Shown in pieces: positions 1 through 64,000 of a stretch of 64,000 bases of DNA. A model generated the notes under the pieces. It worked only from the letters and a program-made list of their open reading frames with translations. It made no database searches and had not been told where the DNA came from. The position numbers were made by a program, and so were the translations under genes. This DNA comes from a bacterium (lineage in GTDB: Bacteria > UBA8248 > JACPRG01 > G963555815): positions 960,001 to 1,024,000 of the forward strand of contig CBDHDG010000006.1 in NCBI GenBank assembly GCA_965261595.1. The letters are read 5' to 3'. The stretch's first letter is position 1, and each line of letters opens with the position of its first letter.

Positions 1-1061
1 AGGCCGTCGCGGATTTTATTCCGGTCGGAGGCCAGGTTTTTCGGGTTGTTGGACACACCCGAGGATTCAATCACCTTCGCCAGGATGAGCAGATTCTCAT
101 ACGCCTGGGCGGCGGTGAAGTGGGGGTCCACATCGCCCGACTCCTTCTTGTACTCTTTGTAGAAATGCTTGAACTCGGGCGTCGTGCTGTCGAAGGCCAG
201 GGTCGAGGTGGAATACGTTCCTTCCGTGGCCTTCTGGCCGATCTTGATGTACTGGGCCTGGGAGACGTCGATGCCGCCGTACAGGGCCGACTTCAGCCCT
301 TGTTTGCGGACCTCCCGGGCGATCTTCCCGGCGTCCCCATAGGTCGAGGACATGACAATGCCGTCGGGGTTCTTGGCGCGGATACGGGTCACCTCTCCGC
401 TAAAATCCACGCTGTTGGATTGATGCGCGATCTTATCGACCACCTTCACGCCGAGTCTTTTCAGGATCGCGGGCACGATCCTCGATCCGGTGATCTTCAA
501 GACGGTGATTCGGTTGTCGTACAGGATAGCGGCGGATTTGATGTTGTTGTCTTTCACCCAACGGCTGATACTGAGATTCATCGCCACCGGCGGGAAGATG
601 GAATTGCGGAATCCCCACGGCTTGAGCTTCCCGCGCAGAGGCGGCGACGCCGAAGAAGCGGAGAACATCACGGTTTTCAACTCGTTGGCGATGGGCGATA
701 CGGCCTTGACCTGGTTGCTCAGGAAGGGTCCGATGATGGCCAAAACCTTGTCCTTCTTGGCCAGCTTCCTGAACCCCGCGATGGCCTGATCGTTTTTCAT
801 GTGGGTGTCGAAGAAGATCAGCTCGACGGGAAGACCGCCGATGCCGCCTTTCTTTTTCAGATCTCGCATGGCGACGGCGAGGGCTTCTTTTTGATGCTGT
901 CCGTTATGCTTCAGCGGACCGGTCAACAACGTCAGGACGCCGATCTTGACGGTCTTGCCCTCCAGGGCCGCGCCGGTTCCGGGAATCGCGGCCATCGCCA
1001 GGGCGGCCAGAACCGCCGCCGCCATGCTGATCCATTTCCCTTTGAGTCCGCTTTTCATCAT
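1..1061 (-). CDS. Branched-chain amino acid ABC transporter substrate-binding protein (LivK/LivJ-like), runs off the window start
   Basis: Minus-strand ATG at 1061 after a GGGGGAG RBS. Signal peptide then KTVKIGVLTLLTGPLK...GIGGLPVELIFFDT...VLAIIGP. Divergent from livGFHM. Absent from the ORF track because no stop lies in the window. Confidence 0.85.
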   Translation of the reverse strand, partial: MMKSGLKGKWISMAAAVLAALAMAAIPGTGAALEGKTVKIGVLTLLTGPLKHNGQHQKEALAVAMRDLKKKGGIGGLPVELIFFDTHMKNDQAIAGFRKLAKKDKVLAIIGPFLSNQVKAVSPIANELKTVMFSASSASPPLRGKLKPWGFRNSIFPPVAMNLSISRWVKDNNIKSAAILYDNRITVLKITGSRIVPAILKRLGVKVVDKIAHQSNSVDFSGEVTRIRAKNPDGIVMSSTYGDAGKIAREVRKQGLKSALYGGIDVSQAQYIKIGQKATEGTYSTSTLAFDSTTPEFKHFYKEYKKESGDVDPHFTAAQAYENLLILAKVIESSGVSNNPKNLASDRNKIRDG

Positions 1062-1213
1062 TCTCCCCCTCTTTTTTTCCGGTTGGACGAGAAGGTGTGG
1101 TGCACACCGCTCTGAAGACCGGAGTTGATTACCCGATTCACCTCGTATATCGTGATAATTCCGATGTGTCAATTATACCCTATTTAACTTTTTGAGTATT
1201 ACAACAGTTACGT

Positions 1214-1978
1214 ATGGAAATCCTCGAAGTTCGAAACCTCACCAAGCATTTCGGGCGGGTGGTCGGCCTTGAAGGCGTTGACCTCAGCGTTCCGGAGGGG
1301 GGCGTCTATTCGGTCATCGGCCCGAACGGCGCCGGCAAGACCACGCTGTTCAATTGCATCACCGGCGTCTATCCGCCCAGCGGGGGACAGATCGCCCTCA
1401 ACGGGCAAAACCTGAACGGCATGAAGGCCCACAAGCGCACCGCCCTCGGGCTCTGCCGGACGTTTCAGAACATCCGCCTCTTCGGACGCATGACGGTGCT
1501 GGAAAACGTCCTGATCGGCCGTCATTGCCGGACCCGGAGCGGCGTCACGCGCGCTGCTTTCCGCATGCCGTTCCGTCCCCTGGACGAAGAGGTCGACAAC
1601 AAAAGGCGGGCCGGAGAGCTCCTGGGCCTGATGGGTCTGGAAGACCGGGCGGACGTTCCGGCCGAAGAACTGGCCTACGGCGAGCAAAGGCGGCTCGAGA
1701 TCGCGAGGGCCCTGGCGACGGAGCCCCGCGTCCTTCTCCTGGACGAGCCCACCGCCGGGATGAATCCCCGGGAAACCCGGGAAATGACGGAGACCATCTC
1801 GGGCCTCAAGAAGTGGGTCCCGACCATCCTGCTCATCGAGCATGACATGAAGGTCGTGATGGGGATCTCCGACCGGGTGACCGTGTTGAACTTCGGAATC
1901 AAGATCGCTGAGGGGACGCCCGCCGAGATCCAGGCGGACCCCCAGGTGATCGAAGCCTACCTCGGCCGTGAGGATTAA
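1214..1978 (+). CDS. livG: Branched-chain amino acid ABC transporter ATP-binding protein
   Basis: GPNGAGKTT Walker A, RTFQNIRLF, LLLDEPTAG, C-terminal DPQVIEAYLG. Confidence 0.93.
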   Translation: MEILEVRNLTKHFGRVVGLEGVDLSVPEGGVYSVIGPNGAGKTTLFNCITGVYPPSGGQIALNGQNLNGMKAHKRTALGLCRTFQNIRLFGRMTVLENVLIGRHCRTRSGVTRAAFRMPFRPLDEEVDNKRRAGELLGLMGLEDRADVPAEELAYGEQRRLEIARALATEPRVLLLDEPTAGMNPRETREMTETISGLKKWVPTILLIEHDMKVVMGISDRVTVLNFGIKIAEGTPAEIQADPQVIEAYLGRED

Positions 1979-2701
1979 GTGAACGGGAACCAGGACATCC
2001 TGACCGTTGCCGACCTGTCGGCGTCCTACGGGCGGATTGAGGCCCTGCGCGGCGTGAGCCTCCGGATTCGGGAGGGGGAGATCGTCACCCTCATCGGCGC
2101 GAACGGGGCCGGAAAGAGCACCCTGCTGCGCACCATCTCCGGAATCCTGAAACCCAAGAGCGGGATGATTCGCTTCCAGGGGGAGCCGCTCGCGCCGCTG
2201 GCCCCCGAGAAGATCGTCCAACGGGGGATCATCCAGGTGCAGGAGGGACGGGGCATCCTGGGCTCCATGACCGTGCTCGAGAACCTGGAATTGGGGGCCT
2301 ATATCCGAAGCGACAAAGGTGAGATCGAGAAAGATCTGAACGATGTCTTCATCCGATTTCCCATCCTGGAAGAGCGAAAATGCCAGTTGGGGTCGAGCCT
2401 CAGCGGCGGGGAGCAGCAGATGCTCGCCATCGCCCGGGGGCTGATGGGCCGGCCTAGGCTCCTGATGATGGACGAGCCCTCCCTGGGGCTGGCCCCCAAG
2501 CTGGTCAACGAGGTCTTCGCCATCGTCAAGGGTCTGAAGAAGGAGGGAAAGACCATCCTGTTGGTGGAGCAGAACGCCCGCAAGGCCCTCCAATGCGCCG
2601 ATCGGGGGTACGTGATGGAGACCGGCGAGATCGTCATGGAAGGGTCCGCGGCGGACCTCCTCGACCACGAGCGCGTCAAAGAAGCATACCTGGGCGGCTG
2701 A
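1979..2701 (+). CDS. livF: Branched-chain amino acid ABC transporter ATP-binding protein
   Basis: GANGAGKST, LSGGEQQMLAIAR, DEPSLGLAP, VEQN. Confidence 0.93.
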   Translation: MNGNQDILTVADLSASYGRIEALRGVSLRIREGEIVTLIGANGAGKSTLLRTISGILKPKSGMIRFQGEPLAPLAPEKIVQRGIIQVQEGRGILGSMTVLENLELGAYIRSDKGEIEKDLNDVFIRFPILEERKCQLGSSLSGGEQQMLAIARGLMGRPRLLMMDEPSLGLAPKLVNEVFAIVKGLKKEGKTILLVEQNARKALQCADRGYVMETGEIVMEGSAADLLDHERVKEAYLGG

Positions 2702-2707
2702 ATTCCG

Positions 2708-3586
2708 ATGATCTTATTCATCCAACAACTGGTCAACGGTCTCATGCTGGGGTCGACGTATTCCCTGGTGGCCATCGGTTACACCCTCATCCTCGGCACG
2801 CTGAACCTCCTCCACTTCGCCCATGGCGAGGTGTTCATGATGGGGGCCTTCTTCGGCCTTCTCATGGTCCTTTTCTGGAATGTGAACTTCTACGTCGCGA
2901 TCCTGGGCGGGATGCTCGGCGCCGCGCTCGTCGGGATCCTGGTCGAGGCGCTCGCCATCCGGCCCATCAAGAAGGGGCACCACCTGGCCCCCCTCATCTC
3001 GACCATCGGCGTGACGATCATCCTCCAGGAGGCGGCCCACTATTTCTCAGGCGGCGAGCCCCTCAGCTTTCCCGAAACCGTGACGGTCACCAACTTCGAC
3101 CTGGGCGGCATCCGGATCAACAGCGTCCAGATCACCATCTTCGTCATCTCGATCCTGCTGATGTTCGTCCTTCACCTCTTTGTCAAGAATACGAAGATGG
3201 GCAAGGCCATGCGCGCCACGGCGGAGAGCCCGACGACGGCGACGCTGCTCGGCATCAGCGTCAACCAGGTCACCATCGCCACCTTCTTCATCGCCTCCGC
3301 GCTGGCCGGGGCGTCGGGCGTCCTGGTGGGGCTGAGCTATAACGCCGTAACGCCGGGCATGGGGGTGCCCATGGCCATCAAGGGCTTCGCCATCATGCTC
3401 CTCGGCGGGTTGGGCAACATCTACGGGGCGATGATCGGCGGCCTCATCGTGGGCGGGGTCGAGATCCTGAGCGTGGGGTACCTGGCCCCCTCTTACCGGG
3501 ACGCCTTCACCTTCGGGTTGATGATCCTGATCCTCATCTTCAGGCCCTCGGGGATCCTGGGGGTCAGCCTGAGCAAGCGGGCGTAG
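2708..3586 (+). CDS. livH: Branched-chain amino acid ABC transporter permease
   Basis: QQLVNGL...YSLVAIGYTL...FAHGE, GKAMRA, GGLG motifs. Confidence 0.92.
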   Translation: MILFIQQLVNGLMLGSTYSLVAIGYTLILGTLNLLHFAHGEVFMMGAFFGLLMVLFWNVNFYVAILGGMLGAALVGILVEALAIRPIKKGHHLAPLISTIGVTIILQEAAHYFSGGEPLSFPETVTVTNFDLGGIRINSVQITIFVISILLMFVLHLFVKNTKMGKAMRATAESPTTATLLGISVNQVTIATFFIASALAGASGVLVGLSYNAVTPGMGVPMAIKGFAIMLLGGLGNIYGAMIGGLIVGGVEILSVGYLAPSYRDAFTFGLMILILIFRPSGILGVSLSKRA

Positions 3587-3588
3587 CG

Positions 3589-4446
3589 ATGCTGAACCTC
3601 GATTGGGCGACTGTCTTTTTGTCCATGGGCATTCACATCATCATGGCCCTCTCCTTTTACCTGGCCTACTCCTGCGGGCTGATCTCCCTCGCCCAGGCGG
3701 GCTTCATGGCCATCGGGGCGTACCTCGCTTCCTGGATGACGGTGAACGAAGGGTGGGAGTTTTACAGCGCGTGTCTTATGGGGGGAGGGGCCGCCGCGGT
3801 CGTGGGGACCCTCGCGGCGCTTCCGGCTTTGCGAATCCGCGGGATCTACCTCCTCCTCCTGACCTTGGGGATCAACGAGATCATCATCGTCTTCTTCTAC
3901 AACTTCGAGCCCACAGGCGGCGCGGAGGGCTTTTACGGGATGAAGGGCTACACGCAGAACTGGAACGTGTGGCTGGTGGTGGCCGTCTTGCTCTTCTTCT
4001 TCGACCGGCTGGAGCGCTCGCGCGTGGGCCGGGCGTTCGAGGCCGTCCACGCCGATGAGGAAGCGGCCGATCTCATGGGCGTCCACCTGACCACAACAAA
4101 GATCCAGGCCTTCGCCCTCTCGGCCTTTATCGCCGGCATCGGCGGCGCGTTCTGGGCCCACTTCACCCGGGCCATGGAGCCGGTCAATTTCAACGTGTTC
4201 GTCTCCATCGAGTTCATCATCTTCGTCTTCGTGGGCGGGATGCGGACCTATTGGGGGGCGGTCGCGGGAACGGCGCTGCTGACGCTTCTGGATGAAGTGG
4301 TGCTGCGGAACATCACCATCGCGGGGGTCGAGCTGCGGGGCATGGCTTTTGGGGCGATCCTCGTCCTGATGATGATCTTCCGCCCCGAGGGTCTCCTGAA
4401 CCGCGACCCGTTCCGTTTCCTCCGAAGGCGCCGGGCGGCGGCCTGA
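3589..4446 (+). CDS. livM: Branched-chain amino acid ABC transporter permease
   Basis: GLISLAQAGFMAIGAY, LRIRGIYL, GRAFEAV, RPEGL; hydrophobic. Confidence 0.9.
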   Translation: MLNLDWATVFLSMGIHIIMALSFYLAYSCGLISLAQAGFMAIGAYLASWMTVNEGWEFYSACLMGGGAAAVVGTLAALPALRIRGIYLLLLTLGINEIIIVFFYNFEPTGGAEGFYGMKGYTQNWNVWLVVAVLLFFFDRLERSRVGRAFEAVHADEEAADLMGVHLTTTKIQAFALSAFIAGIGGAFWAHFTRAMEPVNFNVFVSIEFIIFVFVGGMRTYWGAVAGTALLTLLDEVVLRNITIAGVELRGMAFGAILVLMMIFRPEGLLNRDPFRFLRRRRAAA

Positions 4447-4653
4447 AAATGAGTTTCACGATGGGTCGCCCTTTTGCGGGAGCGGCCTAGAATACGCGGC
4501 CCGGTTGGGCGCGTCCCCCGGAGGCCTTCTCCTATATCTGGATATTTCACAAGTAAGGACGGTTCAGCGGTTTTCATTCGATAAATTCTTTAAAGATCAA
4601 CCGATGGGCCAAGAGATAAAATTCGAGGGGAGTGGAACACCCTGTCCTTGGCG

Positions 4654-4732
4654 GGCGGGCACGGAGCCCCGCCCCTACATTTCAGATTCTCTACCATCGA
4701 ATCCGGTGTAAGGGCGGGGCTCTGTACCCGCC
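4654..4732. repeat. Inverted pair of REP-like palindromes (GTAG-family-like doublet)
   Basis: GGCGGGCACGGAGCCCCGCCCCTACA and TGTAAGGGCGGGGCTCTGTACCCGCC are near reverse complements. Each has a GTAG/GTAA foot followed by a GGGCGGG...CCCGCC palindrome. Lies between convergent genes. Confidence 0.6.
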
Positions 4733-4805
4733 TCGATCCGTTACCCAACAATCCAATGACTGATCCTACACGGGCCTGTAACGGAATCGTTATGAGATAT
4801 CCAGG

Positions 4806-5120
4806 TTAATCATTCGGGGAAGGCTTTCTTTCTTCTTCGATGACCTCGTAGCACCGCTCTCCCCTCCGCCCCGAACCTTTTCCGGGAAGGGACCGGACCA
4901 AAACGACGAGCCGCCGGTTCCAGGTGTCGATCCCGACGCGGTCCCCCTCGTGAATCAGCCTACCCGATTTGGCGGGATGTCCGTTGACGGTTACGGCCCC
5001 GGCCGCGCAGAAGCTTTGGGCCAGAGAACGGCGCTTGAGGATTCCGGCTTTTTTGAGAAAGACATCCAGGCGGATGCCCGGGGGTTCCGGGCTCCGGGCT
5101 CCCTCACGGGGAGACGTCAC
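4806..5120 (-). CDS. S4 RNA-binding domain protein (YabO/RqcP/Hsp15-like)
   Basis: IRLDVFLKKAGILKRRSLAQSFC..G.VTVNG..AK....GD. Start uncertain; a GTG overlapping the upstream stop is assumed. Confidence 0.85.
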   Translation of the reverse strand: MTSPREGARSPEPPGIRLDVFLKKAGILKRRSLAQSFCAAGAVTVNGHPAKSGRLIHEGDRVGIDTWNRRLVVLVRSLPGKGSGRRGERCYEVIEEERKPSPND

Positions 5121-6112
5121 ATGGTGACCTCGATGTACGCCTTTTTCTTCAAATCTTCCATCCACCGGCGCATTCGGGCCGCGACCTTATCCTGAAAGAT
5201 CCGGTTGCGGATCTTCTTTTCCACCTCATTGAGCGGGGGGGGGGTTCGGGGAAGCCGCCTGACCAGCTTGATGATGTGGAACCCGGCCCGCGTCCGCACC
5301 ACGTCGGACACCTCTCCCTCCTTGATGGCGAACAGCACCCGCTCGAAGTTCGGAAGCACTTCGCCCCTGCGGATGATTCCCAAATCGCCGCCCTTCGCGG
5401 CCGACGGGTCCTGGGAATTCTTTTTGGCCATATCGGAAAAACCGGCGCCCCCGCGGATCCTGCGCAACACCCGTTCGGCGGCCGATCGGTTCGCTCGCTC
5501 GATGTCCGGGGCGGCGTTGATGGGGGTCAGGATCAAGATGTGGCTGGCGCGGAGCCGCTCGGGAGGCAGAAACTCGGACCGGTGGCTCTTGTAATAGGTT
5601 TCGATTTCCCGCGGCGCGACGCTGACCCGGGACCGGACCTCGATGTTCATGACCTTTCGGAGCAGGATCTCCTCGCCGACGCGCTCCCGGTATTCCGGAA
5701 TCGTCATCCCCTCCCGCTTCAGGAGCACCTCGAGTTCGCTGTCGGAGATGTTGTTCCGCTTCTTCACGTCGTCCAGCGCCCGATCGACTTCGGAGTCGGA
5801 GAAGGAAAGGTCCATCGCCTTGGCGCGGTTGACCCGGAGACGGCGTGTAATGAGAAGATCAAGGTATTTCCGCTGCACCCGCTCAATTTCCTGTTTCAAC
5901 CGGCGGCCGTTGTAACGCTGTTGGAGTTGCGCGAACTCGCCCCTGCCCGCCTCCTGGACCTGGCTCAGCGTGATGATGTCCTTGTTGACGACGGCGACAA
6001 TCCGGTCAATCACGACCGCCCGGGCGGAAGGGGCGCAAAGTCCCCCCGCCACCGCAAAGACCATCAAGCTCCCGAATCCCAAAACCCGCAAAACGGGCGC
6101 CAGACCGATCAT
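5117..6112 (-). CDS. SurA-like chaperone / parvulin peptidyl-prolyl isomerase
   Basis: Signal peptide, DRIVAVVNKDIIT (SurA N domain), ASHILI...S.D.SA.KGGDLG...GFHIIKL rotamase motif. Confidence 0.9.
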   Translation of the reverse strand: MIGLAPVLRVLGFGSLMVFAVAGGLCAPSARAVVIDRIVAVVNKDIITLSQVQEAGRGEFAQLQQRYNGRRLKQEIERVQRKYLDLLITRRLRVNRAKAMDLSFSDSEVDRALDDVKKRNNISDSELEVLLKREGMTIPEYRERVGEEILLRKVMNIEVRSRVSVAPREIETYYKSHRSEFLPPERLRASHILILTPINAAPDIERANRSAAERVLRRIRGGAGFSDMAKKNSQDPSAAKGGDLGIIRRGEVLPNFERVLFAIKEGEVSDVVRTRAGFHIIKLVRRLPRTPPPLNEVEKKIRNRIFQDKVAARMRRWMEDLKKKAYIEVTM

Positions 6113-6194
6113 TTCAGCGGTCCTCCCGAGTCCGACCCGGCAGTCGAAGGGATCCCTTGCATGAAAGACGCTCCTTCCGACGGCATTCCATAAT

Positions 6195-9100
6195 TCAATC
6201 CGAAATATCCTCTTCCGGTTGATCGGAGATGGTAGCGCAGGCTTCCAGCGCGATCAACACCCTTTCCAGCATCTCCCGGCGTTCCGACTCCTCCGGCGGC
6301 GCGGGAACCCGGAATGTCCTCGGGTCGAGGAACTTCAGGCCCGGGGTGGCCAGGAATTCCGGCGTCAGCTGATAGGGCCGATCCTCCGGATGGAAGGTGG
6401 CCCATCCATCCGAGACGGTGAGCTTTTCCACGCCGGCCCGGGTGGCGAGGATGCGCAACCGGGCGGTCCCGAACAGGGATTCGGCCTCGGGGGGCATGGC
6501 GCCGAATCGATCGGCCAGGGCGCTCCGGAGCGCTTCGAGCTCGCCGGTGGTCTGCGTATCGGCGATTTCGCGGTAAAGCTCCAGGCGCTGATTCTGTCCC
6601 GGCACATAGTCTTCCGGGAAGGAAGGCCGCACACCCAAGGACAACTCGGGCTCGATTCGCCGGACGGCCCGCTCTCCCTTCACCCCCTCGACCGCTTCTT
6701 CGAGCAGCCGGCAGTAGAGATCGAATCCGACGGCCGCGATGTGGCCCGACTGCTCGGCCCCGATGATGTTGCCCGCTCCCCGGATCTCGAGGTCTCGGGC
6801 GGCCAGACGGAAGCCGGCGCCCAGCTCGCTCAGCTCTTCCAACGCCTTCAGTCTGCTCCGGGCCGTCGGGGTGAGGCTCCGCCCCACCTGCACCAGAAAG
6901 TACGCGAACGCCTGCCGATCCGACCGCCCGACGCGCCCCCGGAGCTGGTAGAGCTGGGCGAGGCCGTACATCTCGGCTCGGTTGACGATGATGGTGTTGG
7001 CATTGGAGATGTCCAGGCCGTTCTCGATGATCGTCGTGCAGAGCAGGACATCGAACTTTCGATTCAGGAATCCCACCATGGCCCCGTGAAGCTGCTTTTC
7101 CCGCATCTGGCCGTGGGCGACCGCCAAGCGCAGCCCCGGGACCAAACGGTGGAGATATTGGGCCGTGGCGTCGATGGTTTCCACGCGGGGATGAACGAAG
7201 AACACCTGCCCCCCCCGCTCCCGCTCCCGGGTCAGGGCCTCCCGGATGACGCGGTCCTCGAACGGACAAACGTAGGTGCGAACGGCCAGCCGGTCGGGGG
7301 GCGGGGTGTCGATGACGCTCAGGTCCCGGATTCCCATCAGGCTCATCTGGAAGGTCCGGGGGATGGGCGTCGCCGTCAGCGTCAACAGATCCACGGTCGC
7401 CCGGAGACCCTTGAGCTTCTCCTTGTGGGCCACGCCGAAGCGCTGCTCTTCATCCACGACGATCAGGCCCAGCTCCCGGAACTTGACGTCGGACTGGAGC
7501 ATCCGGTGCGTCCCGATGAGGATATCCACCTCCCCGGCGGCCAGGCGCTTGAGAACGTCTTTTTGCTCGGCGCGGCTCCGAAACCGGGTCAGGCATTCGA
7601 TAGACATCGGGTAATCGGCCAAACGCTCCTGAAAGGTGACCCGGTGCTGCTCGGCCAGGACGGTCGTCGGCGCCAGGACGCAAACCTGCTTTTTGTCCAT
7701 CACGGCCTTGAAGGCCGCCCGGATGGCCACTTCCGTCTTTCCGTACCCTACGTCTCCGCAGATCAGCCGATCCATCGGACGCGATTTCTCCATGTCCGCG
7801 ATCACATCCTGAATGGCCTGGACCTGACCCGGGGTCTCCTCGAACGGAAAGGAAGCCGCGAACTCCCGGGTCCAGTGATCGTCGGGAGAGAACGTGAACC
7901 CCTCGGCGACCTGACGCCGCGCCGCCAGCTTCATGAGCCCCTGCGCCATGGCCAGGACAGCGGCCCGGGTCTTTTTCTTCGTCTTGGCCCACGCCGCCCC
8001 CCCCAACCGATCAATCCTCGGGGTTCCCTGGCCGGCGCCCATGTATTTTTCAACGAGGTTCAGGTTCTCCATGGGGACGAAGAGCTTGTCTCCGCCCTGG
8101 TACTCGATCACCAGGAACTCCTGCCCTACCCCGGCCAGGCCGATCCGGTCCACGCCCTGATAGATGCCGATTCCGTAATCCCGATGGACGACGTAGTCTC
8201 CCGCCTGGATCTCGTGGAAGGCCGCCTCGAAAGCCTTTCTTCGGGGAGGCGGGGCCGCCCTCCGGCGCACGGGCGTGTAAAAGATCTCTTCTTCCCGAAT
8301 CGCGACGCAATCCAGGTCCTCGCTCTGGAAGCTCTCGGAAAGCCGGCCGACCAGGAGGACCGCATCCGGCTCTTCGGATTCGGAAAAAAACCAGCCGCCG
8401 ACGTCGGGGCCCTCCAGGATGGAGGCCCCCAGCTCGAACTCCCGCAGAATCTGCTGGAGCCTCAGGGCCTGCGTTCGGTGGACGGCCACGATCGCCACCC
8501 GCAGTCCTTTGTCCAGCCAAATCTTCAGTTGGCGCACAAACACCGGAACCCGGCCCTGAAAGGCGCCGGGGCGTCCCGTATTGAGATGGAGGTGCGGTTC
8601 GCCGTCCTGACCTTCGCCCGCTCCCAAGCCGAGGGAGGGAAGGTCGATCACGGGAGAGTCCGGCGCGGCCCGCGCCGTCAGGGCGTCGAGCACCGCTCCC
8701 GGCGGGAGGGAGAAATCCTCAAGGGGAAACGGGACCCCCGCGCGGCCGGCGTCCACGGCCTCCAAGAGCCTTTCCCAATGCGCTTCATCCGCCTCCGGCA
8801 TGGCGTCCGGCTCGGACAGGGCAACCAGGGCGTCGGGCGGCAAGGCCTCCACGGCGGCGATCAGGTCGTCCCGAAGCAGGGGCGCCAGGGTTTCAAACCC
8901 CGGGAAGTGGCCATCCTCCAACAACCGGTCGGCCAGAAGCTCAAACCGGTCCCGTTCACCCGGTTCCCCGGATTCGGCCCAATCCCGCAGCCTCCCGGCC
9001 GCGCGCGTTCGGGCTTCTTCATCGAGGATAACCTCCCGGGCGGGCATGATTTGGACCCGCTCCAGCCGCTCGACCGATCGCTGATCTCCGACCTGGAAGC

Positions 9101-9731
9101 GGCGCAGGGAGAAAACACCGTCCTCGTCGAACTCGATCCGGACGGGAAACTCCGACTGGGGCGAAAATACGTCCACCAGCGATCCGCGAACCGCGTATTC
9201 CCCCTCATCCTCCACCACCGGACTTCGGTGATAACCCGCGCGCAAGAGGTCTTCCAACAGCTCGTCCCGATCCAGGGGATCGCCCCGCTCCAGGTCGATC
9301 GCGGCTGAGAGAATCGCCTGGGGGGGGATCAGCTTTTGCGCCAAGGCGGAAAGCGAGGTCACCGTCAGGAAGGGCTCTCCCTCCGACCAGGCCGAAAGGG
9401 CGGTGAGCCGCGCGCCGACTGTTTTTGGGCTGGGGGAGAGCGGCTCGAGCGGCGCCAGATCCCAGGGGGGGAAGATGAGGACGGGGGGTCCGGCGGGGTC
9501 CTGGAAAAAACAGAGATCCTCATAAAGACGGAGGGCGGCGTCCCCGGTCGGGGTCACGGCCACGATGCCGCACCCGGCGCCGGCCCGGCGCCTCTCGCGC
9601 AGAAGGGACGTCAGGTAAAGCGCGCGCGCCGCGTCGGTCGTGCCGCTGACGCACAGTCGGGAGACGCCGGAAGGAAACCGGGTCCATTCGGACAGACGGG
9701 ACGTCCGGGAGGGTTCGGCCGGGGCCTTCAT
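6195..9731 (-). CDS. mfd: Transcription-repair coupling factor
   Basis: VRGSLVDVF, CarD/TRCF GDYVVH..YGIG, GDVGYGKTEVA, DEEQRFG, QLRGRVGRS, RDLEIRGAG. Start at MKAPAE, overlapping the aroE stop (ATGA). Confidence 0.96.
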   Translation of the reverse strand: MKAPAEPSRTSRLSEWTRFPSGVSRLCVSGTTDAARALYLTSLLRERRRAGAGCGIVAVTPTGDAALRLYEDLCFFQDPAGPPVLIFPPWDLAPLEPLSPSPKTVGARLTALSAWSEGEPFLTVTSLSALAQKLIPPQAILSAAIDLERGDPLDRDELLEDLLRAGYHRSPVVEDEGEYAVRGSLVDVFSPQSEFPVRIEFDEDGVFSLRRFQVGDQRSVERLERVQIMPAREVILDEEARTRAAGRLRDWAESGEPGERDRFELLADRLLEDGHFPGFETLAPLLRDDLIAAVEALPPDALVALSEPDAMPEADEAHWERLLEAVDAGRAGVPFPLEDFSLPPGAVLDALTARAAPDSPVIDLPSLGLGAGEGQDGEPHLHLNTGRPGAFQGRVPVFVRQLKIWLDKGLRVAIVAVHRTQALRLQQILREFELGASILEGPDVGGWFFSESEEPDAVLLVGRLSESFQSEDLDCVAIREEEIFYTPVRRRAAPPPRRKAFEAAFHEIQAGDYVVHRDYGIGIYQGVDRIGLAGVGQEFLVIEYQGGDKLFVPMENLNLVEKYMGAGQGTPRIDRLGGAAWAKTKKKTRAAVLAMAQGLMKLAARRQVAEGFTFSPDDHWTREFAASFPFEETPGQVQAIQDVIADMEKSRPMDRLICGDVGYGKTEVAIRAAFKAVMDKKQVCVLAPTTVLAEQHRVTFQERLADYPMSIECLTRFRSRAEQKDVLKRLAAGEVDILIGTHRMLQSDVKFRELGLIVVDEEQRFGVAHKEKLKGLRATVDLLTLTATPIPRTFQMSLMGIRDLSVIDTPPPDRLAVRTYVCPFEDRVIREALTRERERGGQVFFVHPRVETIDATAQYLHRLVPGLRLAVAHGQMREKQLHGAMVGFLNRKFDVLLCTTIIENGLDISNANTIIVNRAEMYGLAQLYQLRGRVGRSDRQAFAYFLVQVGRSLTPTARSRLKALEELSELGAGFRLAARDLEIRGAGNIIGAEQSGHIAAVGFDLYCRLLEEAVEGVKGERAVRRIEPELSLGVRPSFPEDYVPGQNQRLELYREIADTQTTGELEALRSALADRFGAMPPEAESLFGTARLRILATRAGVEKLTVSDGWATFHPEDRPYQLTPEFLATPGLKFLDPRTFRVPAPPEESERREMLERVLIALEACATISDQPEEDISD

Positions 9732-10612
9732 CCTTTCCCCCCTTCGTCCAGGAGGGCCGCTTCCATCACCTTTCGAACCTTTTCGACCGGAAGCTCCGCA
9801 CCGGTCCAGATCCGGAAGTTTTCCGCCCCCTGAAAAACGAGCATCCCGAGGCCGCCCACCGTTTTTGCTCCCCGGCCGGCGGCGGCCCGAAGAAATGGCG
9901 TCTCCAGGGGCCGATAGACAATGTCCACCACCACTTGGCCGGGGCGCAGACAGCCCGGGTCGAGGGGCGGCGGCCCTTCGGCCTCCCCGTCCCGCCGGAT
10001 CAAACCGAGGGAGGTGCATTGGATGACGGCGTCCGCCATCGTCGCGGCGCTCTCCGCTTCTCCGCCCCTCAGCGGAACGGCCCGGACGTCGACGGAATCG
10101 AACGTCTTTCGGATCCACCCGGCCAGGGTCCGCGCCCGGGACAGGGTGCGGTTGGCAATGATCAGCGCGCGCGCCCCTTGGGCGGCCAGCTCCGAGGCGA
10201 TCCCCCGGGCCGCGCCCCCCGCCCCCAGGAGGAGGAAACGCCCTCCGCGGGGATCCAGGTCCGCCTCCTCCCGTAAAGAGCGGACGAAACCGGCGCCGTC
10301 GGTGTTGTGGCCGACGAGTCGATCACCCTCCCGAAAGACCAGGTTCACCGCGCCGATGCGCCGGGCGGCCTCGGTCAGCTCGTCCAGGTGGCCGATGACC
10401 GCTTCCTTGTGGGGGATGGTGAGTGCGACTCCGTGGATTCCCAGCGCGCGAATCCCGAGGAAGGCATCGCCCAAACGCTCGGGGGGAACCTCGAAAGCCA
10501 AAAATCGGTAGGGAAGGCTCAATTCCGCCAGCGCCGTATCGAACATCAACGGCGAAAGGGAATGCCCCAAAGGAAAACCCATCACCCCCAGGGCGCGCTC
10601 CACGGATGGCAT
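9728..10612 (-). CDS. aroE: Shikimate dehydrogenase
   Basis: HSLSP, TIPHK, IGAVN, NTDG.GF, GAGGAAR, DIVYRP..T, GLGMLVFQG. Confidence 0.95.
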   Translation of the reverse strand: MPSVERALGVMGFPLGHSLSPLMFDTALAELSLPYRFLAFEVPPERLGDAFLGIRALGIHGVALTIPHKEAVIGHLDELTEAARRIGAVNLVFREGDRLVGHNTDGAGFVRSLREEADLDPRGGRFLLLGAGGAARGIASELAAQGARALIIANRTLSRARTLAGWIRKTFDSVDVRAVPLRGGEAESAATMADAVIQCTSLGLIRRDGEAEGPPPLDPGCLRPGQVVVDIVYRPLETPFLRAAAGRGAKTVGGLGMLVFQGAENFRIWTGAELPVEKVRKVMEAALLDEGGKG

Positions 10613-10623
10613 CGGTGAGAAGG

Positions 10624-12024
10624 CTACGGCAGGTCGTTCTTGCTGATCAAAAAATCCCGGACGAGATTGCTCTCTGTCTTGGGAAGTGGAACGGACGATC
10701 CGTTGAGCTCGACGACGGTGCTGGTGGCGTTCCCTATCGTCAGAACAAACGTCTTGTTCCCGCTCCAGCGCCGGCTCTCCCCTTCCAGCAGGAAGATCTC
10801 ATCCCGCTGATTTCCGTCCACAATCACGCGCAGCCAGGTGTCCCCCTTGGCCGTGATGTTCAGAACCAGAGGCGACTGCCAGGAGGATGGGGCGGTTTTT
10901 TTCTTGAGGGTGACTTTCACCTCGGCGTTGTCCACAACCTTTTCGGTTACGGCCTCGCCCGCCGAGGCCGCTCGCGCGTCCGGAGGGGGCGGGGAACCGG
11001 ACTTCGGGATCGTCTCCGCCACCGCGGGCGTCGGCCGGCTGTCCCCCTCGGCCGCGGAGGAAGACGGAAGGATCCCGTTCTTCTTCTCGGCCTGGACTTC
11101 GGGGGTCTTCGGGTTCCGGTCCGCTTTTGGCTTGTTGACCTTCACGGCGGTTTTGGCTTCGGAGACCTTCGGAATTCGGTCCGTCTTCGGCCGGTTGATC
11201 TTCGCGGCGGCTCTGGCTTCGGAGGCCTTCGGCCCGGCCGGGTTCACCACCTTCGGAGCGGCCGGACGGCGCGCCTTTCGGGGGACGGCGCCCACGGCCT
11301 TCTCCGCCGGGGGCTTTTCCCCCTGATCCGGCCCGAGCTTCCACCCTTCGACGTAGAAATAATATCCCACGCCCAGCACCAGAAGGAAGAACGCCGCGGC
11401 GGGGATCCGTGTGCGCAAAGCACGCCGGGACTCCGTGAGCCGGGCGCTCCATTCCGGGAAGATAAAATCGGCCTCTTCCTCAGCTTGCTGGGCGGGGGGA
11501 TGGAACCGGGAGAGAAGGTCATCCGCACTGAGACCGATTTCCGCCGCCAGTATTTTCAGGAACCCCCGGACGATGGGCGTATGCGGGACGTCTTCATATC
11601 GGTCCTCTTCGAGCGCCGATATGATCCGCCCTTTGATCTTGGTGGTGGAAGCCAACTGATCGATGGTGATTCCCGCCGCTTCCCGATGTCGCCGCAGGTA
11701 TTCGCCCAGCGGTTCAGGGGCGGGTGAATCGGCTTCCTCCGTGGAGGGGGGGAGGGGGACATCCTCATCCGGCGCTTTTTCCGTCTGTGAATCCGGGAAA
11801 GACGCGTCCCCCACCGGAGTGAACAGCTCTCCGGGAAACTCATCGTCCAACTTCCCCGAATCCTCATCGGAGACTTCAAGACCCGTCAAACCAGGCTGAA
11901 TCCTATCCGAATAAGCCCCGCTCGAAACATCGGCCGAGGTCTCCCGCGGGGTCTCTTCCGGCGATTGGCCGTTCTGAGCGCCCGTGTCGGATTGAGAATT
12001 CAGATGCTCATCCATGTCACTCAT
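10624..12024 (-). CDS. RodZ-like protein (HTH, TM helix, DUF4115-like C-terminus)
   Basis: LGEYLRRHRE..GITIDQLASTTKI..RIISALEE HTH, one TM helix, Pro/Lys-rich linker, C-terminal TWLRVIVDG...IGNA...NG. Confidence 0.8.
   Translation of the reverse strand: MSDMDEHLNSQSDTGAQNGQSPEETPRETSADVSSGAYSDRIQPGLTGLEVSDEDSGKLDDEFPGELFTPVGDASFPDSQTEKAPDEDVPLPPSTEEADSPAPEPLGEYLRRHREAAGITIDQLASTTKIKGRIISALEEDRYEDVPHTPIVRGFLKILAAEIGLSADDLLSRFHPPAQQAEEEADFIFPEWSARLTESRRALRTRIPAAAFFLLVLGVGYYFYVEGWKLGPDQGEKPPAEKAVGAVPRKARRPAAPKVVNPAGPKASEARAAAKINRPKTDRIPKVSEAKTAVKVNKPKADRNPKTPEVQAEKKNGILPSSSAAEGDSRPTPAVAETIPKSGSPPPPDARAASAGEAVTEKVVDNAEVKVTLKKKTAPSSWQSPLVLNITAKGDTWLRVIVDGNQRDEIFLLEGESRRWSGNKTFVLTIGNATSTVVELNGSSVPLPKTESNLVRDFLISKNDLP
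11098..11232 (-). repeat. Imperfect 60-bp (20-aa) tandem repeat in the RodZ-like linker
   Basis: PKASEARAAAKINRPKTDRI / PKVSEAKTAVKVNKPKADRN / PKTPEV; the DNA lines at 11101, 11161 and 11221 align. Confidence 0.75.
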
Positions 12025-12273
12025 CCATCCACCTTCCCATTCGCCCGAAAGGAGACTGGCCCCCCCTACGGGCAAGCAGATCCCCTGATAAGTCGCGCCA
12101 CCCTTTTCTACAACGAAAAATGTACTACACTTGCAAAAGGAATGTCCAATAAACTAATCACTTAACTCTATATGACGCCTCCGGCCCCACACTTCAATCC
12201 TTCCGGAAAATTCAACGTAATTTTTACATATTGAATATTCGGGACCGTGAATGGCGGACCATCTAAAATTCCA

Positions 12274-12305
12274 TTGACTCCGTACCCGACTCCGGGGATT
12301 ATCTT
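12274..12305 (+). promoter_or_regulatory. MerR-type promoter/operator (merOP-like)
   Basis: TTGACT-CCGTACCCGACTCCGGGGAT-TATCTT. The -35 box and left half-site match Tn21/Tn501 PmerT (TTGACTCCGTAC). Long 19-20 bp spacer with an imperfect CCGTAC-N4-CTCCGG dyad. Confidence 0.85.
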
Positions 12306-12366
12306 GACGATCAGCCTTTGACCACGCCGATCGGCGACACGCCTTCTCCCCTAGGAGCTGAGGATA

Positions 12367-12612
12367 ATGGAACAGAAAGAGGTTACCCTATACACATCGA
12401 GCTTGTGAGCGTCTTGCAGAGGCGTGAAAGAGTTTCTTTCACATCACAGCATTCCCTACCAGGAGCACTTGATCGACCAAGACCAGGAAGCGATGAACAC
12501 CTTGGTTGAGAAAACCGGACGCAAAGCCACTCCCGTGCTTCTCATTGGCGAGGAAACCGTGGTGGGCTTTGACCGTCGAAAAATCTCGGACCTTTTGGAG
12601 ATTGGTCGATGA
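12367..12612 (+). CDS. Glutaredoxin/NrdH-like predicted selenoprotein (UxxC)
   Basis: MEQKEVTLYTSSL-U-ASC-RGVKEFL...TGRKATPVLLIG..VVGFD. In-frame TGA at 12406-12408 replaces the first Cys of CxxC. RBS present; SECIS-like hairpin follows. Confidence 0.88.
12424..12442 (+). promoter_or_regulatory. Candidate bacterial SECIS element
   Basis: Perfect 8-bp stem GTGAAAGA-GTT-TCTTTCAC starting 15 nt after the TGA; loop begins with G. Confidence 0.7.
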
Positions 12613-12968
12613 ACGCTTCAGAGCGAAGGCTCCGCTGCCCTGGCTGCGAAATGGACATTCCAGTCCCGTGGGACGCCAAGAACGGCGACGTTACTGAGTG
12701 TGAGAACTGCGCGGGTGTTCTGTTTCGCCTCTCCGAACAGGACGGCGGGGACATCCTGCGGCTCGTGCTGCTTGTCTCGTGTCCTTTCTGCGAGGAGACA
12801 ATCCCGGTGGACGATAACACGCCCGAGGGGACCGTCATTCGTCACGGGGGGGCGGAATTTTCGCTGACGAAGGAGTTCGGCGCTTTCTCGCTGGAGCTCG
12901 CCGGCGGCCAAAGACCCGGCCTGGTTCCGGCAGCGGACGCGGACAAAGCGCGAGGGACGGCAGGTTGA
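12609..12968 (+). CDS. Small Cys-rich tandem zinc-ribbon-like protein
   Basis: CPGC...CENC...CPFC...H. First half resembles the LysW-type ribbon but lacks the EDWGE tail. ATGA overlap with the glutaredoxin gene. Confidence 0.7.
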   Translation: MNASERRLRCPGCEMDIPVPWDAKNGDVTECENCAGVLFRLSEQDGGDILRLVLLVSCPFCEETIPVDDNTPEGTVIRHGGAEFSLTKEFGAFSLELAGGQRPGLVPAADADKARGTAG

Positions 12969-13267
12969 AGCCGCAAAGATCAATCACGGGAAAAATCATG
13001 CTGGGCGCGGCCTTCTTTCTGTGCCCCTGCCACCTGCCCATCTACCTGGCCCTGTTGGGCGGAACGGCCGCGGGCGCGCTGCTCTCCGAGAACGCGTACA
13101 CCGCCGGGGCCGTCCTGGCCCTCGCGTTCCTCGCGGCGCTCGTTCTGGGGTTGCGCATGCCGGGGAAGAACATTTCCAAGGCCGGGGCCGCCTCGGAGCG
13201 GGACCCATCCGATACCGGAGGGCAACCTCTCCGGCACGGTCGAATCCGGCGGGCGCCCCTTGGATGA
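12965..13267 (+). CDS. merE: MerE-like mercury transporter
   Basis: LCPCHLPIYLALLGGTAAGALLSE matches MerE (TCPCHLPIL...AGTTAGAFLGE). Two TM segments. Start could be the ATG at 12998. Confidence 0.8.
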   Translation: MKPQRSITGKIMLGAAFFLCPCHLPIYLALLGGTAAGALLSENAYTAGAVLALAFLAALVLGLRMPGKNISKAGAASERDPSDTGGQPLRHGRIRRAPLG

Positions 13268-13279
13268 GGGAGAATCGCG

Positions 13280-13618
13280 TTGCGCTTGAAAGAGGTATTT
13301 CCCGGAGCGGCCGGCGTCCTGACTTCCTTGGGGGCCTCCATCTGCTGCCTCCTCCCGCTCGCGGTGATTTACCTGGGACTCGGAACGGGATCCTTCATGG
13401 CAACGACCATGAAGTACCGCCCCATCGTATTTCCATTGGGGGTGATCGGCCTCGGCGCCGGTTACTTCCTTTACTTCCGGGAGCGAAAACGCTGTCGACG
13501 CGTGGCGTGCAGAATGGCGGGCTCCAAAATCAACCTGGCCTTGCTGGCGGCGGCGACGATCATCATGGCGGGTGTCGTGTGGGCCGATTTCTTCTCGGGC
13601 GTCCTGGCCATGATGTGA
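13280..13618 (+). CDS. merT: MerT-like mercury transporter
   Basis: LGASICCLLPL TM1 Cys pair, YRP, cytoplasmic CRRVAC pair, three TM helices. Confidence 0.82.
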   Translation: MRLKEVFPGAAGVLTSLGASICCLLPLAVIYLGLGTGSFMATTMKYRPIVFPLGVIGLGAGYFLYFRERKRCRRVACRMAGSKINLALLAAATIIMAGVVWADFFSGVLAMM

Positions 13619-13635
13619 CGCAAAAGGGGGAAGCG

Positions 13636-13968
13636 ATGTCAGGCGTGCATCGTCCGTGGAATGGGTTGAAATGTGTGGTTCTGGCGGCCGTCTTCGCCAT
13701 GGCGCTCGGCGGGTGCGAAGGAGACCCGGTTCCATCGGCCGAAGCCGGGGAGCGGGTGACTCTGAGGGTTTCGGGGATGACGTGAGGCGCCTGAGCGGTC
13801 ACCGCGAAACCAGCCTTGGAAAGGCTGGATGGAGTGAGAAAAGCCCGGGTGAGCCTCTCGAAGGGAGAGGCGTACGTCACGTATGACCCAAGCCGGGTCA
13901 CGGTGGCGCAGATGATTGCGGCCATCAACCGCCTGGGGTTCAAAGGCGGCATGAAAGAAGGATCGTAG
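13636..13968 (+). CDS. MerP-like HMA lipoprotein with two predicted selenocysteines (GMT-U-GA-U)
   Basis: Signal peptide with LGGC lipobox, then VTLRVSGMT-TGA(13783)-GGC-GCC-TGA(13792)-AVTAKPALERLDGVRKARVSLSKGEAYVTYDPSRVTVAQMIAAINRLGFK. Read-through gives a complete HMA fold, in the merP position after merT. Confidence 0.88.
13810..13828 (+). promoter_or_regulatory. Candidate bacterial SECIS element
   Basis: Perfect 8-bp stem CCAGCCTT-GGA-AAGGCTGG starting 15 nt after the second TGA; loop begins with G. Confidence 0.72.
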
Positions 13969-14073
13969 GCGGGCCTCGATGGGTCCGCGGAGAGGATTTC
14001 CGCTGATCGGATACGGCCGATGGTCCGGGTGGTCTCCTTCGGCCGGGATACGTTGAGTGGGGGCATGGACAAT

Positions 14074-14301
14074 ATGGAAGATAGAAAGCTGCTTCGCACG
14101 GGAGGCGCGGGGACGGTTGTTGCCGCGATTTGCTGTTTCACGCCGGCCCTCGTCCTGCTGTTCGGGGTGATGGGTCTATCGGCCTGGGTCGGTTGGCTGG
14201 ATTACGTCCTTTGGCCCGCGCTTGTGATATTTGCCGGAATGACGGTCTATGCCCTTATCCGGCTGAGGAAGAAACCATCCGTCCACCGCAAAGGGACCTG
14301 A
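14074..14301 (+). CDS. merF: MerF mercury transporter
   Basis: KLLRTG..GTVVAAICCFTPALVLLFG..GLSA..GWLDYVL.PAL..F matches MerF. Start 14065 or 14074. Confidence 0.88.
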   Translation: MEDRKLLRTGGAGTVVAAICCFTPALVLLFGVMGLSAWVGWLDYVLWPALVIFAGMTVYALIRLRKKPSVHRKGT

Positions 14302-14802
14302 TTCAAAGAAAGGCCGAATAATGAGGTTTTGGTCTTTTCTTCTTTCCATCAAGACACATCTCCCTTCGCCAAGACCAAAACTTTCCTCGCGAGCCGATCA
14401 AACCAATAGTTGAGGGGTCCAAGATGGCTGAGTCCTTGCGTTCCAAAGAGGGTTCCTTGACATTGATTGCCTTGATCGCGGGAGGGGTCTTGCCACTCCT
14501 GATCGTTTTTGGCTCCGCCCGTCTACTGCCCATGCCGACCCTTTTCTGGGCTGTCGGCGTCCCGGCGGAAATCGTTCTTTTTGGGGTTCTGCTCTACGCT
14601 CGTTCGGCCGGACCGGAGCGCTTGTATCGGAGGCTTTGGGTGGGGTGATCGGCGGCGTATTGCTCACCTTGTCATTGGATGCCGTCCGAACCGCAGGGGT
14701 CAACATCGGTTACCTTCCGGATTCCGTGTCGATGTTCGGGCGCTTGGAGTTGACCCGGTTTGGTGGACACCTGATGATTTGGGGGTAAAGGAGGTGTTCA
14801 CG

Positions 14803-15117
14803 ATGCCACAGACTCACCCACGCTATCCAATGGAGTTCCGCTGCCAGATGGTAGAGTTGGTCCGGGCGGGACGCACGCCCGAGGCGCTGGCGCACGAGTT
14901 CGAGCCCTCGGCGCAGACGATCCGCACCTGGGCCCATCAAGCCGACGTTGACGAGGGGCGTCGCAAAGACGGGCTCACGAGCGATGAGCGGGAGGAGTTG
15001 CGCCGACTTCGCCGCGAGAACCGACAGCTCCGCCAGGAGCGGGAGATCTTAGCAAAAGCCGCGGCCTGGTTTGCTCGGGAGACCGATTCGATCCCGTCCG
15101 GATCTACGGGTTCGTGA
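14803..15117 (+). CDS. IS3 transposase OrfA
   Basis: YPMEFRCQMVELV...TIRTW...LRRENRQLRQEREIL.KAAAWFA. Confidence 0.9.
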   Translation: MPQTHPRYPMEFRCQMVELVRAGRTPEALAHEFEPSAQTIRTWAHQADVDEGRRKDGLTSDEREELRRLRRENRQLRQEREILAKAAAWFARETDSIPSGSTGS

Positions 15118-15965
15118 GGGCGAACCAGGCCATGTATCGGACCGCCACCATGTGCCGGGTGCTGGGCGTCTCCTCCAGCGGCTACTACGCGTGGCGCAGG
15201 CGCGCGCCGTGTGCCCGCTCGTGTGCCGATCGGGCGCTCACCAAACGCATTCAGGCGATCCACGAGCGTTCTCGGGGGACTTACGGCGTGCCGCGCGTCC
15301 ATGCCGAGTTGGAGGCTGAGGGAGTGCGTGTGGGCCGCAAGCGCGTCGCCAGGCTGATGCGTGGGGCGGGACTTGCGGGCGTCAGTCGGCGCAAGGGAGC
15401 GCGCACGACGCAGCGCCGGCAGGAGGCGCGGCCGGCCCCTGATCTGGTGGACCGCAACTTCACGGCCGAGGCCCCCGACCGGCTGTGGGTGGCCGACATC
15501 ACCTACGTTCCGACATGGGCGGGGTTTTTGTATCTGGCCGTGGCGCTCGATGCGTTCAGCCGGCGCATCGTGGGGTGGTCGATGGCCACACACCTGCGGG
15601 CCGAGTTGGTGCTCGACGCGCTCGACATGGCGCTGTACAAGCGCCGTCCCCGGGCCGTCATCCACCACTCCGACCAGGGCAGCACGCAGTACACCTCGGT
15701 CGCCTTTGGGCAGCGCTGCCGGCAGGCGGGCGTGCGTCCCTCCATGGGTTCGGTCGGGGACTGCTACGACAACGCGCTGTGTGAGAGCTTTTTCGCCACG
15801 CTGGAGTGCGAGCTCCTCGCTCGCCACAGTTTCCGCACCCGGGCCGAGGCGCGCATGGAGGTGTTCGGGTTCATCGAGGGCTTCTACAACCCGCATCGTC
15901 GGCACTCCTCCATCGACAACCTGTCACCCGTTAACTACGAAAGGAGACAACAACGCACACCCTGA
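15114..15965 (+). CDS. IS3 transposase OrfB (DDE)
   Basis: WVADITY, HHSDQG..QY, DNALCESFF, YNPHRRHS. Confidence 0.93.
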   Translation: MRANQAMYRTATMCRVLGVSSSGYYAWRRRAPCARSCADRALTKRIQAIHERSRGTYGVPRVHAELEAEGVRVGRKRVARLMRGAGLAGVSRRKGARTTQRRQEARPAPDLVDRNFTAEAPDRLWVADITYVPTWAGFLYLAVALDAFSRRIVGWSMATHLRAELVLDALDMALYKRRPRAVIHHSDQGSTQYTSVAFGQRCRQAGVRPSMGSVGDCYDNALCESFFATLECELLARHSFRTRAEARMEVFGFIEGFYNPHRRHSSIDNLSPVNYERRQQRTP

Positions 15966-16289
15966 AAACCCAAGTGCTTAACTCTCCACGAAACCGGGGT
16001 AAGTCCATTGCGTTTGGAGTGGTCTATTCAATCCTTTTTGGAAAGACCCGATGGTGGGGCGCCGTGCTTTATAGCGTCTTCTTTGTAGAGCTTGGCATGA
16101 TGACCCTTCCACCGATGGCGAAAATGATGGGACCTTTCGGCGTCAACAAGTTCGGCACAATTTGGAACGGGATGTTCATAACCACATTGCTCGCTCACGC
16201 CGCGATGGGGGTTGTGCTCGGTGTTGTGATTCAGAAGTGGGGAAAGCACCCCGGTTTGTTTTTCTCAAGTAGAAGCATAGGCGCGTAGT

Positions 16290-16538
16290 GTGGTGCTATC
16301 GGAACTTCATATCGAGGGCATGACGTGACCCAAGTGCGTCAAACGGGTCCGTGAGTCCCTGAAAAAATCCCCGGGAGTTCAGGACGTCCAAGTTTCTTTG
16401 GAGACGGGACGGGCCGTTATTTGGATGAAAAAAGGAAGCCTACCCACAGAGGACCTCCTCGAACAGGTGGTGGAAGCGGCCAAAGGCGCCTTCCATTCCT
16501 ACGTCGCCCGCTGGGTTAAACCCCCCTCTTCGAATTAA
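16290..16538 (+). CDS. Cytoplasmic HMA-domain predicted selenoprotein (GMT-U-PK-C)
   Basis: GTG start; LSELHIEGMT-TGA(16326)-PKCVKRVRESLKKSPGVQDVQVSLETGRAVI... to TAA. A CopZ/NmerA-like fold after read-through. Not in the ORF track. Confidence 0.82.
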
Positions 16539-16687
16539 GCCGCATCCGCTGATTCGGAGAGTCATCAGCACCAAATCCCGAACCCTTTTCGGACTCCACG
16601 CAGATGAGACAATCAGAGAGACCCCGGCTGTCATCCAATGCTCCTCGAAGCCGATCTGGATTTTGAGGGAAGCGTTTGGAGAGCGAC

Positions 16688-18044
16688 ATGGCTTTAAAGT
16701 CATACGACCTCATCGTCATCGGAACGGGGTCTGCGGCCTCTGCGGCAGCATCCGAATGCCGCACCGCCGGGTGGACCGTGGCGGTTATCGATTCCCGTCC
16801 TTACGGGGGGACATGCGCCCTGCGCGGCTGCGACCCCAAGAAGGTGCTCGTCGCCGCGGCCGAGGCCCTCCACTGGGGGCATCGCTTGAGGGGCCGCGGG
16901 GTTCGTCCCGGCGATGCGCGGATCGACTGGCCCGAGTTGATGGACTTCAAGCGCACGTTCACCGAATCCGTGGCGCAGAGCCACGAGCGGTGGTTCGCCG
17001 AAGTCGGGATCGACGGATACCACGGGCGGGCGAAGTTTATCGGCCCCGTCTCTGTTCAAGTCGGCGGCGACGATCTGGAGGCCAAACACGTCTTCATCGC
17101 CTCCGGCGCCATGCCGGCCAGGCTCGGGATCCCGGGAGAAGGGCATCTGATCGCGAGCGAAGACTTCCTTGAGCTGGACGAGCTGCCGGAGCGTATCGTT
17201 TTCGTGGGGGGCGGCTACATCTCCATGGAGTTCGCGACCGTTTCCGTCTGCGCCGGAGCTGAGGTCACCGTCCTTCACCGGGGTCCGCGACTCCTGCGTG
17301 GATTCGATCCCGGCTCGGCGGACTTGGTCGCGGAGGCGGCTCGCGGGAGCGGCATCGACCTGAAGTTGGAGACTCGGGTCGAAAGCATAACAAAGACTGC
17401 CGGCGGCTTTGTCGTTGAGGCATCCTCACCCGCGGGATCGCAAACGGTTGAAGCCGACTTGGTGGTGCACGGCGCCGGTCGGGTGGCTGAGATTGAGGAT
17501 CTCGACCTGGGAGCGGCCGGCGTGGAGCGGGGGAAGCGGGGAGTATTGGTGAACGAGTATCTGCAAAGCACCTCGAATCCGGCGGTCTATGCAGCGGGAG
17601 ACGCGGCGCGAAACGGAAGGACAGCCTCTCACGCCCGTGGCAGGGGTCGAAGGAGGGGTTGTGGCAGCAAATCTATTAAATGGGAACAAAGTTAAGCCTG
17701 ATTACACCGGAACGGCAACAGTGGCATTCACATTGCCGCCGATTGCCGCGGTGGGACTGAGAGAAGATGAAGCCAGGAAGAAGGGGCTCAAGTTTCAGGT
17801 GAATTTCCAGGACACGTCTGGATGGTATTCGACACGGCGCATGGGCGAGAAATACTCGGCATCCAAGGTGTTGGTCGAGGAAGACACGGGGCGGCTGCTC
17901 GGTGCGCACCTCCTCGGGCCGTCTGCGGATGAGCTGATCAACCTCTTTGCGCTTGCCATCCGCCACGGTCTCACCGCCGAGGGTCTAAAGGAGGTGATCT
18001 TCGCGTATCCGACGCACGCGTCTGACGTGGGTTATATGGTCTGA
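16688..18044 (+). pseudogene. Class I pyridine nucleotide-disulfide oxidoreductase (glutathione-reductase-like), frameshifted near 17608
   Basis: YDLIVIGTGSA, GGTCALRGCDPKK, GGGYI, VYAAGD in one frame, then QPLTPVA...GAHLLG...YPTHASD in another. The single extra base may be real or an assembly error. Confidence 0.85.
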
Positions 18045-18100
18045 AGAGCACGCCCTTTGTCCAATTTCGTGATGAGAAAGGGTCATTTGGGAGATGTCAA

Positions 18101-18717
18101 ATGGAAACCTCAAAATTGCCTCAGCTCAGAGAGCATTTCAATCAGGCATGCGATTCCGTGAGGGTTCTTACAATCCTCTCTCCTACCTAACCCGTATGTC
18201 ACTACGGGCATGGAGTTGTCCGGAAGCTCTTCGAGGAGATTGACGCGAATGCGCTCAAGGGTTTTTCAATATGGCTTCCCATCATGGACGGGGACAACGC
18301 CGATGCCGCGAGGGCCGAATCAGAGAATTTCCCGGATGAACGGGTAGAGCACAGTTGGGATTCCGAAGGACAATTTGGCCGGCTCTTTGCGAAGTTTCTC
18401 AATTTGAAAGGTGTCGCGTGGGATGTTCACTTGCTCTACGCGCCGGGTGTCACCTGGGGTGTGGATGAGCCGCCCAAACCTGCATTCTGGATGCACCAAC
18501 TTCCTCCAGTAACGGGAGCCGATGGGAAACTTCTTTGAACCCAGGTAGATTTTCACACGAGCTGATGAATCTCCTTGGAAGAGAGGATCCGCATATGGCT
18601 TGGGATATGGCCTTTATGTTGCACGTTGGCGGTATTGGCGGGGTCATGAGGGAGAGGGCTCAGTCTTCACTGGAAGAGGTCCTCAAGGCCGTCGATCCTA
18701 CGAAGGAAGGACCGTGA
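18101..18717 (+). pseudogene. Thioredoxin-fold protein with TAA at the predicted Sec position (SPT*PVC) and a frameshift near 18535
   Basis: METSKLPQLREHFN...VRVLTILSPT-TAA(18188)-PVCHYG... is in frame with the 18284 ORF (WLPIM...WDVHLLY...W...PAFWMHQL). The C-terminus continues in a shifted frame. Confidence 0.7.
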
Positions 18718-18721
18718 ATCG

Positions 18722-19150
18722 ATGAAGAATTGCCCGGAGGTTCCTATGGAATCCTTGACGATCGAAAAGGTCGCCCGCGGGGCGGGTGTGAACGTCGAGA
18801 CGGTTCGCTACTACGAGCGCAGGGGGCTGATCGAGCGGCCAACCAGCCGGCGGGGGGCTTACCGGGTCTATCCGTCCGAGACCGTCGGCCGCATCCTGAG
18901 CATCAAGCGCGCCCAGCGGCTCGGGTTCTCCCTGGATGAGATCAAAGAGCTGTTGGCCATGCGATCGGACGCCCGGGCCCGGTGCGGCGACGTGCGCGTC
19001 CAGGCCGAGCGGAAGATGGCCGAGATTGAGGAGAAGATCAAGGCCCTGCGGGCCGTGAAGAAATCGCTCGGCAAGCTCGCCGACGCCTGCCGGAGGGAGC
19101 TGCCTGTGACGGAGTGCCCGATTCTGAAAAACCTGAGCGGGGTTTCCTGA
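18722..19150 (+). CDS. merR: MerR-family metal-responsive regulator
   Basis: LTI..VA..AGVNVETVRYYERRGL, IKRAQRLGFSLDEIKELL. Three Cys (RCGD, ACRR, ECPIL) at Hg-MerR-like positions. Start could be 18746. Confidence 0.88.
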   Translation: MKNCPEVPMESLTIEKVARGAGVNVETVRYYERRGLIERPTSRRGAYRVYPSETVGRILSIKRAQRLGFSLDEIKELLAMRSDARARCGDVRVQAERKMAEIEEKIKALRAVKKSLGKLADACRRELPVTECPILKNLSGVS

Positions 19151-19237
19151 AGGTGAGGTGAATCGCTCCCGCCCTCAGGACCCCGTCGCGTCTCCGGCCC
19201 CCCGGCGGCCCGGCCCCCCGGTCGCCCCGCCGCCGAG

Positions 19238-19456
19238 TCAGGATTCTTCACCTTTGGGCAGGAACTGAATCGTCAGAATTTCTCTGTCTTGGCCCGAAAA
19301 TGGGCCGTATCTGTCCACGTAGGGCCTGAGGGGGAAAAAGATGGATTTCCGGCCTTCACATCGGGGTTTCGAGTCGGCAGAATGACCATCCCGGCACGGG
19401 ATCACCTTGATATGGGCCACGAGGGTCCTGATCCAGCGATTTGCCTGTGCCTTCAT
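19238..19456 (-). CDS. Small hypothetical protein (72 aa) downstream of the c-di-GMP riboswitch
   Basis: Strong AAGGAGG RBS before MKAQANRW...; no family recognised. Confidence 0.5.
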   Translation of the reverse strand: MKAQANRWIRTLVAHIKVIPCRDGHSADSKPRCEGRKSIFFPLRPYVDRYGPFSGQDREILTIQFLPKGEES

Positions 19457-19516
19457 TGGGTCCTTCCTCCTTTGCACTCCGGTGGTCGGAGAGGAAGTCC
19501 GCCCCTCTCCTCATTC

Positions 19517-19606
19517 TTCGGCGGGCCGGCTGTCTGGGGGGGAGATGATTTCAGACCCAGACCCGTGCCTTTGCGTCCCGGCCTCTCGACCGGTTTGCCC
19601 TTATCG
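19517..19606 (-). ncRNA. Cyclic di-GMP-I (GEMM-I) riboswitch
   Basis: Minus strand reads GGGCAAACCGGTC-GAGA-GGCCGG-GACGCAAAG-GCACGGGTCT...GACAGCCGGCCCGCCGAA: GNRA tetraloop plus the GEMM consensus blocks. Confidence 0.88.
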
Positions 19607-19781
19607 AAACAAGGGTCACTCAATTCCGCAGGTGCGAATCCTTTCGAGGAATCACGAAAATAATCTATCCATACGATACTTATCGGCGGGAAGGGCGACG
19701 GGCTTTAGCCCGAAATTCCAATCCAAGGAAGGGGCGAACCCTATTTCACCATTTCGGCGATCACGCGGATCGGGTCCGCCT

Positions 19782-21821
19782 TCAACGCTTCCGCGAACCT
19801 TCGCCGAACAGCCGGCCGGCGGCCTCGGCCAGGCCTTCCACCTCGTCCACGACGGGCCAGGGAGGGAGCCCTTCCAGGAAAATCCGGCCGTAGGGCCGCG
19901 TGTGAAGCCTGGAGTCCAGGACGGCGAGGAGGCCCCGATCCTCCCGGCTTCGAATCAGACGCCCCAGCCCCTGTTTCAAGGCGAGAACGGCCCGGGGAAC
20001 CTGGTAGGTCAGGAAGGCGTTCTCCCCCTCGGCGCCGATAGCCTCAGAGCGGGCCTCGACCAGCGGGTCCCCCGGACTGGGGAAGGGGAGTTTATCGATA
20101 ATGACGCAGCTCAGGGCGTCCCCTTGAACGTCCACGCCCTGCCAGAAGCTGGCCGTCGCGAAGAGGACCGAGGTCCGATCCCGCCGGAACTCGTCCAGAA
20201 GACGGGCCCGGGGGGCCTCGCCCTGGATCAGCACCCGGTGCGGAATCCGGTCCTTCAGCCGCCCGTGAACCGTTCTTAAATTCCGGTAGCTGGTGAAGAG
20301 CACGAAGGCCCGGCCCTCGCAAATCTCCAGGAGCAATTCGATGTGGGGGCAGATGGCGTCGATCCATTCCCGGGTGTTGGGCCGGGCGGAAATCCGGGGA
20401 ACAAACAGGGCCGCCTGGCGTGCGTGATCGAAGGGGGAAGGCAGGAGAATCTCGCCCGCTCCGTCCAGCCCGAGACGCTCCCGGATGAAGCGAAACGAGT
20501 CCCCGGAGCTCAGGGTGGCCGAGGTCAGGACCACCCCCTGTACGCGCTCGAACAACTCCTCCCGCAACACCCCGCTCACGTCGATGGGCGACGCCGTCAC
20601 GGCCACGCCCCGCCCCCGGGTCTGAACCCAGGAGATGTACGCGCTGTCTTCCATCCTGAGGATGAATTCGATCTCGCCCGCGATCTCCTGGGCGCGCCGG
20701 GAGACGGTCTTCAGGCCCTCGCTCCGGGCGCTGTCCGCCGCGCGCGCGAGCGCTTTCAGTCCGGCCGTCAAAGCGTTCGCGGCCTCCGACAGGACCCGCG
20801 TCACATCCTCCGGGCGGAGACGGCGGCGCTCGCCGGAATCCTCCCGGGGCCGCTTTTCTTCCGTGCTCCCCTTCCTTCCGCCGGGACGGTCTTTTCCGGC
20901 CTCCCGAAAGAGCGGCCCCGTCCCCGGCAGGGCGGAGAAAAACGCGTCGGAGGATTTCGCCACCCCGGCCAGGGTGTTCGTGATGTCGTCTTCCCCTTTC
21001 CCGGTCGCCGCCCGCAGGGTGTCGCGCGCGAGGTCTTCGATGCGGCCCCGGCTGACGGTGGTCCCGAAGTAGTCCGTGGCGACGTCCTCCAGGCTGTGCG
21101 CCTCGTCGAAAATGACGGCGGCGTAAGTGGGCAGAATGCCGCCCGAAAATCCGTCGCCGCCGTGCAGCCGGAGGTTGAGGTCCGAGAAGAACAGGTGGTG
21201 GTTAACGACGACCACGTCCGAGGCGGCCGCCCGTTGCCGGGCCCGCTGGATGAACGGCTCCCCGAACTCGGCGCAAAAGCCCGGATTGCACGCCTCGGCG
21301 GAGCAGCAGAGGTCCCGCCAGACGGTGTAGTCCTCGGGCACGCCCTCCGCTTCCGCGATGTCCCCGGTCGCCGTCTTCCCGGCCCAGTCCCGGACCTTGT
21401 CAAAAAGCGCGGCATCCTCGCGGGAGCGGAGCGCCGGCTCCTCGAGGAATTCCCGGTAGCGCCGGGGACAGAGGTAGTTGTGCCGTCCCTTGAGGACGCA
21501 GACCCGGAAGGTGTGGCCGAGGGCCTTCTCGAGTATTCGGAGGTCTTTGTGAAGGATCTGGTCCTGAAGGTTTCGGGTCCCGGTGGAGATGACAACGCGG
21601 CGGCCCAACAGGACGGCGGGTCCGAGATAGGCCAGCGTCTTGCCCGTTCCGGTCCCTGCTTCGACCAGGAGCTTTCCGCCGTCTTGAAGGACGTCGGCCA
21701 CCGCCGCGGCCATTTCGACCTGGGAGGGGCGGTGCTCGTACTCCGGCAGGGACTTGGCGAGGCGGCCCCCGGGTCCGAACAGCTCTTCGGCCAGGCGCTC
21801 GCCGTGTGTGGGTTCAGTCAT
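19782..21821 (-). CDS. DinG/YoaA-family ATP-dependent DNA helicase
   Basis: EAGTGTGKTLAYL, KGRHNYLC, DEAH, LTSATL, FWQGVD, KLPF, QGLGRLIR. Confidence 0.93.
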   Translation of the reverse strand: MTEPTHGERLAEELFGPGGRLAKSLPEYEHRPSQVEMAAAVADVLQDGGKLLVEAGTGTGKTLAYLGPAVLLGRRVVISTGTRNLQDQILHKDLRILEKALGHTFRVCVLKGRHNYLCPRRYREFLEEPALRSREDAALFDKVRDWAGKTATGDIAEAEGVPEDYTVWRDLCCSAEACNPGFCAEFGEPFIQRARQRAAASDVVVVNHHLFFSDLNLRLHGGDGFSGGILPTYAAVIFDEAHSLEDVATDYFGTTVSRGRIEDLARDTLRAATGKGEDDITNTLAGVAKSSDAFFSALPGTGPLFREAGKDRPGGRKGSTEEKRPREDSGERRRLRPEDVTRVLSEAANALTAGLKALARAADSARSEGLKTVSRRAQEIAGEIEFILRMEDSAYISWVQTRGRGVAVTASPIDVSGVLREELFERVQGVVLTSATLSSGDSFRFIRERLGLDGAGEILLPSPFDHARQAALFVPRISARPNTREWIDAICPHIELLLEICEGRAFVLFTSYRNLRTVHGRLKDRIPHRVLIQGEAPRARLLDEFRRDRTSVLFATASFWQGVDVQGDALSCVIIDKLPFPSPGDPLVEARSEAIGAEGENAFLTYQVPRAVLALKQGLGRLIRSREDRGLLAVLDSRLHTRPYGRIFLEGLPPWPVVDEVEGLAEAAGRLFGEGSRKR

Positions 21822-22418
21822 CGCCCCGAGGTCGTGAGGCGGACGGGCTTTCTTCCGGCCGGGTCTCCGGCTTCAGGAAGACGGCCGTGGGCGCGTTTCG
21901 CCGCGTTGCTCCTTTGCATTTCGCCGCCGCCGTCGCGGGGCGGGAATCTCAACCGCTGAAAATGGGAATGACGCCGTTTGCTCACTGGATTCCGCACGCT
22001 CCGCCGAACTGAATCCTTGCCCGGCCGGCTTGTTGATCGCCGCCTCGGGAGCGACCGCCGACCGGGCCGCCCGAGGCCGACCTGAGGCTCAAAAGGATAC
22101 CCGCAATCATCGGCAAAAGCACGGAGGCGAAGCCGGGCGGAGGGATGGAAACTTCTACACCGATGCCGCATCAAGCTCGCGACAGGAGCCCGCAAAGGAA
22201 ATCGAGAGGGGGTTGATTTGGAAATCCGTAGCGAGGACAGCCACCTTGGGGATTTTCAGCGCCGGGCTAATCCGTGTCTCGGAGATAACTTCACAAACTC
22301 CGAACTTCCTCAAAGAAGGGTGCCACTGGCGGCTTGCCCGCCAGTGCTTCATTTTTTGGGAAATCCAAAGGGCATCCTGGCACCTGCTACTTATTGAAAG
22401 CATTTCTGAGACCCGACA

Positions 22419-23557
22419 CTAGGAGTTTTGAATGGTCTCGACAGCCCAATTGAATGTTTCGAGAAATTGATCAAGACGGTTCTCGTCCCTCAGCACAGAT
22501 AATATGATGGAAGGACGTTTGGTAATTCGGTTCTCTGGAATATCTACACCCGGAGTCTGATTTAGCCGGTCCCGTAGACTCAGCCGGTTGGATTCTATGC
22601 TGAATGGTTTCTTTTCTTTCATTATCTGAAATTGAACCTCGATGGTCCCATAAGTCCACACAGAAATTAAAGAATGGGTTATTCCTTTATGATGCAGTAA
22701 TAGAAAAAATGACCCCGATCGGTTTCCTTTTCCCCACCATATTTGAAGGTTCTTGTCTATTGCCCAGTTCAAAATTCTTCTTGTAACCTGCGCATCCTGT
22801 TCACCCTTTCTATTGAGAAGTTCATCAAAGAAGGGTTTTTCATCCCATTGTTTTTCAGCTCGGGTTCTACCAGACCTCCTTTGCTGTGCCTCGGCGGTCT
22901 GCCCCATAACTCGGGGACCAGGGTTTTTAATCCTTCGCTTATGTATTGCCGAATCTCAACAGCCAAGACCTCTGCCGGGTCCATTTGAGAATTCAAGAAT
23001 TCCACTATGCGACGAAGCTCCCCCGGAATTTCATCAGCGACGAAGACTAGGCGCACCCTGCCCGCCTGTAGGTTGGTTTTTACGGTTTGCCAAAACATCT
23101 GGAGATCCCCATCTGTGCCTAAAAACTCCTTCAGAATTCCGTCCGGATTATAGCCATGTGTTTCGCACCTTGTTTCGAACTTTGCTTGAATCGTTTCGAC
23201 AGGCCAATAGACAACGGCATTAGCTGCGTAGTCGAGCATTTGACCAATGACTTCCCGTCGAATCCGTGTATCGGAGCTTCGCTTGACCTCTACCAAGGTA
23301 GGAATTGCATCTTGATCGAGAAACAAATGATCGACGGACCAGCGCTCTCTCCCTTCTTCCTCCGATGCCAAGCCGGCTTCACGCGAAACCAACAACCATT
23401 TTCTGGGCTCATCGCTGTCAATTTGGTCACCCGCCAAAAGGTCAGGATATTTCTCAAGGAGTTCCTGAAGCAATTCCTCCGAATCGTAAGGCTGCTCCTT
23501 CATCTCAACAAGTCGACCATCATCCTGGATCAAGAAAATTCCCCCGCCCATGCCCAT
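22419..23557 (-). pseudogene. PD-(D/E)XK (NucS/DUF91-like) nuclease-domain protein, frameshifted near 22915
   Basis: E..LQ, VDHLFLD...LVEVK...Q.LDYA. One extra C in a C-run would join LKTLVP to RVMGQTAE. AT-richer than its neighbours. Confidence 0.7.
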
Positions 23558-23585
23558 GCCCTTCCCATTGGGACTAACACGAAAA

Positions 23586-25220
23586 CTAATGCCGGAAATG
23601 CCGCATCCCGGTCAGGACCATGGCGACGCCCGCCTCGTCGGCGGCCGCAATCACCTCCTGGTCCCGCTTCGATCCCCCCGGCTGCACGATGGCCGCGACC
23701 CCCGCCTCGGCCGCGGCGTCCACGCCGTCGCGGAAGGGGAAGAAGGCGTCCGAGGCCAGGACCGACCCCGGAAGCGCTTCGCCGCGACCCGCCTCGCGCG
23801 CCTTCCACACCGCAAGCTTGACCGAATCCACCCGGCTCATCTGCCCCGCCCCGACACCGAGGGTCACCATCCCGCCTTCCAGACCCGCCGGGCCCGCAAT
23901 CAGGATGGCGTTGGATTTGACGTGCTTCACCACCCGCCAGGCGAACGCCAGCAGCTCGAACTCCAGAACCGTGGGCTTGCGCTTCGTCGGGATCTCGCAG
24001 GATCCCAGGTTGAACCGGAACCGGTCCGCCTGCTGGACGAGCACCCCGCCGGGGACGGACCGGATGTCGAGCTCCGGCTCTCCCGCCGCGCCGGAGGCCA
24101 ACGCGGGCCATCTCAGGACGCGCAGGTCCTTTTTCTTTTTCAGCGTTCCCAGGGCCTCGTCCGCAAAATCCGGCGCGGCGAGGACTTCCAGGAATCGGCC
24201 GGCAAGGATTTCCGCCGACTCCCCGTCGAGGGGCCGGTTCAAGACGACGATGCCCCCGAAGGCGGACATCCTGTCCGCGTCGAAGGCCGCCGCGAGCGTT
24301 TCGGCCGGGCGCGCCCCTTCTCCTTCTCCCTCCCCCCCCCCTCCCCCCCCGGCGGCGACGCCGCACGGGTTGCTGTGCTTGACGACCACCGCGGCGGTCT
24401 CGGTGAACTCCAGGGCCATCGCCGCGGCCGCGCCCAGGTCCAGAAGGTTGTTGTACGAGAGCTCCTTGCCCTGGAGCTTCTCCGCGTCGAGAACCGAGAA
24501 ACCGGCCGGCAGGGCCGAGCGGTAGAGGGCGGCCCGCTGGTGAGGGTTCTCACCGTAGCGCAGGTCCAGGACCCGATCGAGACCGAGGGGCAGAAACGGG
24601 GGGAGGTCGGCCTCGGCGTCCCCATTCGACTCCCGGACTTGCCCGACGGATTGAAGGTGCTGGCTGATGGCCCCGTCGTACCCGGCCGTGTGGAGGAAGA
24701 CCTTGACCGCCAGCCGCCGCCGGACGTCATCGGGCACGTCCTCCATCAGGTCGAGGTATTTCAGGATCTCCGGATAGTCGCCGGGGTCGGACAGGACGAC
24801 GACCCGCTGGAAGTTCTTGGCCGCCGCCCGCAGGAGGGAGACGCCGCCGATGTCGATGTTCTCCAGGGCGTCCTCGAGCGTCACGTCCGGCGCGGCGACG
24901 GTCTCTCGAAAGGGGTACAGGTTCACGGCCACCAGGTCGATGACCGGCACGTCCGATCCGGGCGCTTCGGGCTCGGCCGACCGCCGGTGGAGGATGCCGC
25001 CGAAGATCCGCGGGTGGAGGGTCTTGACCCTTCCGCCGAGAATCTCCCCCTGGCCGGTGTATTCGGAAACGGACGTGACCCGGACGCCGATTTCTTCCAG
25101 GAGCCGGGCGGTCCCGCCGGTCGAGAGGATCTCGACGTCCCGCGCGGACAGGGCCTCCGCCAACTCACGGACGCCGGATTTGTCGTAGACGCTGATGAGG
25201 GCGCGGCGAATGGCGGGCAT
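23586..25220 (-). CDS. purH: Bifunctional AICAR transformylase / IMP cyclohydrolase
   Basis: RALISVYDK, STGGT, GRVKTLHP, RYGENPHQ, KHSNPCG, KSNAI, GQMSRVDS, SDAFFPF, RHFRH. Confidence 0.97.
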   Translation of the reverse strand: MPAIRRALISVYDKSGVRELAEALSARDVEILSTGGTARLLEEIGVRVTSVSEYTGQGEILGGRVKTLHPRIFGGILHRRSAEPEAPGSDVPVIDLVAVNLYPFRETVAAPDVTLEDALENIDIGGVSLLRAAAKNFQRVVVLSDPGDYPEILKYLDLMEDVPDDVRRRLAVKVFLHTAGYDGAISQHLQSVGQVRESNGDAEADLPPFLPLGLDRVLDLRYGENPHQRAALYRSALPAGFSVLDAEKLQGKELSYNNLLDLGAAAAMALEFTETAAVVVKHSNPCGVAAGGGGGGEGEGEGARPAETLAAAFDADRMSAFGGIVVLNRPLDGESAEILAGRFLEVLAAPDFADEALGTLKKKKDLRVLRWPALASGAAGEPELDIRSVPGGVLVQQADRFRFNLGSCEIPTKRKPTVLEFELLAFAWRVVKHVKSNAILIAGPAGLEGGMVTLGVGAGQMSRVDSVKLAVWKAREAGRGEALPGSVLASDAFFPFRDGVDAAAEAGVAAIVQPGGSKRDQEVIAAADEAGVAMVLTGMRHFRH

Positions 25221-25377
25221 TTCGGCTCTCTAAGGTGTATGGCTTCCGAGAAACGGGACTCGGCGGGACAACGCCGGGAAGGGGGTCTCCGACCCTAGGG
25301 GGTCCTCCGACTCTATGAGTCCTCCGATCCCAATGGCCCGGCCTGCCGGAAATCCCGGGTCCGCGTCTGGCGCCGCT

Positions 25378-26163
25378 TCACTTCCCTTTGAACTCGGGCG
25401 GCCGCTTCTCCAGGAACGCCCGGACGCCTTCCTTGAAATCCTCGCTCTGGAACCCCCGGATGCGGAGGGCGTGGATGGCCCGCTCCGCTTCTGCCGAAGC
25501 GCCTTCCAGGGAGGTCTGGACGGCGCGCTTGGCCCCCTGGACGGTCAGGGGGGCGTTGCGGGCGACCTTCTCCGCCAAGTCGTTCGTGAACTCCGACAGC
25601 TCGGAGGCCGGAAGGACGTGATTCACCAGACCGACGCGCAGGGCCTCCGGCGCTTCCACCGGCCGGCCCGTCATGAGGAGATCCTTGGCCGTCGCCGCCC
25701 CGACCAGATGGACCAGCCGCCGGGTGCTGGGGAGGCTATAGACGACCCCCAGTTTTCCGGCGGGAACGCCCATCCTGAGCGTATCGGCCGCTATCCGGAG
25801 GTCGCACGCGGTGGCAAGGCCGCAGCCTCCCCCCATGGCGAACCCGTAAATCATGGCGATCACCGGCTTGGACGCGGCCTCGACGCCGCTGAGGGCCCCC
25901 TCGTAGGCGGCGCTGTGGTCCATCGCCCCTTCCGGGGTGGACATGGTGGCCTCGAACTCGCTGATGTCGGCCCCGGAGGCGAAGGCCTTCTCGCCCGCCC
26001 CGCGCACAACGATCACCCGGACCTCCGGGTCTTCATCCAGGGCCTTCATCCGGTCCGGCAGGTCCCGCCACATGGACAGAGAGATCGCGTTGCGGACGCC
26101 GGGGCGGTTGATAGTCAATGTCGCGACCGGTCCGTCGCGTGAAACCAGGAAGTCGTCGCTCAT
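25378..26163 (-). CDS. Enoyl-CoA hydratase/isomerase (crotonase) family protein
   Basis: TLTINRP..RNA, AFASGADISE, KPVIA.I.G.AMGGG, D.RIA, EGVRAFLEKR.P.F.GK. Confidence 0.92.
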   Translation of the reverse strand: MSDDFLVSRDGPVATLTINRPGVRNAISLSMWRDLPDRMKALDEDPEVRVIVVRGAGEKAFASGADISEFEATMSTPEGAMDHSAAYEGALSGVEAASKPVIAMIYGFAMGGGCGLATACDLRIAADTLRMGVPAGKLGVVYSLPSTRRLVHLVGAATAKDLLMTGRPVEAPEALRVGLVNHVLPASELSEFTNDLAEKVARNAPLTVQGAKRAVQTSLEGASAEAERAIHALRIRGFQSEDFKEGVRAFLEKRPPEFKGK

Positions 26164-26219
26164 CCGCTTGTCATTTCCTGAATCGGCGGCTCGGGCATGG
26201 GAGATGAACGAAGCGCCGC

Positions 26220-27044
26220 TCATTCCTTGAGCTGGTCGTAGAACACCCCCACGCTGATCTTTTGCATGCGCGCGGCGTGCTCGGCGAACCACTTCGGGAC
26301 CTCGAAGCCGTCGGGGTATGGGACTTCTTCCATAACCTCCTCCCGGCTCTTGCCCCCGGCGATGGCGTCCCGCACCCGGAATCGGATGCCCATCAAAATG
26401 TCCCGGGCGTTCAAGGCGAAGCTCGCGTCGCAGACGGGGCCGTGTCCCGGAACGATCACATGGGGGTGGATCTCCTTGTAGATGCGGTTCAGCGTGTCGT
26501 GCCAGCCGTGGATGACCCCCTCGTGGCACATCGGCGGCCACTGATTGACCACGTTGTCCCCGGAGAAGAGGACGTGCGCCTCCGGCAGCCAGACCATGGT
26601 GTGATTGCGGGTGTGGCCGTCGGCGCTGAGGAGCTCGATCCGGCGTCCGCCGACCCGAAGGGTGAACCGGTCGGTGAAGGTAAGGGACGGTGCCCGCATC
26701 GTGAAGCCGGAAAAATCCATTTCGCACTCGGCCCCGACCCGGGGGATGAATTCGCTCAGGTGATCCGGGTAGCGGGCGAACTCGTCTTTGAGGGACGCGT
26801 GGCAGATCATCTCGGCTTCGGAGAAAAACCCGTGCCCGCCGATGTGATCGGGGTGCCCGTGGGTGGGAATGAAATACCGGGGCGTCCCCTGGGAGCGGAC
26901 GAACGCTCCCCAATCCCGGGCTTCGGCCGGGATGAAGGGCGCATCCACCAGAACCACACCGTCGTCGGTGACGATGCATCCGACGTTGGCCAATTCATAA
27001 TCGGTTTGGGTGAATACGCCGGGCGCCACTTCCTCGGGGGGCAT
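26220..27044 (-). CDS. MBL-fold metallo-hydrolase (cyclase-like)
   Basis: THGHPDHIGG, GHT, FSGD, VPGHG. Confidence 0.88.
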   Translation of the reverse strand: MPPEEVAPGVFTQTDYELANVGCIVTDDGVVLVDAPFIPAEARDWGAFVRSQGTPRYFIPTHGHPDHIGGHGFFSEAEMICHASLKDEFARYPDHLSEFIPRVGAECEMDFSGFTMRAPSLTFTDRFTLRVGGRRIELLSADGHTRNHTMVWLPEAHVLFSGDNVVNQWPPMCHEGVIHGWHDTLNRIYKEIHPHVIVPGHGPVCDASFALNARDILMGIRFRVRDAIAGGKSREEVMEEVPYPDGFEVPKWFAEHAARMQKISVGVFYDQLKE

Positions 27045-27118
27045 GGGTGCTTCCTTTCCAGTTGAAGATTCCGGATATGACCGAACCCGCCGTACCGATT
27101 CGCCGATGACGGTCGGAC

Positions 27119-28006
27119 TCATTCGCCCTTGTTGACGAGCGGTTTTCTCTTCTTCTTGGGCTTCTCTTCCTTGGGGGGCCGGTTCAGGACGTCGTAAATC
27201 CGCCCGATGCTCTTGCCTCCCAGGACCTGGTAAAAGTCGGGGGCTTTCTTCACGATGGGGTCCCACTTGAGAACGTAGTCCTTCATCTCCTGCGCCTGCT
27301 CCTTCGTCTTCCCGCCGTCGACGGCCTTCTGGACCATCGCGACCAGATCCTGGATGTCTTTGCGCAAGACGGCCAACACCGACTTGTCGGAGACCTCGCC
27401 GTGACCGGGGCAGATCACGTTGATGTCCATCCCCTCGATGAAGTCCAGCGTTTCGAGCCACGCGGCGGCCACGCCGGAGTGGAGGAGAGGCGGCCAGTCT
27501 TCCACAACGTTGTCGCCCGGCAGAAAAGCCCGGGCGTCCTCCACGTAGACCATCGCCTGATTCTCGGTGTGGCCGACCCGGTGGATGAGCTGAATCTCTC
27601 GGCCGCCGAGATACAGGGTCATTCGGTCGTTGAAGAGGATGTCCGGCTTGCGGAACTCGAACCCCTCCGCCCGGGCGACACCGTCCGGGTCCGTGGGCTT
27701 GACCCGCTCGAGCCATCCCTCGGGGGTCTCCCCCACCGTCTCGTGGAACCGCTCCAGCGTCCCCTCGTGGGCGACGAACCGGGCGTCCCGGAAGAACCAG
27801 TTCCCCATGATGTGGTCGGCGTGGTGCTCGGTGTTCACCTGGTATCGGATCGGCCCGATCTTTTCCACCTGGGCCCGCCAGTCGAGGGCGTCGGAGGGAT
27901 TTTGCGGGTTGTCCACCAGAACGAGGCCGTCGTCCGTTTTCACGCAGGAGACGTTGCACCCGTAATACTTGATTTCGGAAAAGACCCCGTCGGCGATCTC
28001 TTGCAT
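27119..28006 (-). CDS. MBL-fold metallo-hydrolase (cyclase-like), paralog of the adjacent gene
   Basis: NTEHHADHIMGN, GHT, PGD, CPGHG. Confidence 0.88.
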   Translation of the reverse strand: MQEIADGVFSEIKYYGCNVSCVKTDDGLVLVDNPQNPSDALDWRAQVEKIGPIRYQVNTEHHADHIMGNWFFRDARFVAHEGTLERFHETVGETPEGWLERVKPTDPDGVARAEGFEFRKPDILFNDRMTLYLGGREIQLIHRVGHTENQAMVYVEDARAFLPGDNVVEDWPPLLHSGVAAAWLETLDFIEGMDINVICPGHGEVSDKSVLAVLRKDIQDLVAMVQKAVDGGKTKEQAQEMKDYVLKWDPIVKKAPDFYQVLGGKSIGRIYDVLNRPPKEEKPKKKRKPLVNKGE

Positions 28007-28188
28007 GTTGTTCCTCCCTGTCGTCCGAGTCGGGCCGCAAGGCGGGTCCGCGCAATGGGCGGGCGCCAAGGAGAGCGATCCGTCAAGGATATCCACGTCC
28101 GCTCAAGGCTTCCGCCCCGCCGGAATCCTCCCAAACGCCCGGATTTTCTCACACGCACATTCCGATGGAAAGGGGTCGCCGGCGGGCG

Positions 28189-28770
28189 TCAGGGGAGCGG
28201 AAGGCGCTCCAAGTAAACCAGGTCAGGGACGGGGGGCTTGTCGCTTTCCAGGAGGATCGCGGCCACCAGGACGCACCGCCCGCCGGCGCGCTCGATCAGC
28301 GCATGGGCGGCGATGAGGGTGCCCCCGGTGGAAACCACGTCATCCACCAAAAGGACGTTCTTGCCGCGAATCCGCTCCACGTCCGGCCCGTCCAGGACGA
28401 GACGCTGCTCGCCCGTGGTGGTGATGCTGGTGTACCGGACCGAGAGGGGGTTCTGCATGTATTCCTTGGAGCCCTTGCGCAGGACAATGTAGCGTTTGTG
28501 CCCCGCGCGCAAGGCCAGGGCCTGAAGCAGGGCGATGCTCTTGGCCTCGGTCCCGACGATGAGGTCGAAAGATAGATCCCGTTTCCTGATCTCCCGGCCG
28601 ATGGCCGCGTACAGAAGATCCGCGCAGACCTCGTTGAGCTCGGTGTCCCCCAGCATAACGAACGAGGCGATGCGCTTCCCCGATGGGAAGGTCACGATCG
28701 GCAGGTCGCGGGAGATCTTTCCGCCAATGGTGAGGGGGTAAGTGTCATGGGTGCGGGGGGCGTGAGCCAT
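28189..28770 (-). CDS. Type I phosphoribosyltransferase (adenine/xanthine PRT-like)
   Basis: VLLVDDVVSTGGT PRPP-binding loop. Confidence 0.85.
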   Translation of the reverse strand: MAHAPRTHDTYPLTIGGKISRDLPIVTFPSGKRIASFVMLGDTELNEVCADLLYAAIGREIRKRDLSFDLIVGTEAKSIALLQALALRAGHKRYIVLRKGSKEYMQNPLSVRYTSITTTGEQRLVLDGPDVERIRGKNVLLVDDVVSTGGTLIAAHALIERAGGRCVLVAAILLESDKPPVPDLVYLERLPLP

Positions 28771-29204
28771 CTTCCAAGATCCCGTATGCGTTCGTCGGTT
28801 CTTCCCGCTATCGAGGAGCCCGGCCGCTTTGAGGTTTATCGATGCGGGTTCAGGGATTTCCTCTCCGCCCACATCAATCAAACACGCGGCGCGGCACGGG
28901 GGCATAACCCTCGCGGGACTCTCCGCACAGATTACGGACTTCCTCGATTTTTCCTTATCATGGCCATCATGCAGGGACATGTCCCCAAACGTCAAATGGT
29001 TCCGATGCGTTCAATCCATGCGTCTTTTCTCTCGGGCAAGGGTCGGCAAAACGCCGCCGGCCGAATTCAGGCGACAGGAGGGAGCGTTTCGTAGTAGAAT
29101 CCCGCTCGACCCTCAGCGCAGACGGAACACCCAATGCGGCGCCCCGGGTGGCGCGCCGTCCGGGAATTTGCGGAATCGGCCCGGAAAGCCTTCAGGAGGA
29201 TGGA

Positions 29205-31160
29205 ATGGATCTATCAGGAATCGATACCGTCTTGAAGGAGGGGCGGACGTTTGAGCCGCCCAAGGGATTCGCTGAAAACGCCCATATCAAATCCATCGAG
29301 GAATACCGAAAGCTCCATGACGAGGCCGTCAACTCCCCCGAGACGTTCTGGGGCCGATACGCGGAAGAGCTTCACTGGTTCAAGAAGTGGGACAAGGTTC
29401 TGGAATGGGAAGAGCCTTTTGCGAAGTGGTTCGTCGGGGGGCAAACCAACATTTCCTACAACTGCCTGGACCGGCACCTGGACACCCACCGCCGGGACAA
29501 GCCCGCCCTCATCTGGGAGGGCGAGCCGGGCGACAGCCGCACCCTCACCTACGCCGAGCTTCACAAAGAGGTCTGCAAATTCGCCAACGCCCTCAAGGGG
29601 TTGGGCATCGGGAAGGGCGACCGCGTCTGCATCTACATGCCCCAGACGCCGGAATCCGCCATCGCCATGCTGGCCTGCGCCCGCATCGGCGCGCCCCACA
29701 CCGTCGTCTTCGCCGGCTTCAGCGCCCCCTCTCTGCGAGACCGCATCAACGACGCCGAGGCCAAGGCCGTCCTCACGGCGGACGCCGGCTGGCGGCGCGG
29801 AAAAGAGGTGCCCCTGAAGGCGAACACCGACAACGCGGTCAAGGACTGCCCCTGCGTGGAGCACGTCGTCGTCCTCAAGCGCGTCGGGAACGACATCGAT
29901 TTTCAACCGGGCCGGGACCACTGGTACCACGACCTGATGGAATCCGCCTCGGAATACTGCCCCGCCGAGCCGCTCGACTCCGAGCATCCCCTCTACATCC
30001 TCTACACCAGCGGGACGACCGGAAAGCCCAAGGGCATCCTCCACACCACGGGCGGCTACATGGTGGGGACGTACCTCACGTGCAAGTGGGTCTTCGACCT
30101 CAAGGACGAGGACGTTTACTGGTGCACGGCGGACATCGGCTGGGTGACCGGGCACAGCTACATCGTGTACGGCCCCCTCGCCAACGGCGCGACGAGCGTC
30201 ATGTACGAGGGCGCGCCCAACCACCCGGACCCGGGCCGGTTCTGGGCCATCGTCGAGAAATTCAAGGTCAACACCTTCTACACCGCCCCCACGGCCATCC
30301 GCGCCTTCATCAAATGGGGCGACGAGTGGCCGGGCAAGCACGACCTCTCAAGCCTGCGCCTCCTGGGAACGGTGGGCGAGCCCATCAACCCGGAGGTCTG
30401 GATCTGGTACCGCAAGACCATCGGCGCCGACCGCTGTCCCATCGTGGACACTTGGTGGCAGACCGAAACCGGGATGATCCTGATCACGCCCCTTCCGGGC
30501 GCGACGACCACAAAGCCCGGCTCGGCCACCCTGCCCTTCCCGGGCGTCGTGCCGGACATCGTGACGAAGGGCGGGAAATCGGTGGGGCCGGAGGGGGGCG
30601 GGCTCCTGGTCCTCAAGCGGCCCTGGCCCGCGATGCTGCGCACCATTTACGGCGACCCGGAGCGCTACAAGGAAACGTACTGGTCGGACATCCCCGGCGC
30701 CTACTTCACGGGGGACGGCGCCCGGCGCGACAAAGACGGATATTTCTGGATCATGGGCCGGGTGGACGATGTCATCAACATCTCCGGCCACCGCCTGGGC
30801 ACGATGGAGGTAGAAAGCGCCCTGGTCTCGCACCCCGACGTCGCCGAAGCCGCCGTCGTCGGCATCCCGCACGAGCTGAAGGGGCAGGGCATCGCCGGCT
30901 TCATCACCCTTCAGGGCAGCAAAGAACAGTCGAAAGAGTTGGAAGCGCGGCTCCGCGAGCATGTGGTCCAGGAAATCGGCGCCATCGCCCGACCGGACCA
31001 ACTCCGTTTCACCGACGCCCTTCCCAAGACCCGGAGCGGGAAGATCATGCGGCGGCTTTTGCGCGACATCGCCTCCGGAAAACCGGAGCTTGGGGACACG
31101 ACGACCCTGGAAGACATCTCTGTCCTTCAATCCCTTCGGGGGTACGAGGACGAGGGATAG
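29205..31160 (+). CDS. acs: Acetyl-CoA synthetase (AMP-forming)
   Basis: [46 protein letters not shown]. Confidence 0.96.
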
Positions 31161-31175
31161 TCGGCGGGCCGGGGT

Positions 31176-31559
31176 TCAGGCCCGCTCCAGGGTGACGGGC
31201 GCTCCGTCGGGGACGCGGGTGAAGCGGGCGGCGTCTCCCTCGACAAATCCGATGGGGTTCACGTCGCTTGCGGCGCGGGGCGCGTTGCCCCCGCCGGCGG
31301 GCGTCGGTCCGAAGAAGATGCAAAACGCCGAGCCGGGGGGCCAGTAGGCGATCTCCCCCACGGCCATTTCGACCCGGGCGTCTGCTTCGGCGGGGCATTC
31401 AACGGGGATGGAGAAGTAGATCTCCTCCCCCCAGCGGTTGGCGGTCCCTTGGATGGGCAGGGCGTCCCAGATTCGATCGGCCGTGGGACCATCGTTCAGG
31501 CCGGCCCGCGCTTCCACGTCGCCCGCCAGGATGCGGATTCGCCGCCCGGTTTCGGTCAT
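31176..31559 (-). CDS. Cyclophilin-like fold protein (DUF369-like)
   Basis: RWGEEIYF, GEIAYWPPG.AFCIFFG.TP, VN.IG. Confidence 0.8.
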   Translation of the reverse strand: MTETGRRIRILAGDVEARAGLNDGPTADRIWDALPIQGTANRWGEEIYFSIPVECPAEADARVEMAVGEIAYWPPGSAFCIFFGPTPAGGGNAPRAASDVNPIGFVEGDAARFTRVPDGAPVTLERA

Positions 31560-31697
31560 GTCGGCGCGCTCCTCACACCGTTGCGCCGATCATCCGGACC
31601 GGCGCGCGGGAAAAGGCGGTTGACAACGACGGTTCCGCCGATAACATAAACGGCGAATTTCCGCGGGTTCAGGACAAAACAGGCGATCACGAATCCT

Positions 31698-32720
31698 ATG
31701 GTATCGTCCTCCTCATCGACGAGCAAGACAGAGGTGTCCTATGCGGAGGCCCTGGAGCATCTTCAGGGCGATCTGAACGCGGTGGAGGAGGCCCTCACCA
31801 CCCACCTGAATTCCGACGTGCCGTTGATCCCCTCTATCGGCCACTACCTGGCCCGCGGGGGCGGTAAGCGCATCCGCCCCACCCTGGTGCTGCTGTCCTC
31901 CAAGCTGTGCGGTTACGAGGGGGACCGGTGCATCACCAATTCCTGTCTGGTTGAATTCATCCATACGGCGACGCTGTTGCACGACGACGTCGTGGACGCT
32001 TCGGAGATGAGGCGCGGGGCGCCTTCGGCCAACGCCCGCTGGGGCAACGAGGCCAGCGTCCTGGTGGGCGATTACCTGTTCGCCAAGGCCCTGTGGCTCA
32101 TGGCGTCGGACGGCGATCTGGACATCCTCCGCGTCGTGTCCGGCGCCACGGTCTTCCTCTCGGAAGGCGAAGTCCTCCAGCTCATCAACGAGTACAACCT
32201 CGCCTCCACCGAGGAGAGCTACCTGGATGTGATCTACCGCAAGACGGCGGCCTTGATGGCCACGTCCTGCCGCATCGGCGGCATCCTGGGGAACATGTCC
32301 CGGGAGATCGAAGAACAACTGGGGGTGATCGGCTCGAACATCGGGTCCGCCTTCCAACTGGTGGACGACTCCCTGGATTACATGGCCCGGGCGGACCGGA
32401 TCGGAAAACCCGTCGGGCAGGACCTCTCCGACGGAAACGTCACCCTTCCCCTGATCCACCTCTACCGCTCGGCGGATGAGGAGGAAAGACAGCGGATTCG
32501 CCATGTCTTCTTCGAGTCCAACGGAACCCCGGACGGAAAGCTCGATTCCATCCTCAACATGATGAAAAAGCACGGGTCCATCGCGTACACCCTGTCCCGG
32601 GCCGCCGACTTCGTCGAGCGGGCGAAGGCCTCCCTGCGCGAGTTGCCGGACAACCTGGACCCCTTCTACCGCAACGCCCTCATCTCCCTGGCCGATTACA
32701 TCGTCGAGCGGGACCGGTAG
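31698..32720 (+). CDS. All-trans polyprenyl diphosphate synthase (IspB-like)
   Basis: GGKRIRP, LLHDDVVD...RRG, GDYL, KTA, FQLVDD.LD. Confidence 0.93.
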   Translation: MVSSSSSTSKTEVSYAEALEHLQGDLNAVEEALTTHLNSDVPLIPSIGHYLARGGGKRIRPTLVLLSSKLCGYEGDRCITNSCLVEFIHTATLLHDDVVDASEMRRGAPSANARWGNEASVLVGDYLFAKALWLMASDGDLDILRVVSGATVFLSEGEVLQLINEYNLASTEESYLDVIYRKTAALMATSCRIGGILGNMSREIEEQLGVIGSNIGSAFQLVDDSLDYMARADRIGKPVGQDLSDGNVTLPLIHLYRSADEEERQRIRHVFFESNGTPDGKLDSILNMMKKHGSIAYTLSRAADFVERAKASLRELPDNLDPFYRNALISLADYIVERDR

Positions 32721-32912
32721 GGCGTGTCTCGTATATGGTTTTACATATTGAGCCCTGAATTGTCCCTTTCCGGCCGGACAAGGAGTCAACCGACTCAAAC
32801 GCCCGGCCTACCAAACGGTGGATAGCCGGTTTTTCAAACTTAGGTGGGGCGGGCATCTTGCCCGCCATCTCCGGAACCCGAAAGCAACAAACGCCAATCA
32901 AAAGGAAAAACC

Positions 32913-33188
32913 GTGGCCGGAAAATCCATCGGCTCCCTGATTCTCTTCATGGTTGTGGGCGGTCTCGTGGGGAGCGTTCTGGGCGAAATTCTCGGCCGTC
33001 TCGCGGGGCAGGGATTCTGGAACAACATCCTGACCACGGGCGTCCACTTCGGCGTTCAGGATCCGGTCCATCAACCCATCGCCGTCAATCTGGGCATTGT
33101 CATCCTTTCCTTCGGGCTCGCCATCAAGGTCTCCCTTCTCGGCATCCTCGGCCTGGTCGTAGGCGTGGTTCTGCACCGGAAGCTCTGA
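32913..33188 (+). CDS. DUF4321-like small membrane protein
   Basis: Two hydrophobic segments with G..GS..GE and NLG...FGL...SL.GILG; directly upstream of maf. Confidence 0.75.
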   Translation: MAGKSIGSLILFMVVGGLVGSVLGEILGRLAGQGFWNNILTTGVHFGVQDPVHQPIAVNLGIVILSFGLAIKVSLLGILGLVVGVVLHRKL

Positions 33189-33196
33189 ATCAGGAC

Positions 33197-33859
33197 ATGA
33201 CGTCTCCCCCCCTGGTCCTGGCCTCCGCCTCACCCCGCCGAAAACACCTTCTCGAACAAGCCGGCTTGGTCTTCGAGGTCCTGCCTGCCGACGTGGAGGA
33301 GCGCTACAACGGAGAACCGCCGGAAGAATTCGCCGGAAGGTGCTCAGCCCGCAAGGCCGCCGAGGTCTTCCCCCTTCGGCCCGCGGCGGCGGTCGTGGCG
33401 GCAGACACGATCGTCGTCCTGTGCGACCGCGCTTCGGGAAAAGACCGTGTGCTCGGGAAACCGGCCGGGCCGGCGGAGGCCCGCTCCATGCTGGCCGGGC
33501 TCAGCGGCCGGGAGCACCGCGTCATCACGGGTGTCACCGTCCGGCGGGGAAAGGAAGAGCGGACCGGCGCCCGGGAGACCCGCGTGCGTTTTCGGACGCT
33601 CGACCCGGAGACGATCGGCCGCTATGTCGCCACGGGCGAGCCGCTGGACAAGGCAGGGGCTTACGGAATCCAGGACCGCGGCGTTCACTTGGTCGAGAGC
33701 CTGGAAGGTTGTTACACTAATGTGGTGGGTCTTCCGCTCGGGCTCTTGAGAGAGCTTCTTCTCGGCGTGGGGCTGGACGCCCTCCCGCCAAGTCCGTGCG
33801 GCGCGTTCGCCAAATCGAAGGAAGTCGAGGAATGCCTCAACCGGACACGGCGCTCCTGA
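33197..33859 (+). CDS. maf: Maf-family nucleoside triphosphate pyrophosphatase
   Basis: LVLASASPRR, ADT, LGKP, DKAGAYGIQ, NVVGLP. Confidence 0.93.
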   Translation: MTSPPLVLASASPRRKHLLEQAGLVFEVLPADVEERYNGEPPEEFAGRCSARKAAEVFPLRPAAAVVAADTIVVLCDRASGKDRVLGKPAGPAEARSMLAGLSGREHRVITGVTVRRGKEERTGARETRVRFRTLDPETIGRYVATGEPLDKAGAYGIQDRGVHLVESLEGCYTNVVGLPLGLLRELLLGVGLDALPPSPCGAFAKSKEVEECLNRTRRS

Positions 33860-34998
33860 TCCTGGACATGCAGCGCGACCTGGCGGCGCCCGGGGGCGTT
33901 CGGTATCACGAACGGACGGCGTCGGTCATCGAGCCCATCCTCCGTCTGCGCGGGTTCGCCCGCGAGAAGGGTTGGCCCGTCCTCTACACCCGCAATGTCC
34001 ACGAGCCCTGGACGTTCGATCCGGAACGCGGCGGACCCCGCTGGTGCGTCCGGGGGACGCCGGGCGTCGAAATCATCGACGCGTGCAAACCCGACCCCGG
34101 CGAGACCGTCGTCCGGAAGCGGACGCCGGACGCGTTCTTCGGAACGGAGCTGGACTCCCTCCTGCGGAAGCTCGGCGTGAAGCGTCTGGTCCTGGCCGGG
34201 GTCTTCGCCAACGAAGGGGTCCTGATCACCGCCGGGGAAGCGGCGCTGCGGTGGTATGACCTGATCCTGCCCGCCGACACGGCGGCCGGACGAACGGACT
34301 TCGACGATCAGGCCACGCTCCGGGAGATCTCCTTCCTCTACCAAGGGAAGCTGACCACGACCGAAGCCCTCCTGGCGGGACGCGAGGCGGACGTGGCGGC
34401 GGACACCTCTGTCGCCCCTCCCGAGCAAGTCCGCCAAGAGTCAATCGGCCTGCCGGCGGGGGAGACCGCGCTGATCGTGGTCGACATGCAGAACGACTTC
34501 GCGCGGGATGGAGGCTCGCTCTTCGTCCCGGATACGGCGGACACCATCGAGCCCATCCGGTCCCTGCTGCACGAGGCGCGGGAGAAGGGGGTGAGGGCCG
34601 TCTTCACCCAGGATTGGCACCGTACGGACGACGCCGAGTTCCGGATCTGGCCGGTTCACGCCGTCGCGGGGACTCCCGGCGCGGAGGTGATCGGCCCGCT
34701 GGAAGCGCGGGACGATGAGCTTCGGGTGAAGAAGCTCCGGTACGACGCCTTCTACGGGACATCGCTCGATCACCTGCTCCGCCTGAGCGGCGTGCGAAAT
34801 GTGGTCGTGACGGGAACGGTCTCGAACATCTGCGTCCTCCACACAGTCGGCAAAGCGGCGCTCCACGGCTACCGCGTGGTGGTCGCGGAGGACGGTATCT
34901 CCTCCCTCGACCCCTTCGATCAGGCCCTGACCCTGCGCCAGATCACCGAGGTGTTCCAGGGCGAAGTGTGCGGCTCGGCCGGCGTGCGCTTCGACTGA
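33832..34998 (+). CDS. Tandem two-domain isochorismatase-family cysteine hydrolase
   Basis: Two ALL/I..DMQ.D...K...DAF.GT.LD..LR domains; only the second has NICV. Confidence 0.88.
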   Translation: MPQPDTALLILDMQRDLAAPGGVRYHERTASVIEPILRLRGFAREKGWPVLYTRNVHEPWTFDPERGGPRWCVRGTPGVEIIDACKPDPGETVVRKRTPDAFFGTELDSLLRKLGVKRLVLAGVFANEGVLITAGEAALRWYDLILPADTAAGRTDFDDQATLREISFLYQGKLTTTEALLAGREADVAADTSVAPPEQVRQESIGLPAGETALIVVDMQNDFARDGGSLFVPDTADTIEPIRSLLHEAREKGVRAVFTQDWHRTDDAEFRIWPVHAVAGTPGAEVIGPLEARDDELRVKKLRYDAFYGTSLDHLLRLSGVRNVVVTGTVSNICVLHTVGKAALHGYRVVVAEDGISSLDPFDQALTLRQITEVFQGEVCGSAGVRFD

Positions 34999-35138
34999 CC
35001 CGGCCCTTCCCTGTTGTGAGGCCGGGCGACAGGGATTAAAATGAATCCGTCCGAAATGGCCGACCGTTTAAAAATCGGAGCGGCGGGGGAAGCCCCGCGG
35101 CCGGGGAAATCACCATGCCCGAGATGAGGACCTGAATC

Positions 35139-35846
35139 ATGAAGCTCGAAGACGCCAAGAAAGAAGGCCGATTCCGGATCGGCCTCATCGTCCCCTCCTC
35201 CAACACCACGATGGAAGTGGATTTCTACAACCACCTGGAGGAGAAATCCTCCGTCCACATCGCCCGGATGTACCTGGACACGACGACCAAAGAGGCGGAG
35301 GAAATCATGGTCCGGGAGTCCGCCCCCGCGGCGGCGGATATGATCCGCACGCTCTACCCCCATGTGACGGTGTTCGGCTGCACCTCGGGCGGATCGATCT
35401 TCGGGATGGATTACGACCGGAAGATCGCCAAAGACCTGACCCAAGTGACCGGCGCGGGCCGGACCGTCACCGTCCTCGGGGCCGTCACCGAACAGCTTCA
35501 GCATATCGGGGCCAAGCGCATCGCCGTCTTCACGCCTTACATCGACGAGCTGAACCGGACCATTCAGTCCTGCATGGAAGAGGAAGGCTTCGAGGTCCTG
35601 TCCATCCAGGGCATGGGAATCACGGTCAACTTCGACATCGGCGTGGTGTCGCCCGAGGAAATCCTGGCGTTCGCCCGGGAGCGGTTCAAGGACCCGGAGG
35701 CCGACGCCCTCTTTTTCTCGTGCACGAACATGAGGGCCCTAGACTCCGTCCCCATCCTGGAGAAGGAATTCGGCAAGCCGATCGTCACCAGCAACCAGGC
35801 GGCGGTGGAGACCGTCAACCGAATCTACCGCTCGGTGATGAACTAG
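35139..35846 (+). CDS. Maleate cis-trans isomerase / Asp-Glu racemase superfamily protein
   Basis: RIGLIVPSSNTTME, GCTSG, TPY, SCTN, SNQA. Confidence 0.85.
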   Translation: MKLEDAKKEGRFRIGLIVPSSNTTMEVDFYNHLEEKSSVHIARMYLDTTTKEAEEIMVRESAPAAADMIRTLYPHVTVFGCTSGGSIFGMDYDRKIAKDLTQVTGAGRTVTVLGAVTEQLQHIGAKRIAVFTPYIDELNRTIQSCMEEEGFEVLSIQGMGITVNFDIGVVSPEEILAFARERFKDPEADALFFSCTNMRALDSVPILEKEFGKPIVTSNQAAVETVNRIYRSVMN

Positions 35847-35986
35847 AGCACCGCGGCCGCCCCCCCCTCCGTCTCCGAAGTCTTTCACCCTTCGGGACAG
35901 GGGCCGTTCGTTTCTTCGCGCGAAAACCTGACCTGAACTTTCGATGGAATGATGGGCGGCCGACTCAGGGCGCGGAAGGGAGAACC

Positions 35987-37150
35987 ATGAAACTCGCGGA
36001 TCGGATGAGCCGGCTCGGAACGGAGTCGGCCTTCGAAGTCCTGGCGCAGGCCAAAGCCCTGGAGGCGCAGGGGAAGAAAATCGTTCACATGGAAATCGGG
36101 GAGCCGGACTTCGACACCCCGGCCCACATCGGCGAAGCCGCCTACCGGGCCATCCAGGACGGCTACACCCACTACGGTCCATCGGCGGGCCTGCGCGAGC
36201 ACAATCAGGCCGTGGCCGACTATTTCAACAATCGCCACGGACTGGACTACGGGGTCGAGAACATCGTCGTCGCGCCCGGGGCCAAGCCGTTTCTCTTTTT
36301 TGCCATCCTGGCGCTGGCCGGAGAGGGCGAAGAGGTCATCTATCCCAACCCGGGATTTCCCGTGTACGAATCCGTGACGGAATTCGCCGGGGCCAAGGCC
36401 GTCCCGCTCCCGCTCCTGGAGAAAAACGACTTCGCCTTCACGCTGGAGGACGTCGCTTCGCGGGTGACGCCGAAGACCCGGCTGTTGATCCTGAACTACC
36501 CCCACAACCCCACCGGGGGCATTCTGGGCCGGGAGCTCCTGGAGGGGATCGCCCGGCTCGCCATCGACCGCGACTTCGTCGTCCTGGCCGATGAGGTTTA
36601 CTCCCGCATGGTGTATGACGGCGAGCACTACAGCATCGCCCAGGTCCCGGGGATGAAGGAGCGGACCATCCTTCTGGACGGCTATTCCAAGACCTTCGCG
36701 ATGACCGGGTGGAGGCTGGGCTTCATCGCCGCGCCGGTCTTGCTGGCCGACGCCATCACCCGCCTCATCACCAACAGCGTATCCTGCACGGCCAGCTTCG
36801 AGCAGATGGCCGGCATCGCCGCCCTGACGGGTCCCCAGGACGAGGTGCACCGGATGGTCGAAGAATTTCACCGGCGGCGCGACTTCATCGTCAAGGGCCT
36901 CAACGAGATCAAGGGCGTGAGCTGCAAGAATCCGGGCGGGGCCTTCTACGTCTTCCCCAACGTGCGGGAAGTGCCCATGGCACCCGAGGAGGTGGCCCCT
37001 TATCTGATGAGAGAGGCCGGCGTCGCCTGCCTGCCGGGGACCTCATTCGGCGAGTACGGCAAGGGGCACCTGCGCTTTTCCTATGCGGTGTCGCTGGAGG
37101 AAATCGAAGAGGCCCTGACGAACATGGACAGAGCGATCAACAACATTTGA
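35987..37150 (+). CDS. PLP-dependent class I/II aminotransferase
   Basis: IGEPDFDTP, NPTG, DEVY, SKTFAMTGWRLG. Confidence 0.93.
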   Translation: MKLADRMSRLGTESAFEVLAQAKALEAQGKKIVHMEIGEPDFDTPAHIGEAAYRAIQDGYTHYGPSAGLREHNQAVADYFNNRHGLDYGVENIVVAPGAKPFLFFAILALAGEGEEVIYPNPGFPVYESVTEFAGAKAVPLPLLEKNDFAFTLEDVASRVTPKTRLLILNYPHNPTGGILGRELLEGIARLAIDRDFVVLADEVYSRMVYDGEHYSIAQVPGMKERTILLDGYSKTFAMTGWRLGFIAAPVLLADAITRLITNSVSCTASFEQMAGIAALTGPQDEVHRMVEEFHRRRDFIVKGLNEIKGVSCKNPGGAFYVFPNVREVPMAPEEVAPYLMREAGVACLPGTSFGEYGKGHLRFSYAVSLEEIEEALTNMDRAINNI

Positions 37151-37170
37151 GAAATCAGGGGAGAAATGAG

Positions 37171-38166
37171 ATGGCCGCAAAACCCAAAGTCCTGGTGACG
37201 CGCCGATTGCCCAAGGCGGCGATGGACAAGGTCCGCAAGGCGGTGAACGCCCAGGTGAACCCCCACGACCGCCCCATGACCCGCCGGGAGCTCCTGCGGG
37301 GGCTCAAGGGGAAAGACGGCGTTCTTTCCCTTCTCAACGACCGAATGGACGGCGAGGCCATGGACGCCGCCGGCCCGGCATTGAAGGTGATTGCCAACTA
37401 CGCCGTGGGCTTCAACAACATCGTCGTCCCCGACGCCACCGAGCGCGGCATCGTCGTGACCAACACGCCCGAGGTCCTGACGGAAACAACCGCCGACATG
37501 GCCTGGGCGCTCATCATGGCCACCTGCCGAAGAATCGCCGAGGGAGACGACTTCCTCCGGAGCGGAACGCCCTGGGACTGGGCGCCGTTGATGATGCTGG
37601 GCGCGGACGTCCACGGGAAAACCCTGGGCATCCTGGGTTTGGGCCGGATCGGCCAGGGGGTCGCGCGCCGCGCGCGGGGCTTCAACATGAAGGTCATTTA
37701 TTACGACGCCTTCCGCCAGAAACCCGCCGTCGAGAAGAGGCTGGGCGTTCAGTACAAGCGGTTCGACTCGGTCATCAAGCAGGCGGACATCATCACCGTC
37801 CACACACCCCTGATGAAAGAGACCATCCACCTCATCAACGCCAAGATCCTGAAGGCCATGAAGAAAACGGCCTACCTGGTGAACACCTCCCGGGGACCCA
37901 TCGTGGACGAGGCCGCGCTGGCCCGGGCGCTGCGGCGGGGGGACATCGCGGGGGCGGGGATCGACGTCTTCGAGGAAGAGCCCAAGGTTCATCCAGAGCT
38001 GGTGAAATGCCGCAACGCGGTCATTACGCCGCACATCGCCTCGGCCACCATCGAGACCCGGACGGCCATGGGGACGCTGGCGGCCTCGAACCTCATCGCC
38101 GTCCTCAATGGGAAAAAGCCCCCGACGTCCGTCAACCCGGAGGTGTGGCGGAAGCGGAGGAAGTAG
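37171..38166 (+). CDS. D-2-hydroxyacid dehydrogenase (glyoxylate reductase-like)
   Basis: ANYAVGFNN, NTP.VLT.TTAD, GLGRIG, NTSRG, DVFE.EP, PHIASAT. Confidence 0.92.
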   Translation: MAAKPKVLVTRRLPKAAMDKVRKAVNAQVNPHDRPMTRRELLRGLKGKDGVLSLLNDRMDGEAMDAAGPALKVIANYAVGFNNIVVPDATERGIVVTNTPEVLTETTADMAWALIMATCRRIAEGDDFLRSGTPWDWAPLMMLGADVHGKTLGILGLGRIGQGVARRARGFNMKVIYYDAFRQKPAVEKRLGVQYKRFDSVIKQADIITVHTPLMKETIHLINAKILKAMKKTAYLVNTSRGPIVDEAALARALRRGDIAGAGIDVFEEEPKVHPELVKCRNAVITPHIASATIETRTAMGTLAASNLIAVLNGKKPPTSVNPEVWRKRRK

Positions 38167-38338
38167 TCCGCTCTCGCGGGTTGCGGGTTGGGCGCTTCGG
38201 GTGGACCGGCCTCGCCCGCGTCAGGCGCGACGGGCCGGCGGCGAGGAATGGTTCCATGCGCGAACAGGCGGATACGCGATTGGGCGTCGCCCCCGCGCCG
38301 GTCTCTCAGAGCCGATGGCGGGCGGGGAATCCTTCTGA

Positions 38339-38977
38339 TCAGCTCCGGTCCAATGCCGAGCGGAGGGTCGAGTTCTCCCGCTTTTGCTCCTCGGAAAGGG
38401 GAAGATCTTTTTGTGTGCGCATCAGCCCGCGCTCGTGCAGGTCATCCATGAGTTTCTTCAGATGGAGCCCCATCCAGACACCCTTCAGCCCCAGGAACCC
38501 CGACTCGAAGGCGCGGACCTCTCCCCGGCTCGTCGTCAGGTCCCTGAAATAAACCAAAAGACCCCTGATGGACATCCAGCGGCGGACCCGGGGATTTACC
38601 CGAAACCCCTTCACCACAACGATACGGTGCTTGGCCCTTTCGGGAAGCCTCAGGACCGTGAAGGCCTCGGAGTCGACGCCTTCCCGCTCCGGGGAGATGA
38701 TCAGGTGCGTCACCGAGGGGATGTGGTTCTTCCGAATCCATTGATTGACCCACCGATCCAAATTCATGGCGTCGGCGAACACCACCCGCACCATGAACTC
38801 GATGTCCTCCCGGCTGTAGGTTTCGCCGCCCCGCCGCAGGGCCAGGATGCGGTCCCGCCCGCGATTCGCCTCCAACGACGCGCTCGCCTCTTGCGCGTGG
38901 GCCGGCGCCCATTGGAGACCCGACACGCACAAGGCGGCCCCAAAAAAGCAGGTGATCCCTAAAGAAATCTTCTTCAC
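38339..38977 (-). CDS. Hypothetical secreted protein
   Basis: MKK start, hydrophobic stretch and AHA cleavage motif; no family recognised. Confidence 0.6.
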   Translation of the reverse strand: MKKISLGITCFFGAALCVSGLQWAPAHAQEASASLEANRGRDRILALRRGGETYSREDIEFMVRVVFADAMNLDRWVNQWIRKNHIPSVTHLIISPEREGVDSEAFTVLRLPERAKHRIVVVKGFRVNPRVRRWMSIRGLLVYFRDLTTSRGEVRAFESGFLGLKGVWMGLHLKKLMDDLHERGLMRTQKDLPLSEEQKRENSTLRSALDRS

Positions 38978-39359
38978 AGTGACATCCCGAATCCCGCTCG
39001 ATGGACGAGCGTTCTTACCCGCGTGTCAGCGGGTCATTTTCATCCATGCAAACGCGGTTTGCGCGGACGATATCCGCTGAGGCCCAACAGCATTCCCCAG
39101 ACCATTCGGTTTGCGCGCTGGTGGGCGAGTCGGACAAGTCCGTCCGAATCCATCCCGGCATTTCTACGGCAGGCTGGAAAACAGGCGGGAACCCAAATCC
39201 AAGGATCTCAAAAGCGAGGGTGTTCAGTCCGAGGAGTATGAATCCGGCATTTCAACCCGGCCCGATCGGCGTGCGCCGAAGTGATTGCTCAACCAATCTA
39301 TAGCCATATGTAGGCCGTCGTTTCCGCAATCCAAAACGGTTATTTTGAAAATCCCCCCT

Positions 39360-40475
39360 TCACCCGGCGGAGGAATCCGGGATGCGCCACCGCTCGCCGA
39401 CGGCCATCAGCCGGACGGCCTCCGGGTCTCCCCCGGCGGCCCGGACCGCCTTCTTCAATTCCTTCGGCGGCTGGTCCACGGGTTCGTTGGTGAGGTCGAA
39501 GGCGCCCCAGTGCATGGGCAGCATCCAGCGGGCGCGAAGCTCTCCGAAGGCCCGGTAGGCCTCGGCGGGGTCCAGGTGGGCGTAGCGCATGAACCACCGG
39601 GGCGCGTAGGCGCCGATGGGCAGCATGGCCGCGTCGATGGGGCCGAACTTCCGGCCGTACTCGGCGAACCCTTGATAGTAACCGCTGTCTCCGGCGAAGA
39701 AGAATTTCCGGCTCTCCGATTCAATCAGCCAGGAGCACCACAGCGTGCTGTTCGCCCCCATGCCGAACCTGTTCGACCAATGCTGGGCCGGAAGACAGGT
39801 CAACTTCCAGCGGCCGCGCCGCGCCGATTGCCACCAGTCGAGCGCCACCACCCGCCTGCCCCGGTCACGGAACCACCCGGCCAGCCCCATGGGCACGTAC
39901 CACGTGACGCTGTCCGGAAGATTTTCCACCGTCCAGGCATCCATGTGGTCGTAATGGTTGTGGGAAAGCAAGGCGAAGGCATCGGCCGGAATTTTCTCTA
40001 TGGGGACGCCGGGCGGATGGAGCCGTTTGGGGAAAAAAGCGCGGGCGCCGAAATGGGGGTCGGTCAGAAACGTGTCGCCGCCGTCCTTGACCACATACGT
40101 ACAATGGCCCACCCAGGTGAAGGAGGTGGAGCGCTCCGGCTCAGACAGATAATCACCGTCATTGGCCACTGTGGGAACGCGGGGCGGCGTCCGCTTCGCC
40201 GTCCACCACTCGTTCCGGTAGAAGAGCCTCATCCGGTAATAGCTCAATGGACCGTGCCGCCTCTTCCACCAGGGGTTGAACCACTCTCCGGGCCGGCCGT
40301 GGGAAGCGTAGAGGGAGTCCGGCGATCCGGAGAGGAGACCTTCTTCCTCGCGCGAGGGAAGCGGCGAAGGGCCGGAGAACCCGAATCGCCCGCACCCGGA
40401 GAGCAGACCCGCCGCGCCGAGACCCGTCCCGGCGGCCAACCGGAGAAACCTTCGTCTGTCGAACCGGCCCTTCAT
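39360..40475 (-). CDS. Tat-exported lipoprotein, MBL-fold hydrolase (NAPE-PLD/RomA-like)
   Basis: DRRRFL twin-Arg motif and LSGC lipobox; WVGH, LTDP, SHNHYDHMD, PAQHWS, GDSGY, PIGAY, PMHWG.F. Confidence 0.88.
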   Translation of the reverse strand: MKGRFDRRRFLRLAAGTGLGAAGLLSGCGRFGFSGPSPLPSREEEGLLSGSPDSLYASHGRPGEWFNPWWKRRHGPLSYYRMRLFYRNEWWTAKRTPPRVPTVANDGDYLSEPERSTSFTWVGHCTYVVKDGGDTFLTDPHFGARAFFPKRLHPPGVPIEKIPADAFALLSHNHYDHMDAWTVENLPDSVTWYVPMGLAGWFRDRGRRVVALDWWQSARRGRWKLTCLPAQHWSNRFGMGANSTLWCSWLIESESRKFFFAGDSGYYQGFAEYGRKFGPIDAAMLPIGAYAPRWFMRYAHLDPAEAYRAFGELRARWMLPMHWGAFDLTNEPVDQPPKELKKAVRAAGGDPEAVRLMAVGERWRIPDSSAG

Positions 40476-40778
40476 CTCCAGACCTCCTGAAATATCCGAG
40501 CGCGGTCCCTTTCTTGAACGGACCTGCATGTCCCCTCTTTTATAGCCCATGGGAAACTCAATGAACATCGCGACCCGGACCCTTCATGCGCCGGTCGGCG
40601 TTGATGTGCGATGGTCATCGCCGCACCTGATTCGATCAAGTGGCCCAAAGTGTTGCAATGATTTGACGAAAGAGACTTTCGAGATTAGACTGAGCAACTC
40701 GATGATCTGGAGGGGGAAACAATCAAAGGTCGCCGGGGCACCCTGGGCCGCCTGGGTGAGCGTGGAGGAATCGCGGCC

Positions 40779-41045
40779 GTGTCCCAACCCACAGTCGTCA
40801 TCTACACGACTGATCCATGCGGATACTGCAAGATGGCGAAAACCCTTTTCGATAAGAAAGGGGTTGCGTATGAAGAGAAAATGGTTTTCGGCGGAACCCC
40901 CGAATGGGAAGAAATGCTGACCGTCACCGACGGCGCCAAGACCGTGCCCCAGGTTCTGATCGATGGCCGGACCGTAGGGGGGTATCCGGATCTGTTGAAA
41001 CTCCAAAAGTCCGGAGAGCTGGATTCGCTCTTGAACCTCGCTTGA
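40779..41045 (+). CDS. grxC: Glutaredoxin 3
   Basis: CGYC, TVPQV.I, GGY.DL. Confidence 0.88.
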   Translation: MSQPTVVIYTTDPCGYCKMAKTLFDKKGVAYEEKMVFGGTPEWEEMLTVTDGAKTVPQVLIDGRTVGGYPDLLKLQKSGELDSLLNLA

Positions 41046-41197
41046 GGGATTCGGGCGTCCTTTGGAGCGCCGGGGGTTTTGTCTCCGGCGCCTGCCAGAC
41101 ATAAACCGCGGAAATCAGCCCCGTGCGGCGAGGCCGCGTCGGGAGGTTTCCTGAGACTTCAACCGAAGCATGATGTCCATTGCTTCGGGGGGGCTGA

Positions 41198-43141
41198 ATG
41201 GTCAAAGACGCAAGTTTGCCTGTAGAGCGCGCTCCGGAACGGGACGCTCTCTCGCGAACCCGGGACACGAAAAAGGTGGTCGATCGCGCCCGGGATTGGA
41301 TGCTGGCGCGTCAGGATCAGGAAGAGGGTTTTTGGGTCGCCGAGCTCCAGGCGGACACAACCCTGACGTCGGACTATGTGATGTTGAGGGCCTTCCTGGG
41401 CGCCCTCGACGAAAGGATCAAGCGGAAAGCCGTCCGGCATCTGGAGATGGAACAGCTTCCCGACGGAGGCTGGAACACCTACGCGGGCGGCCCGTCGGAA
41501 ATCAACGCGACCGTCAAGGCCTACTTCGCCCTCAAGCTGGCGGGGCTCAAGCAGGACGCCCCCATGCTCCTCCGCGCCCTGGAGGCGGTCCACCGGCTGG
41601 GCGGACTCGAGCGAGCCAACCTCTTCACCAAAATCTACCTGGCGCTCCACGGACAAGTGGATTGGGAGCACATTCCATCCATGCCGGTGGAGCTCATCTT
41701 CGCGCCCAACTGGCTTTACATCAACATTTATGAGTTCTCTTACTGGACCCGGACGATCATTGTGCCGTTGTTCATCATCGCGGCCCTTAAACCGAAAAAG
41801 CAGGTCCTCCCCCCGGACGCGTTGAAGGAGCTCTACCTGAGGGGACCCTCCAAAGCGGACTGGTTTCAGAATGGAGACCGGACCTTCCTGCGCACCCTGT
41901 TCATGATCGGGGACTCCGTTCTGAAGTTCCTGGAAAAGAAGCAAATCTCCGAGATCCGGGCCCGCGCCGTCCAGAAGGCCGAAAAATGGATACTTGAGCG
42001 CCATTTCAAGACCGACGGCCTCGGGGCCATCTACCCCGCGATGGCCAACGCCATCATCGCCATGAAGGCCCTGGGGTACGACGAGAAGGAAAATCCCACC
42101 CTGGCCAAAGCCCTCCGGGATTTTGAAGACCTGGTCATCGAAGAACCGGATCATCTTCGGGTCCAGCCCTGCGTATCGCCCGTCTGGGACACCGCCCTCG
42201 CTTGTTACGCCTTGCGGGAAGCCGGGGTCTCCGGCGAGCATCCGGCCCTGGTGAAGGCCGCCAACTGGCTCCTGGACAAACAAACCCGCACCAAGGGCGA
42301 CTGGCAGGTCAAGGGAAACGGCATGCAGGCGGGGGGCTGGTATTTTCAGTTTCAGAACGAGTACTACCCCGACAACGACGACACCAGCGCCGTTCTGATA
42401 GGTCTTCAAAAAATCGACGTCCGTGACGAAAAACGCAAGGCCGAGGCCATCGATCGGGGCCTCCAGTGGGTTCTCCACATGCAGTGCAAGGACGGCGGTT
42501 GGAGCGCCTTCGAGCGAAACGTCAACAAGGTCATTCTGAACAGCATCCCCTACGCCGATCACGGCGCGGTCCTGGACCCCAGCACGTCCGACCTGACGGG
42601 CAGGGTCCTGGAGCTGCTGGGGCGGTTCGGCCACAACAGGACAAGCCCCGCCGTGCGCCGGGCCGTCCGGTTCCTGAAAAAAGAGCAGGAGTACGACGGA
42701 TGCTGGTACGGGCGTTGGGGCGTCAATTACATCTACGGCACCTATCTGGTCCTTCAAGGCCTTGCCAGCGTGAAAGCGGACATGACCGCCCCTTACCTCA
42801 GGAAGGCCGTCCGGTGGCTGATGGATCACCAGAACGAAGACGGGGGCTGGGGCGAAACGATCGCGTCGTACGAAAATCCCGACCTGCGCGGGCAGGGACC
42901 GAGCACGCCCTCCCAAACCGCCTGGGCGATCACCGGACTGATGGCCGCCGGGGAGATCCAACATCCGGCCGTATCGCGGGGCGTCGATTTCCTCCTGGAC
43001 CGACAAACACACGATGGGACCTGGGAAGAAGAAGAATGGACGGGCACGGGCTTCCCCAAGGTCTTTTATCTGCGGTATCACTTCTATCGCCATTACTTCC
43101 CCCTCGCGGCCCTCGGACGCTATCACCGCCTCACCGCTTGA
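41198..43141 (+). CDS. shc: Squalene-hopene cyclase
   Basis: QW repeats, SPVWDT, YPDNDDT (DxDD), GRWGVNYIYGT, GTGFPKVFYL.Y. Confidence 0.96.
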   Translation: MVKDASLPVERAPERDALSRTRDTKKVVDRARDWMLARQDQEEGFWVAELQADTTLTSDYVMLRAFLGALDERIKRKAVRHLEMEQLPDGGWNTYAGGPSEINATVKAYFALKLAGLKQDAPMLLRALEAVHRLGGLERANLFTKIYLALHGQVDWEHIPSMPVELIFAPNWLYINIYEFSYWTRTIIVPLFIIAALKPKKQVLPPDALKELYLRGPSKADWFQNGDRTFLRTLFMIGDSVLKFLEKKQISEIRARAVQKAEKWILERHFKTDGLGAIYPAMANAIIAMKALGYDEKENPTLAKALRDFEDLVIEEPDHLRVQPCVSPVWDTALACYALREAGVSGEHPALVKAANWLLDKQTRTKGDWQVKGNGMQAGGWYFQFQNEYYPDNDDTSAVLIGLQKIDVRDEKRKAEAIDRGLQWVLHMQCKDGGWSAFERNVNKVILNSIPYADHGAVLDPSTSDLTGRVLELLGRFGHNRTSPAVRRAVRFLKKEQEYDGCWYGRWGVNYIYGTYLVLQGLASVKADMTAPYLRKAVRWLMDHQNEDGGWGETIASYENPDLRGQGPSTPSQTAWAITGLMAAGEIQHPAVSRGVDFLLDRQTHDGTWEEEEWTGTGFPKVFYLRYHFYRHYFPLAALGRYHRLTA

Positions 43142-43156
43142 ATCGAAGGTCTACCG

Positions 43157-43921
43157 GTGGCGCCGACCCCCCCCCCCCAGCCCGCGACGCCCCTCATCGG
43201 AATCCTCTCCGCTTTCCGAACGGAGGTGTCCACCCTCGCCGGAAGCCTGACCTCTCCCGGCAGGCTCCTCATCGGCGGAAGAAGGGCCTGGCGGGGGCGA
43301 CTCGGACGCCTCGGCCTCATCGTCCTTCCCGGAGGCATGGGCGGGGAGAAGGCGGCGGCGGCCTCCAGGGCCCTGCTCGACCGGGGCGTATCGGCGCTCC
43401 TTTGCGTCGGAGCGGCCGGCGCCCTGGACGACCGGCTCCAAGTGGGAGACATCGTTATCGCGGAGTGGGTGGTCTCGGCGGGCGACCCCGCGTCGCGCAG
43501 GTCATGCGACCCCGCCATGGCCGACAGGGCCAAAAGGATCGCGGCCGAAGGGGGGGGGGGATTCGGAACGTTCGCGGGCGGGCTGGCCGGCGCGGCTGAG
43601 CCCGCAACGACCCCCGGCGAGAAAGCGCGATTGCGGGCCGCCACCGGCGCGCTGGCCGTGGATCTGGAGAGCGCGGCGGCGGCCGAAGCGGCCGGCGGCG
43701 TCCCGTTCCTGGCCATCCGGGTCATCACCGACGATTCCCGGACCACACTCCCCGACTTCCGCTCCGGCTGGAAAAAACCCGCCAGGCTGCTCAAGGACGG
43801 GGCGGGGTTTGTCGGGCGGATCGCGTCGATGCGCCGGGCCCTTCGCACGCATCAGGAATTCCTGCGCCTCTTCCTCGACCGCCTCGCTTCCGCCAACAAC
43901 GGCCCGACGCCCGGCGCATAA
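43157..43921 (+). CDS. hpnG: Hopanoid-associated nucleoside phosphorylase
   Basis: PNP/UDP-like G.AGAL...GD, AVDLES, IRVITD; directly after shc. Confidence 0.75.
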   Translation: MAPTPPPQPATPLIGILSAFRTEVSTLAGSLTSPGRLLIGGRRAWRGRLGRLGLIVLPGGMGGEKAAAASRALLDRGVSALLCVGAAGALDDRLQVGDIVIAEWVVSAGDPASRRSCDPAMADRAKRIAAEGGGGFGTFAGGLAGAAEPATTPGEKARLRAATGALAVDLESAAAAEAAGGVPFLAIRVITDDSRTTLPDFRSGWKKPARLLKDGAGFVGRIASMRRALRTHQEFLRLFLDRLASANNGPTPGA

Positions 43922-44232
43922 CCACGCGGCGGCTCATGAAGGGGGCGGCGATGGAAAGATTGGACACTTCGGGCGGGCTCCGCCAGACCGCCGAACCACT
44001 TCCGCGGCGGCTTTGACAGAGCGGAAGGGGTCCCCTAAAGTGAGGCTTGCGGAGACCATCTTCCGGCCCATTCGGCGTTATTCGGGACGCCCGCCTCGCT
44101 GATCCAACCGGGTGTCGGGGGAGGGGGGGGGAGAGGGGGACGCACTCCTCCGCATCAGGTGTGGACCCCAGGGGGAAACCGAAAACCCGGCGCCGTCAAT
44201 CCGACCGACGCCGATTCACGGAGTATGGATGA

Positions 44233-45216
44233 ATGGCAAAGAGAACAGAAAAACGGGAAGGCGCCCTCTGGCCCGCGCTGAGAGAATACTGGCATCCGGT
44301 GGCCTTCGCGGACGAGCTCAAGGACGATAAACCCCTGGCGGTCACGCTTCTGGACGAGCGCCTGGCCATCTGCCGGCTGGGCGGCAAGCCGCGGGCGTTC
44401 TATGACCTTTGCGTCCACCGGGGGACCCCCATCTCCCTGGGATGGGTCGAAGGGGAGAGCGTCGTCTGCGCCTACCACGGCTGGGCCTACGACAGCGGGG
44501 GTCAATGCACGCGCATCCCCTCGGTTCCCGATGGACACCCCATTCCGAAAAAGGCCTGCCTGACCTCATTCCTCTGCGAGGAGAAGTACGGCATCATCTG
44601 GGTCTGCATGTCGGAGAAACCCAAGACGCCCATCGCCGATTATCCGGAGTTCGACGATGGCGACTACGACGTTTTCGTCAAAGACAAGGACACGTGGGAT
44701 TGCAGCTCCGCCCGGGCCATCGAGAACTTCGTCGACCAGGCCCACTTTCCCTGGGTTCACGAGGGGATTCTGGGGGACCGCGAGCATACCGTCACGCCGG
44801 AAATCGAGCTCGAGCGGGACGGCGAGGCGCTTCTCATCCGACGTCAGGACCTCCCCACCAAGTTCCACCCAGTGCCCCACGTCCGCAATTACCGCCTCAC
44901 GCGGCCCTTCACCATCTACCAAAGGAAAGAAGAGGACAACGGCAACGCCGAGTGCTTCTATTTCGTCGTGACCCCCCATTCGGCCAAGAAAACCACTTGG
45001 TACTTCTTGATCGCCCGGAACTTCGACCCGGAGGCGATGGGCGTCCAGGGGGAAGAGCACTTTTACCGGACCATCCTCGAGCAGGACCTGGTCATTCTGA
45101 AAGAGCAACGGCCGGAGGAGCTGCCCCTCGACCTGAGCGAAGATCTCCACATCAAAGGACCGGACGCGGTGGCCTTGGCCTACCGAAGACTCCTGGCGGA
45201 ATTGGACGTCGAGTAA
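44233..45216 (+). CDS. Rieske non-heme iron oxygenase (VanA-like)
   Basis: CVHRG...CAYHGW Rieske motif; ENFVD.AHF.WVH iron site. Confidence 0.9.
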   Translation: MAKRTEKREGALWPALREYWHPVAFADELKDDKPLAVTLLDERLAICRLGGKPRAFYDLCVHRGTPISLGWVEGESVVCAYHGWAYDSGGQCTRIPSVPDGHPIPKKACLTSFLCEEKYGIIWVCMSEKPKTPIADYPEFDDGDYDVFVKDKDTWDCSSARAIENFVDQAHFPWVHEGILGDREHTVTPEIELERDGEALLIRRQDLPTKFHPVPHVRNYRLTRPFTIYQRKEEDNGNAECFYFVVTPHSAKKTTWYFLIARNFDPEAMGVQGEEHFYRTILEQDLVILKEQRPEELPLDLSEDLHIKGPDAVALAYRRLLAELDVE

Positions 45217-45372
45217 TAAGCCGGTGTGATGGGTCCGGCGAAATGCCCCGAAGCGTCCCGAACCGGGCGGACTCCCCCCCCCGTGTCGGCCCGTCATCCA
45301 TGACGAAGTGATGAGGTCGTGGGGACACGGGCTGCGCCCCCCCCTTCCCGCCTCTGCGGGTCTTCTTGGGAT

Positions 45373-47631
45373 TCAACCGGGTCGGATGATCTTGTCGGAG
45401 GTCAACGGAAGGTCCCGGACGCGGACCCCGGTGGCGTGATAGACGGCGTTGGCGACCGCGGCGGCCGTGGGGTTGATGGGCGCTTCGGAGCACCCCTTGG
45501 CCCCGTACGGGCCGATGGGGTCGTTGGACTCGATGAGGATCGAGTGGACCTTGGGGGAAAACTCGGCGTTGGGGAGTGAATAATCGGCCAGGCTGCCGTT
45601 CACCGCTTGGCCTTCGGCGTATTGCAACCCCTCGGTGACGGCGTAGCCGAGCCCCTGGATCACCGCGCCGTGCACCTGCCCGTCCGCCGTCAGGGGATTC
45701 AGGACGAACCCCACGTCGTCGGCCGCCCAGATGTCCAGCACCTCCACCTGGCCGGTCTGCATGTCCACTTCCACTTCAACCGCCTGGGCGGTGAACTCGT
45801 AAGCGGGGGCGAAGTTCCCGTACAGCCCCTTGTCGAGGACAAAATCGTTCGGGGCATCGTAGACGCCGTGACCGACGACGGGCTTTCCGTTCTTCCGGAA
45901 CAGGCCGGACGCGACCGTGTCGGCGACGGAGACCCTACGGTCGGGGGCGTTCTCGACGAAGACGAAGCCGTCCCGCATGCTCAGATCCTCGGGGCGGGCC
46001 TCGAGTTGTTCGGCCGCCCCTTCGAGAATCTGCCGCCGCGCGTCCTGCGCCGCAATGCGCGCCGCGTTCCCGCCGATCACCGTGAGCCGGCTCGCGTACG
46101 CCCCGAAGCTGTAGGGGCTCGTGTCCGTGTCGGCCGCGGATATCACCACGTCCCGGACGGACATGCCCAGCTCCTCGGCGACAATCTGGGTGAGGACCGT
46201 TTTGGCCCCCTGGCCGATGTCTCCCTCCCCGCATATCAGCACCGCGCCGCCGTCCTCGTTGATCCTTACGTCCATGCACGCCCCGTCCCAATCCCCGTAA
46301 ACGCGGGCGCCGCTGGTGTGGATGGCGCAGGCCAGACCGATCCCTCGCCGCTTGGCGCCGGTCCCGGCCGCGGCCCGCTTGGCATCCCAGCCGCAATCGT
46401 CGAGGACCCTCCGGATGCACCGCTCCATCTCGCAGGACTCGATCTTCCATCCGTGCACGGTGGTGTCGCCGACCCGGGTGCAGTTTCTGAGCCGCAGCTC
46501 GGCCGGGTCCAGGCCGGCGACTTCGGCCAGGGCGTCGAGGTGCTGTTCCAGCGCGAAGCCCATCTGCGGGTTCCCGTATCCGCGAAAGGCGCCCTTCGGC
46601 GTGGTGTGGGTGTAGACGAGCAGACCCTCGGTGTGGAGGTTCTTTTGCCGGTAATGGTTGTCCATCCGCATGATGCCGGCCCCGAGAATCCCGAGACACT
46701 TGCCGACGTAGCACCCCGTATCGGCCACGACCCGGCATTCCTTCGCGGTGATTTTCCCGTCCCGCTTGATCCCCATTTTGAGGTCGATCTTCATCGGGAC
46801 GCGGGGGCGTCCGGCCTGGAACTCTTCGAGACGGGTGTTCACCAGCTTCACGGGGGCGTCGGCCTTTCGGGCGAGCAGCGAGGCGATCATCGTCAGCGGC
46901 TCGTCCACGTACTTCCCGCCGAACGCGCCGCCCACGGCCGACTGGATCACCCGGACCTTCGACAGGGGGACGCCGATGGCCTTGGCGATCTTCTTGCGGG
47001 CGTAAAAGATGGCCTGGCAGGGCGTCCAGACTGTCAGGCGGCCTTCCCGGTCCCACCGGGACAACGCCCCGATGGGCTCCATGTAGGCCTGGGAGACGAC
47101 TGAGGTCCGGTAGGTTTCCTCCAGGACCACGTCCGCCTCGCGAAAGCCTCCGGCGGGATCGCCGCGCGTGAATTCAATCGGCGCGGCCAGGTTGCCGGAT
47201 TCGTGAACCTTCGGCGCGTCCGGCGCCAGCGCGGCCTCGGTGTCCAGAACGGCGGGAAGGGGCTCATACTCCACATCGATCAATCCCAGCGCGTCCAGGG
47301 CCGCGGCCTCGTCCACCGCCGCGACGGCCGCCACTTCGTGGCCCACGAACAGGGCGCGGTAGATCGCCAGCGTTGTCTGATCGTCGATGACCGATCCCCA
47401 CAGAATGGGAGGGACGTCCCGGCCGGTCAGGACCGCCTTGACCCCCGGAAGGCCGAGGGCGCGGGCCACATCGAGATGAACGATGCGCGCATGCGCATAG
47501 GGACTCCTGAGCACCTTGGCGTGAAGCATCCGCGGAAGCGTCATGTCCGCCACGTATTCGAGCGCCCCCGTGACCTTGTGGGGCGCATCGACCATCGGCG
47601 TCGATTTTCCGATCACTGAATATTCAGGCAT
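45373..47631 (-). CDS. Xanthine dehydrogenase family molybdopterin-binding subunit
   Basis: KVTG..Y.AD, RSPYAHA, GGAFGGK, AFRGYG.PQ, GQG, QGLG, GAKG..E. Confidence 0.92.
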   Translation of the reverse strand: MPEYSVIGKSTPMVDAPHKVTGALEYVADMTLPRMLHAKVLRSPYAHARIVHLDVARALGLPGVKAVLTGRDVPPILWGSVIDDQTTLAIYRALFVGHEVAAVAAVDEAAALDALGLIDVEYEPLPAVLDTEAALAPDAPKVHESGNLAAPIEFTRGDPAGGFREADVVLEETYRTSVVSQAYMEPIGALSRWDREGRLTVWTPCQAIFYARKKIAKAIGVPLSKVRVIQSAVGGAFGGKYVDEPLTMIASLLARKADAPVKLVNTRLEEFQAGRPRVPMKIDLKMGIKRDGKITAKECRVVADTGCYVGKCLGILGAGIMRMDNHYRQKNLHTEGLLVYTHTTPKGAFRGYGNPQMGFALEQHLDALAEVAGLDPAELRLRNCTRVGDTTVHGWKIESCEMERCIRRVLDDCGWDAKRAAAGTGAKRRGIGLACAIHTSGARVYGDWDGACMDVRINEDGGAVLICGEGDIGQGAKTVLTQIVAEELGMSVRDVVISAADTDTSPYSFGAYASRLTVIGGNAARIAAQDARRQILEGAAEQLEARPEDLSMRDGFVFVENAPDRRVSVADTVASGLFRKNGKPVVGHGVYDAPNDFVLDKGLYGNFAPAYEFTAQAVEVEVDMQTGQVEVLDIWAADDVGFVLNPLTADGQVHGAVIQGLGYAVTEGLQYAEGQAVNGSLADYSLPNAEFSPKVHSILIESNDPIGPYGAKGCSEAPINPTAAAVANAVYHATGVRVRDLPLTSDKIIRPG

Positions 47632-47811
47632 GGCTTCTTCCCACGCGGCGTGATTCCAACCGCCCCGCCGCAAAGACGCGACCTTCTGACGCAATCCCGG
47701 TTGCAACCGGAACCATTTCAAGGGTAACGAACCGCCGGAATTCCGTCAACAACGGATTCGACAACGGTGATGTACCGTTTTGTGTGTAGAAAGTGTTTTC
47801 GGGCAAAAAGA

Positions 47812-48665
47812 GAGGGTGTACTCTTCCTGGGAGCAAGAAACCCATTTTGGAGGAGCACACCCAATGCAACCGAAGTTGCTTTTTGGGGATAAGGATTTGG
47901 GCCGGGCATTTCAAGAGCTGAATGAGAGGTGGGAGGTGGAGTTGCCCATCGAGGCGAGCCTGAAAGGGTTTTTGGAGGGCCTGATGGCCGAGGAGCGGGC
48001 CGTCTACCTGGCGGCCGGGTTCCGGGAGCGCACGCCCAAGCGGCGCGACTGGGCCAACGGCCACTACGTCCGGGACCTGGGGGACCGAGGGGGGGCTGAT
48101 CCGCGCCCTGCGTGTGCCCCGGGTTCGCGGCGGCGGCTTTCAGAGCCGGGCGTTCGCGCTACCGGCGCCGCCGGGCGGTGGTGGACCGCACGCTTCGCGA
48201 TTGCTTCCTGGCCGGGGTGTCCACCCGCCGGGTGGGGGCGTGCGTGAAGGGGTTGTTGGGTGAAGCGGTGAGCGCCTCCACCGTCTCGCGGGTGTGCACG
48301 GCGCTCAGCCGAGACGTTGCGGCGTTCCACGACCGCCCTTTGAGCGACCACTACCGTTGTGTGTTCCTGGATGGCCTGGCTTTCAAGGTGCGCGGGGCGT
48401 CGAGAAGCCGGCGCAAGGTCCTTTTGTGCGCGATGGGCGTCACACTCGCGGGCCGGCGGGAGATCATCGACTTCCGTCTGGCCGACTCGGAGAGCGAGGC
48501 CACGTGGACGAAGTTCCTCGACGACCTCTACCACCGGGGGCTTTTGGGTCACTCCCTTCGCCTCATCATCACCGACGGCAACCCGGGGCTGTTGGCGGCG
48601 CTGGAGGTGGTCTACCCCTTCACGCCCCATCAGCGGTGCTGATTTCATAAGATGGAAAACATGGT
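47812..48665 (+). mobile_element. Truncated, frameshifted IS256-family element
   Basis: GAGGGTGT left end; NG.Y.R, GVSTRRV, FLDG, ITDG..GL, QRC followed by a premature TGA; no right end seen. Confidence 0.82.
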
Positions 48666-49889
48666 TAAAATATCTCACCTCGCCAATGGTGCGACCGAGA
48701 ACGCTGTGATGAGATAAAGTGTTGTAAACATTGAATTTATTTTTCATTATCCCGACTCTTGCTCCTTGCATTCCCGCAACGCTTGTGCTCAAATACGCAC
48801 CGATTTGATGCAGCGTGTGTTCTATTTGATTACGGAATTGCATACCGAATCACCATAGAACAAAGGCAAGGAGCGACCATGCCCAGAAGGAGCGAGCTCA
48901 GGATCACCAAACGCACCGTGGATGCACTCACCGTCGATGCCAAGGATGGCGTCTTCTGGGACCGGGACCTGGCGGGCTTCGGGGTGCGGGTCCATGCCAC
49001 GGGTCGCAAGGTCTACGTAGTGCAGTCCCGGGGGCCGGCCGGACCGAAGCGAGTGACCCTCGGACGGCATGGGGACATGTCGACCGAGGAGGCGAGGAAG
49101 CGGGCGGCTGTGGTCATCGACCGCATCAAGCGGGGGGAGGACCCCGTGCCCGCGCCGCCCGAGCCGGAGCTCACGTTGGCCGAACTGTCCGAACGGTTCC
49201 TGCGCACCCATGTCAAAGCCGAGCACCGTTGCAACGTACCGGAGCGTGCTCGACAAGCACATTCTTCCCACCCTGGGCGCGATGTCAATCAACGAGGTAG
49301 GACGAAGAGAGATTTCCGCGCTGCATCACCGGCTTCGTGACACGCCTGCAATGGCCAACCGGACGGTCAAGGTTCTGTCGAGAATGTTCTCGTTGGCGGA
49401 AGCCTGGGAAAGACTGCCGCCCGGCCGGAATCCGTGCCGGTCGGTGCGCCGCTACAAGGAGAGGTCGTGCGAGCGGTTTCTGACGCCGGAGGAGTTCCGG
49501 CGGCTGGGCCGTGTGTTGAGGGACGCGGAAACGGACGGCTCGGTGTGGCCGCCGGTGATTGCGGCGCTCCGGCTGCTGCTGCTGACCGGATGCCGGAAGA
49601 GCGAGATCCTGACGTTGCGCTGGGACGACGTGGACCGCACGGCGGGCGAGTTGAGGCTCAGGGACGCCAAGTCGGGTCCGCGCATGGCGCCCCTAACCGG
49701 GCACGTGCTGAGAGTGCTTAACGGCATTCCCCGTATCGAAGGCACTCCCTGGGTGCTTGTCGGACAAAGGCCGGGGACCGGTCTGACGAACCTCGACCAC
49801 TACTGGCAACCCATCCGGGCGCAGGCCGGCTTGGATGACGTCCGGATTCACGACATCCGGCACAGCTATGCATCGAGGGCCCTGGCGCT

Positions 49890-51332
49890 GAGCCTGTCCC
49901 ATTCATAGTTGCAGGTTGAGAAAAAGAGGTGGCGGTTCACTCCTGCCGACTCGGTTAGAATCGGGTTGGCAAACATTCAAAGAGGAGGAACCGCCATGAG
50001 TGAAGCTTACCAGATCATCGAGAAGAAAGAGACCCAAAGGTTGGCCGCCTTTGTGGCGGAGCACGGGCAGGCGTTTTTTCCTCTGGTGTCGCTGGTGGAG
50101 CAGTCCCAACTGGCGGTGGAGGACCTGATGGACGTCATGGGCCGGGCGGGCCTGGAGGCCGTGCTTTTGCTGTCGGCCAAGGGCTTGACGGGCGCGCCGC
50201 ATCCAGGCAAGCGGGGTGGCGAGGTCCGCCGGCACGGCAGCCAGGGGGGCCGGGTGACCCTGAAGGGGCGCAAGCTGAAGGTGAGAAAGCCGCGGCTTCG
50301 CCGCCGGGGCCAGGGTCGGGGCGGGGAGGTGGAGGTGCCGGCGTATGCGGCCATGCAGGCCGACCCCGGGCTGGGGGAGCGGATGCTGGATTTGCTGATG
50401 CGAGGGGTCTCGACGCGGAACTACGCGGCCGTTCTTCCCGAGCTGGCCGAGACGGTGGGGGTGTCGAAGTCGGCCGTGAGCCGGGAGAGCATCGAGGCGG
50501 CCGAGGCGGAGCTGCGGCGTCTTTGTGAGCGGCGTTTTGACGACATCGACCTCCTCATCCTCTACCTGGACGGTCTGCGCTTCGGCGCGCATCACGTCAT
50601 CGTGGCCGTTGGGGTGGACACACGGGGCCAAAAGCACGTTCTGGGCCTGAGGTCGGGCGCCACCGAGAACGCCACGGTCGTGACGGCGCTTCTTGAGGAG
50701 TTGGTGGAGCGCGGCGTGCGGCCCGGGCGGCGTCGGCTTTTCGTCATCGACGGCTCGAGGGCGCTTCGTGCGGCGATTGACCGGGTGTACGGGGACGACA
50801 ATCCGGTGCAGCGGTGCCGCAACCACAAGGTGAAGAACGTGATGGACCACCTGCCCGAGGAGTTGAAGGACCCGGTGAAGGCGACGATGAAGGCGGCCTG
50901 GCGGCTGGCGCCGAAGGAGGGGATTGCCCGTCTGCGCAAGCAGGCCCGGTGGCTTCAGATCGAGCATCCGGACGCGGCCGCCAGCCTTTTGGAGGGTCTG
51001 GAGGAGATCTTCACCGTCAACCGCTTGGCTCTTCCGCCCGGCCTTCGGCGCTGCCTGGTGAGCACGAACCTGATCGAGAGTCCCTGTTCGGGGGTGCGGA
51101 TGCGCACCCGGCGCGTCGGCCGCTGGCGGGACGGGGCGATGGTGAAAAGGTGGGCCGCTTCCGCCTTCCTCGCCACCGAGAAGAACTTCCGTCGCCTGGA
51201 CGGCTACCGGGACCTGTGGATCCTGAAGGCCGTTCTGGACGAGCCCCGCTTTGACACCCGAGAGGAGGTCGCATAAGGTGAACCACACACGGACCGCCGC
51301 CTCAAACCTTCAACTGAATTCGGGACACCCTC
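49890..51332 (+). mobile_element. Intact IS256-family element with 8-bp target duplication
   Basis: Inverted repeats GAGCCTGTCCC / GGGACACCCTC; CTGGCGCT duplicated at 49882-49889 and 51333-51340. Confidence 0.94.
49996..51276 (+). CDS. IS256-family transposase
   Basis: AGGAGG RBS; GVSTR, YLDG, VIDG, QRCRNHK, STNLIES. Confidence 0.93.
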   Translation: MSEAYQIIEKKETQRLAAFVAEHGQAFFPLVSLVEQSQLAVEDLMDVMGRAGLEAVLLLSAKGLTGAPHPGKRGGEVRRHGSQGGRVTLKGRKLKVRKPRLRRRGQGRGGEVEVPAYAAMQADPGLGERMLDLLMRGVSTRNYAAVLPELAETVGVSKSAVSRESIEAAEAELRRLCERRFDDIDLLILYLDGLRFGAHHVIVAVGVDTRGQKHVLGLRSGATENATVVTALLEELVERGVRPGRRRLFVIDGSRALRAAIDRVYGDDNPVQRCRNHKVKNVMDHLPEELKDPVKATMKAAWRLAPKEGIARLRKQARWLQIEHPDAAASLLEGLEEIFTVNRLALPPGLRRCLVSTNLIESPCSGVRMRTRRVGRWRDGAMVKRWAASAFLATEKNFRRLDGYRDLWILKAVLDEPRFDTREEVA

Positions 51333-51514
51333 CTGGCGCTGGGCGAGAGCCTGCCCACGATCGGCAAGCTGCTCGGTCACAGTCAAGTATCAACGACAGC
51401 ACGTTATGCGCACTTGATGCGGGATGCGGAGAAGGAAGCCGCGACCCGGGTGGGCGACAGCATCGGCGCCCACATCGGACCGCGGAGCACCGAGGCGGCA
51501 TGAGGCTGGATGAC

Positions 51515-52704
51515 ATGGCGAAGCTGGAATACAAGACGCTCTCGAACCGAACGGTCGAGAAGCTGAAGGTAGAAAAAGACACGGTGTTCTGGGATCACGA
51601 GCTCACCGGCTTCGGGATGCGGGTCTATCCCGCGGGCGGCAAGGTCTATGTCGCCCAGGCCCGGGGACCGGGGGGACCGAAGCGGGTCACGGTGGGCCGG
51701 CACGGGGTGCTCGGCGCGGAGCAGGCACGTCAGCGGGCGGCCCTGATCATCGCCCGAGTCAAGGCCGGCGAGGAGCCGGTGCCCGAGCCCATGGCGGTGA
51801 AGCTGTCCGGTGGGCCGACAGTGGGCCAGCTTGCGAGGCGGTTTCTCGAAGAGCACGTGGCGGTGCGCTACAAGCCGAGCACCATGAAGTCGACTCGCAC
51901 GGTGGTGAATCGTCATATCGTGCCCGCCCTCGGTCAGCTACCGCTGGAGGCGGTCAGCCGCGCACGGGTCATGGAGCTGCATGACGAACTCTACGAGACC
52001 CCTGCGATGGCGAACATGGTGGTCCGCACCCTGTCGCTGATGTACAGGCTGGCCGAGAGCTGGGGGCTCGTTCCGGAGGGATGCAACCCCTGCCGGCTGG
52101 CGGTCAGGTTTCCGGAGCGCAAGCGGGAAAGGTTTCTGACCGATGGAGAGTTCACCCGCCTGGGAAAGGTGCTGGATGAGGTCGAGACCCGGGGCGGCGC
52201 GTCGGCATCCGCGGTGATCGCTCTCCGTCTGCTCATGCTGACCGGGTGTCGGAAGAACGAGATCCTGACCCTGCGGTGGGAGGACGTGGCGCTGGATCAG
52301 AACGAATTGAGACTGCCCGACGCCAAGACGGGCGCACGGGTGGTTCCATTGTCGCCCTCGGCGGTGAGGCTTTTTTCCGGTCTGCCGCGAGAACCGGGCA
52401 ACCCGTGTGTCATTCCCGGCCGGAAGCCGGGCACGCATATGAGCAACGTGGATCAGGCCTGGCAGGTCATCCGGGCGAGGGCTGGCCTGGAGGACGTCCG
52501 GATCCATGACCTGCGTCACAGCTTTGCGTCCAGGGCCCTGGCGCTGGGGGAGAGCTTGCCGATGATCGGAAAGCTGTTAGGCCACAGCCAGGTCGAGACC
52601 ACGGCCCGGTACGCCCATCTGGCGCGGGATTCGGTGCAGGAGGCCGCGGAGCGAATCGCCGACAGCATCGCGGCCGACATCCTGGGCGAAGGCTGGATGC
52701 CGGC
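51515..52704 (+). CDS. Tyrosine integrase (arm-binding type), extreme C-terminus abutting IS3
   Basis: WDHELTGFGMRV, TGCRKNE, K, HDLRH, LLGH, RYAH catalytic set; paralog of the upstream integrase. Confidence 0.9.
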
Positions 52705-53974
52705 TGGAGTTACCCCGGTTTGGTGGAGAGTTAAGCACTTGGGTTTTCAGGGTGTGCGTTGTTGTCTCCTTTCGTAGTTAACGGGTGACAGGTTGTCGAT
52801 GGAGGAGTGCCGACGACGCGGGTTGTAGAAGCCCTCGATGAACCCGAACACCTCCATGCGCGCCTCGGCCCGGGTGCGGAAAGTGTGGCGAGCGAGGAGC
52901 TCGCACTCCAGCGTGGCGAAAAAGCTCTCACACAGCGCGTTGTCGTAGCAGTCCCCGACCGAACCCATGGAGGGACGCACGCCCGCCTTTGGGCAGCGCT
53001 GCCCAAAGGCGACCGAGGTGTACTGCGTGCCCTGGTCGGAGTGGTGGATGACGGCCCGGGGACGGCGCTTATACAGCGCCATGTCGAGCGCGTCGAGCAC
53101 GTCGAGCACCAACTCGGCCCGCAGGTGTGTGGCCATCGACCACCCCACGATGCGCCGGCTGAACGCATCGAGCGCCACGGCCAGATACAAAAACCCCGCC
53201 CATGTCGGAACGTAGGTGATGTCGGCCACCCACAGCCGGTCGGGGGCCTCGGCCGTGAAGTTGCGGTCCACCAGATCAGGGGCCGGCCGCGCCTCCTGCC
53301 GGCGCTGCGTCGTGCGCGCTCCCTTGCGCCGACTGACGCCCGCAAGTCCCGCCCCACGCATCAGCGCCTGGCGACGCGCTTGCGGCCCACACGCACTCCC
53401 TCAGCCTCCAGCTCGGCATGGACGCGCGGCACGCCGCAAGTCCCCCGAGAACGCTCGTGGATCGCCTGAATGCGTTTGGTGAGCGCCCGATCGGCACACG
53501 AGCGGGCACACGGCGCGCGCCTGCACCACGCGTAGTAGCCGCTGGAGGAGACCCCAGCACCCGGCACATGGTGGCGGTCCGATACATGGCCTGGTTCGCC
53601 CTCACGAACCCGTAGATCCGGACGGGATCGAATCGGTCTCCCGAGCAAACCAGGCCGTGGCTTTTGCCAGGATCTCCCGCTCCTGGCGGAGCTGTCGGTT
53701 CTCGCGGCGAAGTCGGCGCAACTCCTCCCGCTCATCGCTCGTGAGCCCGTCTTTGCGACGCCCCTCGTCGACGTCGGCTTGATGGGCCCAGGTGCGGATC
53801 GTCTGCACCGAGGGCTCGAACTCGCGCGCCAGCGCCTCGGGCGTGCGTCCCGCCCAGACCAACTCTACCATCTGGCGGCGGAACTCCATTGGATAGCGTG
53901 GGTGAGTCTGTGGCATCGTGAACACCTCCTTTACCCCCAAATCATCAGGTGTCCACCAAACCGGGTCAACTCCA
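52705..53974 (-). mobile_element. IS3-family insertion sequence (copy 2, orfB frameshifted)
   Basis: Same inverted repeats, orfA and orfB as 14745-16007 in the opposite orientation; frameshifts and a 9-bp duplication (LDVLDALD). Confidence 0.93.
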
Positions 53975-54252
53975 GTCGAGAGAGTGAGGAAGCTCTAGAC
54001 CGACTTGGAACGACGGTTGACGGCGGCCTTGGAGAGGTTGTCCGCGCAGTACGAGACGGAACAGCGGCGGCACTCAGAGCAGGTCGAGGCCTTGCGGCTG
54101 CAAGTCGAGCGACAGGCCGAGCAGAGCGAAGCCTTGCAGAGGCAGGTCGAGCGGCTGGCCGAGTACTACGGAACGCTCGCCGCGAGGTCGCGCGGCCGCT
54201 GGATCTGACGCGCCAGCGTGGACGAGAGCGCGATCATGGTCCGAGCCGCTAG
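53975..54252 (+). pseudogene. Remnant of a relaxase C-terminus with an overlapping MbeD/MobD-like coiled-coil ORF
   Basis: TDLERRLTAALERLSAQY resembles MbeD; the overlapping frame ends RQRGRERDHGPSR, like MOB relaxase tails; cut by IS3. Confidence 0.55.
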
Positions 54253-54310
54253 AGGAGTCCCGGCAGCGGAATCGGCCGGACGCTACGAGCATCGACGGAG
54301 GTCTCGGGCG

Positions 54311-56089
54311 CTATTGGATTGACTCGGTCTTGCCGAAATGCTCGGCGACGTTGCCGCTTATCTCGACATTGAGCCTCTCGTCCAGAGAGTAGTTATCGAA
54401 TAGCCAATTCAGTGCTTCGTAATGACGTGTCATGAATTCGAGCAGGTCAGGACCAAAGCAGACGACCCCCGGCCTCAGCTGAGCGACAGAACACAAGCAG
54501 CACGCGATCACCCCCAGGGTCACTCCCTCCGTGGAAAGGAAGTAGAACCAATAGGGAAATGCGTCGTCCAGCTTGGAGCAGAAGCGCCGTACCTCCGGGA
54601 TGTCGCGTAGTTCTCGCGAGTCGCTGGAGTAACCGAAAAAGGCTAAGTCTACCCGCCCCCGATACCGTTCGACGGCGTCCCTGTCAGCGAGCACACGCGA
54701 CAGGGTTGCCGCCGTACCGGACACGTCGAGGGCTTCCACTTCCGAGCGGTCTACGACCACACGAAGCCAGTCGGCACCCAAGTCTTCCCGGAACCCCATT
54801 CCAGCAGCCTCGTCGGTTACCCAATCGCCCGATATGGGAGCGGTAATGATGGGGCTCCCCTCCGTGACAGCTTGAACCCGTTCGTGCGTAGTCGAGTCTG
54901 GCGCGTTCCCTGTTCCAGTTGGATCGTACACCACCGTCTTCCCCGTACGAAGGCCAAATCGGCTACGTGGGAACACGCCATGCGCGCAGGCGGCCGAGAA
55001 GATCTCCTTCAGCGTCCCTACGAAGCTCTCCTCGGTGGTCCGGAAGAAGGTTAGCTGTTGAAACTCTGTATGATCCAGAAGTAGGCAAGGAATGCCCGTG
55101 TCGTTGAATACGGTAAAGACAGGTGAGCTGCAGGTTGGTCGCTCCGGGTCGAACATCTCCTTGACGATGACGAGTCCGAAGACGTCGCGGCCGGACGTGG
55201 ACACTTCGCGGCTCTTCTTCTCGGTAGAGATCTCAATGGGATCCCCAGATCGGAGGTGATTGATTGATCCCTTCAACTGGCGGGTTGCCCTCCTTACATG
55301 GTGGGCAACGGTGGCCTTCTTGCGATCGATCTTCCGGTTCAGTGCTGACTCGTCGCTTGGGCTATCCTTGGCCTGAACCAGGAGGAGGGTCTTGTCCGTT
55401 ACCACCAGAACGTCTACGAATTCTCGTCCGTTGTCGGCGCGAATCGGGTTCGCGAAGACATTGTCACTCCCGAACGACCGATGCAGGGCGTTGGCTATGT
55501 CAGGATCGTTGAGATCGCCTGGGTTTTCGACGTTTTCTTCCAGGCTGTCGGGAAACAGCCGCTCCCGCAGGTGGATAGTGAACGCAGCGGCGTCGTCCGA
55601 CGGCGAGCGAGCGCCGAACCGGGATTGCATCACGTCGAGGACCTGGCGCGCTCGGTCAAGGGTTGGCGACGCGAAATGAATCGTATTCGAGAGTACGCGG
55701 AAGCGATGAGCATCCGGGTTCTCAGCTCGGAAGCCGAGCAGTTCCCGATTGTGCTCGTCGAAGAAATGGACATAGAAGGCGTCCGACGAGAGCAGCAAAA
55801 CGAAATCTCGGGTGATCTCCTCGTGGAAGAGTGGTGTCTGGATGACGAGCGGTTCATCGTTGTCGTCGAAGAAGGCTGTCACCAGACCATACGTAACCAC
55901 GCTGCCGGCATGGACAGGAACCAAATAGAAGCGGAATCCTTTGCGCAGTTTGGCCGTTTGAGCCGCCTCTCTCGAGGTCTTCACAACGAGGATCATTCGC
56001 GAGTCCCCAGGGCGGCGAATGGGCCATAGGCCGACTGGAATGTCCACGAGCGTGTCCAGAACCTCCGGGTTTGTTACGGTAAGCTTCAT
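54311..56089 (-). CDS. Hypothetical protein with a PD-(D/E)XK-like domain and a C-terminal DUF1817/CRR6-like domain
   Basis: REFVDVLVV...LLVQAK; C-terminal D.REL..IPEVR.F..KLD..FPYWFYFL. Confidence 0.65.
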   Translation of the reverse strand: MKLTVTNPEVLDTLVDIPVGLWPIRRPGDSRMILVVKTSREAAQTAKLRKGFRFYLVPVHAGSVVTYGLVTAFFDDNDEPLVIQTPLFHEEITRDFVLLLSSDAFYVHFFDEHNRELLGFRAENPDAHRFRVLSNTIHFASPTLDRARQVLDVMQSRFGARSPSDDAAAFTIHLRERLFPDSLEENVENPGDLNDPDIANALHRSFGSDNVFANPIRADNGREFVDVLVVTDKTLLLVQAKDSPSDESALNRKIDRKKATVAHHVRRATRQLKGSINHLRSGDPIEISTEKKSREVSTSGRDVFGLVIVKEMFDPERPTCSSPVFTVFNDTGIPCLLLDHTEFQQLTFFRTTEESFVGTLKEIFSAACAHGVFPRSRFGLRTGKTVVYDPTGTGNAPDSTTHERVQAVTEGSPIITAPISGDWVTDEAAGMGFREDLGADWLRVVVDRSEVEALDVSGTAATLSRVLADRDAVERYRGRVDLAFFGYSSDSRELRDIPEVRRFCSKLDDAFPYWFYFLSTEGVTLGVIACCLCSVAQLRPGVVCFGPDLLEFMTRHYEALNWLFDNYSLDERLNVEISGNVAEHFGKTESIQ

Positions 56090-56290
56090 TGGGGACGCCT
56101 CAAAGGGTGGCCTAGCGTGTCGGAGAAGGAACGTTGGAGTGAAGCCTCGTAGCAAGCTTCGCGGAGCCTCTACCTACGATCAAGGCAAGGCCTCCAGGGT
56201 CGCGCTAAAGGTGAGCCCCGGCGCGGGGCAGGCGGCTCTATCCCAGCGGGCCAACATGAGATGCCTTGGCGGTGTTACTGCGGTGTCTCC

Positions 56291-56797
56291 CTACTCGATC
56301 TCTCCAACCCTGCACCGGTCCAGATAACACGCCCAGTCGTCCATGAGCCGACGCCGCCACTCGAACAGGTCCGTACGTCGGTACGCCGCCTCGACTTGGT
56401 TGTGAACCACATGCGCTAGCGCCGCCTCCGCTACCTCGCGGGGATGGTCGGTCTCCTCGGCGGCCCAGTCCCGGAACGATGACCGGAAGCCGTGCGGCAC
56501 CGCCTTGATCCCGAGCCTCTTGAGCAGTCTGGACATCGCGGTGTTGGAGAGCGGTTTTCCGCGCATCGGGAACACGAGCGGACTGCTTCGACCCAACGCC
56601 AGCGCCTCCTCCAGAACCTCCAACGCGCGACGAGTAAGGGGGGCCCGGTGCTCGCGGTTCGGCTTCGTGCGCGGGGCCGGAATGGTCCACACCCCATGGT
56701 CCAGGTCGATCTCCGTCCACGCGGCCCCGCGGCCCTCGCCGCCGCGCGTCGCTGTCAACACTAAGAACTCGAAGGCCAGCACAGCTATCGCCGCGCC
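56291..56797 (-). pseudogene. C-terminal fragment of a P4-like tyrosine integrase
   Basis: LTATR.GE, WTIP, HGFRSSFRDWAAE, EAALAH, AY.R.DLFE.RR.LM..W. Confidence 0.85.
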
Positions 56798-57406
56798 ATG
56801 AGCGAAGAGGAGGGGTGGGCACACTACGGCTCCACCACGGCGAGGGGAACGATCCACCTGGCTGCGGCTGGGCCTTCCGGTCCATGGTTCCTCGCGCTGG
56901 ACCACGCCGGCGTCGTCGAGGATCTGACGCAGCCGCGCGCCGAGATGCCGGGCCCCGGTCTTGCGCGCTACGCCTTCGCCACGCTCACCGATCTCTACGC
57001 CGTGCTGCCCAAGGTTTATACTCTCGGGCGCACGCTTCCCGAAGGCCCGCTCGAAGATTTCCGCGACAAGACCTGCGGCCTGCCGAAGACGACGGAGGCC
57101 GAGCGCCTTGTCGTCCAACGCATCGGCCAGGACATCTTTCGTGACCGCCTGCTGACCTACTGGCAGGGCCACTGCCCTTTGACCGGAATCACGGACAGGA
57201 CCCTGCTGCGCGCCTCGCACATCATTGCGTGGGAGGACTGCCCCGACGACGCTGAACGGCTGAACATTCACAACGGCCTGCTTCTGTCAGCGCTTTGGGA
57301 CGCGGCCTTTGACAAGGGTTTGGTGACCTTCGACGACGATGGACGGCCAGAGTTCTCGCCTCTCCTGAGCGAACCGGCACGTTCCGCGCTGCGCTGGTCA
57401 AGTTAA
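56798..57406 (+). CDS. HNH endonuclease (probably truncated)
   Basis: RIGQ..FR..L, CPLTG, ASHI..W, NGLLL, D..FD.GL..F. Confidence 0.8.
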   Translation: MSEEEGWAHYGSTTARGTIHLAAAGPSGPWFLALDHAGVVEDLTQPRAEMPGPGLARYAFATLTDLYAVLPKVYTLGRTLPEGPLEDFRDKTCGLPKTTEAERLVVQRIGQDIFRDRLLTYWQGHCPLTGITDRTLLRASHIIAWEDCPDDAERLNIHNGLLLSALWDAAFDKGLVTFDDDGRPEFSPLLSEPARSALRWSS

Positions 57407-58632
57407 GAATATAATTCCCGGCGTTTTCCTCGGCCCGGAACATGAAGGCATGGCCGGAACATCTCCAGGAAAACCCTCACATGCAATGGCCCGGATTAGG
57501 GGGAAGCTTACGCATTCGTTCCAGAACTTCGAGCACTGGCTTTTACTCCTCGATCGATGCCTACCGTGAGCGGCATGGAATGCCGCCTTTCCGGCCTTCC
57601 TGACGCCGTCCAAAACGCTGGGTCGGACCCCAGGCTCACTGTGCCACTCCTCCGAACCGATGTCCACAGACTCGACTCCTGCGCCACCAAGAGGCCGAGC
57701 TTGGCCGTGAGCGGGGCGGCGGACGGGTGTCCCAGGGGAGGATATCGCCGCCTCTCTCAACCACCGCCCATAAGGAGACGGCGCCATGCCAACGGTCCAG
57801 ACCCATCCCGGCAACGCAAGCACCTTTCTCACCCACCTGTTCGGCCAAGGTCTCGATGACGACCGCTACGTGGTCGAGCGCTTCCGGTCCATGGCCGACG
57901 GCGACATCCGGCCCCTGCGCGCCGGGGGTACAAGGACCAAGAACCAGTCCAAGGCGCCGGGGACGGTCGTGTCCCGGCAGGCGGTCCGGAAGATGCGGCC
58001 CGCGCGGGATGAGATCATCGTTGCAACCGGAATCAATCTCCGGAACTCCGGGGTCCAGTACTGGGGCTGTAATGTTATCTGGCGGAATATGCTGCAGCGA
58101 TGACGGATCCTTCTGACTGCTATGGAAGGAGTCCGGATCGCCGCAACATAACCTTTTGCAATCATAGGGATTTCAGGAAGGCCATCAGCCCCTTGTTTTC
58201 CTTCCATGGCCGGATCGGGCCCCGTCCCGACCGCAATCGGATCCCGGCAATCTTTGCAACGCAAGCGGTCTGGTACTGCATTCCGTGCGATGGTGAAGAT
58301 ATCGCCACCCCCGAGCGAGCGGTGCCGCCTGGTATGCCTTGATGGTGTCCGGTTGTGTGAACAGTTCTTTGGACATAGTCGCGTCTCCCTGTTGGTGGAG
58401 GCACGATTACGTGCATAGGTGCCGAAAAATTATGTTGCATGAATTCTACTCAACCTCCTGCTGGACAGAAGGAATCGTCATCGATGCAACATATGGGCTG
58501 GATGGCAACGGGATTGTTCTGCGACCGCAAGCAGAAGCACTGATTGACGTTCTCTATCAGGACGTCCTGCCGGCCCGGCGCCGGCCGGGCGTCCGTCGTC
58601 CCGATTCCAGCCCCGATGGGAGGCGTCCACAG

Positions 58633-59442
58633 GTGTCCTACAAGAACCCCGACAAGGCCCGCGAGCATGACCGGGAACGCTACCGCCGGCTCACCAAAGA
58701 GCGCCTCGCCCAAGGCCTGTGCCCCAAATGCGGAAGAGAGCCCCTTCCTCCCGACTGTAGTTTGTGCCGCTCCTGCGGCGAGAAGCGGCGCAAGGCCGAG
58801 CGCGCCCGGTACGCCAAGGGCAAGGCCGCCGGCAGGCTCTACGGAGGCCGGGATCCCAAGGACTGCCGCAGGCTCGGGCGGGAGAGAAGCAGGAAGCGCC
58901 TCCGGGCATGCCGGGCCGCCGGCCTGTGCACGCGATGCGGGAACCGTCCTCCCGTCCCGGGCGGGGCGACCTGCCGGGCTTGCCGTGACGCCCGGCAAGC
59001 GGCCGAACAAGAGCAGTATGCCGCCCGCAGGGCCGAGGGACGGTGCGGCAGGTGCGGAAGACATATCCTTGACCACGCCTCGCGCTGCGGTCCCTGCGCG
59101 GCTCTCGAGGCCGGGCGCCATCCACGGAAGAACGCGGCCAGCCGAAGGCGCTACGCCCATAGGCGTGCGAGGTGGCGTTGCACGGACTGTGGCGAACCCT
59201 CTCAGGGAGCGGCGCGGTGCGTGCCGTGCGCGCACCGGTCCTGGGTGCGGTCGGGCTGGCATCGGGGCCTTCCGATCCTTCCGCCTCGCTACACCGTGAT
59301 CGAGGTCGCCACGGGCGAGGACCACGGGATCTGGGACAGCTGGGAGGAGGTGGCCATGTGTCTGGCCTTCGCGCGGCTGTCCCACCAACAGGTGGAGATT
59401 ATTTCGGATACGTCACCGATGGCGTCTTTTACGGGGCAGTGA
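58633..59442 (+). CDS. Basic Cys-rich protein with four CxxC-x7/8-CxxC repeats
   Basis: GTG after GGGAGG; GLCPKCG/LCRSC, GLCTRCG/TCRAC, GRCGRCG/RCGPC, WRCTDCG/RCVPC separated by Arg-rich segments. Confidence 0.7.
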   Translation: MSYKNPDKAREHDRERYRRLTKERLAQGLCPKCGREPLPPDCSLCRSCGEKRRKAERARYAKGKAAGRLYGGRDPKDCRRLGRERSRKRLRACRAAGLCTRCGNRPPVPGGATCRACRDARQAAEQEQYAARRAEGRCGRCGRHILDHASRCGPCAALEAGRHPRKNAASRRRYAHRRARWRCTDCGEPSQGAARCVPCAHRSWVRSGWHRGLPILPPRYTVIEVATGEDHGIWDSWEEVAMCLAFARLSHQQVEIISDTSPMASFTGQ

Positions 59443-59780
59443 CCTCTATGCGCCGGCTCGCCGGGGGTACGTACTGCCGACCTGCCGCCCGCCAGCGGGG
59501 GGACCATCACCCGCGCCCCCCGGCGCACCGTCGACCCCTCAAGGGAGGCCCGCACATGACCGCGCACACCCTGCCGAAGAACCCCTACTACGCCTTCTCC
59601 CCGGCCTACGACCTCGACAACGATCTATAGCAGATCAGAATCGTTATCCACGACATGAGCGGCTACATTCCCACCACCCTGGCCGCACGGTCCATGCGCG
59701 CCGAGAACGGCGCACCGGATAGCAAGACCGTGCAGTGAGCCGACTGCATTGCTGCGCAGCCGGCCTGACGTCATCCGGCC

Positions 59781-60047
59781 TCAACCCCGCCGCGCGAGCC
59801 ACCACCACGCGATCCACACCGGAAGGCTCAAGACCATCGCGTAGTCGGCGATGACGATTGAGCCAAGCAGTCCCGCCATCAGCGACGCCGTCGACATCAG
59901 CAGCATCGACAGCCACATTCGGGGCTCCACCTCCGGCTCCGCCTCCGGCGCGAAGTGCACCGCCGCCGTCGTGACCACTCCGGCGGGCAGCCACAGGAGC
60001 GCCAGCAGCCAGAAGCCGCGCCGCTTGATGAGGCCCTGGTCGTCCAT
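59781..60047 (-). CDS. Small hypothetical membrane protein
   Basis: Two or three hydrophobic segments; may be a fragment. Confidence 0.4.
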   Translation of the reverse strand: MDDQGLIKRRGFWLLALLWLPAGVVTTAAVHFAPEAEPEVEPRMWLSMLLMSTASLMAGLLGSIVIADYAMVLSLPVWIAWWWLARRG

Positions 60048-60309
60048 GCGCCTTATCCGACTCGAAACTCGCACCGCACGCAAGCCCGAGCGGGTCCGTG
60101 TTCGACGACAGCCGGGCGAGGGCGAAGACCGCGCAAGGTCGGCGAGCGGCTGCCGGCGTCCGTCGCGCCCTCTGAGCTCGCCCCGGGTCCCGTCACCGTC
60201 CTTCGAGTCAGAGGGAAGCAAGGGCCGGGCAAACGCCCGGCAGGGAAGAGGGAGACGGTCTCCCGGTCCCGATGCCGGGAACTGCAATCCCGGAACAGGA
60301 GACAAGCCC

Positions 60310-60450
60310 ATGATCGACCAGGACCTCGACCTCGAACTCCCCACAGGTGACGAACTGCTCGCCGAGATCGGCCTCGACTCTTACACCATCCGCAGGATCC
60401 TCACCGAAGCGGTCCATGCCGACACCGGCGAAGGAGAGGAGCTTTCATAG
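60310..60450 (+). CDS. Small acidic hypothetical protein (46 aa)
   Basis: AGGAGA RBS; MIDQDLDLELPTGDELLAEIGLD...; upstream of ssb. Confidence 0.45.
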   Translation: MIDQDLDLELPTGDELLAEIGLDSYTIRRILTEAVHADTGEGEELS

Positions 60451-60536
60451 GGTGAACCGAAGGGGCCGGGGAGAGAGGCTCTCCCCCCTTCCATCACCCG
60501 TTGTCTTCCACACCCTCACGCAGAAGGAGAACCGTC

Positions 60537-60962
60537 ATGGCATTCGGACTCAATCGCGCTGAAGTGATCGGCCGCCTCGGGGCCGACGTCACCGTCAACC
60601 ACCTCACCAGCGGCGGACGCGTCGCGAACCTGTCGATCGCCACCGACGAGGGCTACATCGACAAGCAGACCGGAGACCGGGTCGACAAGACCGAGTGGCA
60701 CCGGGTCGTGACCTTCCAGCCCGGGCTGGTGGACATGTTCGAGAAGCACGCGACGAAGGGCCGGCTGGTCTATGTGGCGGGCAAGCTGCAGACCCGTCGC
60801 TGGAAGAAGGACGAGGAGGACTCCGACCGGTTCTCCACCGAGATCCTGCTGGTTCCGGGCGGGCGCGTGCAGTTCCTCGACAAGCCCAACGGCAACGGCG
60901 CGCCGGTCGCGGAGGCGGAGACGCCGTCCGCCGAAGCGCCCATCGACGACATCCCGTTCTGA
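60537..60962 (+). CDS. ssb: Single-stranded DNA-binding protein (mobile-element type)
   Basis: LN...IGRLG.D, TEWHRV, G.LQTR.W, C-terminal DDIPF. Confidence 0.93.
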   Translation: MAFGLNRAEVIGRLGADVTVNHLTSGGRVANLSIATDEGYIDKQTGDRVDKTEWHRVVTFQPGLVDMFEKHATKGRLVYVAGKLQTRRWKKDEEDSDRFSTEILLVPGGRVQFLDKPNGNGAPVAEAETPSAEAPIDDIPF

Positions 60963-60990
60963 GCGCGCATTCCGTTTCCTCTCTCTACCT

Positions 60991-61023
60991 GGGCCGGCGC
61001 TTCGCGCGTCGGCCCTTTTTCTT
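60991..61023 (+). terminator. Intrinsic terminator after ssb
   Basis: GC-rich hairpin GGGCCGGCGC-TTC-GCGCGTCGGCCC followed by TTTTTCTT. Confidence 0.7.
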
Positions 61024-61156
61024 GCTGCCCGTTCCGAGACAGCGCCCGTTCGGGCCTCGCGCCAGCGCTACGCGCGGCGCTTCGTCCTCCGGCGCCGGCC
61101 GGAGGCGGAGGCCGGCCGGTATCGGGCGTTCCCCGTTCATCCAGAGGAGGCCCGTC

Positions 61157-62135
61157 ATGCCGCCCCCATCGTCCCGTTCCGTATCTCCCGCCGCCGACAT
61201 CGCCGCCGCGCTCGGCGCGTGCGCCGAGGCCGTCTGCCGGCGTTACCTGCCCCAGGGCAAAAAGCAGGGCCGGTACTGGGTCGCCGGCGATCTCGAAGGC
61301 GCTCGCGGCCGCTCGCTCTTCGTCCGCCTGCACGGTCCCGGCGTCCCCGGGAAGTGGACCGACGCGGCCACCGGAGAGCACGGGGACCTGCTCGATCTCG
61401 TCCGGCATCGCTCGGGCGCGCCGACGCTTCGCGCGGCGCTCGCCGAGGCCCGCGCCTTCCTCGCCCTGCCGGCTCCGCCGGCGCCGGGCGAGGGCTACGA
61501 CGCAACAGAAGCGGCCCGCCGTCTCTGGCGGCCTTGCCGCGCCATCGACGGCACCCATGCCGAAGCCTACCTCCACGCCCGCGGACTCGCGCGCTGCCGG
61601 TTCCCGGCATTGCGCTTCCATCCCGAGCTTCGCTATCGCGAAGGCTCTTCCCAGCGCCGTTTTCCGGCGCTGGTCGCCGCCGTGACCGGCGACGACGGCG
61701 CCATCCACGGCGTGCAGCGCACCTGGCTCGATCCGCGCTTGCCCGCCAAGGCGGACGTCGCGGCCCCGCGCAAGGCGCTCGGCCGCATCCACGGACGCGC
61801 CGTGTGCTTCGGCAAGCCCGCCGACGGTGCTGTCGATCGTCACCGCGGCGCCCGGGGTCATTTCGGCGGCCGCGCTCTCGGCCGGAAGCCTCGGCGCCTT
61901 CGCTCCACCTGGCGGGCTCAAACAGCTCGTCATCGCCCGCGACAACGATTCCGAGGGGGAGCGGGCCGCCCAACGCCTCGCCCGGCGCTGCGCGCGGGCG
62001 GGCGTCGCCGCCCACGTCATCGTCTCCGAATACGGCGACTTCAACGACGATCTGGTCACTCTCGGACCCCGAGCCCTGGCCCTTCGGCTCGCCGCCCTGT
62101 TCCCCGCGCCTCAGCGGGTCGGAGAGAGGGAGTGA
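61157..62135 (+). pseudogene. Primase-like Toprim protein of ICE/plasmid type, internal deletion or frameshift near 61828
   Basis: YLP.G...G.YW..GD..G..G.SL.V.L, W.D.ATG..GDLLDL, AYL..RG, GV.RTWL, RKALG; then IARDND..G...GDFNDDL in another frame. Confidence 0.75.
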
Positions 62136-62176
62136 AGAGCGGGGGAGGGGTGAACGGCTCCAAAGGAGAAGAGAGC

Positions 62177-62338
62177 ATGGCGCACATCGTCAATCTCAGG
62201 CATGCGCCAGCCCTGCGGGCGGCGCTTCACGGCAAGCCGCTGGCCTTCTGATGCGCGCCGCTGCCCTGCCATGGGCAGGTCCTCGCCCGCGCCGCGGCAT
62301 GGGCGGCCTCCGTCCTGGCGGAACGGAGGGGAGAGTGA
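62177..62338 (+). pseudogene. Internally deleted DUF4326-like fragment
   Basis: LHGKPLAF*CAPLPCHGQVL resembles the L.GK.L.CWC.P..CHG.VL motif, with a stop at the Trp. Confidence 0.55.
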
Positions 62339-62876
62339 AGCGGGAGAGGGGCGAACGCCGCGAGGAGGGAGAGAGAGGGCCCCGGGCACCGGCAACACGG
62401 AAGGAGAACCGAAATGCAATCCGTCACTTTCAAGTGCATCGCCCCGTACGAGTCGAGGGTCTACCACGATGGCAATCTCGCCTGCGAGGTTGCGGAGCCA
62501 CTCGTCGATACGCGTCCGTTGCGGTGACGGGCCATGCCGTCTTCGGGCGATCCCTTCGGGCCGGGATCCCCGCTGCAATCTCCGCTCCGCTCCGATTTTC
62601 GCTTCCATCCCTATCGCCTCCGCTCGCTGGCGCTCGCTGCGCGCTCCTGTACCTCTTATAAGTGACTCTGCGCTTCAATAGCACGGAATTGGGCAGGCCG
62701 CCGGGAGCAACCCTTGCGCGCTCAGTGCCATCAGCACCTCAAGCGGACAGGTGCCCCGGCGGTCCTGCCACGACGGATGCCCCGTGAGGAGTTAGCGCCT
62801 TGAGCGCCAAGTACAGGAGTCGGCAGGCGTCGTGGCAGGCCCAGCCACCATCGCACAGATTAGGGAGGGAGACGAA

Positions 62877-64000
62877 TTGGCAGATCTCAAGTGGTTTGTC
62901 GGAATCGATTGGGGGTCCCGAATCCACCAGGCCTGCATCCTCGACGCGAACGGCGACGTTCGAGCCGAGCATGCGTTCGCCCACGGCGGCGCCGGTTTCG
63001 CCGCGTTGACGGACTGGATTCTGTCCGGCACCGAGGAGGCGCCGGCGGACCAGGTCGGCGTGGCCATCGAGACGCCTCGCGGACCCGTGGTCGAAACGCT
63101 CCTCGGATGCGGCTTCGCCGTTCACTCCATCAACCCCAGGCAACTGGACCGCTTCCGCGACCGTTACTCGCACGCCGGGGCGAAGGACGATCGTCGCGAC
63201 GCCCTGGTGCTGGCGTCGGCGCTACGCACCGACCCGCACCGGCTGCTGCGGGTCAAACCAACGGCTCCCGCAATCGTCGAGCTGCGCGAGTGGTCCCGCA
63301 TCGTCGAGAGCCTGACGCGCGAGCGGGTGCGCCTGTCCAATCGCATGTGCGACCAGCTCTGGCGTTACTACCCCGAGTTCATCAATGTCGTGGAGGACTT
63401 CAATGTTCACTGGGCACTGGCCCTTTGGAACCGCGTGCCGACGCCCGCGGCCGTGCGCGGCGTCCGGCTTTCCACGCTCGAGAAGCTTCTGAAAAAGCAC
63501 CGCGTTCGACGTATCACCGCCGAGGAGCTCCGCGACCAGCTTACCGCGCGCGCCATCGACATCGACCCCAGCGCAATACGCGCCGCCGAGACCCACGCCC
63601 GCATCATTGCGAAGCAGCTTGCGCTCGTGAACCAGCAGTTGACAGAGGCCAACTCACGTCTCGAGGCGCTCGTCACCCAGCTCGCCGAAGCCGCCCCCGA
63701 TCCGGACGAAAGTTCCGAACCGGGGCAACACAAAGAACAGCGTGACGTGGCTATCCTGCGTTCTCTGCCCGGAGTCGGCACGGTTGTCCTCGCCACGCTG
63801 TTCGCAGAGGCCGATGACGCTCTGCAGCGCCGAGACTACCACGCGCTGCGCTGCTTGTGCGGCGTGGCGCCCGTCACCAAGCGCTCCGGCAAGAGCATGC
63901 GCGTCTCCCTCAGACGCGCCGCGCATCGTCGCCTGCGCAATGCCACCTACCATTGGGCACGCGTGGCCATGCAGAAGGACCCCGTCTGCAAAGCCAAGTA
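62877..64000 (+). CDS. IS110-family transposase/recombinase, runs off the window end
   Basis: TTG start after GGGAGGGAG; FVGID, AIETP, KDDRRDA (DEDD); C-terminal SLPGVG...LFAE...GVAPVTKRSGK. Confidence 0.9.
   Translation, partial: MADLKWFVGIDWGSRIHQACILDANGDVRAEHAFAHGGAGFAALTDWILSGTEEAPADQVGVAIETPRGPVVETLLGCGFAVHSINPRQLDRFRDRYSHAGAKDDRRDALVLASALRTDPHRLLRVKPTAPAIVELREWSRIVESLTRERVRLSNRMCDQLWRYYPEFINVVEDFNVHWALALWNRVPTPAAVRGVRLSTLEKLLKKHRVRRITAEELRDQLTARAIDIDPSAIRAAETHARIIAKQLALVNQQLTEANSRLEALVTQLAEAAPDPDESSEPGQHKEQRDVAILRSLPGVGTVVLATLFAEADDALQRRDYHALRCLCGVAPVTKRSGKSMRVSLRRAAHRRLRNATYHWARVAMQKDPVCKAK

Follow-up and report, generated by a model that had tools for sequence, protein, structure and literature searches.

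The window, by which we mean the whole stretch of 64,000 nucleotides that was analysed, carries an island of mer-type genes, all on the forward strand, in which the gene of a small HMA protein with an in-frame TGA codon lies upstream of the gene of a flavoprotein reductase that is split over two reading frames. The features of the island are the following.

12367..12612, + strand: glutaredoxin (Grx) selenoprotein, SSL-U-AS-C, first gene of the island
12609..12968, + strand: LysW-like double zinc-ribbon protein (Pfam Zn_ribbon_LysW)
12965..13267, + strand: MerE-like membrane protein (Pfam MerE, 35.1 bits against a cut-off of 22.8)
13280..13618, + strand: MerT-like membrane protein (match below every cut-off)
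13636..13968, + strand: MerP-like lipoprotein with two in-frame TGA codons, GMT-U-GA-U (NF041115, 98.1 bits against a cut-off of 95)
14020..14301, + strand: MerF (Pfam Transport_MerF, E 5.6e-20)
14790..16005, + strand: IS3-type insertion, left end approximate (HTH_Tnp_1, HTH_21, rve)
16290..16538, + strand: putative HMA selenoprotein, 82 aa, cytoplasmic, GMT-U-PK-C (translation with TGA as U; Pfam HMA)
16326..16328, + strand: in-frame TGA, probably read as Sec, at the first metal-binding Cys position of the HMA protein (homologues with Cys or TGA there)
16345..16389, + strand: candidate SECIS hairpin, weak evidence (MFE fold, -17.2 kcal/mol)
16688..17608, + strand: reductase, FAD/NADPH-binding part, frame 1, 307 residues (Pyr_redox_2, E 1.7e-53)
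17609..17609, + strand: one-base insertion, approximate site, GCGGCG-C-GAAACG, +1 frame shift (alignment to intact relatives)
17610..18044, + strand: reductase, end of the FAD domain and dimerisation domain, frame 2 (Pyr_redox_dim, E 2.7e-24)
18101..18538, + strand: protein with a redox-like motif, SPT-(TAA)-PVC (TGA instead of TAA in three other runs)
18722..19150, + strand: MerR-type regulator with three Cys, C88, C123 and C132 (Pfam MerR-DNA-bind, MerR_1)

The HMA gene and its in-frame TGA

With the TGA at 16326-16328 translated as Sec, the HMA gene reads VVLSELHIEGMT-U-PKC... and encodes 82 residues. A single base lies between the stop of the membrane-protein gene upstream and the GTG start codon, and a gap of 149 nt follows the HMA gene before the reductase gene begins; owing to an in-frame stop at 16278-16280, there is no space for a signal peptide. 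The Pfam HMA model (PF00403) matches residues 6-63 with an E-value of 3.4e-13 and 50.2 bits (gathering cut-off 24.8), and the match runs across the TGA. Translation, domain match and upstream stop agree with the first-pass annotation, which had read an unannotated cytoplasmic HMA protein with the motif GMT-U-PK-C upstream of the reductase. The protein scores below the cut-off of every NCBIfam CopZ, UxxU and MerP model (for NF041115, UxxU_metal_bind, 40.3 bits against 95), and its match to the N-terminus of PRK13748 reaches only 38.6 bits. A word-indexed protein search with it returned no candidate, and an exhaustive search returned 3732 matches (E up to 0.001), of which the best 150 by summed score are multi-HMA proteins; neither an orthologue set nor an alignment could be derived from these 150.

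The gene combines the two features by which bacterial selenoprotein genes are recognized, namely an in-frame TGA where homologues have Cys and Sec machinery in the same genome, here SelA (selA), SelB (selB) and a tRNA-Sec with anticodon TCA, and its product is accordingly listed as a putative selenoprotein. We consider it highly improbable that the TGA is a true stop and the HMA gene a dead remnant. Such a reading would fit the absence of both a significant SECIS structure and an Rfam match: the candidate hairpin begins 19 nt past the U of the UGA, the 81-nt fold is no better than that of shuffled sequences (z -0.71), and a search of positions 12000-19300 against Rfam with E up to 10 gave no match of SECIS type or of any other. 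It does not fit the position of the TGA, which coincides with the first Cys in the motif of a full-length HMA match, or the HMA genes of relatives, which have TGA at the corresponding position in seven loci. Nor does it fit the rest of the operon, which has TGA at Cys positions in the Grx and the MerP-like protein as well as in the SPT-U-PVC protein of other strains, in a genome with full Sec machinery. Gene callers overlook these selenoprotein genes because calling stops at TGA.

The frameshifted reductase and the decay of the island

The HMA and reductase genes are parts of one selenoprotein-rich mer-type operon, in the order Sec-Grx, LysW-like protein, MerE, MerT-like protein, MerP (UxxU), MerF, DUF6789-like protein, Sec-HMA, reductase, the protein with the TGA/TAA motif and the three-Cys MerR, for which the best model is TIGR02051 MerR (128.8 bits against a cut-off of 150.85). 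The IS3-type element splits the gene of the DUF6789-like membrane protein (E 0.0025, below the cut-off), whose 3' part occupies 16006-16288. Contigs of X17, X18 and X20 diverge from the window 5' of 16006; the sequence that other strains have 5' of this point was not found in the window with up to two mismatches, and the left junction of the element is unmatched. The labels "sponge metagenome" and "seawater metagenome" of runs X1-X14 (shares 0.09-0.53) are no evidence of habitat. Downstream of the reductase, the protein with the SPT-(TAA)-PVC motif has no Pfam or NCBIfam match; a T that follows 18533 in the contigs of all four runs is absent from the window, and with this T the reading frame extends to about 18718. 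The reductase frameshift, the IS3 insertion and the change from TGA to TAA mark the island as decaying.

The frame-1 part of the reductase contains GGTCALRGCDPKK (residues 40-52), within which lie the redox cysteines Cys43 (16814-16816) and Cys48 (16829-16831) of the CALRGC motif. The frame-2 part ends in FAYPTHASDVGYMV, that is, ...SDVGYMV, with Tyr at the position of the GR/Lpd His. Domain matches and alignment bear out the earlier description of a class I flavoprotein reductase that has CALRGC and lacks both the NmerA domain and the C-terminal Cys pair. The further claim that the enzyme lacks MerA hallmarks holds for these two absences and fails for the Tyr in place of the GR/Lpd His, which is itself a hallmark of MerA and is kept.

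Following the insertion at 17609, the frame-1 reading frame runs into a stop at 17693-17695. An intact relative of 451 aa that is 96% identical (P0005), like others, reads YAAGDAAETEGQPLTPVA over the break, which places the extra base at about 17609. That the reductase is intact in the cell and the frameshift is an error of sequencing or assembly seems to us very unlikely. The window does have one indel that looks like an error, the T missing after 18533 in comparison with all four runs, and another reductase gene of the genome is likewise split over two frames. Against such an error, the extra base is common to the contigs of four out of four runs, from four studies, one of which may be the source of the window; these contigs span 16006-18600 and have one indel each relative to the window, at 18533 rather than at 17609, and 17609 does not lie in a homopolymer. 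The window assembly alone cannot account for the frameshift. Programmed +1 frameshifting at GCG-GCG-C-GAA was rejected by inspection, since there is no slippery or homopolymer sequence and +1 re-pairing of the tRNA is impossible. The window reductase is a pseudogene whose intact frame is absent and, as it is frameshifted in all four runs, the HMA-reductase pair cannot work as a reductase system here.

The reductase family and its gene neighbourhoods

Judged by its sequence, the reductase belongs to a very widespread and already described clade of short (~450 aa) NADPH/FAD enzymes of the GbsMerA/merK type with a CxxxxC site. Its best solved relative is GbsMerA (PDB 8K40; E 1.1e-76 for the N half and 1.2e-35 for the C half), the next-best solved match of the N half having an E-value of 6.3e-44. 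The redox motif is unchanged in all 15 relatives that were aligned, and the C-terminus [FY]xYP[TS]xxxD..YM[LV] occurs in all listed rows of the family. The YPT of the family aligns with the YLT of MerA and the HPT of Gor and Lpd, so that the His-Glu dyad is replaced (His by Tyr, Glu by Ser), and where the MerA rows end in ...LSCCAG the window reductase ends in ...SDVGYMV. The first-pass annotation had proposed a comparison with MerA, Gor and Lpd. In our tree of 49 hand-picked rows, made by a quick method, the 33 rows of the family form a clade of their own (SH-aLRT 100), distinct from MerA, Gor, Lpd and RclA. The three canonical MerA rows are separate (99), which counts against the idea of a new "split" MerA.

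Relatives close to the window reductase are 65-96% identical to it. A metagenome scan with P0005 gave 45 relatives, all at most 64% identical except for one fragment of 38 residues (71%), and among 51 genomes of the phylum only two contain the family. P0005 scores below every NCBIfam equivalog cut-off, with 316.8 against 480 for glutathione reductase (GR; models PRK06116, TIGR01421 and TIGR01424) and 305 against 454 for MerA. The canonical MerA model (TIGR02053, cut-off 454.45 bits) gives 198.1 and 90.2 bits on the two halves of the window reductase, and over the whole genome it gives seven matches, none above the cut-off (best 324.3 bits).

Of the loci surveyed, which cover family members other than the 65-96% identical relatives, 44 out of 124 have mer-type genes (HMA, MerT/F, MerR, MerE or GDCCVxC) within 3 kb. 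In these mer-linked loci the reductase either occupies the slot of MerA or directly follows a canonical merA (the "merK" position). A canonical MerA with the CC tail stands beside a family member in 13 loci, usually with the family member directly downstream, which argues that the family does something that MerA does not. Simple operons of the type MerR / MerT, MerP, GDCCVxC, reductase, in which the reductase is the sole enzyme, were found in nine loci and in one Tn3-borne plasmid copy, whose annotated order inside the Tn3-type element is HTH / merC, merT, GDCCVxC, reductase; annotated plasmids also have a family reductase adjoining complete mer operons. Within 300 nt upstream of the reductase, the 113 evaluable loci have GDCCVxC (9), HMA (4), MerT/F (3) or LysW-like genes (3), while in 89 loci the tested families are all absent.

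These data leave hardly any room for an ordinary housekeeping glutathione reductase that is a chance neighbour of metal genes, the reading that the earlier annotation had named as contrary to its own. It could appeal to the top-scoring NCBIfam model, which is a GR model, and to the name "glutathione reductase" that relatives carry in some sources; the score is nevertheless far below the cut-off, the catalytic His and with it the dyad are absent, only two genomes in the phylum sample of 51 contain the family, and its link to mer genes recurs across the surveyed loci.

Hg(II) reductase activity has been published for the solved member of the clade, GbsMerA from Gelidibacter salicanalis (PDB 8K40/8K41; Pardhe et al. 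2023, PMC10587081), and the missing NmerA domain and Cys tail are the norm of the clade. That paper, the only structural one on the clade, gives NADPH oxidation rates (umol/min/mg) of 474.7 for HgCl2, 236.5 for Ag, 97.3 for GSSG and 69 for Mn, describes the Y437F variant as inactive, and states that the mechanism needs further work. GbsMerA resembles the window reductase in its length of ~450 aa, its CALRGCDPKK site, its Y-P-T-x-A-S-D C-terminus (Tyr437/Ser442 for His-Glu), the absence of NmerA and of the C-terminal Cys pair, and the place of its gene after MerT/HMA genes; its operon comprises ArsR, a MerT/P fusion, GbsMerA and a hypothetical gene, and no selenoproteins are reported there. The window enzyme differs in being frameshifted and in having a free cytoplasmic Sec-HMA before its gene, and the two are roughly 45-50% identical as estimated from alignments, so that Hg(II) reduction by the clade is documented in one paper on a relative at this distance.

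An alternative that we take seriously, though we think it unlikely, is that the reductase is not an Hg(II) reductase but an accessory thiol/selenol redox enzyme in a "merK" role, which would keep a low-molecular-weight disulfide or the Grx, the UxxC protein and the HMA selenoproteins of the operon reduced. The neighbour of the family in the tree is E. coli Gor (98), albeit on a long branch flagged by a warning of the tool, and the GSSG turnover of GbsMerA is ~20% of its Hg rate. GR genes of mer operons are "sometimes called MerK" (PMC11227200). The pairing with canonical MerA in the 13 loci points the same way, as does the Grx found in operons of the window type, namely in the window, G008, L026, L099 and L100; the Grx of L099 has U-A-S-C as in the window, that of G008 has U-x-x-C, and in L026, L099, L100 and G008 a LysW-like gene recurs with Grx and reductase. 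Two observations oppose the accessory role: the His-Glu dyad of disulfide reductases is changed to Tyr/Ser, as in MerA, and the simple operons contain no Grx or Trx in need of recycling.

MerK, which Petrus et al. reportedly described in 2015, is said to resemble glutathione reductase and to be encoded downstream of merA in mer operons of alphaproteobacteria. The family members beside a canonical MerA share this arrangement; the window itself has no canonical merA. By gene position and naming, the MerK of Xanthobacter and the short MerA-like clade may be one family.

The HMA protein as a proposed mercury carrier

The nearest parallel to the window is found in another genome of the phylum, G008, where the reductase is intact and 60% identical to that of the window and the genes are Grx(U), LysW, MerF, MerT-HMA(U..U), MerE, a free HMA (GMT-U-PFT-U), the reductase and MerR. 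In G008 the free HMA duplicates the MerT-fused HMA of that genome at 82%, whereas its match to the window HMA is only 42% over 38 residues; the two free HMAs are therefore not orthologous, and an HMA gene was placed before the reductase twice independently. A free cytoplasmic HMA directly upstream did not prove to be a conserved trait of the family, as it occurs only in the window and in G008, both of one phylum; the four upstream HMAs of the locus survey are MerT-fused or have a hydrophobic N-terminus where inspected. A third case, L137, was considered and counted as MerP-like because its reading frame starts with a hydrophobic segment.

The HMA gene adjoins a membrane-protein gene, whereas 149 nt lie between it and the reductase gene, so the partner closest to the HMA protein may be the transporter. 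On this alternative, which we regard as rather unlikely, the Sec-HMA would serve the upstream DUF6789-like protein as cytosolic acceptor or sink, and its place before the reductase would reflect operon order only. The single base between the two genes suits it, and DUF6789-like genes recur near the family with no intervening HMA, 86 nt upstream, in L121 and L133. In G008, however, the free HMA precedes the reductase and a DUF6789 query found no match in the 16-kb locus; moreover, the two roles of the HMA protein are mutually compatible.

Canonical MerA (Tn501/Tn21 type, TIGR02053) shares with the window system NADPH/FAD, the CxxxxC site, Tyr at the His position and an HMA module with GMT-C/U-xx-C in front, which is fused in canonical MerA and a free gene in the window. 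The C-terminal Cys pair of canonical MerA receives Hg from NmerA, whereas the window reductase lacks this acceptor pair; the second tyrosine of canonical MerA is likewise not kept, being Val96 in GbsMerA. E. coli RclA, a Cu(II) reductase, and Gor have the fold and the CxxxxC site of the family and both keep the His (HPT/HPS) where the family has Tyr; RclA is also without NmerA and Cys tail. Among HMA selenoproteins, a "putative mercuric reductase PRK13748, UxxU" and a "ZntA UxxC" appear in a table in PMC9312934. The catalogued families NF041115 (UxxU) and NF045683 (MerT/CopZ fusion) share the HMA fold and likewise have Sec at a metal-binding Cys position; what sets the window's free HMA apart from them is that it is UxxC, cytoplasmic and below the model cut-offs, while the neighbouring MerP-like protein passes NF041115.

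The locus as a whole is, in our judgement, probably best explained as a mer-type operon in which the Sec-HMA delivers Hg(II) to a short MerA-like reductase that is now a pseudogene. Hg(II) would be imported by MerP, MerT, MerF and MerE and captured in the cytosol by the Sec-HMA, much as by the NmerA domain of canonical MerA; it would then pass to the reductase at Cys43/Cys48 and Tyr' and be reduced there with NADPH. In this lineage, with the reductase a pseudogene, only the binding and transport steps could still work. NmerA reportedly works in trans, as Ledwidge et al. are said to have found in 2005, and an NmerA-like hand-off in trans by the Sec-HMA is plausible. Hg binds more tightly to selenolate than to thiolate; transfer from an Se/S site to an S/S site is therefore uphill, which counts against the hand-off. 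More tentatively, and on balance we doubt it, the short MerA-like reductases might act as the catalytic component of modular Hg(II) reductases made of two parts, and take their metal from interchangeable small cytosolic carriers (Sec-HMA here and in G008, GDCCVxC or LysW-like proteins elsewhere), with the Sec of the carrier speeding ligand exchange at very low Hg.

The enzyme type is already known, and a free selenium chaperone beside a short MerA-like enzyme appears to be an unusual variant of it. How MerA-like enzymes without C-terminal cysteines obtain Hg(II) is the question on which the locus bears, and operons that combine such an enzyme with a free HMA or small Cys-rich protein offer a concrete, testable pair. 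In this genome the reductase no longer functions and the island is being taken apart. Nevertheless, the island provides an example of an entire mer-type operon with Sec at its metal and redox positions (in Grx, MerP, HMA and one further protein), which bears on the microbial antagonism between mercury and selenium.

The HMA selenoprotein gene and the adjoining reductase gene

The gene pair under study consists of the following features:
16290-16538, + strand: HMA selenoprotein gene, 82 aa, VVLSELHIEGMT-U-PKCVKRV..., TGA read as Sec
16688-17608, + strand: reductase, FAD/NADPH part, class I flavoprotein disulfide reductase, carrying GGTCALRGCDPKK
17610-18044, + strand: reductase, dimerisation domain, in the next frame, ending FAYPTHASDVGYMV

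The Sec-HMA protein matches the Pfam HMA domain over residues 6-63 (E 3.4e-13, 50.2 bits), so that the match spans the TGA codon at 16326-16328, which is located exactly at the first Cys position of the GMTCxxC motif. Its GTG start lies one base past the stop codon (16286-16288) of an upstream membrane-protein gene; a stop in the same frame at 16278-16280 excludes an N-terminal extension long enough for a signal peptide, and the gap to the reductase gene is 149 nt. The translation, the Pfam match and the in-frame stop bear out the first-pass annotation, which described a cytoplasmic 82-aa HMA selenoprotein just upstream of the reductase. The same genome encodes SelA, SelB and tRNA-Sec (anticodon TCA), and TGA at the first Cys is frequent in HMA genes near other members of the reductase family (loci L016, L017, L082, L085, L099, L100 and L137), the neighbouring HMA gene of L029 having TGA at the second Cys instead. 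A hairpin at 16345-16389 is a possible SECIS for the Sec-HMA TGA. Because the fold of this hairpin does not surpass shuffled sequence (z -0.71) and Rfam gave nothing for it at E up to 10, the case for Sec rests on codon position, machinery and homologues.

Related selenoproteins are already known. A table in PMC9312934 includes selenoprotein forms of MerT and of P-type ATPase HMA domains (UxxC), as well as a hit to 'putative mercuric reductase PRK13748' as a UxxU selenoprotein; bioRxiv 2022.07.06.499078 also speaks of selenoproteins in the MerT family. NCBIfam already models UxxU HMA selenoproteins and MerT/CopZ fusion selenoproteins, and the product name 'GDCCVxC domain-containing (seleno)protein' is in use by PGAP. 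The pairing of a free Sec-HMA with a reductase, an observation that is confirmed here as a whole, is not described in the titles and abstract openings of the papers listed by one literature search.

The closest database relative of the window reductase, P0005, is 96% identical and intact (451 aa), and reads YAAGDAAETEGQPLTPVA at the position where the window has ...GDAA / R...; the comparison places one extra base at ~17609 (GCGGCG-C-GAAACG). There is no homopolymer at this position and no apparent basis for programmed frameshifting. The frameshift was checked with Logan contigs of four sequencing runs from four studies aligned to 15980-18600, one run being near-identical to the window and possibly its source. 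Each of the four covers 16006-18600 without interruption and differs from the window by 0 to 7 substitutions and a single indel, in every case an extra T after 18533. This T marks a small error in the window at 18533, whereas the base at 17609 is common to all four runs. From these alignments we take the window's reductase gene to be a fixed pseudogene of this lineage, and under either of the functional readings considered below its product is inactive here. A genome-wide search with the MerA model TIGR02053 gave seven matches, none at the cut-off (best 324.3 vs 454.45 bits), and no other candidate Hg(II) reductase was found in the genome. Elsewhere in the genome, a flavoprotein disulfide reductase gene (G000:C7:11328-12697; L146/L148) matches the MerA model in two frames, in pieces that correspond to model positions 1-241 and 236-455, and may likewise carry a frameshift.

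Assignment of the enzyme

Intact P0005 scores below every NCBIfam equivalog cut-off, i.e., 316.8 vs 480 bits for glutathione reductase (GR, PRK06116), 305 vs 454.45 for MerA (TIGR02053) and 282.3 vs 408.8 for Lpd. The best solved structure for the window reductase is 8K40/8K41 (E 1.1e-76 for the N-terminal half and 1.2e-35 for the C-terminal half; the runner-up for the N-terminal half has E 6.3e-44). The 8K40 protein is GbsMerA of Gelidibacter salicanalis, from an operon of ArsR, MerT/P and GbsMerA; NmerA and the C-terminal Cys-Cys segment are both absent, and Tyr437/Ser442 stand in place of the His-Glu pair (PMC10587081). The same paper reports NADPH oxidation of 474.7 (HgCl2), 236.5 (Ag), 97.3 (GSSG) and 69 (Mn) umol/min/mg and an inactive Y437F variant, its authors adding that the mechanism requires more work (PMC10587081).

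In our alignment, Y-P-T-x-A-S-D is common to the window and all family rows, whereas the Y-P-T position is occupied by H-P-T in E. coli Gor and Lpd, by H-P-S in RclA and by Y-L-T in canonical MerA; the MerA rows finish ...LSCCAG, a tail that the family rows lack. A tree of 49 hand-picked rows, obtained by a quick method (LG+G4, SH-aLRT only), groups the 33 family rows in a single clade (support 100) and separates three canonical MerA rows (99). The family adjoins E. coli Gor (98) with a long branch flagged by the tree tool's warning. The phylogeny suggested in the first-pass annotation thus sets the clade apart from canonical MerA, and the claim of a reductase without NmerA and without the C-terminal Cys pair holds. 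The window reductase is a frameshifted representative of an already known enzyme type.

Distribution of the family and its upstream partners

The family is very common, with at least 593 pattern-matching stretches in species-representative genomes, at least 580 of them confirmed (two search patterns), and copies in 142 plasmid records. Within the window's phylum it occurs in 2 of 51 genomes, which fits acquisition together with the island, i.e., the selenoprotein-rich mer-type operon. The survey took in the 80 best genomic loci and 45 metagenomic ones, 125 in total, with the reductase placeable in 124; their neighbourhoods were searched with local profiles of proteins encoded in the window itself and of one GDCCVxC protein. 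A mer-type gene lies within 3 kb in 44 of the 124 loci (HMA 32, MerT/F 32, MerR 28, GDCCVxC 15). Canonical MerA with the CC tail is present in 13 loci, where the family member mostly follows immediately after it, in the place assigned to 'merK' (PMC11227200). Elsewhere the family also occurs as the sole enzyme of a merR / merT, merP, GDCCVxC, reductase operon. PGAP-annotated plasmids contain both arrangements, and one plasmid copy resides in a Tn3-type element (HTH / merC, merT, GDCCVxC, reductase). Plasmid pMR68 of Pseudomonas sp. K-62 carries a tandem pair of genes from the family or its sister branch (L097:5995-8780), around which the annotation shows no mer gene for 6 kb.

Directly upstream genes were counted at the 113 loci whose upstream sequence extends for 500 nt or more (tested families, same strand, within 300 nt). 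None of the tested families was found at 89 loci; the commonest gene was that of GDCCVxC, a small Cys-rich (seleno)protein (9 loci; e.g., L095:5762-6004 and L166:4726-4947), followed by HMA (4), MerT/F and LysW-like (3 each), MerR and DUF6789-like (2 each) and MerE (1). The neighbouring HMA ORFs inspected have a signal-like peptide or a MerT fusion. L137 was rejected as a further free HMA before a reductase, as its ORF begins with a hydrophobic segment.

Besides the window's own genome, G008 alone in the phylum has the family. Its reductase is intact (60% identical) and is encoded in the order Grx (U-x-x-C), LysW-like, MerF, MerT-HMA fusion, MerE, free HMA, reductase, MerR; the locus includes:
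L156 (G008:C16), about 8999-9226 and 9546-9767, - strand: two HMA copies (one MerT-fused, one free), both GMT-U-PFT-U

Both copies have two TGA codons, separated by three residues instead of two, and the free one lacks a hydrophobic N-terminus. Because the free HMA is 82% identical to its own MerT-fused HMA vs 42% over 38 residues to the window HMA, a free HMA was put before the reductase twice, from different sources. This double placement is a hint of function (n=2, both in one phylum), and HMA appears only weakly conserved as a partner of the family. The earlier interpretation of the free Sec-HMA and reductase as a MerA substitute is accordingly supported in part, by the score of P0005 below the GR cut-off and the mer link, the weak conservation of the free HMA counting against it.

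The remaining island and the proposed function

The island also contains:
12367-12612, + strand: glutaredoxin selenoprotein, TGA at the first redox Cys, SSL-U-AS-C
12609-12968, + strand: LysW-like double zinc-ribbon protein
13636-13968, + strand: MerP-like lipoprotein, two in-frame TGA three codons apart, GMT-U-GA-U
14424-14788, + strand: DUF6789-like gene, 5' part, two overlapping frames, break near 14640 at a G run
about 14790-16005: IS3-type element (HTH_Tnp_1, HTH_21, rve), interrupting the DUF6789-like membrane-protein gene
18101-18538, + strand: gene with motif SPT-x-PVC, family unassigned, TAA at 18188-18190

MerE, MerT-like, MerP-like and MerF genes are all present in the operon. The MerP-like lipoprotein passes NF041115 'UxxU metal-binding (seleno)protein' (98.1 vs 95 bits), and its gene has a GGA-loop hairpin ~38 nt past the first TGA. 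The Sec form of glutaredoxin is also found in L099 and G008 beside a LysW-like gene; Grx, LysW-like and reductase recur in L026, L099 and L100, and Grx and LysW-like in G008. The LysW-like protein could be another small metal carrier.

The break near 14640 may be a further frameshift or an assembly error. The IS3-type element is present in the window and in run X15, and the contigs of the other runs (X17, X18 and X20) diverge upstream of 16006, its right end. As the upstream sequence of these three runs was not found in the window, a deletion may accompany the insertion. The SPT-x-PVC protein has no Pfam or NCBIfam match; loci L044, L055 and L077 hold relatives close to their reductase-family gene. 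Its codon x is TAA in the window and TGA in three of the four runs, and on this comparison the window's strain has a stop in place of a Sec codon; with the T after 18533 present the ORF has 205 aa and ends just before merR. The operon MerR has three Cys (C88, C123 and C132), spaced as they are in Tn501 MerR. Just downstream of the island lies a c-di-GMP-I-GGC riboswitch aptamer (19516-19608, - strand; 70 bits vs a gathering score of 59).

The operon would serve mercury-type uptake and detoxification, Sec taking the place of Cys where metal or redox sites are exposed. For the reductase family, Hg(II) reduction would be the simplest role, because the family member is the sole enzyme in simple operons and GbsMerA reduces Hg(II) in vitro, and the free HMA would be a cytosolic acceptor, the counterpart of NmerA in canonical MerA. 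An Hg(II) reductase with the free HMA as NmerA-like acceptor is the most likely reading. However, the Cys tail fed by NmerA is missing in the family, Hg binds selenolate more tightly than thiolate, the HMA gene abuts a membrane-protein gene, and a family member also follows canonical merA in the 13 loci. Foremost among the alternatives is a redox-accessory role, in which the enzyme would reduce GSSG-like disulfides or the operon's Grx, UxxC protein or HMA. With NmerA-like delivery to an Hg(II) reductase as the preferred reading, the free Sec-HMA before the reductase is a new variant with a putative role.
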